Shown here in pieces: positions 1 to 64,000 of a DNA stretch of 64,000 nt (positions are counted from its first letter, which is position 1; every line of letters begins with the position of its first letter). Source of the DNA: Macrostomum lignano (Eukaryota); NCBI GenBank assembly GCA_002269645.1, contig NIVC01000917.1, positions 242,578 to 306,577 of the forward strand, given 5' to 3'. The translations under genes and the position numbers were made by a program. The notes beneath the pieces are model-generated. The model saw nothing but the letters and a program-made list of their open reading frames with translations, ran no database searches and was not told the DNA's origin.

Positions 1-3000
1 AATTGGTTATTAAGCCGTCAGAGCAGCTGTCACAGCGGCTACTGCAATATCCAATCGAGCGCGTTGATTTGTTTGTTGCCGGCAGTGGCGGGGATCGCCG
101 CGGAAATTGGCTGGATTTTCTCGCGCCGCTTCGAAAGAATTGAAATTCGGTTCTAAAGTCTTGCTCCGGCCTGCAAATTGCTTCTGGCTGGCAGGCTTCT
201 TCTTTTAGTTCAGTCACAAGCCCGTCACTCATGCGTGAGGGCGGGGACTCGAGGAGGGCCATGTGGCAGAGGGAATTCAAGCGCGGACGCCATGCCGCCC
301 GGATCGCTCCTAGCCCGCACCAAACGCCAAAGCGCCAAAACACCATGCAAAGGCAGCCACCCCGCCACTTCTTTACTGCATGCAGGCCTCGCAACATCGA
401 GTTATTACGTAATCGCTCGGGGCTATATTAGCTGTCGGACCCGTTGGGCTTGGCTACCGCCAGACCCCCTCCTCCGCACCATTGGCAAGGTGGCGTGCTG
501 TGCATGCGGTCTGCAGCTATTCTACCCAGCTGCATATCGGGTGCGGGCGTGTTTGAGCAGCGCCCCCCCCAGTTTTTTAAACGACAACTCAACCGAAACC
601 GTTAATTTTTGACAGCAAGCAACAACAACAGGGCCCGGCAGCTGCGGGCTGGATTGAGAGATGAGGCTTTGTAATCATTTGAGATCGTATTCTTTGCGTG
701 TGGGGGCAGTTGCGTCTGTTGAGGGGCTGCTGATTGCCAACGCTTCGCTCTTATGCAAGCCAAGTTATCCGTCATCACCCCGTCGGGTTCTCTTCATAGT
801 CCATGTGTGCATTCGCTATTTGCCCTCTTTGTCTACTTTCTCTCCTTCTCTTGGCTCTTGTATACAATTAATTGATCGCCAAACCTGAAGTGGGTCCAAT
901 TGATGCGGTGAGTACTGTGCGGTTTCTAGGTTGGCTATCATGGCCAGGAAGTCTGAGGAGGCGCTGTCTGGACTGTGCTTGGTAGACAGACACGCAGACA
1001 AGGTTAACAATGGACGTATGGAAGTCATACAAGCTATTGCTAGGTAACAATATGAATAAAAATTGTTTCAAATACACGCTAGCTATAAGACTGACAGCCT
1101 ATAATCAAATCAGGGGTCTACGAGATTAATCAGGCAGGCTCTTCAACGTTGTTTCCGTGAGGCTTCGCTGACAAAATTCTGTGCTCAAATCAGAAACGCG
1201 GGTAAGGGCTGGCAGTCTCCAGGACTCCGTTTCTATATGGATACCGCGACGGCTAATACCAGGACTCAGAAAGCCAGTAACCAGCTCAAGCGGGCAGCAT
1301 CTCCTATGCTTCATCTGGGGGAGAGCCATATATTATGAGTAATTTGATCAAGCCTAATGACACAGCTGCCTCGTACCTCTCAATCCTTCCGCGTCGTGGT
1401 CTCTCAAAGCGTTGGAGGGGCCTGAAAGCGGCATATAAACTAAACTATTCGTCAGGAATTATCGGGGGTAGAAACGAGAGAATGAGACGGCGCTGCAGGA
1501 GTGAAGAGGCTGTTTAGTGGGTTGAGGCTATTCAGCCGCCCAACGCAGGGGGGGGGTACTAGCTTAGAGATGGATGTTTTTGAGGGTTAGCTGGTCATCA
1601 AGGAGAGCATTTGTGCAGCTGACTGAGGGAAACGCTTAGAATTTGGCTGGCCGCTATATTGCTGCTGCTGCTGCTGGCGTTGCTACTGCTGCCGCTGCTA
1701 TTTCTGAGTCCCTTTCGCGAGGCTAATTGCGGATGTGAAGCGTGCAGGATGAGGGAGAAAAAGAGGGGTGTGGTGCTGGGTTTGCCTCTCGGCCGCACCA
1801 TACTGCATGGCAGTGAACGATTCAGCATACTGGATCGCTTTTTATTGATTGAACTGTCCTGCAGGCATGGTCCCAACTCTCTCTTCTGCCATCAGCTAGA
1901 ATTGCTGCTGCTGCTGCTGCCTGCATGCATGCTCATTAGAATCCCGCATTTCTGCAATTCGCTGGCTGACAAAAAACTAACAGTCAAGTTTGCACTCGAA
2001 GCTTCCAATCGAATAATAACAAAAACGGATAAATCCAAAGTGCGTGCAATTGAGAACCAGTGGGCTTAATCGATTATGATTATTGCTGTATCAAAGTTTC
2101 TGATTCCATCGCTCCAAGGTGACGCCTGTCATCCGTCATCCGGGGCGGATTTGTGAATTCAGAGAATTTTCGAGCTTTTGTGACCGTTTTCAATGAAATA
2201 TCTAACTCCCAGTTTGAAACCGCCAGGCTCACGCCATTCGTATAGTGAGTGAAGACTAAGCAATGATTGAGGGTAGCTCCAGGCCAGAAGCTGAGAGCGC
2301 GGTTAATATTATTATAGGATAGGAGCAGATTGAAAGACGGAAGCAGCTGCTGAAGGACTCAAGATGGCCGAGGTCTGGCAGGTGAGAGCTCGCTACGCAC
2401 GTAAACTCCTGGCTGAGTCTTTCAATGTTTAAATCCAAAAAACCTTGACGGTCTCTCCTCAGCTCTGAAATGAGTCCTTGGCTGTGTGACGTCGTCCATT
2501 TAAGCGGAAAGATTTGACTTCCTGCGGAGCACACGCTGTTCTGCTGCCGCTCAGTCCTTGCTGCTCAGCCGAAGCTGCAATGCTCATGCGCTCATACAGT
2601 CAAATATTGTGACGGGGGACGGGAAGGGTCTGGCTGGATGAGGTTGAATGAACAATCTCATTCTTCGTTTGAAATTTCAGAGATGGCGTGCATGATCGAT
2701 GAAAAGAAAGAAAAATGATTGAAGGCCGGCCATGGCCCACAGGACCTTTGGGTGTGCGACTCGCAGAACCCACTATATGAATTGGCTCAGCTACCAATCC
2801 AAATGCACCCAAGTGCTTCTAGCGCTTATCGCAACGATAGCACTTGTGATCACTGATCAGAAAAATGCAACTTAAGATGCTGGTGCTTAATTTTACCAGT
2901 CTTACAGATTTTACACGCGTGTACAATATACAAGTTTCAAGCAAAAAATAATAAATTTTACTTAGATTTGAAGCGTAATTCCATGTGATTTCCAATTCAA

Positions 3001-3194
3001 TATTATTTCTAAAATAATTTACATAGGGGCCGACACGAGACTTTGCATGCATGCATTAGAAAACTCTGAGGGCAGGCGCAACCCTGCATGTAATTTATTT
3101 ATAGGTGCGTACGTACAGTACCTTAATCTGTGAACATTCTGAGGTGCATGTCTTCGAAATACTTGTTTTTCTCCCTAAAGATGCAACTTCAGAC

Positions 3195-3405
3195 CAGTGG
3201 CAGATTTATGGGGGCGGCCGGCGGGGCGAACAGGGCGCGCACCCCCCGTCGAGTTAATTTTTTTTTCTTTTTATATGGAAAAAGTTTAGATTTTTATAGG
3301 TAGGGATACACTGATCGTGCACATATACGTGTGTACATCATATACATATTCGTGTACCTTAGTAATCTGCGCACCCTCGTTCCAAATTTTCTGGATCCGT
3401 ACCTG
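3195..3405. mobile_element. hAT-type MITE, 211 bp
   Basis: Perfect 8-bp TSD CTTCAGAC at 3187-3194 and 3406-3413; degenerate CAG-starting termini (CAGTGGCAGATT / GGATCCGTACCTG). Confidence 0.75.
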
Positions 3406-5935
3406 CTTCAGACTTCAGTATATGTGCAGTTGATTTTATTGAACCGGAATATGGATATTGGCACAAACTTCCTAAGAATATTTGTGCGAGACAGACCGCT
3501 GTTATCTTGCCGTAAAAATAAAATAACAAGTTTCTTCATTTTTACATAAAGTAATAAAAAACTATTTTTTTCAAATGTCTGAGAAATTTGTTTTATTTTG
3601 TTTATTTAACAAAATTCCCACTTATGGAAAATAGGGCGTCGAAGGAAGAACACGTCGCCACTACCACTACTTACTTTTTCTTCACTGGTAGGCCTACTTA
3701 CTTTAATATTTCTTACTAATATTCAATTTCGTATCTAAAAAGGATAATTGTAAGTCTTCTTTACAGTCACATTAAAAAAATATTGACTTTTTGTAACCTT
3801 CAAATGATTTTCATGAACCACGTTTTAACTTTAATATTTACCAAATACATGAGACTACTAGACTAGTCTAGTCAATAGTCAATACAAAAATAAGTCAGCT
3901 TCTTATAATGATAAGCCTAGTCAGTATCACTATTTGCATTGGTTTTAACTAGGCCCTAGTTTTTTGTGCCTTTAGGGTTATTACTAGAATATATGGATAA
4001 TAATCTAATTTTGCATGCTATACGTACCTACCCATAGCCATAGGCCTATGCTATAAATATGATATGACCAAGGTTTTTGTGCTATTAGAATATAGTTAGC
4101 ATCTTTAATTTCTAAATTGTATCTGAAATTAGACCTTGGATGCAATTTTGCATCATAGGCCTATCATTAGCAAAAAACATAAGATATGATGCAATATAAG
4201 CTATATATAGGCATGCATTTGCATATAACATAAGTTTAGATGGCCTATATAGCAAAATCTAAAAGTGGAGATATTTTGAAAACTTTTAATTCAGTTTTGT
4301 TCATAACAAAATAGATATACTATGTTATTATAAACATAAAATGTGCTTATCTTATTAAGGCCTAATTATTTGGTTTAGTAATGAAAAGGTATTAATATTT
4401 TTATAAAAAATCTTTACTTTTTTAAAATGGCCAAAATGTATTATAGAATCCATAGACTATATTATGCTAGGTACATGCCTAAATAAAAATTGAATAATTA
4501 CAAAGATGATTCAAGTTGAGGACTTTTAAGGTTAAAAATCCAGTTGCCAACTGGCCCTTAGGGCTCTATACTCCAGATCATATATAATATAGTATATGCC
4601 CAAAAATTTGGGCATGCATTGGCCTTGTATACCAAAAGTAGACATGCATAGTTGGTCTATATTACTCTTACGAAAATAGTATGAGTGCACATCTAGTATA
4701 CACTTTATAGAATCACATAAAAAAGTTATTGTAAAGTAGAAAAAAGTTCATTTTAAGAATAAATTTTAAGTTTTCTATGTTTTTAAGCTTGTAATAAAGT
4801 ATTAAAACAAATCTTTGCATGTATCAATTTTTAATATAAATAGTATTGCTAAAAATTGTATAAAAATTAACCTTATTATTTATCAAAAAGGTTCTATTAC
4901 ACAATTAAAAAAGGTTATTTATTGCCAATATAAACAAAGGTCATTTATTGTTGCAAAACCAATGTAGTTTTGAAGATAGGCATACATTCAATTTTTTGAG
5001 TGTGCATTTATAATTATTCAATTTTTGTTCAGGCATATACCTAGCATGATTTGGACTATGGTTGGGGTTCAAAATCTAGTAGCCAATGGCTATTTTTGGT
5101 TGCCTATTGGTAACTAGTCAAATTCTTGAGGATAGATACTTCTAAGGCTATATTTGAAAAGCAGAAATTTGTTCTCTCAACTCTAAGATTGCTATTTATG
5201 TTGCAAACAACAATAAGCTAATAATTCTATTATATCAATCCATATGGCACTTTTATTTAACTTAAAATTTTTTCACCTATTAGTCCCGCCTATACACTCA
5301 TAATTTCTCATATAATGCTTAGAGTTGTTTCAAAATTTCAATTTTGATTTTCCAAAATTTGGAATTTTGATTTCAAAAAAATTCAAAAGTCAAAATTTTG
5401 GAAGTGTGTAAAAGAGTAGCTAAAAGAAAAACTAATTTTTGCTATATATATATGTATTTTATGCATTTTGTTTTGCATAAGCAGTCAATCAAAAGTAAAA
5501 AAGTGAGTTTGAGTCATACTAAACATTGTTTTTCTGAATTTTGATTTCATTAAATTTTAATTACATTTTTGGAAAGTTAGCAAATTTTGATTGCAACAAA
5601 AAATGATTTCTAATAATCCTTAAGTGCAATAAAATAATTTGACTCTTTTTCTAAAGTGCACGTCCACAACTTTTCAACATTAATTCCAATAGGATGGAAC
5701 TATTTTAATGGAAAGGTTGTTATAGACATTTAAATTATATTTAAACAAAAATAATTTTTTATTCTAAATATAGTTCTCATTGTTAGAATACAAATAAAAT
5801 AAGATAGTCAGCAAAAATAATTTTTTTAAACAAAGATTTTTAAATCATTGGATTTTTAGAAGTAAATAATTTTTTAATCAGTTTTCTTTCAATTATGAAA
5901 GCCATTGAAATTATAAATGTTCATAATTATCAAAT

Positions 5936-6221
5936 AGCCCAACAAGTAAGCCGGCTTTGCAAATCTATTGTTTTTATATTTGCAAAGTGTGCACAAACTG
6001 GGCATACCAACCCTAGTTGCCATATTAGTTGCCGGCGCCCCGGACTCTGCCAGCGGTGCGGCTTTTGTTCGCGCCCAAGCTTTGAAGCGCGCCATCTGAC
6101 GCTGCTTTTGTGAACTGGCAGCGTACTCTGTTGTTGTTGTTGTTGTTGTTGTTGTTGCCATATTAAGAGGATTTTTTTATAGTTGCTTCAAAAATTAATC
6201 CTAGAGCTGGCAACAACACTA
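5936..6221 (+). ncRNA. Box H/ACA-like guide RNA, copy 1 (interrupted by a 126-bp insertion)
   Basis: Hairpin 1 GCCCA..TGGGC with upper stem GCTTTGCAAAT/ATTTGCAAAGT; H box ATACCA 6004-6009; hairpin 2 GTTGCCA/TGGCAAC with AGGATT/AATCCT; ACA at 6216-6218. Confidence 0.7.
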
Positions 6222-6380
6222 CTATTAATATAAAAAATAGAATCCATACAATTACTTTAACTATGTATAAAAATTACAACAGCATATTATATGAGCTCAG
6301 TATAAATGTATCAATATATATCATTTTATGTATATGTATCTTATCAGTATTAATTTTTAGGACTAATAAACTAACTAATT

Positions 6381-6521
6381 AGCCCAGGGAGTAAGCCGGC
6401 TTTGCAAATATTCTATTGTTTGCAAGGTGTGCACAAACTGGGCATACCAACCTAGTTGCCATATTAAGAGGATCTTTCATTTTTTAGTAATTGATTGATC
6501 CTAGAGCTGGTAACAACATTT
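6381..6521 (+). ncRNA. Box H/ACA-like guide RNA, copy 2 (about 141 nt)
   Basis: Hairpin-hinge-hairpin-tail layout; H box ATACCA 6444-6449; ACA 6516-6518 followed by TTT; both pockets about 14-15 nt from their boxes. Confidence 0.8.
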
Positions 6522-6750
6522 AAACAATTTTTTAGTACATCTTGTTATTCTTCTCAAATTGAAAGGGCATTTAAAACAATAAAGAAGATAAATTATTTAT
6601 AATCTAATTATAAAAAAGATTATTCTGGACCCTCACAACATTCGTTAGTTCTTTAGGGGAACAATTAGAATTTATTTTTAATGGCTTTTTTCAACTATGT
6701 TCTCTAATCTCTGCTCTAGCTCAGTATTTATGGCTAATAAACTAATGAAT

Positions 6751-6898
6751 AGCCCAATGAGTAAGCCGGCTTTGCAAATTTATTGTTTGAAATAATTGCA
6801 AGGTGTGCACAAATTGGGCATACCAGTCTTGGTTACTATATTAAGAGGATCTTTTCATATTTACTCATTGATTGATCCTAGAGCTAGTAACAACATTT
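6751..6898 (+). ncRNA. Box H/ACA-like guide RNA, copy 3 (about 148 nt)
   Basis: Same layout; H box 6820-6825; ACA 6893-6895; compensatory stems GCCCAAT/ATTGGGC and GTTACTA/TAGTAAC. Confidence 0.8.
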
Positions 6899-7421
6899 TT
6901 GTCAGACTTGGCTTTACCTTATTATTCTAATTAACTAAATGAAACATACATGCGCAACAGTCGGCCGAGTCGGCCGATCCGGCCGACCAATTTGGCAGCC
7001 AACCAAGGAAGTCGCAAAAAATGCCCACCCAAAAAAACCAAGTAGTAGTACTAAGTAGCTGACGAGGCATTTTAGCTTAAAAAGACAGTTATAGTTACTC
7101 CTGCCGTTTACCCAAAGTTGCGTTAATTTTGCTTTAGGGTTTTTTTACATGTAAGTCGCATTTTTGGCCAAAAACTACGTCGCATTTTTGTTAAAACTAA
7201 GTCGCACGGCTGACAGAATTTTGGAGGTTGCGCATGTATGAAATGAAATATTAATGAGCAAAGGTCAAAGACTTCTAGACTAAAGTGCTTGTATTACAAT
7301 GATGATAGAATATTGTGAGAAAGAACTCTTGACTATTGAGAGTTGGAAAACTCTCCAATTGTTGAAGTTTAAGATGCTCATAGAGTTTTATTTTTTGTGT
7401 TAAACTATTGAATTCCCCTAA

Positions 7422-9345
<1,924 letters not shown>

Positions 9346-10404
9346 TTTTTTCAGGGTAAAAATTAACGGAGCTTAACGTTGATTAACTGATTGACTCTTG
9401 GGCCTGGAGGACTTAGAAGATAAAGTTCGTCAGTTGGATGAGTTTGTCTATGGTACAAATCGCGGACAACTGTTGTAGAAGGGCGCTATGGTATGGTAGA
9501 TTTTCTTAGAAAGAAGCCGTAATGTTTACTGCCAAGCGTCCTTAAAAAGTAATAATTAGCAGCTGGGGTGACACACAGACAGGTTGAGAATTTAGATTTA
9601 ATGATGAATTGTGAAAGTTAAATGTTCTATTATAATCATTACTATTATTAGCTGTATGTGCGCTTCTCTCTAGGGCTATTCTCCATCGGCAATGCATCGT
9701 TGTGTGGTGTACTTGTGCTGGCTTGGTTAAAATTTTTATTGAGGAATCAAATTCAAAGTAAGGAAGTGATTGCCCTGAAGTGCAATGCCGGCTTGTGTTA
9801 TTTTTGTCTTTGTTAAATTATCCCGCTTGCTTCGTATATACTAATGCTTTTTTAATGTTTGCCGCACTACTTACAAGTAGGCTGTTGCGAATGCCCCCCT
9901 TATAGGCATAGCAATCTGTTGGGGTTTACAATTATATTCAATCTTGATGCAGCCTCCTCAACTGCCCTTACAACAATCGCTACCTGACTGCAAGGGGTTT
10001 TCAAATAATTGAATATAGTGTATTTTGGCACATTATAACCTCCCAATGCAGGCCTGCGCATGCACACATATTCCGGCTAACTGTTTGATTTTTACTCGAC
10101 TTAAATTCGATTCAATATATAATGAAATAAATAAACAATAACTTCAAACGCCTATTCAATCGGAGATTAGCGCGCAATTCTTTTCATTGCTAAACAACCG
10201 ACGATTTCGACGAATTCGAAGTTTGTTGTTCTTGCTATCGCTTGGAACTTCGCTTCACTGAAGAATCGAGCTTAAACAATGGTCTACCAAAATGGCTTGA
10301 TCAAAGTCGTTGCATCAAAGCTATCCTTAACCCCCCTACAGTGTTTTTAAAGAGTTTCATCTTCATCTATTGTCCCCAAAATCGACATTAACTGTTCACA
10401 GGAA

Positions 10405-11050
10405 TCACCCTTCAGTGTCTCTGGGAATCGCCCCTCACCAAACCCCTCTCCCCAAAAAATCGCCCTTCACTGCCCCCTTCAGGAATCGCCCTTCACTGCC
10501 CCCTCAGGAACCGCCCTTCACTGCCCCCTCAGAAATCGCCCTTCACTGCCCCCTCAGGAATCGCCCTTCACTGTCCCCCTCAGAAATCGCCCTTCACTGC
10601 CCCTCTGGAATCGCCCTTCACTGCCCCTCAGGAATCGCCCTTCACTGCCCCCACAGGAATCGCCCTTCACTGCCCCCCTCAGGAATCGCCCTTCACTGCC
10701 CCCACAGGAATCGCCCTTCACTGCCCCCACAGGAATCGCCCTTCACTGCCCCCCTCAGGAATCGCCCTTCACTGCCCCCCTCAGGAATCGCCCTTCACTG
10801 CCCTCACAGGAATCGCCCTTCACTGCCCCCCTCAGGAATCGCCCTTCACTGCCCCCACAGGAATCGCCCTTCTCTGCCCCCTCAGGAATCGCCCTTCACT
10901 GCCCCCCCTCAGGAATCGCCCTTCACTGCCCCCCTCCGGAATCGCCCTTCACTGCCCCCCTCCGGAATCGCCATTCACTGCCCCCCTCCGGAATCGCCCT
11001 TCACTGCCCCCTCCGGAATCGCCATTCACTGCCCCCCTCAGGAATCGCCT
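10405..11050. repeat. About 24-bp minisatellite GGAATCGCCCTTCACTGCCCCCTCA
   Basis: Tandem copies between the ARF and plastin 3' ends. Confidence 0.95.
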
Positions 11051-12101
11051 TCATGGTCCCATTAATATTCCTAGAAGTCAATACGCTTTCAGCCTCTAAG
11101 TGTCATTGGCGTGATGATCCTAGGAACCCAGCAAATCCCTGTTGTCTTCTAGAAGATACTTATAATTAACAGCAAAACTGGTTATAGATAGTGCCTTGTA
11201 TTGTTTTGTAAAAAGCATAGAATATAGTAGAATAATAAAGTTGTATGCAAAGGCCAAATGTGTTTGAACTACAACTAAGAGCACACGGTTGCTAATTCAT
11301 TAATCGAACTGGAAGCCAGGAAGAAATTCGGAAGCGAGCAACAGTTGCCAAGCAGGGAATGACATCGCGGAACTAGAGTAATAAAAATGGGCACAGGATA
11401 AGAGAACACGATGTGCCGAGATGTCTGTGACAGGTTACGAAGGTGATTAATTGAGGCGAGCGCACAATCGGATCAAAACGAATTAATTAACTGAATTTAG
11501 ACAGAAGCCGTCGCGTTGCCGAGTAAATATGAATTAATAGGTATAAACTACTGTTACTGTACCTCTGATTCAGGGCGAATTAATTTTCTATTGTACGCTA
11601 ATAAATATTAATGGTTTCAATAATTAGCAATTAACATTTGGCAATGTCGAGTACAATTAAACAAAGGAACACAATGGCTACAAAAAACAAATGGAATAAA
11701 ATTATTTAGCCGAATTCCCAATTGGAGCCAATTGTCTATAATTATATATACTGGAGGTAAACGGCGGGAGTAACTCATTTAAGTTATGAATGAGTTACCA
11801 AAGTTCCTCGTCAGCTAATTAGAATAGTCTATGGCTCCAATTTGGGGCTTGAACTATTCAAATAAAAAAATTCGCATTATTGGCATCAGTACAATTATAA
11901 TTTTATCGAATCTCAAGGGCAATAGAGATTTATCACAATTCGATAATTGAATCATTAATTAATATAATGTCACCGTACAAACAATAAAAATAGATACGCA
12001 AATATCGTTTCACATTTGTATTAGTTTTTTACAGAGACGAACACAATCTGGTTAAAGCGGAGTTAGTGTTGTGCATAGGTAGCAGGCGGTAAGCTAAGCA
12101 A

Positions 12102-13535
12102 TCAAGCGCTGGGCTTGTTGATCTGGAAGTCGAGGATCATGAGACAGGCGAACACGGTCATGATCATGTTCTTGTTCACCTGCACCACATGCTCTGGCAG
12201 AGCGTAGATCCGGCCGCCAATCATGCGACTCTTGCTGAGAATGAACCGGGCCCTGTCCAGCTGATCTTTCATGCCGGCTGCGATTGAGGTGTCCACTGTC
12301 TTTGGCTTGATGGCGTCAGCCAGCTCAAGGATCACCATGCCGTCAGCCAGGGACGGGTCCTGGCGGGGTGGGAGTTGTCCAGCGTTCAGTGCTTTGTTTA
12401 GTAGTCTCAGAATCTGGGGATCTGAGGGGCACTCGATCCCAATCAGCTATGGTCCTGGATGAATCTTAAATAATACTGAATTCTCCTAATCCTGTTGCTG
12501 ATAATGAATTCTCCTAATCCTGTTGCTGATAATGAACACCCCTAATCCTGTTACTCATAATGAACACTCCTAATCCTGTTGCTGATAATGAACACCCTCT
12601 AATCCTGTTGCTAATAATGAACACCCCTAATCCTGTTGCTGATAATGAACACCCCTAATCCTGTTACTCATAATGAACACCCCTAATCCTGTTGCTAATA
12701 ATGAACACCCCTAATCCTGTTGCTGATAATGAGCACTTCTAATCCTGTTGCTCATAATGAACACTTCTAAATTTTTATAAAACGCCCAAAAATAGTCCCA
12801 GTAAATTAACATTAGCCTACTAATAGTAGGGTGATAAGGCAAAATCTACAAAATAGACATCATTGGGACAGCAAATGGAAATGACGAAATTTTCAAGTTT
12901 CGATTTTGCCACAGAATTTTCTAAGCCTAAAATGGTAGGTTTTAATTACCAATGCCGCTAAGAAGCAGAAAACTGCTGTTCAAAGAAGCGATAGAATAAA
13001 ATTAGCATCTCCAAACATGGCAATCAAATTGCGCAGGGGTGAAATGTTTTTGAAGAGAGCAAACAATTTTCTAAATATGGAAACTTGGCGAGTTTTTAGC
13101 TGTTGCATTTTTTAACTGTCACCCCCCCCCCTCTCAGACTCACATTCCCCGTAAACAATGGCTAAAAATAGTGCGGCACAGGTCAAGACGGAGCCTTCAC
13201 TCAACAAGCAGACTAACAAAAAAAACTATTCTGACTGCAGAAGTTTCCAAGGGGCCGCCGCTGGAGGGAGGGGCGGTAGTAGAGGAGAGGGGTGGCTGCT
13301 GTACTCGCACAGAAGCAGCAAACTCAAGGATGCCGAACTTGCGTCTGCTAGGCGAAACTTTCAAGCATCAATAAGGAAGCACAAAAATAGTTCGTATATC
13401 ATTTCCTTGCAAGCTATCACTACTGCAGACCTAGGGGTTTAGATACAGACAGACAGAAAAAAGCGGGCAGCAGACAGATAAAGGCGAATACAGACAAGCA
13501 CAGCCATACGAAGGCAGACAGACAGACAGACATTA

Positions 13536-13620
<85 letters not shown>

Positions 13621-16600
13621 CTAAGACAGACAGACAGACAGACACACACTAAGACACTAAGACACTAAGACAGACAGACAGACACGACAGACAAGCAGAC
13701 ACGGGCAGGCACAGCCAGTCTCACCTTGAAGCTCTTCACCCGGGCGGCCTTGCCGGCGGCCTCCAGTTTCTGATTGGCCCACTGGATAATCTCGTCATCG
13801 TCAATCTTCCTGGTGCCGCCGGTGAGCTGCATGAGCAGTGACAGGGTGTAGGCGCGCATCATCTGGAACACCAGGCCGAGGGTGAGCTTCCTGTCGCCGT
13901 CGCGAATGTCCTCGGCGCCGATGTTGGTCATGGGCAGGCCGATCTTGCGGCCGCACTCGATAACGTAGTTGCAGTTGGCCTGCCACTGGAACAGCTTCTT
14001 ATTAGGCACGAAGGTTTTGCACACCTTTGACCAGGGCACCACGCCAGGCTTGATGTGGTCCATCAGCGTCAGCAGGATGAGGCCGTTGCGCAGGTCAGAG
14101 TACAGGTCCTTCACAAACGGCGACACGCCCAGACTGTTCATCCAGTTGCGGAAAGTCTTCTCTTCGAGCGTCTCCTCGATTACTTCCACTTCCACGTCCT
14201 GGACGGCCTCCATGGCTGGGTAGTTATTGAACAGGTTGGCCACGAAGGCCATGTTCAGCTTCTCCCGATTTCGTCCGGGCTCGTTGGCGAAGGCGATGTC
14301 CTCCGACACCACAAAGACCGCGGCGTCCAGCTTGTCGGCGTTGGACAGGACACCGTCGGCCCGTTTCAGCCGGTCCGCGCTGGCCAGGACCTCCTGCGGG
14401 CTGCGCATCTCGGAGCGCTTGTCAGCCGGGGCGATCTGCGACAACAGATGCGCGTACGCCTCCGAGTCCATGATGTCATCCTTGAAATTGTGCACCCTTG
14501 TCCGTGCCGGCCTTGGCTAGCTGGTAGTTCACCCAGCGTAGCAGCAGCTCCTCGGGACTGAGCTGTTTCAGATCCTCGAGAGTCTCACCTGGCAGCAGCA
14601 GGGCCGCCAGCTCCTTGTGCTGCGACAGGGTGATGTCCTTCATTAGGCCGATGCGAATGATCTGCCAGATTAGGCCCAGGATAATGTGCGGCCGGCACTC
14701 TTTGATGTCGTTGGCGCCAATATTGACAATGCAGCAGCCGATTGACTCGGCCGAGTTCACTGCAAGCACCAGATTCTCGTGCATCCGGAATCCGGCAGAG
14801 CCGCCCTTCAGCTGGGCCAGCTTGTTCATGGCCTTCTCGTGGATGGTGTCCGGCACGGCGCTGTTGATCAGCTTGCACAGCACCAGGCCGTCGCCCAGTT
14901 TCTCGTACAGCTCGTCAGTGTTGCCATCCACGGGCAGCAGGTGGAGAGGTCCGGTCCTTCTCCAGCATCTTGTTGATCCAGCCGGCGTAGCCGCGTCGCT
15001 CCGAGTCGCCGATGGTGTGCAGCGTCCACTCATTGCCGGTGCCGCTGATTTTCTGTGCGCATTATTAGAGTGTTTCAGTTTTATTAGTGTTTGCAATTCT
15101 AATGAAATGCTGAATTCCACAATTCTAATGCTGAATCCGCAATTCTAATGCTGAATTCCACAATTCTAATTCTGAACTCCGCAATTCTAATGCTGAATTC
15201 CACAATTCTAATTCTGAACTCCGCAATTCTAATGCTGAATTCCACAATTCTAATTCTGAACTCCGCAATTCTAATGCTGAATTCTACAATTCTAATGCTG
15301 AATTCCACAATTCTAATTCTGATACTCCGCAATTCTAATGCTGAATTCTACAATTCTAATGCTGAATTCCACAATTCTAATCTGAACTCCGCAATTCTAA
15401 TGCTGAATTCCACAATTCTAATCTGAACTCCGCAATTCTAATGCTGAATTACAATTCTAATTCTGAACTCCGCAAATTCTAATGCTGAACTACAATTCTA
15501 ATGCTGAATTCCACAATTCTAATTCTGAACTCCGCAATTCTAATGCTGAATTCTACAATTCTAATGCTGAATTCCACAATTCTAATTCTGAACTCCGCAA
15601 TTCTAATGCTGAATTCCACAATTCTAATTCTGAACTCCGCAATTCTAATGCTGAATTCTACAATTCTAATTCTGAACTCCGCAATTCTAATGCTGAATTC
15701 TACAATTCTAATTCTGAATTCCACAATTCCAATTCTGAACTCCGCAATTCTAATGCTGAATTCCATAATTCTAATTCTGAACTCTGCAATTCTAATGCTG
15801 AATTCCACAATTCTAATTCTGAACTCCGCAATTCTAATGCTGAATTCTACAATTCTAATTCTGAATTCCACAATTCCAATTCTGAACTCCGCAATTCTAA
15901 TGCTGAATTCCATAATTCTAATTCTGAACTCTGCAATTCTAATGCTGAATTTCACAATTCTAATTCTGAACTCCGCAATTCTAATGCTGAATTCCACAAT
16001 TCTAATTCTGAACTCCGCAATTCTAATGCTGAATTCCACAATTCTAATTCTGAACTCCACAATTCTAATGCTGAATTCCACAATTCTAATTCTGAACTCC
16101 GCAATTCTAATGCTGAATTCCACAATTCTAATTCTGAACTCCGCAATTCTAATGCTGAATTCCACAATTCTAATTCTGAACTCCGCAATTCTAATGCTGA
16201 ATTCCACAATTCTAATTCTGAACTCCGCAATTCTAATGCTGAATTCCACAATTCTGATACCGATTCCCACAAAGTCAAAGTTTGCATGACTAAAGCAATA
16301 TAAAAATGTACTGAAAACTCAGCAAAACATAACATAACTTCGTATGGGACAAGCATTCAAAATGTTTGTTACTGTGGCATGCAATTGCAATATTTATTTA
16401 TTTAGCTTTATTCAACTTGATAAAATCCCGCTCTAGTTAAAACTCCAAGCCGAAACGCCTTATAATCCGCACGTGACTAACTGACCATGCACGTGTTTCA
16501 GGTCAAGCGGAGGACGCGCAACAAAATAAAATACCGGCATGCATTCATGCATTGTAACTGTGTTATTAATCTTAAAATGAAAGTTGCAAATTAAAACTTT

Positions 16601-19600
16601 ATAATTCGATGCGAGCGAATGCTTACTTGACTGCATTTCCTGTGTAGCTTTAGACTGAGGGACAGGAATGAGCCAAGTCTGTTTAGCACTAACGCTCGCA
16701 CAATTACAAACACGTGAACCCACTGTAGGAACTATAGCCAAGCCTATCTGTTACAATTTTCTCTTCAGATTGCTTCAATCCAAACTGCATTCAATGCTAG
16801 GGTTTGCCTCTTAAGGGCTTATAGCGCATCCCTGAGGCCTTGGGGTTAGAGTCTCTAAATGACTGATAGCGCATCCCTGAGGCCTTGGGGTTAGAGTCTC
16901 TAAATGACTGATAGCGCATCCCTGAGGCCCTGAGGTTCGTGTCTCTGAAGGGCTGATAGCGCATCCCTGAGGCTCCGAGGTTCGTGTCTCTGAAGGGCTG
17001 ATAGCGCATCCCTGAGGCCCTGAGGTTCGTGTCTCTGAAGGGCTGATAGCGCATCCCTGAGGCTCTGAGGTTCGTGTCTCTGAGGGCTGATAGCGCATCC
17101 CTGAGGCTCTGAGGTTCGTGTCTCTGAAGGGCTGATAGCGCACCCCTGAGGCTCTGAGGTTCGTGTCTCTGAAGGCCTGATAGAGCACCCCTGAGGTTCG
17201 TGTCTCCAAAGGCCTGATAGCACATCCCTGAGGCCCTGAGGTTCGTGTCTCCGAATGTCTAAGTCCAATACTACAGAAAAGTATTGAAGGGTAAAGGTGT
17301 AAAACGCATCATAGAAAAGAAACTATAGAGATCAAACATATTAAATTCTAACTGAATATTGTTTGTTATTGCAGATAATTTTAATAACAGCATTAAAGCT
17401 ATTGAATACCAAAATAAGTCTAATAATACTCGTAGTATACCTAGTAGAGCTCAGAGTTTCATATGGTTACCTGCAAATCGCCATGATTAAAAGACGATCG
17501 CCTTCGACCATGAGCCTGCAAATAGTCCTGCACAGAGGTCATTTCAGTCCGATTTGTATAATACTATTTAGTTACTAGCTGGCTTGACTTGCTTGATGCC
17601 TTGCCTGCCTCTTATTAATGAGCGATGAACTTCGCGCAGCGATAAGATATTACCTCGTATATATATATACACACACACACACACGGGGAACAAGCCCTGT
17701 GTAGCCTCAGTTGTTGAATTCTAGCTCTTATTATTTATACTATGTATAAGCTGGCATTGCATTCAGTGCCTGCAGGCTGCAGTCCACCCATGCGCTGTAC
17801 GAGTATAGCTGTAGCTATAGAGAGAAAGAGATTTCTCTGTAAGATTAATAAAAATTTCACGCCAATTACGAGAGTATATATCGAGGCTATAAAGAGTACG
17901 CGCACAATTAAGTTACCCTTCATCGCATTTGCGAATATCAATCTTAGTAAGCGGAGATTATGACATACTCATGTATGATAGTATATGGAAAGGAGTGACT
18001 CAAGACTCGAAAGTGAGAACGATCTCAACGTATGTGCATCGGCGAGTTAAGCAGAGAGCTCGTTCTCTGTTGTTCGAATTCCGAGCCGAATCAGAACAGC
18101 TCTTAGGTGCGCAATTTATTGTTGGCCCCTTCTCAAAGCATGCTTTAACCGCTTTGCTTTTGTTTCTCAGATACCCAATTTTGAATTGGAATGAGTGGCG
18201 TCGTTCTTTTGCATTATTCGAATAAAAAAATTAAAAAAGGACTTTTTGAGTCTTCAGCTTTCGACTTGGAAGATGCAACTAGTCGCTATTTTACATGCAG
18301 CATTCAGTGCTAAGCTTTAGCTATCCCAGGTCCTCTGGCTGCTACCTCAGGTCCTTGGTCACTACCCCAGGTCCTCTGGCTGCTACCCCAGGTCCTTGGT
18401 CACTACCCAGGTCCTCTGGCTGCTACCCCAGGTCCTTGGTCACTACCCAGGTCCTCTGGCTGCTACCCCGGTCCTTGGTCACTTCCTAGGTCCTTGCCAC
18501 TACCCCAGGTCCTCTGGCTGCTACCTCAGGTCCTTGGTCACTACCCCAGGTCCTTGGTCACTACCCAGGTCCTCTGGCTGCTACCCCAGGTCCTTGGTCA
18601 CTACCCAGGTCCTCTGGCTGCTACCCCAGGTCCTTGGTCACTACCCAGGTCCTCTGGCTGCTACCCCGGGTCCTTGGTCACTTCCTAGGTCCTTGCCACT
18701 ACCCCAGGTCCTCTGGCTGCTACCTCAGGTCCTTGCCACTACCCCAGGTCCTCTGGCTGCTACCTCAGGTCCTTGTAACTACCCCACTACCCAAGGTCCT
18801 TTATCACTATCCCAGGTCCTAGGTCACTACCCAGGTCGTTTATCAATATCCCAGGTCCTTGGACACTACCCCAGGTTGTTTGGCCACTACCTCAGGTCCC
18901 CAGGTCCTTAGTCACTACCCCAGGTCCTCTGGCTGCTACCTCATGTCCTTGGTCATGGTCACTACCACAGGTCCTTGGTCACTACCCCAGGTCCTTGGTC
19001 ACTACCACAGGTCCTTGGTCACTACCCCAGGTCCTTGGTCACTACTCCAGGTCCTTCTGGTAAATGACACACTAGGAACAAGATCATAAAATAAGAGTGA
19101 GGTAATGTATAAGATAAGCAACATATCAACATTTAAACTTAATTTTGTCAACATTTAATTAATGATGGTTTATATATTATAAACAATTAGCTTTACCATG
19201 GCCTAATAGGTATAGGTAATATATAAAATTAACAGATAAAAATCATTAAAACTATACTTTCTTTTCTAATGAATTACTCTACTTTTAGTAGTATAAAATA
19301 GAAAATATTTTCTATTTAATGATCAAATCTTTTCTTTTGACTTAACAAAATCAATCTAAGATATGATCATCTAAATATCAATGAAATTTATTTGAAATTT
19401 AACTGCTTAATTATTAAATTATGATCATTAGCAAAAAGAGAGAGTACATTTTGCATATTAGTGCTAAAAAGTGAAAAATTAAAAACGAAAGAAAAAAGGT
19501 TTTAATTTTTAACAAAATATATTTGTAGCTGAAGCTCACCTTCATTGACTGTTTATCCTCGGATTATGCAGCTTCTTCATAGAATCTTTGACATCTCGAT

Positions 19601-19860
19601 CGGGCTGCTTCATTTTCACCTGGCAATACAGCGTGACCAGCGCATCCTTATCGAACGAAGTCTTGGTTGGCATTAGATCGTTCAGCAGGTCTCGCAGCTG
19701 GAAACCGGACACTTTGGCGCCCATAGCGTCGAGAGCGTCGCGCAGTCATCCTTGCTAACGTGCCGCCATCTTTGCCCAGGTCGGGGAATTTCCTAAGCAA
19801 GTCGGCTATGTTTTCGTCGGCGTCAAGCAGTACGGACTGAGTGAACTGGGGGCGTGACAT
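12102..19860 (-). CDS. Fim: Plastin/fimbrin (EF-hand head plus four CH domains); exons 19540-19860, 13725-15052, 12102-12359; four frameshifts
   Basis: Motifs GDGLVLCKLIN, IGCCIVNIGA, LLLRWVNYQL, EEKTFRNWMNSLGV, IYALPE..V.VN..MIMTVFACLM; canonical GT-AG sites; frame breaks near 19755, 19560, 14950 and 14497. Confidence 0.93.
12475..12770. repeat. About 28-bp minisatellite AATGAACACCCCTAATCCTGTTGCTGAT (plastin intron)
   Basis: Tandem copies. Confidence 0.9.
13440..13700. repeat. (CAGA)n microsatellite
   Basis: Directly visible. Confidence 0.95.
15092..16258. repeat. 21/42-bp minisatellite AATTCTAATGCTGAATTCCAC / AATTCTAATTCTGAACTCCGC
   Basis: Alternating 21-mers; explains the long repetitive ORFs in several frames. 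Confidence 0.97.
16815..17255. repeat. About 43-bp minisatellite (GGCTGATAGCGCATCCCTGAGG...GAGGTTCGTGTCTCTGAA)
   Basis: Tandem copies. Confidence 0.92.
18320..19060. repeat. Compound minisatellite CCAGGTCCT(CTGGCTG/TGGTCA)CTACC
   Basis: Tandem copies. Confidence 0.93.
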
Positions 19861-21699
19861 GATCTAGGCTTTAAAATTAGACGATTCCGCTGTGCAGCCG
19901 TATATTGTGGAAATCGAGCACCGTGGATGGGGTAAGGTTTGTCTTATTCTTTGGTCAAGTCTAGTAGACTATATATATACGGCTCGTATACAGGTTGCTT
20001 TCCTGTCAAGGGCAGGAAGAGACCGGCCAAACAACAAACAAACTGAGAAGACGGACGGCCGCGACGGGGTGGTGGCAAAAAACTACTAAAGCAATCGGGT
20101 GAAGAAAAGAGAAGCTCTTTCTTGCTCTCTCCGTAGAGCTAAGTCCGATATTCCTCACTCCCCCAGGGCAAAACAAATTTTATTAGGCAGCCCGCACGCC
20201 CCACATTTGCAATCGCGGAGAGTTGAGAGGGGTGGGGTTTGAATGTACGCGGCCGGCTGTTCTTTGGTGAGAAGATAAGAGCGGGTGGGACAGACAGACA
20301 ACCCCGCCAAGCGGTGGTGAAACCCTCCAAACCCCCACCTACCCCCATAGGCGCCCCCGTACTGTTTCTTAGGGCAAGTAGCAGTGTGGCTGCGACGATC
20401 AATAAAACCTGTTCACTTTACGACGGCGCCGTGGCCCGTAGGGGGTTGGCTTGTAGGTGTAGGGCCCTTTCAATTTAAATGTTAGGGGTGAATATAGTAG
20501 TTTTATGTTAAAGCAATGGTATGGTATGGACAGGGAGGGAGGGAGACGGTACGGTGCACCTTTCTCGACTCAGTGACTCACCTCCACACCACGCCAATGG
20601 GTCCGAGGACCCGAGTAATGCCTTCTCTATCTCTTTCTCTACCTCTACTGCTGATGTTAAAGTAGCCAGCAGCTCGTGCTTCACAGGCTGTAGCCAAAAA
20701 TGCAAATGGCCAAGAAAAGACCGTGCCGACTAAATATATTTAATACTTGATGAGCACAGCCAATCAAGCAGCAGTGTAGTACTGTAGCTAGTAATATATA
20801 AAAGCCATTTGCGTTGAATTCAATTCAAAAGAAGTATTACGAGCTACTTTAGCTGCGCAGTGCGCACGAGTTACACTTAAAACAAGTTTTAAAATGGAAT
20901 TTTCTAAAAATTCTGGCAACTTGTAAATGTACTAATTTCTCTTGTATCAAACCAAATTGAAACCGAGATTCTGTTAATTTTTAATTGTTTGCCTACGCAA
21001 AACAAGTTGCAAAATCTGCGCATGTTGAATGCAGAAAATCAAATAATATTCCTAGACACTGTCGCACTCGTAGAACGAAAGGTTACTAACGTAAACTAAG
21101 CATAAGCATTGCCCAATCGACAAGTAATTTCATCGATGAAATAGCTCATTAAGGCAGACTCCATTATAATAAATAACCAAACACTGGCGGACCTGTCATG
21201 CATGCCAAATTGCATCAGGCTGATAGCCCAACTCAAGCAAGCCCCAAATAAAAACACGAGGGTTATTTTCTTTCAAATCACAGTTATATTTAGATGTTTA
21301 AATGTACACTGAGATTAAAAGTAAATTTGCCGCAATTGCACGACCTATGAATAATTAAAAGCTTACAGGAGAAATATATGCACATAAAATTGTAGCTATA
21401 CAAGAAAATTAGCGTATTTATATATTATAAAGGTATAAAGAAATAAAGTATAAAGGACGGTTATAAGCAGAAGTTTAGGTAGGAAACGTGACGGAAAATG
21501 CAAGCAAAATACTATTCGTGTTGTGTTGCTCTTGCATACGAGCGAGCTGAGACCTTGCACCCTGCGGGCTGAGCAACTCAATTAGATTTTTAAAAAGCGA
21601 GGTGCGCCAAGCACAGTGCTTTAGAGTAGACAGAGGCTGCAATTCCAAAAAACGCAAATTGACTTCAATATTTAAAGGCGCTTCCTTGCGCTGCATCAG

Positions 21700-22430
21700 G
21701 GCCATTCTCAGGTAGAGCGATTCTCGGGGGCTGCCATTCTCAGATACGAAGTGTTAGGCAAGGCGATTCTCAAAAATATGGCGATTCTTGGGAGATTGTG
21801 AGTCAAGGCGCGATTCTCAGATGGGGTGGGCGATTCTCAGATGGGGCGATTCTCAGGTGGGTGGGCGATTCTCAGGTGGGTGGGCGATTCTCAGATGGGG
21901 CGATTCTCAGGTGGGTGGGCGATTCTCAGGTGGGTGGGCGATTCTCAGGTGGGTGGGCGATTCTCAGGTGGGTGGGCGATTCTCAGGTGGGTGGGCGATT
22001 CTCAGATGGGGCGATTCTCAGGTGGGTGGGCGATTCTTAGATGGGGTGGGCGATTCTCAGATGGGGCGATTCTTAGATGGGGTGGGCGATTCTCAGATGG
22101 GGCGATTCTTAGGTGGGTGGGCGATTCTCAGGTGGGGCGATTCTCAGGTGGGGCCATTCTCAGGTAGAGCGATTCTCGGGGGCTGCCATTCTCAGATACG
22201 GAATGTTAGGCAAGGCGATTCTCAAAAATATGGGGATTCTCGGAGAGATTGTGAGTCAAGGCGCGATTCTCAGGTGGGGCGATTCTCAAGTGGAGGGGTT
22301 GTCAAGGAGGGAGATTATCAGACAGGGAGATTATCAGACAGGGAGACTGTCAGGTAGGGAGATTGTCAGGTAAGGTAGATTGTCAGGGAAGGAGATTGTC
22401 AGGGAAGGAGATTGTCAGGGAAGGAGATTG
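21700..22430. repeat. GGCGATTCTCAG(G/A)TGGG satellite
   Basis: Tandem copies bracketed by a roughly 120-bp direct duplication. Confidence 0.9.
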
Positions 22431-22889
22431 TCAAGGAGTGGGATTCTCTCACAACAGAAGATAATAAAGCACATCTATTAAATAAAGCAACAAAGAAAGC
22501 ACTATTTATAATTAGGAAAAATAACAGGTATACAGAAATGATAACATTTGTTAAATTTGTTAAAAGAATAACGTTGCTCGATCTTGTTCTTGTAAGGAAA
22601 CTAATGATTGTGAATGCTTGTGCGAATGTTCGAGTGTACAAATATAACTAATAAATATACTCGTATGTAGCGATGTAAATTTATAACGACTTGTAAAATC
22701 TGCCCTGCAGTGTTAGCCTATTTCGCATTCTGGAAGGGTAACGCAGTGTTGGTTAAGAATGGCTTGGGTTTCAAAACTATGGAGCGCCAGGAATAAGAGA
22801 AATATATATAGTAGTTTAGTTATTGCAAATTAAAATAGTAAGTACAGAAATGATGTATATTCATTGTACTCAAAATGCCAGATTTTTTA

Positions 22890-23525
22890 CACTCAAGTAC
22901 TCAACAATCTCACACCTGTTCTACACACCAGTACTCAACAATCTCACAACTGTTCCACACACCAGTACTCAACAATCTCACACCTGTTCCACACACACCA
23001 GTACTCAACAATCTCACACCTGTTCCACACACCAGTACTCAACAATCTCACAACTGTTCCACACACCAGTACTCAACAATCTCACACCTGTTCCACACAC
23101 ACCAGTACTCAACAATCTCACACCTGTTCCACACACCAGTACTCAACAATCTCACACCTGTTCCACACACACCAGTACTCAACAATCTCACACCTGTTCC
23201 ACACACCAGTACTCAACAATCTCACACCTGTTCCACACACACCAGTACTCAACAATCTCACACCTGTTCCACACACACCAGTACTCAACAATCTCACACC
23301 TGTTCCACACACCAGTACTCAACAATCTCACACCTGTTCCACACACACCAGTACTCAACAATCTCACACCTGTTCCACACACCAGTACTCAACAATCTCA
23401 CAACTGTTCCACACACCAGTACTCAACAATCTCACACCTGTTCCACACACACCAGTACTCAACAATCTCACACCTGTTCCACACACACCAGTACTCAACA
23501 ATCTCACACCTGTTCCACACACCCA
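22890..23525. repeat. 35-39-bp minisatellite CCAGTACTCAACAATCTCACACCTGTTCCACACA(CA)
   Basis: Tandem copies. Confidence 0.95.
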
Positions 23526-23831
23526 GTAAATCTAGAATCACACAGAAAGCACTCCTAAAGAGTAAAAATAATTTTTTATGCTACAGTGCACCAGAAAAAT
23601 CGATAATATAACAAAAATACAGGTGTAAATTTCGGCAAAAAAGTTCAAGCAAAATGCCTATATCAAACTCAATTTTAATCCATAATACTAGAAATCTATT
23701 CTAATGATAAATTGCCTTTGAGCTGCGGTTGATTTTTCCAAAGATCTAATATCACTAATAAAACAGCAAGCAGCGTGTTCTACTACTTATACGAGTAGTT
23801 TATAAAGTCTTTTGCTCTCTAAAAAATAACT

Positions 23832-26800
23832 TCAATGCTCAGCGGCTCGGCTGAGCACTGACCGGAGCAGCCGTTCGCCGTAGATCTGCTTCCGCAACCG
23901 GTTGGTCCTCTTGACGGCTTCTCTGCGCTCCCGCTCCAGGCGGGCGGCGACAGTGGCCGACACCGACGACGTGTGCGCTCGGCCTGACCCAGTTCGCGGC
24001 GGCGGTTGCGGCTGCGTCAGCGGCGGCGTCGGAAGGCGAAGCTCGGCATCGGCGACGGCCTGCCGAGCTGCGGCCGCCGACTGCAGTCGATCGCGGCGGG
24101 AGCGGCTTCTGGCGGCCAGCACCGCTGCCCGCTGTTGACGTCGACAAGCCGCCGAGTTCTCGGCCGCGTCGGCGCTGTTAGACAGCGGCAGAAACCAGCT
24201 AAGCGGCTTGGCAGCAACAGCGTTGTCATCGGCAACCGTAGAAGCCAGATTAGCGTCCTTAGCAACCGAGACCTTTTTCACTTTGGAGGATCCGTTACTA
24301 GCAGTCTCTTTCTTAGCTTGGCTTCTCGAACCGTTCAGCTTATAGCTGACGCCGTCGATTGCTTTTGCCTTAGCAACAGCGTCCTTAGCGACGGTTTTAT
24401 CAATGGCAGCGGCGGCCCTGGCAGCGCAGTGCGGAAGCGTCATTTCGTCGAGAGACTGCGTAGCGTCTGTGCGATCGGTAGACAAAGCGTCATCAATAAC
24501 GGTTGTGTCCTCGCGATCGTCTTCCGAATCTGTCCTTTCCATAGCAACTACAGACTGGGCCAGACGCCTCTGTTGAATTAGTCGGCGCAGAATTTCGACT
24601 CGTTCCCGGCGACGCCGTTCGGCGGCCACCGCCTCCAGCAGTCGAGCCCGCTGGCGGAGCAGCGCAGCCTGCAGCTCGGCTGTCGTCGCGTCGACGCCGC
24701 TACCACCGCCGCCGCAGCTGCCGACTTCGACCTCTGAGTCGTCGTCAACGTCGAAGCCTGCGACAGCCGAATCCTGCGGCGGCCAGTCGACTGCTCGATC
24801 GGGGACGTCCAGCAGCAGCGCCTGCACAGGGTCGGCCAGCACGCGGCGAAGGCGGCGCAGCTCCGACCGCCTGCCCTGCCGATGGAACCGTTCCCAGGCC
24901 GCTTGAAGGCCTTCAGGCGGCGGCGGATCGCGGGGACTCCGGGCGTACAACAAGCTTTTGGCTCTGGCTGTAGTAGCGGAGGCTGCGCCAGTGGCGGATT
25001 TGCCTCGCGGCGAGCGGCGACTGCCGAAAGCTTCGGCCGGGAAGCCCGGCGGCCGAGCGTCGTCCGAGCCCGGATGCGTCGACTCACGAGTGTCGGCGCT
25101 GGTGTCCTGCGACCTGGCCGAGTCCGGCGCCGCCGCTGCTGCCACTGCGTCCTCCTCCCATCTGGCCGAATCCGGCTCTGCATCGCCGAGTTTCCTCCAG
25201 CCGGCTGCAGAGTTTACAGTGCGCGGTGTACTTTAGTTCCACTTATTCCTCGTCATCTCTGATATCTCCAGATATCTCTAAGTCACAATCAACCGAAAGC
25301 AAATGAAGCGTGTTAGGAAATCTACGAGTATTAAGTAACTTCAGCATCAAGAAAAATACCTTCATAGCCTCATAGGAAATGCCCTAGCAACTAAAGCGTC
25401 ATGGGAAATACCCTAGCAACTAAAGCGTCATGGGAAATACCCTAGCAACTAAAGCGTCATGGAAATACCCTAGCAACTAAAGCGTCATGGGAAATACCCT
25501 AGCAACTAAAGCGTCATGGGAAATACCCTAGCAACTAAAGCGTCATGGGAAATACCCTAGCAACTAAAGCGTCATGGGAAATACCCTAGCAACTAAAGTG
25601 TCATGGGAAATACCCTAGCAACTAAAGCGTCATGGGAAATACCCTAGCAACTAAAGCGTCATGGGAAATACCCTAGCAACTAAAGCGTCATGGGAAATAC
25701 CCTAGCAACTAAAGCGTCATGGGAAATACCCTAGCAACTAAAGCGTCATGGGAAATACCCTAGCAACTAAAGCGTCATGGGAAATACCCTAGCAACTAAA
25801 GTGTCATGGAAATACCCTAGCAACTAAAGTGTCATGGAAATACCCTAGCAACTAAAGCGTCATGGGAAATACCCTAGCAACTAAAGCGTCATGGGAAATA
25901 CCCTAGCAGCAAAAACATAATCGAGCCCTTAAACCGACACAGGCACGCACCGGAAGTTCTGCCAGCAGCAGCTAAGTTGCGAGCACCCTCATATTCGGGA
26001 CTCGGACTGCTCAGGAATCCCGATCCCGGACCAGCCGTCGTTGTCCTAGGCGGAGGCGCCAATGCGGCGCTAACGGGCCGCCGACCGCCCAAATCGGCGC
26101 CGTAGTCCCATTTGAGTCGCCGAGGCTGAGTAGATTCACCCCAGTTCAAATGCTGCAGCTGCTGCTGCAAATCCAACTGCAACAATGGCTGCTGATGCTG
26201 CCTTAATGGCAGCCGATATCCGTGATTAGCTAGTCTAGCCTGCAACGTTAATTATATTGCACTTTTAGCAATATTACAAGCATAAAAACAAACCTTATAG
26301 ATTTAGTATATTTAGATTTCAACAATTTTTTATTTATCGGTTAGAATGAAACCAATCACAACCTGGTTCACCTGAATTCGTGCATGACAGGATTGGTATC
26401 ACACCGTGATGAGGAATAAATAAACTAATCTATGACTCAGCTATCCTATGACCCAACTAATCTATGACTCAGCTACCATATGATCCAACTACTCTATAAC
26501 TCAGCTACCATATGATCCAACTACTTTTTTATTAGAGGCAGGGGGGTTGTGTGCACCCTGGCGCACTTTAAGCGACATAGGCACACAACCGGCGAGAGGC
26601 ATTACTGCCCATTCCGCCGACTCCCCTGAGCAGGCACACAAGCGCGCGGATACGTACGCAGGCACACACTCACACAGGAGTGTACAGCGGCCCTAACTTT
26701 ATATTATCGTTAGGCATGTACACTTCACTGGGCCTTGGGGGGTTGGCTCTCAAGGCCGTTAATTGCACGAGCAGAGCCAAGCCGAGATTCCAATTCAGCC

Positions 26801-27684
26801 CCAAATTAATGTGACTGCACTTGGAATCGAGCATGGGTCGCTGGCACACCAGAGCAGCTGCGCTACCGCTGGGCTACGGCCCCCCTGACCTAACTACTTT
26901 ATGACTCAACTACTCTATGACTCAACTACTTATGACTCAACTACTCTATGACTCAACTACTTATGACTCAACTACTCTATGACTCAACTACTTTATGGCT
27001 CAACTACTCTGTGGCTAAACTACTCTGTGATCCAACTACTGTGTGACTTAACTTCTCTGTGACTCAACTACTTTATGACTCAACTACTCTATGACTCAAC
27101 CAAAACCCTGTCAAAATACAGGCTCAAACCGCTGAGTTAACCTGAATGCTGGCCAGATCCCGGCGCAGACTATCGTAGTCAAACGATGCACTGGCGTCAG
27201 CATTGGCACTGCGGCTATCTAACGATTTGTTATTATCATTATTAGCCGCTTCGTTTTGCTCGGCATAGGCGGTCGCGTCCAGTAGGTCCCGAGCTCGAGT
27301 CGACAATTCGCTTGCCAACTCGTCCGCGTTAGAGTTGGCTGGGGCGGCGGTAGCGGCAGCGTCAGTCCGATTATAAAACGACACCTCCTTGTCGGCTAGA
27401 ACTGTGCTCCGCTCCGCCAAGGACGGCGGCAGGGCGCGGTACTCCGGATGCGCGACGTCGCTGGAATCGACTCCGCCGCCGCTGCTGCTCAGCTGACGAT
27501 CAAGCTGCTCATGCTCAATTGTAGAGTCGCCTCCTACTACAGCCACGTCAGTGGCAGCGTCATTGTCTTCATCGTTGTTGTCGTCAGGTGAGATCGGGGA
27601 TATCGGCGTCAGCCGGTGATAGCGCGACGAATCGGCCGCAGCGGAGGCTGACAGCGGACTGCCCGGCTCCGCTTGCAAAGAGTC
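23832..27684 (-). CDS. ALMS1-like centriolar protein (5' exons not found); exons 27142-27684, 25951-26239, 23832-25204
   Basis: Three exons join in phase (0/0, 0/1, 1) at GT-AG sites. The C-terminus ERREAVKRTNRLRKQIYGERL resembles the ALMS motif end, and SWFLPL resembles ALMS1 SWFVPV (recalled similarity, not searched). Confidence 0.55.
25375..25910. repeat. 29-bp homogeneous minisatellite GGGAAATACCCTAGCAACTAAAGCGTCAT, about 18 copies
   Basis: Tandem copies filling an intron of the ALMS1-like gene. Confidence 0.97.
26525..26885 (-). mobile_element. tRNA-derived SINE, apparently full length
   Basis: Minus strand GGGGGCCGTAGCCCAGCGGTAGCGC (A box) ... GCTCGATTCC (B box), 3' A-rich tail; related fragments at about 42075-42167 and 43440-43545. 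Confidence 0.75.
26890..27100. repeat. 16-bp satellite CTACTCTATGACTCAA (also 26445-26522, interrupted by the SINE)
   Basis: Tandem copies on both sides of the SINE. Confidence 0.85.
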
Positions 27685-27764
27685 CTGCAAGCACGAATAG
27701 AAGAAATTGTACTTATAATTCCTGTGTGACTACTTCTGAGTAGAATAAATTAAAAAAGGACACT

Positions 27765-28145
27765 ACGCGCTTATGAAACTGCGTTCATGAGACTGCCCGC
27801 TTATGACACTGCTAGCTTATGACACTGCCCGCTTATGACACTCCCAGCTTATGACACTCCCAGCTTATGACACTCCCAGCTTATGACACGGTCAGCTTAT
27901 GACACTGCTAGCTTATGACACTCCCAGCTTATGACACTGCCAGCTTATGACACTGCCAGCTTATGACACGGTCAGCTTATGACACTGCTAGCTTATGACA
28001 CTGCCAGCTTATGACACTGCTAGCTTATGACACTGCCAGCTTATGACACGGTCAGCTTATGACACTGCCAGCTTATGACACTGCCAGCTTATGACACTGC
28101 CAGCTTATGACACTGCCAGCTTATGACACGGTCAACTTATGACAG
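27765..28145. repeat. 16-bp satellite TTATGACACTGCCAGC
   Basis: Tandem copies. Confidence 0.95.
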
Positions 28146-29287
28146 AGAACTTCTGCAACTTACATGAACGCTTGCTTACAGTAGTAAACCTAGCGATAAA
28201 AGGAGTTTTCATAGAACTTCTAGATACCCCAAAAGTCTGGACTTGGAAGTTTCTCATTCCAAAATCTTATCCATTCTTTTCTCATCCAACGGTTTTTTGA
28301 AATTAATTTAATCAAGAAATGGAATCTGTGGCTTTGGATAAAGTTAAATTTCGATCTTTAATTTTAACAAATACGATTCCTGAATTCGAAATTCTTGCCT
28401 CAATTAAAACCAGTCAACTCTTGATGAAGTTCAAAATCTTCTCTCTTCTATATTGGAATTTGGTCAATTTATTAATCAAGTCAGACCTGCAATCTTTGGC
28501 TCCTGTAACTGCAAATACTTTTTAAATAATAAGTTTTCAAGCTGTTAGAACCATAGCAACAACCTCACTGTAAGGCAGCGAGTGCTTGCCTTTAGAAGAT
28601 ATTGTGTAGCAGAGCAAAGTATTTTTTACTTTTCAGTTGCTGTTTGTCTTATTTAAAGATTTTACAAGATCGCAGCACAGAATTTCACAACATAACACAG
28701 TTTTTCACGATGCACAGAAGGACAATTGATACAAAGGGGTGCTTCAACAGGCCAAAATTTCACGTCAAGAACTTGAATAGCAGTAAGTTTCACACGGTTG
28801 AAATTTTAAAAGCTAAAAAATTCAAAGTAAAAAAAAACTTAATATAACAAGAACTATGCAGTATTTTTCGGCATTGTGATCAGCTGTCTTCGACGTTGTG
28901 AACTCCCCCACACACGCACACATACACAAAGTACAAAAGCCTGCTTATAAGCATATTCACTGACCACAACTTACTTAATCTCATTTTCCTGAAATCGAGT
29001 AAATAATGCTATTGTCCTGTAGCAGCACCAAAGCATTTATCATGTTTTAATTATTTCTTATTCTATATTCTAATTGATTTAGTTCACCCACAGACACTCC
29101 TGTACTATTGTTTGCCCCAGCGCTAAATAAGCCCAACTTGATAACAAGATAATACGATCTTGCATACAAAATAATATTGTAACAGTTAACCTGAGGCTAT
29201 AGTCCTTAGGACCAATGGTGATATCAAATAGCCATTTTGCTTTCTACATAAAGCAATGACCATAAAAATAACAATTTCACTATATAT

Positions 29288-29785
29288 CAAGGGTTGGCAC
29301 ACTCTGGCCTGCAGGCCATATGTGGCCCTCAAAGCCTCTCTATCTGAAGGTTCTTTTGAAACTTCGCAATGGCAATCTGGCCTACTTAAGGTTTGTGTCT
29401 TTGCTCAGCTCTTTCTCTTCTCTCTCTCTGCTCTCCCCTTTCATTTCTCTTCTTCTTTCCCCCTATCTCCTCTCTTCTTCTCTCCCCTCTCCCTTCTCTT
29501 ATTCTTTCCCCTTTCTCCTTTCTTCTTCTCTCTTCTCCCCTCTCCTCTCTTTTCCCCTCTCTCCTCTCTCCCTTCTTTCTCTCTTTTTTCCTTTTCCCTC
29601 TCTTCCTTTACCCTCTCTACCCTCTTCTCTCCTCTTTTATCTTTTCTCTCATTTTATTCCCTACCTTTTCTGTCTTTTCTCATCTTTTGTCTTCCATTCC
29701 CTTTCCTTTCTACTCTCATGTGGCCCACAGAAAAGAGCTAAATTCCCTATCTGGCCCTTGAGGTAAAAACGGTTGCTGACCCCTA
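29288..29785. mobile_element. Degenerate hAT/Charlie-like MITE containing a CT-rich low-complexity expansion
   Basis: Ends CAAGGGTTGGCAC..TGGCCTGCAGGCC and GGTTGCTGACCCCTA resemble Charlie/MER5-type termini; TSD poorly matched. Confidence 0.5.
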
Positions 29786-30734
29786 TTATATGATCCCCAT
29801 AACAATAACAATTGTCAACTAATTTGGGCAACTTTGCAATTCATTTAAATAGCAATTTTAGACACAATTTATATTCAAGCCTACCTCTATAATCAGGAAG
29901 GTGTCAAATTGTATAGGAATATTTGAGCATAATTTTGAAGTGTGCACTACATAAAAAGCTAATTTTCCAAGGCTTATATCTATAATTTGTTATTACAACT
30001 ACATAACTATATATTGCAACTAGAGTAGTAGTAGCAGTAGCATCATAAAATCCAATAAAATCCAAAATAAAACAAACTTTAAATATCACATCAATGCATA
30101 CATATAATAGTTATATTTGTATAACTTTTTATATACATAAAAAGCAAAAGTAAAATTTGTGCATTTTTTGTTAAAATTCAAACTCTTACTTTGTAAAAAA
30201 CATAGAAATCAGTTTTTTTAATAAGTTATCAAATTTTATGCTGATATATGTATAAAAAACTCTTGTAACTATGATTGATAATATAACTTTTAATTTTTGG
30301 TATATATCATACACAAAACTATTAAACATATATACCAAAAGCCCAAAATAAATTTTTGTATACCAATATGTATGTTAAATTTCTTGATGTTCCCTAATTT
30401 CCAGTATATATGCCTTCTTCCTAACTAGAGACCAACACATTCCACTGACTCACTGAACCACTGACACACCAACTGACACACTCACTGACTTACTGAACCA
30501 CTGACACACCACCTAATTACCTTAGCTAATATTAGTATATATAAATTTTATAGCTAGGTAAACTGAAGCAATGTAGAATAATTATCTAGCTCAAGGATAA
30601 AAAAGTTTCAAAAAGGGCAAGGGCCTAGATTGAAAAACAAACTTCCTAACTTTTGAATCATGAATCTGATAATAAATTAATATTGATTTTATCTGCTATA
30701 TTTTGTCTGCCACCTTTTTTGTTTGCTAATATTC

Positions 30735-31390
30735 TAGTGATGGAATAAAATTATGTTTTTGTATCGAAATTGAAATAAAAATTTTCAGATCTTTAGAACA
30801 AAATCAAAATTGAAATTGAAATCAATTTTTTTAGCTTAACAACTTTTTATATGTTTGCTAATCATGCAAAAAAGATTAACACCTTGCATCTGCATGTATG
30901 AGCTTACATGTTTTTTCAAAATAATTTGAACCAGAATACTTGAAATTACTCAAAAAATATGAAATAGAAAATGCTAGTACTTCACTGCTGTTTAAACTAG
31001 AGATCTAGATATATCAATTTCATTAAGGCTTTAAAAGACTTTAGCCAATTAAAATCCACACCAATGAGTTCAGCCAATGCCAATGGGCTTCCATGGAGGT
31101 TAAAATGGGTGCAGCACAAGGCCTAGAACAATGTGTGCCCCATACAATCTTTTCTTATAGAAAAGGCAATTCTTGCCTCTTGCTGAGTCTTTGAACTATG
31201 CTTCCTTTCATTTCCTAGATTTTCTTACTTGTATAGCATGATCAACAATGTCTAATTTTTTAAATATAACCAAAATTTCTGAATGATTTTTGATGAATGG
31301 TATGGAAATTCAAAATTGAAAGTAAAATTTTTTGATACAAAATTGGGTTCAAAATTTTGAATATTAAAATTGAAATTCAATCCATCACTA
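30735..31390. mobile_element. hAT-type non-autonomous element, 656 bp
   Basis: TIR TAGTGATGGA/TCCATCACTA; perfect 8-bp TSD TAATATTC at 30727-30734 and 31391-31398. Confidence 0.85.
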
Positions 31391-31844
31391 TAATATTCAT
31401 AAAGAGCCATTTTGACTGCCAATGTGGTCATTTTGACTGCAATGAAAATTTTAGGCCTATAATTTAAGATTTATACAGTTTTAGCACTTAGAACTCTAAA
31501 TATAGTCTATACTAGCAATTAGCAACCCTATTGGGGAACCAAAAAATCCCATATAAGTTTTTTAATAAACAATATAGTATTTTTGCAATAACCTTAGCAA
31601 TCCCTTGTAAGCCTTGACATCTTAGCAATTCCCTCCTTGACTTTCCCCTTTTCTCCTCCCTAATATATTGTATCAACTTTTATAAAAAATTAAGTGAAAA
31701 AACTAAATGCAATGCAAGATATATACTAGTACTATAATAATATAATAATAATGATTTGATTAAGAAGTCTTTACAGTCTAAAAATGCTCATTGTAAATAT
31801 ATTATAGATATAATTAATTAGTATTGGCAAATATTATTTCTTTA

Positions 31845-33233
31845 AGGCAATTGTCAAGTTTCATTTATTAAATTATTTTGACTCCAGAAAAGTAATCTAC
31901 AAACTATTTTAAGTATAAATAAATACTTTTAAGAGACTTAAGCCTGATTAAGCACTAATAGCACTTTAGCACTAAGCATTAAAATGTTAACAAGTAAACA
32001 AGTCAATAGAAATAAATAAAAAGTATTATTGTCTATGGTCAAATTGCCAATGAACAACAAAAGCTTTATACACTATAGTAGTGGGAATTACTGGGAAATC
32101 CAATAATAGGATATTTCCAAATTGCTTCATTGGGTTCAGTTGGCATTCCTTCAGTTTATGATCATCCCAAACAATGACAATCACCTTAAAAATGACGATT
32201 CACCACAAAAACAGTTGTAAGACATAAAATCCATAGTTTCTAATGAAACAAAATCAAATGTTGGTGAACTAACTTTGTTTATTTCAAAAGATAGTAAGAT
32301 TGTTGTAGCACCTTATATTTCACTTGTATGTTGCTTATTAAAATGATTGTGAACTAAAGCTGGTAGTAGGAAAGCCTATCAAACTAATTTCAACTATTAA
32401 GTTGCAAGTTTAAGCTATGGTAGCCTGTATATTTCACCTTCAGTTTATGATCACCAAAACATATGTTGCCCATTAAAATAATTGTCAACCAAAGCTAGCC
32501 ATAAGAAAGTGTATTAAGGGTTGACATGCTTTCCTATAGCCAGCTTTGGTTCACAATCATTTCAATAGAGTGTATGTGTGGAAGTGATCATAAACTGAAA
32601 ATGAGAAAGGTGCAATGCTAAAGATTAATTATACTAAGCTAGGGTTGACATGCTTTTCCTATAGCTAGCTTTGGTTTACAATCATTTCAATGGGAAACAT
32701 ACATTAGGGTGATTGTAAACCAAAGGTGAAATATAAGGTGCTATGACAATCTTATCATTGTTTGAAATAAACTTTTTTTTGAAATATAAATAAGCTACTA
32801 GTGAACCGATATATAATCTGTCAAGTTAGTTGATCAGCCAACTTTTGCTTTCTTTCCATTTTTTATGTCTTAGTTTTGAACATGCCATTTTTGCACTGCA
32901 GTAAACAAAAAAGGTGATTATAAACCAAAACTAGCAAAATAGATGGTAATCGTAAACTGAAGGATTGCCATTCAGTTGATGCCACAATTACTTTGAGTAT
33001 GTTTCAAATACCATAGACTTCTTTTCAAGTCAAAAAATGTTCTAAAATTCTGGCCATAGGCATAGACTATTGTAGCTTTCTAGTGTCAAATACATTATAA
33101 TAAGTTTTAAAGTATAGAATTAATGCTTAATCAAGTTTAAGTCTCTTAAAAATATTTATTTGTACTTAAAATAGTTTGTAGATTATTTTTCTAGAGTCAA
33201 AATAATTTAACAAACAAAACTTCACAATTGCCT
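31845..33233. mobile_element. Old degenerate foldback (palindromic) element
   Basis: Nested inverted repeats: 31845-31950 with 33120-33233; about 32145-32165 with 32950-32972; 32278-32323 with 32726-32772. Confidence 0.65.
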
Positions 33234-35989
33234 ACTTTAAGTTAACTAGGGCCTAGATAGATAAAAAAATGCCTATTTGTTTGGTATTAAATAGATGAAT
33301 AGTGAAACATTGTTATTTAGGCCTATCCAATAGTCAGAGGAATAACCATATCACTATTTGTCTAGTGAGTGGGCAAATAACCACTGCCTTATTAATAACA
33401 ATAACAATAACATGCTTAAATGCTTTGAGTTTATTTTATTAAATTTAACTACCTTTTTATTTGCATTTCAAAATCAAGTTCATTACTTAATTTTGAATTT
33501 TTTGATGGCATTTGTTTTGTACTATATTAAGTATTGTATTATTACTAGTGACACAAGTCTAAAAATTTACTATTTAACTACTTATATTAGCTCATTCTAA
33601 AGATTCTTTATTTTAAGAAAACATGATTTTTTGCAAAGTTGTAAACTATACTATAGCCTATAGGCAGTTGTTATTTTTTCAATGACTATATTAATAGTGA
33701 GACAGTAATTTTTATGGTCAAAACATTCTAATAATTTTTAGGATAATACTATGTAGCACTTACAGCCTACAAATTTAGGCCTACATCAACATCAGTACTC
33801 CTGTACATGCCCCAAACCAAAGAAGCTCAGCCTATGCTTAGTAGCAATATTTAAATCAGATCTTATTTATCTATATTATACACTGTTGACATAAACTTCC
33901 TGCTGATGGCAATCAATGTCACATCACAATGAACATTTTAGATCTCTTCTATCTCTACTCCACCACCACCACTTATGGAGATCATGCTGCTGCATGCTGA
34001 AAATTATGCCAGAAAAAATAATCTACTTTTGAATCGGTTGCCATTTTTCTAGGAACTTATCGTTGAAACAAACAAACTTTAACTGAATAGTGAACGGCCC
34101 TTCCGTTAAAATATAAAAAATTAAAATAATTTTTTAAGAATTGGGGTTTAGCTAGCAAATTTCCCTGCCATGCTAACAACCGATGTATACATTTGATGCA
34201 GCCTTGCCATCAAGTATAATTTGATTTTGGGTATTTTGCCGATGCCCGACATTTTCAGACTCATATGCTTATTAGCGATGGCTGCATGGTAACAGATGTC
34301 TCATGAATGAACAAAGGTCTAGGATACTAACGTACAGTTTATGCCTATCCTGACCACAAAAAAATTAATATCAGCAAAAAGCCTCCAGAGTTAAATGTTT
34401 GAGCCTAATAAAAGTAGCAGTGGTGAGTTGTAGGATTGGCTCAATCAAAAACATGCAGCCTGTTTTGGGCTGTTTGGCCAGTACGAGTCGCTATTTATTT
34501 GGATTATTTTATTTAGTAGTTCAGTAATTAAATAAGGTAAATCTAGGCTTTATCTAGAAATTGCTTTTAAAATCTTTCGCCAAAACGGAATTTCTACTTT
34601 CAACTCATAACTCAGTAGTGCTTTGTGCGTACGATGAGAACGATACAATGAAAAGAGTAAAGATTTCACCATCCTTTTGGAGTTGAAGCAAAACATAAAT
34701 AGCAGAATAGATATAAATTTCCACCGGTGGGCCGCGGCCTGAGGGAAACGGTGTTGAGCCAACAGCAACTCCAACCTTTGCCAATCAATTTGGGCGGTCC
34801 ACTATACTTGTCCGAACTGGCAATTCCCTCATGGCTAATTTGACACCCACTTTTGCCACGCCGCCATTTTGTATTATGTGCATTTATTTAAATTCATCAT
34901 TTCTTCTACAAAATTTTCGTAGCGAGTCCAATTCTTTTCCTTGTTCAACAACGCTTCATAGGATGATGTACGTACAGCATATGTGCATGTTAGGTATACA
35001 TGCTTAAAAACATACGATATAAAAATTCGAGCGTATACGAAGGATATTTTTCTATTTTCATTTACATGTATTTCCAAAACAGTTAGTAGGCTTGACATTG
35101 AACCAAACAGGCTCTATATGAATAGTTCTGCCTTTTTAAAATATTGTTTTCGATACATATCGGCATCCAAAAAATAAAAGTTACATTTTATAAGCGGTTA
35201 CATGTGGGTAAAAAGTAGATGCAGTGGGACTACTACTAAGAAAAGTTTTACTTTTGTAACATATATATGCACATATATACTCGTATTGTGTACACAAAAT
35301 GCTTTTAAAGTACTGATCGTATATCCTGTTCTCTCATTATTTGTGTACATGTATAAATAATGCTTGATTTATAAATTTTAAGCATGCATGCAAAGTTGTT
35401 CCACCTCAAATTTCAAATAAATTAATAAAAAACTAAACAAGCACCGATCTTATGCTTGACATGCGCCTTTCTGTCGATCGACTGAATCGGTTTTGAATGT
35501 TATAATGCTTACAAGCTTCAATGGTGCAAATGTGCACATCTCGCTCTGTGTGTACAAATTGTTATCAGTATAAATGCATGTATATCGATCACTGCCCATA
35601 GGGCCTTCGACGTGTTTTGATCTCCCACTGCCAAACATCGTCGTTTCACCCTATGAGCGTCAGCGTGTATATCACTATAATTTACATGCAATTTCATTGA
35701 ATTCAAATAGCCAGGAATCCTATCTTCGTGTTGCTATGAATTTAAGAAATTTATAATGGAATATAGCCCGTACAATTCACTTTACTCGATGTCGATCGTT
35801 AAGCAGATTTCTTAACTTTATAATGTGTTGACTAGCGTAGCGATTTAACTGTCACACTAGATTTCTACTACTGTCATCAGTAGTGCAACATGCAGAGTAT
35901 GATGCGAATATCGCACGCAGAGAAAAAAAACTTTTACAATTCTTGAGAGTGTGACATTAGTAGCAGAATCGTCGCTTGACTGTTGGAGT

Positions 35990-36790
35990 TGAGGGTACTC
36001 GGATGGCGAGAACTTCGTTCAGGAAGACGGTAGAGCAGGTGCCAGTGTGCTGGGAAAAGTCGCCACAGTTCTCCCTCCAGACACGATGGCAGCCGTAGCC
36101 AGAGGCGGAGTTGATTTGGGACCCATCAGTAAAGCAGCTGTGGACTTTAATTCCGAGGTTTCCAGTTGTTCCTAGCTTCCTGGCGTGCTGGATTGCTACT
36201 CGTAGTTTTGAATTTTAGCGTGGACGGCATTCCGTCTGAGAGGGTCAGCACTCAGCAGGCCGCCTCCCGCGGTGCTTCCAGGTCTCGCAGGCCATGAGGT
36301 CGCCGTGCGGTCGGAGATCCGCGAGACCTCCGAGGAGGTCCGAGAAGGTGCGAGGTGACAGTCCGATGGGAGTCCATGTACATGATCCAGCGCCGGTGAG
36401 GTGCTCGTGCGTGGCCAGGGATTATAGGGCCCGTCTAAAAACTTCAAAAGCACCCACTACCGAAAGCGCCATCAATGTCGAGAAAAAGCGAGAGCGCGTA
36501 TTCACCGTAGGCGCATGGCGCGCTCCAGCTTGTCGGACTTGGCTTTCCTAATTTCACGCTTAAAGTCGCGAAATGATAGGCGACCAGCAGCTGGTCAGCC
36601 GGCGCGGATCCTTGCTCTAGCGAGCATTCCATTGGAGACACTTTGCCTTGCGCCGGAGGAATCCAAGAGCCGGGTGCCAACTGGGAGCGGATTTTTGGCC
36701 TTTGTGGGCGTGAGAGGACAGGAGGTAAGAGATTAGTCTGCGAGGTCATCCATGCACTTCCTGAAAGGTGATGGGAACGACGTGGTTAGC
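35990..36790 (-). mobile_element. Degenerate, internally deleted non-LTR retrotransposon (RT plus RNase H; I/LOA/R1-group-like)
   Basis: Fragments REIRKAK, YGEYALSLFLDIDGAF, a degenerate PQG region (GSTAGGGLLS), and RNase H CFTDGSQ...TVFLNEVLAI; stops and frameshifts. Confidence 0.7.
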
Positions 36791-37341
36791 TGATCTGTCT
36801 GGCATTAATTACAGTTACAGGATTTCCGTGAAGGCCAGAACCAAGGACCACTGTATATACATGTAGCTATATACAGTGGTCTTTGGCCAGAACACTGTCC
36901 ATAGTCAGTGTTCCGGATGTTCCTTTTCATGGGATGTTTGGTTTGGGACAATAGGATTGCAATCAAAAATGAAGAATGGTCGTTTTGAAGTTGTGAAGGA
37001 GAGCTCTGTCTCTTCCGCCTCGCTGGACTCCAGGGCTCCAGTTTCATAGGCTCCGCCCAGATGGTTTCTATGGTCTAGGGTGGGCCGCAACCACGACAAC
37101 TTCCGCATCATTTAACGCTTTTTTAATAGCACTGTACTGTGCCGCCATCTGTTCTGCACAATTAATTAGCAAATTGTAGCTGATTTTTATAGCTGAACCA
37201 GCCAGCGTATGTGAAAAGTGGTTATGAGATGTCAAATTTGTTTAAAACGTTTATCCTTCTTGGAAGTAAATTTTCGTAGAAACGTTCGGTCCTCAATGGT
37301 GTCTGTCGCGCCTTGGGGTTGCATCGTGCAGCTGAACAATA

Positions 37342-37460
37342 CCTCGCGGGCGTCGGCGAGCTCCAAAATGCACTGTTTGCCGAAAGAGCGTCAATGATGG
37401 TGATGACGGACTAGACTGCGACAGCTGCAGGAAATGGTTTCACCGTGCCTGCAACACTGG
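37342..37460 (+). other. Isolated PHD-finger coding fragment
   Basis: PRGRRRAPKCTVCRKSVNDGDDGLDCDSCRKWFHRACNTG matches the C-x2-C...C-x2-C-x4-H-x2-C spacing; no ATG (ATA in that position) and the final C-x2-C pair was not found. Confidence 0.55.
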
Positions 37461-39521
37461 TGCGATACTTCAAGGCATTCCTTTAAATATTAAATAAGTG
37501 ATGCATGTAGGTGGGTGCACTAAGTTCTGAGAGATAACTAATTACAATTGTACATGTAGATTTAATTTGTGCAGATGAACGGCTAACAGGCTAACATGAC
37601 GGACGAATAATTTTGGCTTGTACTAAATGTCCAGTTGCCATAATGTCTGGTTGATAAAATACCAGTTGACGAAATGCCAGTTGACGAAATGTCCTGGAAC
37701 CTATTGCCCATTGCCACATGCCCTATTGGAACAAAATTTAAAATTTGGCGATTAGCCATATTTTAAGATGTCTAGTGTCCTTCTGTTGATTTAGCTATTT
37801 TTTCTTTACATGTGGCTGGAGTTAGTTCTATTTTGGCTTGGTTACTTGTTTGAATGGGTTAATGTTAAAAATTATTTTTGTTTTCTATAAAAAAATTATT
37901 TCTGGTTAAAATACCAGGATTTAAAAAAGAAGAGAAGACCCTGGATCTTTAGACATACTATTTATCATATCATAGATACAGATATTGCACAAATAAAAGG
38001 CATTGCACCATATCTTATTTTAAATTTTTTGCTTGGCTTCTGTACTTAGTGATACTTGCCACTTGCTGCTTAGCTATTCTGTGAGCTATGTTATTATTCC
38101 AATCTATGCTATGCTATGAGCTATGGGCTTTATTTAGCCCAATAATCAGCTGAGGCCACTTTTATCTAGTAACTTGCAACCTGGCTTCTGGCTATAGGCT
38201 GATGGCTACTTTAAATTGATGTTTCCTAGTGCCCCTTTGAGCCACATAAGGACAGTAGAGTCATGCTACTTCCTTTAGCTACATTTTGTTGCCAATAGAG
38301 TTTATTTAAAAACCAAATTAAAGTTCACTTGGCCTTGCCCTTAGCAAAGTATATAATATACAATATAGATTGGCCAATTGCAAAATAGGCATATTTTCTA
38401 ATAGGTGTTAGGCCTAGGACATTCTAGGCCTAGACTAGATAGGCCTAAATGCTTTTGCCAAAAAGGACAAAAATTTTCTTATCAAAGTGACTAATAGTAG
38501 CCATGGTATTAGGCCCTAGCCAACTCTAAGCTAAGTTATTTATTACTTAAAAATCACAAGTTGTATCTTTAGACTTTATAAATATATGATTTTATATCAT
38601 AATGCTAGCAAAAACATTGATTGAAAGGGCCTAATAATATAGTGCAATTAATTCTACTAAATCTATCTTTTCTAGGATAAAATTAAAATTGTAGGACTTC
38701 ATTTTCTATGGTAATATTTTTTGCCACTAAGTCATAAGTGTTTTTTATCTCTAAAGAATATTAAAATAGCTTATTAGTTATTTAAGATAATCATAATGCT
38801 AACTTTGATCAAATACATATAAGTAAACAAGTCATTCAAGTTATTTTCCTTAAATATTGCTTTTTTATAGCCCCTCTATATAATAAAAATGGTCTTTTAT
38901 TTTATATATTTATAATAGGCCTAGAGTTCTACCTAAACATCTAACTATAGATGTGGCTATAGGAAGTTATAGATATAGAGGTTTTTTGACAAAATGTTTA
39001 TAGATATAGATATGGTTATTATAAGAACATAAATTCTTCATATCTAGTTCTCATATCTATCTATTAATTTGATAAGTGGGGGTTGGGTAATAGAAAATCT
39101 TATTAAGCAATAAATGAATTGTTACCAATCAGAGTTTTTGTTAGAGGAGCTATAAGTCCCTAAGGTTGGGGATTTAAACAACAAATGTTCTTACCAAGTG
39201 TTGCTAGCTAGTGGTATATTGCAACCAGCAAGATAGTTGTATAAAGTTAAAGAAAAAAGAAAAAAAATTAATGAAAAAATAGTGATATAGATAGACTATA
39301 GGAAAAATCTATATTCAGATAAAACATAAATTACTACTTTGTTATATATATTTATGCTATTAAAATTCTGTTGATAAAATGAAATGCTCTAATTAAATAT
39401 TTTCTATTTTAGATCTAGTGAATTCTATACTATTAATGTTTGCCTAATTTCACAAGTATTAGACAAACAATTATAAATGGTTTTTATTTTTTCTAGCCAT
39501 ATCTGCAACTAAGCAAATAAA

Positions 39522-41516
39522 ATGGACAAACTGAAGAAAGTCCTGAGTGGAGATGATGAGGAAGCGGAGACAAGAAGTGGCATCTTCTCTGATGTAAGTA
39601 GTTCATATACTTTGTTGTGTATGTTTTTTTAAAATTAAATTAAGTCTTTAGGCTTATCAGCTAGCAGTGTTTTCCATCATTTTTATTCTCATTTAGCGAT
39701 TAAAGTGCAGATTTTTCTCTTTACTTTAGGAAGAAGACGATGTTCCTCTGCTCAGAAGTGTGGGTATTGTATTCAATCTCTGTTTTATCCATTTCCTTCA
39801 GTTTGTAATATTTCCTTCATGACAGTACATAGGTATTGTTTGTTATAAAAATCTAGCACTAACTAATTTAGCATGCATTTCTTAGTCATTGTTTTGTAAC
39901 ATTGTGTAATTACCTGACTGAATAATGTTTTCTGCTACCAATTGGTCTAAAATTGCTTATTACATTCCTGTGTCTGTAACAGTGTGGCCTATGCAGTGGT
40001 GTTGGTGCAGCTAGACTTGGACACAAAGTTGTATAAAATTATCTTGTTTTCCGTCTGCACAGTATTTATTAATTAATGTTGTCTTTTTCTTCTTTTGCAT
40101 ATATTTTTACCTCATTTAGATTTGCGCTACTGTCAGTACAGTAGAGCGGTTTTAACCACTAAAAAACCCAACAATAGCAAGAATTTGACTGTTTCTTTCG
40201 ATTGCAGATAAACGAGGGCGCAACTTTCAGCTGGAGCACTCGGATCAAAGGCTTCCTGATCTGTTTCTCCATTGGCTGGGCCTTTTCTCTGCTGGTAGGC
40301 GGCGCTCCAATTTTCGAATATGCCTACAGTCTAGAGATCTAGGTGTGCTTGTTCAGATTCAGAGTTCTAGACAATCATGTTGAGCCATCACCCCTCCCAC
40401 AACACAGATCTCAGTTTCTGAGCCACCGTCACCACCCTCCCAGATCCTCCAGTTGCTGGGCCACTGTCACCCTCCCAGATCCTCAGTTGCTGGGCAACCG
40501 CCACCCTTCCCAGATCCTCAGTTGCTGGGCCACCGCCACCCTCCCAGATCCTCAGTTGCTGGGCCACTGCCACCCTCCCAGATCCTCAGTTGCTGGGCAA
40601 CCGCCACCCTTCCCAGATCCTCAGTTGCTGGGCCACCGCCACCCTCCCAGATCCTCAGTTGCTGGGCCACTCTCACAGATCCTCAGTTGCTGACCCACTC
40701 TCACAGATCCTCAGTTGCTGGGCCACTGCCACCCTCCCAGATCCTCAGTTGCTGGGTCACTGCCACCCTCCCAGATCCTCAGTTGCTGGGTTACCGCCAC
40801 CCTTCCCAGATCCTCAGTTGCTGGGCCACTCTCACAGATCCTCAGTTGCTGGGCCACTCTGACAGAGCCTCAGTTGCTGAGCCACCCTCCCAGATCCTTA
40901 GTTGCTGAGCCAGCCTCCGAGATCCTCAGTTGCTGGGCCACTCTCACAGATCCTCAGTTGCTGGGCCACCGCCACCCTCCCAGATCCTCAGTTGCTGGGC
41001 CACCGCCACCCTCCCAGATCCTCAGTTTCTGGCCACCGCCACCCTCCTGGATCCGTCTTATCAACCGCCCTCTAACAATGTTAAAATGAATAAGATTTCA
41101 AAATCAATACACTGGATATCAAGTGTAAGATACAAACCGGAGTGTTTAATTAAACCTTACCAAAAAATGTCCCACAACTGCAGGGCAGCTTCTTTCTGGC
41201 CATCCCCGGTCGCGGGGTCATCATATTCGGGATATTCTACACGTTCGGCAACATCCTGTCGCTGACGTCTACCTGCTTTCTGATGGGCCCTCTCAACCAG
41301 CTGAAAAAGATGTTCGCGCCAACCCGGCTGATTGCCACACTGCTCATGCTGCTATTCATGACCCTGGCTCTGCTGTCTGCTCTTCTGTGGAACAATGTAG
41401 CCCTAACTGTGCTATTCTGCATTCTGGAGTTCCTGGCGCTCACCTGGTATTCAATTAGCTATATCCCCTATGCTAGGACGGCTATTAAGAATGCCGTCAG
41501 CGCATGCGTTGGTTAA
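39522..41516 (+). CDS. SFT2D: SFT2-domain vesicle transport protein (SFT2D1/2-like), 163 aa; exons 39522-39593, 40208-40294, 41184-41516, plus a candidate 30-nt exon 39730-39759
   Basis: [10 protein letters not shown] start, [45 protein letters not shown]; phase-0 GT-AG introns. Confidence 0.95.
40425..41050. repeat. CCCAGATCCTCAGTTGCTGGGCCAC minisatellite in the SFT2 intron (a related array lies at 41750-42050)
   Basis: Tandem copies. Confidence 0.92.
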
Positions 41517-42639
41517 ATTTAAATCTGCCTACTGCATGAAGACTTCTTTAAATAGTTGATTTTGATTCACTATCTATGCAAATGTCTGCATTGCACTGTG
41601 CCAATTGAGTCAGGGGGGGGGTTTGAAGGCAATGCTGTTTTTTCATCTATGTATGATTACAATCTAGCATGTCATTCATATATCATGGGCTTATAAGGCC
41701 TTATAAATCTATAGATGATCCCAGATTCTCAGTTTATATGGCCATCGCCATCCTCCCAGGCCCACATCCTCAGTTGCTGGGCGACCAGCCTTCCGGATCC
41801 TCCATTACTGGGCCACCTTCCCAGATCCCAATTTCTGGGCCAGCCTCCCAGATCTTCAGTTGTTAGGCCAGCCTCCCACATCTTCAGTTGCTAGGCCAGC
41901 CTCCCAGATCTTCAGTTGCTAGGCCAGCCTCCCAGATCTTCAGTTGCTAGGCCAGCCTCCCACATCTTTAGTTGCTGGGCCAGCCTCCCAGATCTTCAGT
42001 TGCTAGGCCAGTCTCCCACATCTTCAGTTGCTAGGCCAGCCTCCCAGCCTCCCTCTTGTAAGCACAAGTTTTTGCACGAGCCCCAAATTAATGTGTTTGC
42101 GCACGGAATCGAACCAGGGGTCGTTGTGTGAGTGTCAGTCGCGTTTACCACTGGGCTGCTCTGCCCCTTCCCCCCCCCCCCCACGCACCGGTTGACCTTG
42201 TGCTTACAAGAGCTCCAAGTCACTTAGAAAATGTCACTTTTACAACTCTGTGCGCTGCTGAGTGAATGTCTTATTACTGTATTAAAACAAATGCTTATAC
42301 AGATCATATTCTCATTGTATTGGTGCAGTAAGGTATTCTGCCAGTGTTAGCGGGCTAGATACTACTATAGATAATAATATGCGCACATAAATTCAAATAT
42401 ATATTCATGTTTAGCTTTTACCCTCGATGCTTAAAATATCGACTGGAAACTATAAAGGTATTTTATGATCCTCTAACTAGGGTTCCTAATATTTACAATT
42501 ATCGCATGTAATTTGATTTCATCATGTCCCTGATTTGCTTGTGTCCATCATCTTTTTTATGACTAAAGTCGTTTGTGTTCGATTCATTTTTAATAGACGA
42601 AGTTTTCATTCCTTAGGGGAGGCAGATAGCTGTGTTTTC

Positions 42640-43025
42640 CTGAAGACACGAGGGATAGCAGAGCGATTCCCTGAAGACACGGGAGGGATAGCACAGCAAT
42701 TCCCTGAAGACACGGGAGGGATAGCACAGCAATTCCCTGAAGACACGGGAGGGATAGCATAGCAATTCCCTGAAGACACGGGAGGGATAGCACAGCAATT
42801 CCCTGAAGTCACAGGAGGGATAGCAAATCAATTCCCTGAAGACACGGGAGGGATAGCATAGCAATTCCCTGAAGACACGGGAGGGATAGCACATCAATTC
42901 CCTGAAGTCACAGGAGGAATAGCACATCAATTCCCTGAAGTCACAGGAGGAATAGCACATCAATTCCCTGAAGTCACGGGAGGGATAGCACAGCAATTCC
43001 CTGAAGTCACAGGAGGGATAGCACA
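42640..43025. repeat. 33-bp minisatellite CCCTGAAGACACGGGAGGGATAGCACAGCAATT
   Basis: Tandem copies. Confidence 0.95.
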
Positions 43026-43653
43026 GTAATATACACAGGTACGGCTGTGTTCTAGCTGATTTTGTGTCAAAAATAAAAATAAATAATTTGGGCTAGCGAG
43101 TTTGGTACAATGACACGATAATATCAAATTCCGAAGTCTTTCTAAACGCGCACGACTTGTTTAAATAATTGCGTGCATGTCGTTGGATATGATTGTCGTC
43201 TTTTTGTTCTGAAGGTTTTGATCTTGTTGAACGGCCATCTATTGATTTCAATCATTTACTCGAAAACGAAAATACAAAGCCGTCTTCGTTACTTACGAGT
43301 AGTTGTATTTATTTGGCAGATTTTAGAGCTAATATATAAATGATGCAAATCATTTTGTTTGTTTGATAATTTGTTTTTACTATACACTGTCCCTTAACTC
43401 TCGCTACACTGACCTTGAAATAGGAGACCCTGGACTTTAATCATCAGGCATGTACACTCTCTGTGCCTTGGGGGTTGGCCCTCCTAGGTTTGAATCGCAC
43501 GTCAAACCCCACGCAGAGCACAAGCCCCAAATGAGTGTCTGACTTATGAAACAGTCCCCGCTTACCGCCCCGTGGAAGTCTCCAAAACTTTTTTGCAGAC
43601 TCTGAAAATTATCCCAATTGAAATTGGCGGATTTTATAGCCTGGCCATACAGC

Positions 43654-46513
43654 TGTCGATTAGACAATAAACTAATAGAGCGAGATATAAGTGGTGCAGA
43701 AAGGAAGAGAGGAGAAAGAAGTGAAGGGCCTAAGCCGCGGGTTGAAGTTGTATTTATACTAACAATGATGAACAGGCCAGCCAAATTGTCTGTGGTAAAT
43801 GAACGGTTACGATAGTCTGTGGGAAAGGCATGGTAGACAAAGGGAGACGGCTAACTGAAAAGTACAAGGTAATAGAAAGTACAAATATTTGGAGGATGGA
43901 AATCCGACAGGCTCGGGGGGCCAACGGGTAACGATAGATAGAGGGGATTTGAACGGCAAAAACAGTAGAATGATTAAATAGCGAGTATTTGCGCATTGAG
44001 TTTAGTTCGTGAAAGCGGTCAACTGTTTAGTCAGGTTGTAACAATGCCGGGCCGGAAGCCGAGCCGGCAGGCGGGCCAGCAGACGAGACGGGCAGCATCT
44101 TCCTTGGTGTCAGTGCCGATGACGATGTTGCCGACATAGAGGCTGCCAATGATGCGCTCGAGCTCGGATTGGGTGAGGTCGGAATCTCCCGAGTTAATTG
44201 CGTCTAAGCATATCTTGTGGAGGACCGCCAGGAGAATACACGCTCTGGGAGAGGCGCCCATGACGATGCGAGTGAAGCGCCAGAGCTCGAAGCTGCCCTG
44301 TACTAGCGGCTTGGTGATGTACTTCGGGAGGATGATGCAGAGGACGTCGCGGTGAGGTTCGTGAACGCCTTTCTGGTAGAAGGCGGCCTTGAGGTCAGAT
44401 GAGATGCCGAACTGGTGAGCGCGGTGAACTAGAAGGACTTGAAGCATTGACGTCAGCAGGTTGGGCCCAGGCTCTAGGAGGTCGTTGAGTGTGGCGCCAG
44501 CGAGCGAGGTCTTGGTAGAAGCGTCGACGACGGGGCGGATCTTCGTCGTGTTGGAGCTCCTCTTTATGACTGGGAAGTGCGGCAGAGTCTGGATGACTGG
44601 GCCAGCTACCTGGCCAGGGCTGACTCGTTCCAGGACACCTTCTTGCTTGCGCTTCTCGAACTCGGCGTAGTAGGCCTCGCGCTCGGGAAGGCTGAGGCGG
44701 CGGTGGGTGGCTTGAGCACGACCGAAGGCCTGGCCAAAGTTGGAAGGTAGGAGCTCGGCTCCAGGTTCGAATGGCAGGTCGACGGAGATTCGAACGTCGG
44801 TATCGCGCATGATGGAGTCGGGCAGGCGTTCCTGGGGTCTGTCGTTCCTGGCGTCGGGCCTTTCAGCATCCTTTGCCGTGCCGAGAGCTTCGAGGTTGGA
44901 CATGCTGTCCAGAAGTCGGTCGAGGTGGAGCCCATCGTTGTTAGGGAAAGTGTTCGCAATGACCACTTGCGAGGAGCCGAGGAAGCCGTTATGACGAGAG
45001 GCTGTGATATCAAGGGAGCCGTCGAGGATGGCCCCGAAGGGTGTCGGGCAGGCTTTGAGAGTCGGTCGAAGCGCTTGGGCGGGTACGTTAGGGCTGATAG
45101 GCTGACTGGCGTTGCTGCAGGGACAAGAACTCTTGGGCTCTTGGCTGGCAGTGGAACTTAACTTCGCGGCTGGGCGAGATTTAATGTCGGCGCAAGGAGC
45201 GGGGTCAGGTCGATAGGCGTCCGACGATAAGCTATTGCCAATGCTGCGGGCTTGTAGCGGCTGGGAACTGGCGTTGCCCAGAAGGATGGCGGAAGCGAAG
45301 GTCGCAGCCGGAGGGGTAGCGGAAGCGGCTCTGAGCGTCTTCAGCTTGTAATCGAGGTGGCACTGGAGCTGTGTCATAGTTGGCATGAGAGGCTGCCCGT
45401 TGGCAGCACGAAGGTTGCGGATCTCGCTCTGCAGCTCGATCGGGAGGCGGCTCCACAGGGCGTAGACGTAGCCGTCGATGGTGCTGGCGGGCTCGCCAAG
45501 GCGGAGGAGCTGGCCGGTAGCGAGTCGGAGGGCGTCGGTGTAGGTCTCGAGCTCGTCTATGTCGGAGGCAGAGTTGCAGTGAAGGGCGAGGAGACGCTGG
45601 AAGGAGGCGTTCTTTTGCTCCTGTGTGTCGGTGTAGTTGGCCTGGAGGACACGGCAGGCTTCGGCGTAGGCGTTGGGTTGGTAGGCATTGAGGGCACCGA
45701 GCTTCTTGAGAGCGGAGCCGGAGAGCAGACCGCGAAGCGCCTCGAATTTGTCGACGTCGTTGAGGCTGGAGCGGTCAACGCGGTAGACGAAGGCGTCCCA
45801 GAAGCCCGGAAATGCAGCAGGGTCCGTACCGTCGAAGGTCGGGAGATGTACGTTCTTGTGAATGGTGGAGCGGACGAGCCCGGCCGGATCGTGAGCATCT
45901 GGTGCGGGTGTTGAAGCAGTTGGTGTTGAGGCTGGACGGACGGTGGCGGCGAGCTGCTGAATGAGCTGCTGGTTCTGCTGCATCATCGCGGTCATTGAGG
46001 CGATGAGGGCGTTTACGTCGACGGAGGCAGCGGGAGCTGTTGCAAGGATCGGAGTTGTGGAAGTAGCAGCGAGAGGAGCAGTAGATGTCGTGGCGGATGA
46101 AGCAGCTGGCGGCGGGTCACTGGCTTCGACGGGTGGCTGCTCCGCGGCAGTGGTCGCTTCAGTAGAGGTTGAGAGGTGGTCGTTCTGGGACTGCTGATGG
46201 TCGCCAGATTGGTCAGTTGTCGATCGTGTGATGACCATGACGCTCTGCTACCAAAATTGTCGATTAGACAATAAACTAATAGAGCGAGATATAAGTGGTG
46301 CAGAAAGGAAGAGAGGAGAAAGAAGTGAAGGGCCTAAGCCGCGGGTTGAAGTTGTATTTATACTAACAATGATGAACAGGCCAGCCAAATTGTCTGTGGT
46401 AAATGAACGGTTACGATAGTCTGTGGGAAAGGCATGGTAGACAAAGGGAGACGGCTAACTGAAAAGTACAAGGTAATAGAAAGTACAAATATTTGGAGGA
46501 TGGAAATCCGACA
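43654..46513 (-). mobile_element. BEL/Pao LTR retrotransposon, internally deleted, recently inserted
   Basis: 256-bp LTRs 43654-43909 and 46258-46513 with no difference seen; TGTCG..CGACA ends; 5-bp TSD ACAGC; PBS TGGTAGCAGAG complementary to the initiator tRNA-Met 3' end. Confidence 0.95.
44031..46238 (-). CDS. 735-aa Gag (DUF1759-like) fused to truncated RT; no RNase H or integrase
   Basis: LPTFDG..F..FW..F, DKFEALRGLLSGSA, LPHFPVIK...TTKIRPVVDAS, LNDLLEPGPNL, SDLKAAFYQ; catalytic motif reads YVGN. Confidence 0.9.
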   Translation of the reverse strand: MVITRSTTDQSGDHQQSQNDHLSTSTEATTAAEQPPVEASDPPPAASSATTSTAPLAATSTTPILATAPAASVDVNALIASMTAMMQQNQQLIQQLAATVRPASTPTASTPAPDAHDPAGLVRSTIHKNVHLPTFDGTDPAAFPGFWDAFVYRVDRSSLNDVDKFEALRGLLSGSALKKLGALNAYQPNAYAEACRVLQANYTDTQEQKNASFQRLLALHCNSASDIDELETYTDALRLATGQLLRLGEPASTIDGYVYALWSRLPIELQSEIRNLRAANGQPLMPTMTQLQCHLDYKLKTLRAASATPPAATFASAILLGNASSQPLQARSIGNSLSSDAYRPDPAPCADIKSRPAAKLSSTASQEPKSSCPCSNASQPISPNVPAQALRPTLKACPTPFGAILDGSLDITASRHNGFLGSSQVVIANTFPNNDGLHLDRLLDSMSNLEALGTAKDAERPDARNDRPQERLPDSIMRDTDVRISVDLPFEPGAELLPSNFGQAFGRAQATHRRLSLPEREAYYAEFEKRKQEGVLERVSPGQVAGPVIQTLPHFPVIKRSSNTTKIRPVVDASTKTSLAGATLNDLLEPGPNLLTSMLQVLLVHRAHQFGISSDLKAAFYQKGVHEPHRDVLCIILPKYITKPLVQGSFELWRFTRIVMGASPRACILLAVLHKICLDAINSGDSDLTQSELERIIGSLYVGNIVIGTDTKEDAARLVCWPACRLGFRPGIVTT

Positions 46514-47431
46514 ACAGCTTAGTCTACTTAAATGGCAATTTTTTAAACTGTTCATTGTCCATTACACTGCTGTGCCTCTTTCACCTGTCCATCAAAGTTA
46601 TCTGGTGGATTGCATTTTGTATTTGACGAGACGTATTATTCTACTGACAGCTGCTGACGTGAATCCGTTAATTTCCATTCAAGTTGGCAAGGAGACCATT
46701 AAAAAGAATGTGGACTATAGTGCAAAACTGTGCGTCATTTTTCTCTCATGTGTTGATTGCACTTCAGGGCGCATCTTGTCTTCTGAGCTCGACACCCTCG
46801 CGCAACGCCTTCGGCGACATAGGTCCCACAATATACCAGCGCTGACGGCAATTCTGCCCGTTCCGTTGACGGGAATTTACAAGTTACAAGCTACAAGCTA
46901 CGAGCTACAAGCAGTGTTGTGAAACACTTTTGCTTGTAGCTCGTAGCTACAAGCCAAGAATCGTACAAGTTTGACAAGCTTGTAACTATTCACTTCATCG
47001 TCTATGGTAAAAAACTACCTCTTTGGGGTGGTAGAGAAAACGACTCGAAGCTAAAAACAAAACTCATTTCATCCACGCTTCTTCCATCCATCTTTCATCC
47101 ATCTAGCTTCTTACATTCGTCTATTCGCTTTTGCTTACGATGCCTCTCTCTGCAAGTGAGAAGACGCTTCTGTTAGAGAAGATAAGCGACGTCAAGGGAA
47201 CTTTATTTGGCGAGTTCACCTCGGTGCTAACCGAGGCTCTCGGTCGTCGCTCTCATCGTCTGACGTTTCGAACAGCATAAATCGAAGTAGCCCGAGCACA
47301 ATTAAGCACAATAATAATCGATAGTGAAAAATATGCAGTGCGGTTAGAGGTTGCTGAGTGAGGTTAGAAGAAAGCGTTCTTTTCAAACTGTGTGCTTTTA
47401 GTTTACAAGTGCGAGTAAAAGAAGGCGACTA

Positions 47432-48717
47432 CACCATTTTACCCTCGATTTTGAACAAGAACTTCGAAACTGACAAACTCCTCTTCAATATTGACACTCT
47501 ATGGTCGGGCACTCAAAATCTACAATCAATATTGACAGATCAAGCTTCATTTTTGACAAACTCTGGTTCAATTTTGACAATGCACGTTTAGTCAACTTCT
47601 CCTGGGAGAATTCGGTAACAAAGTAATCCAATGAAAGCCTGAACGGGGCTGAAGTGAGCTGTGCAAAATCAGCTTATTCTGACTTTGCTTTTTGGATCTA
47701 CAAGTATTGATAAAATTTATTTTTTTCTATCCTTTACACACAGACTAAAATAGCCTGACTGGTTGGGCTGCAAAGTCTGATTCTATTTTGACAGAGTTGC
47801 TTCAAAACTGACACTCTATGGTTTGTGTACCCAAAAAGTCCGCTTCATTTTTGACAACTCCGAATCAATATTGAACAGTTAACAATCGATTTTGACTAAG
47901 ACATTTTTTGAAATAGATTTTGACCATTTTTACTAAGATTTCTCTCTTGGGGGGGTACTTGCTATTTGGGAGAGGGGGTACTGGCTGCATGTATCTACGA
48001 GTACATGTATGGGAATATTTCTATCCAGGGATGCTTGCTAGAGTCCCTGCTCTCTCAAGCATCCACCCAGATAGCAAGCATCCACCCAGATAGCAAGCAT
48101 CCACCCTGATAGCAAGCATCCACCCAGATAGCATGTACATGTACTCGTAGATACATGCAGCCAGTACCCCTTCTCCCAAATAGCAAGTACCCCCCCCCCT
48201 CAAGAGAGAAATCTTAGTAAAAATGGTCAAAATCTATTTCAAAAAATGTCTTAGTCAAAATCGATTGTTAACTGTTCAATATTGATTCGGAGTTGTCAAA
48301 AATGAAGCGGACTTTTTGGGTACACAAACCATAGAGTGTCAGTTTTGAAGCAACTCTGTCAAAATAGAATCAGACTTTGCAGCCCAACCAGTCAGGCTAT
48401 TTTAGTCTGTGTGTAAAGGATAGAAAAAAATAAATTTTATCAATACTTGTAGATCCAAAAAGCAAGTCAGAATAAGCTGATTTTGCACAGCTCACTTCAG
48501 CCCCGTTCAGGCTTTCATTGGATTACTTTGTTACCGAATTCTCCCAGGAGAAGTTGACTAAACGTGCATTGTCAAAATTGAACCAGAGTTTGTCAAAAAT
48601 GAAGCTTGATCTGTCAATATTGATTGTAGATTTTGAGTGCCCGACCATAGAGTGTCAATATTGAATAGGAGTTTGTCAGTTTCGAAGTTCTTGTTCAAAA
48701 TCGAGGGTAAAATGGTG
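47432..48717. mobile_element. Near-perfect foldback element with about 580-bp inverted arms (CACTA/EnSpm-like or Tc1-like non-autonomous)
   Basis: Arms 47432-48009 and 48136-48717 differ by only a few bases; CACC..GGTG ends flanked by TA; 126-bp spacer with a 19-bp repeat. Confidence 0.9.
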
Positions 48718-49436
48718 TATTCAACTTGTCAGCAATTACAAGTGTTTGGGGTTGTAGACGCTTTATGAAACAAAACGCTTGTAGCACGTACTTGTAGCTA
48801 CTCTCTTGTAGTGTGTAGGAACTTGTAGCTTTTTCAAAGTTTATGAAACGAAATTCACTTGTAACTTGTCACTGATCCTACTTGTAGCTACTACAAGTCA
48901 TTTATGAAACACCCCCCTGAGCGCATGCATGTACAAGCGGACCTAGGGTGTACAGCGGACTCCTGACTTTCTGCTCCGCTCCTGTAGTCGACTTTATTGA
49001 CGAAGAAAGGGTTTTAAGGAAGAATTAATTGGCATTCCAGATTCTCTTTTCGAAATCTCCTTGGCTTTGAAAAGAAAAGAAAAAGCAGCAGCTGCTCCCC
49101 ATCATCATGTGCATAATTAGCAATTCTTTTATGCGGGTCCGTTGGACACTCATGAATTCTCGGCATTATAAAAAGGTTCTTTAAGTGAGCGGATTCTTCT
49201 GCAAAGCTTGTCGTGGGCCCATTTCATGCATTGCTACAGGTACGTCTCTTGCATAGCAATTGAGCGAGAAATCATTCTCTGCAACACTTTCTGCTTTCAG
49301 TCTGTCGCAGGCAGCAGACAGTAGTACAATTGAAATTTATGACTGCAGACTCGCATATTATTATCTACAGACTTTGATTGATATGAACGCTATGATTGCC
49401 ACAGCAAATACGCACAGTACGATTTGAGAAGCTCTG

Positions 49437-49451
49437 GTTGCCAGGAGCAAC
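49437..49451 (+). promoter_or_regulatory. Candidate RFX X-box upstream of CFAP92
   Basis: GTTGCC-AGG-AGCAAC fits GTNRCC(N0-3)RGYAAC, about 555 bp before the ATG of a ciliary gene. Confidence 0.5.
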
Positions 49452-49458
49452 CTGGGCG

Positions 49459-49511
<53 letters not shown>

Positions 49512-50006
49512 GTTTTCTCTTCTTTCCCTCTCGCCAGGCTAGTAGAGCTGATAGAGCACAGAGTGCAGCCCCTTTGCAGAAAATGCGCAACCAACTGACA
49601 AGTGCGAATCCGAGGAGCAGGGGCGCAGGAGAGTTGGGGGTGTAGAGGCTGGGGTTGCTATCTAGCAGAAAGCGGACTTGCGTATGCACAGAAAAATGAA
49701 CGGGCCTCAGCAACTAGCCACCCAATGAGGTCTCTGCAGCTCTCCATCATACCAGCCCTTTCCAACTGAATAGCATTTGCCATACTCTTGACTTGCCCCT
49801 TGACAACAGAGAGAGAGAAAGAGAGAGAGAGAGGCAAGACGTTAGACGCGCAAACCTTTGCTTGTGTCGGAAGAGTTGTCAATTGGAAGCAAATAAAGCT
49901 GCAAGCACAGGTTTATTAACATTAGCTAGATGGCGCTGCGTAGTTAAAGCAGTTGGCCCTGCTTTGAAGCAATATTTGGCAATCCCAGGGGTTACAGACG
50001 CTGAAC

Positions 50007-56048
<6,042 letters not shown>

Positions 56049-57010
56049 CGAGCCCCTGGCCTGTTTGAGGCCGAATACTGTGTTATCATTTCACTTGGAC
56101 AGAAACTTTTCGCCTGTATCCACGCCTTGTAGCTATATAGAGACTGCCTGACCCTTCTGTTACTGTTTCGCGTGCATGCCCAGTTTAGATGAGATGAAAC
56201 TGCTCTGTTTATTTAAATATAATATTTTATTATTGACTATTTTTGACGTTCCATAAAACGTGACATTCTAGACGCACTACTGTTCCCAAACTGAAAGTCA
56301 AGTAGAGAGTAAAGTGTTTTGCAAGAAAAGTTTACAAACAAATTGTTAAATTGTTTAATGGATTGTAAAATGCTTTATCGATTTCCTGCTCTCAATGGCA
56401 CAGAGCTTTCGCGAAGCATTCGATACTCCTAATTTATTTATGGTGGAAAAATAACACAGGATCGAGAAGCTTCCCAGAGAAAACTGTGTTTATTTATTCA
56501 GCAAGCTGTTATATTCATTATTCATCCCGGATTGCTAGCTGTTTGAATAGAAAATCCTGGGCCTTAGCAACCAAAAAGGAGCCTATTGTAGAGAGAGAGA
56601 CTGCTCAAGTCAGTCACACCTTATAGGAAGCTGGAGGATGCGGCGTCGCTGGGCTCGCCTCCTCCCCCCTCGGCAGCAGCTCAATATTGAGCCAGCCCCG
56701 TGAGAAGTGTATTGCTTCTGATGTTTGCTTCTTTTTTGGAGAAAAGACCGGGAAGAGGAGGGAGGGAGTCGAAAGGGACTGAGGGGGGGGGGGGCCCGCA
56801 TTCAATAGGATGATAGCGCCTATGGTTCGGGTTGGCGAGGAAAAAGAGACGAGGGTTTAGGAGCAGCTGCAGAACTGTCGCTGATGGGAACGGGGGGGAG
56901 GAGACGAAGAGGATGAGAGGAGGAGCAGAGAAGATCCCCAGAGCAGACGCGCGCAGACTCTGAGAGCAGGGCAGTTCTCTGCGGCACAGCTGGCAGGAGG
57001 CGACAAACGG

Positions 57011-58803
57011 ATGGAAGACGGCGAAGCCCCTCTGACTGCTTCCAGCAGACGGAGGCAAAAGCAGCAGCGTCACCAGTCAGTGAGGTAGGAAACAGCCAAA
57101 TTGGGTCAGACTACAAAATTTGCTCCTTTTACAATTATTGGAAGCTATGAGCGTTCTTTCGAATGCTTAAGCCGTCTTGTACAGACTATAAGACATTCTC
57201 TGAAACAAGTGATTTTTGTTGCTAGGTGAAATGTAAATCACGACAAATTTTAAACCGAACTTAAGTAGCTCGACTGATGAGATAGTTGCTGGGGGAAATG
57301 TGGTCCAAAGAGCCTGCAGTAGCGAGCGTATCAGCGTTGGTCTAATAGCCGGATGTCGAATCGCTTCAGGTGTTCCACAGGACGAGCTCCATCCAACGGG
57401 AGTCGGCACGGGAAAATGCAACCTCTAACAGAGATGCCGGAGGTCGCCGACACAGGCGGTGGCAGCGGCGGCGGCGGCAGTAGCCGAGCCTTGTACACAG
57501 CCAACCGGGTGGAGCTCAAGGCCAGCCGACTTCTGCCTCGGCCGGCTCCGCTGCCGCAGTCGCGTTGGTCGAACAGTCAGGCCAGCGGCGGCAGCAGCAG
57601 CATTGGAGGAGGCGTCGCCAGCTTCTACGCTCGACTCCGTCTGGCTGGCGGACCACGACGCAGCGCAGCGGCCGCCTTCGAAGCTGCTACAACGGAACCC
57701 GACGGTGGTGAAGAGGTGCACGAACATGTCTTCACTTCTTTTAGAGCAGGGGAAAAGTCGGGATGTATAAAGGCGATGTGTACGTAAGAGTCAAAATGGA
57801 GCCTGAAGCATTGGGTCTCAATTTCTCTACACCAATCCCTTCATTTGGAGCCAAGTAGCTCCCGTTATGCCGAAAACTCGACCACTTTAGCATTTGGGGG
57901 TCTCTGTGGGGAGAAATGGGGTAAATGGGGATTCCATGTGAACTTAAGGCTCTTAAGACTACGGGAATGCGGCAAGGTCGGTGCCGTCGATTGTCGGGAG
58001 ACAAACCTTCAAATGGAGCGGATGAGAGCGGCCGGATCGCGATGACTCGTAGCGGACACATGATGAAATCCCCATTTATCCCATTTCACCCCGTAGAGAT
58101 CCCCAAATGCTAAAGTGGTCGGGTTTTCGGCATAACGGGAGCTATTTGGCTCCAAATAAAGGGATTGGCCTAGAGAAATCGGGACCCAATGCTTCAGGCT
58201 CCATTTTGACTTAAGTACACATCCCCTTTCGACTTAATGTCAGACTCTGATGTTGCATTTATCAGCTGGAGATCGGCTTTTAGATTGGGGGCTATCAACT
58301 ATAAAATCCTGCGCTTCAGACTATTGCTTTTTGTGGGTTTTTTAAGCATTACGAGCGTAGGTTCCACTTGTAGCACTTGTGTGGTTCGTTTTTTTGGTCC
58401 AGTAGATTTAGTAAGATCCTGCCGGAATTTTTCGCAGCCTGCATTCTTCTGCTGATAATGTTGATACCAGTCACTTGGATGGTCTACTGTAGAAACAGAC
58501 CAATACGTCGTAACTCCAGATGAATTAATCGATGCATTTTTTCTCAAGGTTCGCTCATCGACTCTCTACCTGAGACCCGGCGCTCCGCAGTCTCTGCTGA
58601 CGGTTGTCGCTCCAGGCGATGAAGCATCGGCGATGCAGCATCGTCGAAGCGTCGCGGACTCTGCGACCGCCTGGCGTTCAACGGCATCGTCCTTCGTGCA
58701 CCGGCAGAAGCTGATGAAGTGCGACACGGCTGTGAGTCGGGCTCTGTCTAGCGGCAACTCCAGCCAGTCCACTGTGCAGCGAGTTCTGTGGGCGAGCAAG
58801 TGA
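57011..58803 (+). CDS. Putative orphan protein, about 238 aa; exons 57011-57079, 57323-57715, 58549-58803
   Basis: Three GC-rich open segments join in phase 0 at GTGAGG/TAG and GTGCAC/AAG sites; no recognisable domain. Confidence 0.5.
57769..58229. mobile_element. MITE with about 150-bp imperfect TIRs, in the orphan-gene intron
   Basis: AAAGGCGATGTGTAC..GTCAAAATGGAGCCTGAAGCATTGGG mirrored at the right end; TSD unclear. Confidence 0.75.
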
Positions 58804-59510
58804 TCTTGGGCGCCACTGTGCGATGCTGCCATGAAGTCTAGGAGAGTGGAAGGTCAACTTGGGATTTTGAGCGTTATGGTATTGATAAATTCTCCATGTT
58901 GACACCGCAGTAGTTCCTAGTCTGGTTCCTATGCGTTCTAGTCGACCAGATTCACCTCGGCAATTGGAACAATTTTTCAAACCAAACGGCTCTGTACATG
59001 CTTTCAAATGATTTCCTCTTGTACTAAGCTTTTTCTCACTTAATCAGAACACTGCAACAAATAATATTCGGTTCAATAAATCATTCAAACTGAAATTAAA
59101 GATGAGATTTTTTTGATAAACACATGACGTCATATTTCAATGACGTAATGTATTTTGGGCATCTTGCTAGTAGTCACAGAGCGTTTGAAGTCAGAAAATT
59201 TCATCGCAAAACATCATCAGTCTACAAAATACTAAGCAAAAACAGCATAAAGGCGAATTATTTTTCAGAAGTCATGCTTTGGTAAATATCATTGACGATG
59301 TTATGCTTCAGTTATGCAGGGAAATTCTTACGAAGTTTCTTAGGTGATTCTTTAGATCTGCTTGCATTTAAAATTACATAATGTTGAGACCAAAATTAGT
59401 AAAATATGAATCATTTTAATCGAGCGGCGTCAATCTACTCTCATTGAACAGTAGTGAGTAGCGGCAATCAAACTGCAATTTGCAGTAGTAAATCCACAAA
59501 GTTTACAGCA

Positions 59511-62241
59511 CTACATTGGTTCGCTAGTCGTCGACTTGCCGCGCTTGTTCCCCGCGCTAGTCTCGCTGTCGTCGCGACGCTCGCCACTGGCTCTAGAATC
59601 ATCGCCAGTGTGAACAGCGGCCGAGCACAGCTGGTGCATCCGCAGGGCGACGTGAACCCACAGTTCGAGCAGCTCGCACACAGTCAGCAGAGAGATGCCG
59701 CACCACAGGCCCAGGATGCCTGACAAATAGGGCGTTCGGTTGAAAATTGATCAAATCGACCAAGTCGATATGGGCATGTGGTGCCCGAGATGGCCAGATC
59801 GATCCTCGCTCCAGTTCGATTCTGCGGTGTTGCCCTCATTAATGTGGGGTTTGCGGGCACCGAATTTGGACCTACACACACACAGAATTAGTGTGCATGC
59901 CTGTCTGAGTATGTTTGTGCGCATGCGTTCTCTGGGGTTTGCGATACGGACCTTGCTAGCTGTGAAACGGACCAACTTTAGATTTAGATTTAGATTTAGA
60001 TTTAGGAGCTTCAATGAACCCCTGGAACTAGCAGTGACGTCAGAGGATGGCCTTGGTAACTGTCGAGATTATCACTTGTGCGCAGGGGCGTCGCCATGGA
60101 TTTTATGGTGGGGGGGACAAAGCCAAGAATTCAACATGTACATGTACATGACTAAATTCGTGCATTTCCATTATTTCAAGAATCGTGTTGTCAGCCATAA
60201 TTTTGGCGCCGCAGGTACTCATTTTGGCGTTGCAGGCACTCATTTTAATGCCATAGGCACCATTTTGGCGCCGCAGGCACATTTTAGCGCCGTAGGCGCT
60301 ATATTTTGGCGCCCTGAAGAAAAATTATTGATTACCACGAGTCAAAAGGTGGGGTGGGGGGGGAAAGTATTGGCATGTCCCCCCATAGCTTTTACTGGGG
60401 GACATGCCCTCCCTGTCTCCGTCCGGTGGTGACGCGCCTGCTTGTGCGCATGGTTTTATAAGCAGTCATTTTCTTTCAGTACAGTGTCCGTCATAGGTAA
60501 ACTGTGCTTGCTCCCAATTCACAAACCTCCCATATCGGCCAGCAAGTTCTTGACCGGGTAGGCCTCCTCTTCGATTTTCTCTTCGCCTAGGGGCTCGGAC
60601 GCGGACACCGACACCATGGCCAGGCGGTCCTGCAGGACGCTCATCTCGTAGTCGAATCTGGTCAGATTAGCTGTCAGCTTGGCTGTTCCGCGAAAGTTTC
60701 GAGTCAGGGCCAGAGCGCTTAGGTAGGCGGAGTACAGGCTCACTGGCCGCGGAATCGGCTGACGGAGTTGGGGTAGCCGAACCTGCTGGCCAGGCCGCTC
60801 AGGAATTTTAACAGAGTGTCGCGACGAATGTTCGGCCACGTGTTGGCCACTTGGCTGACTTTGAACTCGAGGGTCTCGCAAGGCAGCTTGCAGCGGCTTC
60901 GGGCCTCGCTACGGTAGCTTTTCAGCAGATTTAGCTGGCGAATATAGCACTGGTCAGTGGCGTACAAGTTCTCGATGTCAGTAGTGTTAAAGCAAATCGG
61001 GTATTTGGCGTACAGCTGCTCGGGGATGGGCAGAAATGTTGGCAGGCAGCTGCAGTTTTCGGCGAATCTATGTAGCACAAACTCGTTGAAGCAGTCCTGC
61101 AGAGTGCTTGCTTTGAATTTCATCTTCCTTCGCATTGGTCCCCTGCAGTTTTTTGTTCTTGTTAAAACATCTTTATCATGTAATTGCACAAGCGATTCAA
61201 ACAGATTTACCTGAATTTGCTGTAGCTCTGAAATAGGTCCCTTATAATATCTGTCTTGATAGTCCAATTCGAGGCCTCAATTGGTCCGGTAAACAGCGAG
61301 TCCATCCGGTCGCTGATGGAGTTCGGGTACGTATTGATTTAAAAAAGTGCCTGATGTAAAATCAGGCATGGTTGATAATTGACAATGCAGGAGGGATGCG
61401 TTAGTGCATTAGTGTATCCAATATTTGTAAGTGGGGCGCACCAGTGTCCAGAATCTAGACCCACTTGGACTGGGTACTCACAGTACTTTGTCGCTCAGGC
61501 TGGCAGGTGTCCAGGAGTCAAGCATATACGTTACTGGCATAACTTCACGAAGGCACTCTCTGACTGGTGGCTTTGAGTACCTGACAGTTCTATCGTATCG
61601 CAGTTTCAGCTTGGTGTGCTGCGCAGGCATGACCTCCAGAGCGTTCGCTGCCCAAGGGAATGTGCCTTCCGGGACCGCGATCACCTAACAGTGTAAGGGA
61701 GCGGATGGTATATATTAATCAAATTCAGGGAGATGTGAACAACCAGGGCGCAATCCAAGTAGTCCAAGCATTCGCAAAGGGTGTACAACAGCCCTGACTT
61801 GTCAAGCGTATCGATTTCGTGTTGTCTTTAGGGTTGGCGTAAGCAATGGTCGTGTTTTTCATTCTACTTATCAAGAAGCGAAAGCCACCTTTATCGCAGA
61901 ACTTTCGCTGCCACCACCGCCTAGCACAACATTGGCCAACTTGTTGGCCTGGCGGTAAACTCCGCCAAACGAATCAGTAGCATCGCTGAACAGTTGCACT
62001 TGAAAGATAACATCGGCCACTTCACTTGAGCTGAGGCCACGTAGCAGTGGCTCCTTCAACAGTCGCTGGCAGACGCCCAGTTCTGGCTGCAGTACCGACT
62101 GGAAATTCGATGGACCGCACGACTGGCCGTTAAACTCGCACTTGATCAGGCCGTCGGCCAGGTCGACACCGAACTGTCGGGCCAGCGGTGCGCTACCAAC
62201 TCGAGCGCGCACCGATCCCGTCACGGCTGGACTGGCCTTGT
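59511..62241 (-). CDS. DEG/ENaC-family channel, FaNaC-like, 3' part; exons 61889-62241, 61482-61684, 61211-61312, 60527-61142, 59511-59719; further exons likely near 63660-63800 and beyond the window
   Basis: CEFNGQSCGPSNF, ENCSCLP, CKLPC.TLEF, TM2 LLADMGGILGLWCGISLLTVCELLEL; one frame break near 60765. Confidence 0.88.
60083..60440. mobile_element. hAT-type MITE, 358 bp, in the channel intron
   Basis: TIR CAGGGGCGTCGCCA / TGGTGACGCGCCTG; perfect 8-bp TSD CTTGTGCG. Confidence 0.88.
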
Positions 62242-62544
62242 CTGGGAGCCGGTCGGTTGGGTTTTATAGGATCGATGAATTCACCCAAATGAAGCCAAAG
62301 TCAAGTTGCTAATTGAAGGACCAATGTGCTATTTCTATTGCATCAATGAATAAATGCAGCTCACTCACAGCACGGCTTCACCGTACAAGCTTCAAATAGG
62401 ATGGTATTTTCGGCTTCGTTTAAATAGAAGCAGCCCGGTTCTGTAGATTTGGCCACTGTTTCGCGACTGAAATAGTCGAGTTTGGATTTCACATTGGGGA
62501 CAAAGTAATATCAGATATATTGAATAAATGGCGAGATTTGGCTT

Positions 62545-63620
62545 TATATAAAGGACTGGGAGGCGTGGTTCGGTTCCTATCAAAAGGACTGGGAGGTGTG
62601 GTTCGGTTCCTATCGAAAGGACTGGGGGTGTGGTTCGGTTCCTATCAAAAGGACTGGGAGGTGTGGTTCGGCTCCTATCGAAAGGACTGGGAGGTGTGGT
62701 TCGGCTCCTATCGAAAGGACTGGGAGGTGTTGTTCGGCTCTTATCGAAAGGACTGGGGGTGTGGTTCGGCTCCTATCGAAAGGACTGCATGGGAGGTGTG
62801 GTTCGACTCCTATCGAAAGGACTGCATGGGAGGTGTGGTTCGACTCCTATCGAAAGGACTGCATGGGAGGTGTGGTTCGACTCCTATCGAAAGGACTGGG
62901 AAGTGTGGTTCGGCTCCTATCGAAAGGACTGGGGGTGTGGTTTGGCTCCTATCGAAAGGACTGGGGGTGTGGTTTGGCTCCTATCGAAAGGACTGGGAGG
63001 TGTGGTTCGGTTCCTATCAAAAGGACTGGGAGGTGTGGTTCGGTTCCTATCAAAAGGACTGGGAGGTGTGGTTCGGTTCCTATCAAAAGGACTGGGAGGT
63101 GTGGTTCGGCTCCTATCGAAAGGACTGGGAGGTGTGGTTCGGCTCCTATCGAAAGGACTGGGAGGTGTTGTTCGGCTCTTATCGAAAGGACTGGGGGTGT
63201 GGTTCGGCTCCTATCGAAAGGACTGCATGGGAGGTGTGGTTCGACTCCTATCGAAAGGACTGCATGGGAGGTGTGGTTCGACTCCTATCGAAAGGACTGC
63301 ATGGGAGGTGTGGTTCGACTCCTATCGAAAGGACTGGGAAGTGTGGTTCGGCTCCTATCGAAAGGACTGGGGTGTGGTTTGGCTCCTATCGAAAGGACTG
63401 GGGGTGTGGTTTGGCTCCTATCGAAAGGACTGGGAAGTGTGGTTTGGCTCCTATCGAAAGGACTGGGGGTGTGGTCCAGCTCCTATCGAAAGGACTGGGG
63501 GTGTGGTTTGGCTCCTATCGAAAGGACTGGGGTGTGGTCCAGCTCCTATCGAAAGGACTGCATGGGGAGGTGTGGTTCGGCTCCTATCGAAAGGACTGGG
63601 AGGTGTGGTTCGGCTCCTAT
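62545..63620. repeat. About 32-bp minisatellite GGTGTGGTTCGGCTCCTATCGAAAGGACTGGGA
   Basis: Tandem copies; the three long ORFs here are repeat artefacts. Confidence 0.97.
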
Positions 63621-64000
63621 TAGCTAATTAGCTAACTGAAAGGTAAAGCATCACGAACACGTAAGCATTTGAGCCATTGTTGCCTGGCGCCAACTGATAC
63701 AAGGTGTCCGCCATGGCGTGAACACCCCTGCAGTAATTGGACTCATTGCTGAGTTCGTAGTCCGGAGTTTGCAGAATCAGTTGCACTATTGATTTGTCTG
63801 AAATTTTGCAAGTGAGCACGCAGAGTAGCTCGTACTCGAAATACATCCACCGACGTTTGGCCGACGTATACCGTTAATGGAAATGTACTACAAATAAAAA
63901 CCATCGTTTACCCGTGACATCGAGTGAATCTTTGTTTGCTGAAAACAGAATTTTTGTTTGCTGATTCAACATCAGAAATTTTGACTTGAATAAACTTGAA

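Follow-up and report, generated by a model that had tools for sequence, protein, structure and literature searches.

In invertebrates, box H/ACA snoRNA genes are known from tandem and intronic clusters, for example the a, b and c isoforms of the Psi18S and Psi28S snoRNAs of Drosophila. In such clusters, diverged isoforms of one guide follow each other over a few hundred bases and occupy non-coding parts of a housekeeping gene or of its neighbourhood. The locus described here shares this arrangement, although the Drosophila snoRNA families in Rfam have no sequence similarity to its units. Another described RNA to which the units can be compared is SNORA70 (U70/ACA70), annotated as guiding the formation of pseudouridine 1692 in human 18S. 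In flatworms, snoRNAs have hardly been annotated, and no description of a Macrostomum snoRNA was found in the literature searched.

Within the 64-kb stretch of flatworm DNA analysed here (called the window below), the plus strand of positions 5936-6898 contains three paralogous units (Table 1). All of them are built in the same order, namely hairpin, H box, hairpin and ACA followed by three nucleotides. The H box reads AUACCA (ATACCA in DNA), is invariant in all three copies and follows directly after hairpin 1; the ACA is located one nucleotide after hairpin 2 in each copy, and similarity between the copies stops 3 nt past it. Taken as a whole, the locus is best explained as three tandemly duplicated genes of one canonical box H/ACA snoRNA with a target in 18S rRNA, encoded on the plus strand upstream of Arf1, and we regard this reading as very probable. 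The initial annotation had proposed three tandem H/ACA-like paralogues with the hairpin-H-hairpin-ACA layout, and all of these elements were found at the positions given for them. The unit size of 140-150 nt claimed there applies to copies 2 and 3 (140 and 147 nt) and fails for copy 1, which carries a 126-nt insertion and measures 285 nt. A spurious 90-aa ORF (5889-6161, minus strand) overlaps copy 1.

Table 1. Features of the snoRNA-like cluster and of the neighbouring Arf1-type gene; positions are those of the window.
Feature	Positions	Length	Strand	Parts and remarks
Copy 1	5937-6221	285 nt	+	5' hairpin 5937-6003; H box 6004-6009; expanded hinge with insertion
Copy 1, 3' part			+	3' hairpin 6154-6214; ACA 6216-6218; tail CTA
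Insertion in copy 1 hinge	6028-6153	126 nt	+	GC-rich; ends in (GTT)9 (6130-6156); seen as alignment gap
Copy 2	6382-6521	140 nt	+	intact; 5' hairpin 6382-6443; H box 6444-6449
Copy 2, pocket strands			+	5' hairpin 6390-6399 and 6428-6436; 3' hairpin 6462-6468 and 6503-6507
Copy 2, 3' part			+	3' hairpin 6455-6514; ACA 6516-6518; tail TTT
Copy 3	6752-6898	147 nt	+	intact; 5' hairpin 6752-6819; H box 6820-6825
Copy 3, pocket strands			+	5' hairpin 6760-6769 and 6804-6812; 3' hairpin 6839-6845 and 6880-6884
Copy 3, 3' part			+	3' hairpin 6832-6891; ACA 6893-6895; tail TTT
Upstream motif of copy 3	6718-6750		+	AGCTCAGTAT(A/T)(A/T)ATG (RNA: AGCUCAGUAU(A/U)(A/U)AUG), then CTAATAAACTAA; repeat families D7, D12; alignment
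Pyrimidine tract and CAG	7421-7445		+	ccccttcccccaccag; ends 9 nt before the Arf1 ATG
Arf1-type GTPase gene, candidate host gene	7446-9345		+	exons 7446-7703 and 9055-9345; 182 aa

Judged at the level of sequence, the units are box H/ACA snoRNAs of an uncatalogued family that falls into no Rfam family. With the class they share the two hairpins, a hinge box of the ANANNA type (AUACCA), an ACA placed 3 nt before similarity ends and a large internal loop in each hairpin, the 3' one of which is complementary to rRNA in two parts on either side of an unpaired U-N. Their size of 140-147 nt, their multi-copy state and their position beside a housekeeping gene also agree with the class. In the 5' hairpin, lower stem 1 (GCCCA.../...UGGGC) stands around an internal loop with the strands AGUAAGCCGG and UGUGCACAA, and the upper stem of 9-10 bp is formed by CUUUGCAAA/UUUGCAAGG. 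The 3' hairpin consists of the lower stem GUUGCCA/UGGUAAC, the loop strands UAUUAAG and AGAGC and the upper stem AGGAUC/GAUCCU, and is followed by A-ACA and three bases. We found no structural difference from the class. The distance from the upper stem to the box is 13 nt in hairpin 2 (to ACA) and 16 nt in hairpin 1 (to H; 15 nt if a G.U pair suggested by RNAalifold forms), as counted on the alignment of the three copies (A4); these values lie at the edges of the usual 14-16 nt and depend on the counting convention. The CAB box (UGAG) is absent from both terminal loops of all three copies (A4 columns 30-43 and 102-124), so by this criterion the units would not be Cajal-body RNAs.

Folding supports the proposed structure. 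The fold of copy 2 reaches -45.5 kcal/mol (z = -4.3) and that of copy 3 -42.3 kcal/mol (z = -3.95), and in both cases none of 200 dinucleotide shuffles was as good. An unguided RNAalifold consensus consists of the same two hairpins as the minimum-free-energy folds of these two copies. Standard pairs occupy 95.6% of the stem cells; shifting the 3' partners by one to three columns lowers this share to 28-43%. The stems previously listed as covarying are indeed present, both those of the GTTGCCA/TGGCAAC, GTTGCCA/TGGTAAC and GTTACTA/TAGTAAC series and the pairs AGGATT/AATCCT versus AGGATC/GATCCT and GCCCAG/CTGGGC versus GCCCAAT/ATTGGGC. Changes that affect both sides and still leave the bases paired were found in 4 of 30 stem pairs among the three paralogues: one in lower stem 1 (G-C/A-U), two in lower stem 2 (G-C/G.U/A-U and C-G/U-A) and one in upper stem 2 (C-G/U-A). 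Since only three paralogues are compared, and 22 of 500 shuffles of these three sequences equal the observed covariation, covariation constitutes limited evidence. The strand is better defined. A covariance model of the units, R1, scores copy 2 at 165 bits and copy 3 at 177 bits on the plus strand and gives at most 23 bits on the minus strand, and four G.U cells of the plus strand would read A.C on the minus strand. Both the model scores and the G.U cells thus identify plus as the RNA strand.

In our reading of the alignment, the distribution of substitutions is more telling than covariation. Pockets and boxes are invariant in 41 of 42 columns, compared with 18 of 46 in the loops, the tail and the hinge outside the H box, in agreement with the earlier statement that pocket strands do not vary and loops and spacers diverge. 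The cores are 80-84% identical between copies, and the 120-nt flanks 45-58%, which is the level of shuffled sequence with the same composition (56%). The view, already taken in the initial annotation, that selection acts on RNA structure is supported by this pattern as a whole, in which pockets and boxes do not vary, stems are compensated, loops change freely and flanks are saturated.

In the sequence searched, the units are also confined to this place. A 17-nt core motif occurs three times in the window (0.24 expected). Searches of five M. lignano Arf loci (126 kb) with blastn-short, motif patterns, regular expressions and R1 revealed no copy of the unit; the downstream neighbours of these loci are not those of the window, and the loci may be non-orthologous. 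A pattern made of the 5' hairpin and the H box had no match in a scan of the metagenome collection. Three copies in 64 kb and none in either comparison set are not the picture of a dispersed DNA repeat, the case that had been named as speaking against an RNA gene family.

Copy 1 deserves separate description. Its hinge is about 150 nt long, versus 12, owing to the insertion between the H box and hairpin 2. On either side of the insertion stands one copy of a 12-nt direct duplication, GTTGCCATATTA (6016-6027 and 6154-6165); from this duplication, the GC-rich composition and the terminal (GTT)9 we infer a retroposed fragment with its target-site duplication. The 126-nt insertion had no further copy elsewhere in the window and none in the M. 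lignano Arf loci. For the inserted sequence itself, a GC-rich domain of its own is predicted, with CUGCCAG/CUGGCAG and GCGCGC stems; it could be a retroposon fragment or filler DNA. The 12-nt duplication leaves hairpin 2 whole, and copy 1 therefore retains every part of the unit. Its 5' lower stem stops at 5 bp, the sixth position being an A.C mismatch, and model R1 recognizes the copy in two separate pieces of 94 and 65 bits. On account of the hinge insertion and the weakened 5' lower stem, copy 1 may be impaired. Copies 2 and 3 look fully functional.

We then ask which RNA the pockets could address. Target sites were scanned for as uridines flanked by complements of both strands of each pocket, using 120 eukaryotic rDNA stretches from metagenomes; in the complete ones, bounds of 18S, 5.8S and 28S were set by Rfam. 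For the 3' pocket (AGAGC / UAUUAAG), the best site in all three complete rDNAs, which belong to unrelated metagenome eukaryotes and do not represent the 18S of the host species, is the conserved 18S sequence AGCUCU[U]UCUUGAU. The pairing amounts to 6+6 bp with one G.U. Of 300 shuffled guides per rDNA, 5, 1 and 2 scored as high in the three rDNAs (p of about 0.003-0.017), so that the match beats 98-99.7% of them. The 15-nt site, AGCUCUUUCUUGAUU, is present in at least 48 rDNA loci covering the region, its context being GCUCUUUCUU(G/A)AU, and a few taxa carry CUUAAU there, which would pair perfectly with the 3' pocket. In the proposed complex, the internal loop of the 3' hairpin would pair with 18S through AGAGC with GCUCU and UAUUAAG with CUUGAU. 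Where the upper stem begins, with 13 nucleotides of the guide between it and ACA, a U-U would stay unpaired, and the first of these two uridines would be isomerised to pseudouridine.

The target uridine is located 59 nt 3' of the U homologous to the m1acp3-pseudouridine at human position 1248 and yeast position 1191. From this distance it corresponds to human U1307 and yeast U1250. Computation thus supports guidance of the 18S uridine equivalent to human U1307 by the 3' pocket. In the part of the complete human 18S modification map that covers this region, nothing is entered between Um1288 and position 1326, so that U1307 appears there as unmodified. The literature searched names no pseudouridine at human U1307 or yeast U1250. 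Because the human map is empty at this place, as far as that part of it goes, and no published precedent was found, the predicted modification would be lineage-specific.

The 5' pocket (AGUAAGCCGG / UGUGCACAA) behaves differently from the 3' pocket. Contiguous and one-mismatch scans of the 120 rDNA loci and the three complete rDNAs gave no rRNA target above shuffled guides. The pocket is presumably functional, since it is as invariant as the 3' pocket. Its 5' strand contains UAAGCCG, complementary to the universal 18S sequence CGGCUUA, which is situated 3' of the U equivalent to human pseudouridine 1232. As a guide for this U, the pocket does not exceed shuffled guides: pairing on the 5' side covers only 3 bp, 215 of 500 shuffles are as good and the invariant UGUGCACAA is left unexplained. 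We treat the CGGCUUA match as a lead only. An informal comparison with U1, U2, U4, U5 and U6 snRNAs and 5.8S, which we do not count as a test, showed no convincing site.

The proposal that the units form an unannotated guide family agrees with the Rfam results, in which no Rfam 15 family reached its gathering score anywhere in the window. In permissive searches, run on a 1.6 kb region and on copy 2 alone, the best match was to the 5' hairpin of SNORA70 (RF00156), which scored 16.1 bits (E = 0.34 to 3.5), whereas the gathering score of this family is 40. The 5' pocket strand and the 5' upper stem align, with the consensus AUUAAGCCG in SNORA70 and AGUAAGCCG here, whereas the alignment comprises only 40 of 135 model positions (10-49) and the 3' hairpin finds no match. 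Membership in SNORA70 was rejected, the match being below the gathering score and limited to half of one hairpin. One idea that arises from our reading of the complementarity is that the 5' pocket of SNORA70 might serve position 1232.

The cluster occupies a stretch of 25-30% GC within the AT-rich 1.5 kb upstream of Arf1. With M. lignano Arf the Arf1 product shares 96% identity, and with any other full-length Arf among the matches listed at most about 91%; at the DNA level the Arf1 exons are 84-91% identical to M. lignano, and nothing else in the M. lignano Arf 90% cluster comes closer to the Arf of the window. The gene has one intron of 1.35 kb, filled with minisatellite; this array (7919-8968) takes up most of the intron with 1 kb of 28/43-nt units. 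The pyrimidine tract with CAG in front of the start codon is probably a 3' splice or trans-splice acceptor. An acceptor at this position suggests that the snoRNA cluster lies in a 5'-UTR intron or outron of Arf1.

Short conserved elements precede the units. The motif AGCTCAGTAT(A/T)(A/T)ATG is found at 6718-6732 before copy 3 and at 6294-6308 before copy 2. In copy 2 the upstream sequence is split into two parts (6294-6308 and 6356-6379), and 47 extra AT-rich bases separate the motif from the RNA; upstream of copy 1 only TATAAAT is kept (5912-5918). Copies 1 and 3 each have the TATA-like heptamer some 25 nt before their first nucleotide. The motif could be a TATA-like promoter element or, with its GTAT, the splice donor of a host mini-exon.

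A MITE-like element of 296 bp (6945-7240) is situated between copy 3 and the Arf1 start codon. Its terminal inverted repeats of 14 nt (CATACATGCGCAAC, 6945-6958, and GTTGCGCATGTATG, 7227-7240) are perfect; it also has an 8-bp target-site duplication, AAATGAAA (span 6937-7248), and internal tandem repeats of 22-24 nt. A relative with 74% identity lies upstream of an M. lignano Arf gene (locus L005, 7064-7361).

Several other origins of the three units have to be weighed against a snoRNA gene cluster. They could be the remains of a tandem DNA duplication or local repeat, untranscribed or decaying, in which the hairpins arose by chance and the similarity is merely leftover. The small number of copies, all of them adjacent, the damage done to copy 1 by the insertion and the lack of an orthologue in the M. 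lignano loci searched would suit such a history. Neutral decay, however, would ignore the boundaries observed here: flanks and spacers have reached random level and the cores have not, pockets and boxes were spared, changes in stems are compensated and similarity ends exactly at ACA plus three. For this reason a mere leftover of duplication seems very improbable to us. Still less credit can be given to a cluster of microRNA precursors or to a transposable element of the MITE or SINE type. Mobile DNA does occur in the region, as the MITE-like element demonstrates, but the units themselves lack terminal inverted repeats, target-site duplications and, in the sequence searched, dispersal, and a tRNA or SINE origin was dismissed as no tRNA-like sequence was found in them. 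As to microRNAs, Rfam returned single-hairpin matches to miRNA families with E = 3-9; their scores of 12-16 bits compare with gathering scores of 58-80, and stems of 5-10 bp broken by internal loops of 5-11 nt are too short for Drosha/Dicer.

A different question is whether a genuine H/ACA RNA must be an rRNA guide, or only that. The RNA could be of the orphan or processing type, or guide modification of an snRNA, a spliced leader or an mRNA, the 18S match then being fortuitous. An invariant 5' pocket that matches no rRNA above shuffles fits this reading, and so does a predicted 18S site that is unmodified in the relevant part of the human map and named as a pseudouridine nowhere in the literature searched. 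On the other hand, the 3' pocket match ranks at the top in three independent rDNAs with the p values given above and a correctly placed U, and the terminal loops without CAB box argue against a Cajal-body RNA. We consider a role outside rRNA unlikely, though the most serious of these alternatives, and retain the snoRNA with an 18S target as our reading of the locus.

From what is known of the class, the life of such an RNA can be outlined. Each unit would be transcribed either within the 5' region of Arf1 or from its own promoter. Dyskerin (Cbf5), Nop10, Nhp2 and Gar1 would bind the RNA co-transcriptionally, and exonucleases would trim the transcript to the core from the first hairpin to ACA plus three nucleotides, about 140-147 nt in length. 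A more elaborate version can be put forward tentatively, as a scenario that we think somewhat less probable than its opposite. According to it, the RNA directs an 18S pseudouridine of the flatworm lineage, equivalent to human U1307/yeast U1250 and belonging to the head domain, where it immediately precedes the GGUGGUGCAUGGCC strand; the 5' pocket serves a non-rRNA or lineage-specific substrate; and Arf1 pre-mRNA is trans-spliced, the genes perhaps being released from its outron or from introns of its 5'-UTR.

Rfam contains no model that recognizes these units, and R1 can be used for annotation of related genomes. The prediction is concrete, as it concerns one named uridine of 18S. If validated, the family would enrich the rRNA modification map of a lineage used as a model of regeneration and stem cells by a guide RNA and probably also by a pseudouridine site. 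Otherwise the units are what would be expected in any animal genome and raise no new question on the workings of the H/ACA RNP.

Further features stand in the remainder of the window. A plastin/fimbrin gene, present as its C-terminal half and encoding calponin-homology domains (13665-15120, minus strand), converges on Arf1; its product is 83% identical to an M. lignano protein, the next best matches, at 52-53%, being from monogenean flatworms. From the Arf1, plastin and MITE comparisons we conclude that the DNA belongs to a macrostomid flatworm distinct from the sequenced M. lignano strain, or else to a paralogous region that has diverged strongly. A (CAGA)n repeat (13515-13701) overlaps the 3' end of the plastin gene and matches arrays in two M. 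lignano loci (L001 and L002). Minisatellites are unusually dense in the window, for which Tandem Repeats Finder reports 80 rows in 64 kb, and many of them create long spurious ORFs. Arrays are located at 10458-11053, 15106-16255, 22889-23528, 25366-25908, 40405-41054 and 62550-63620, and simple repeats include (GTTA)286 at 51701-52842 and (ACT)66 at 54396-54593. A 568-aa ORF (50007-51713, plus strand) ends where the (GTTA)n array starts; it contains a DUF4550 domain (E = 7.5e-26), and a word-indexed protein search at E <= 1e-5 gave no homologues. The 735-aa ORF at 44031-46238 (minus strand) encodes a DUF1759 domain, as in the gag-like part of BEL/Pao-type retrotransposons, and is probably a retroelement remnant. 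Finally, an exon-sized ORF at 60740-61267 (minus strand) carries an amiloride-sensitive sodium channel (ASC, DEG/ENaC) domain.
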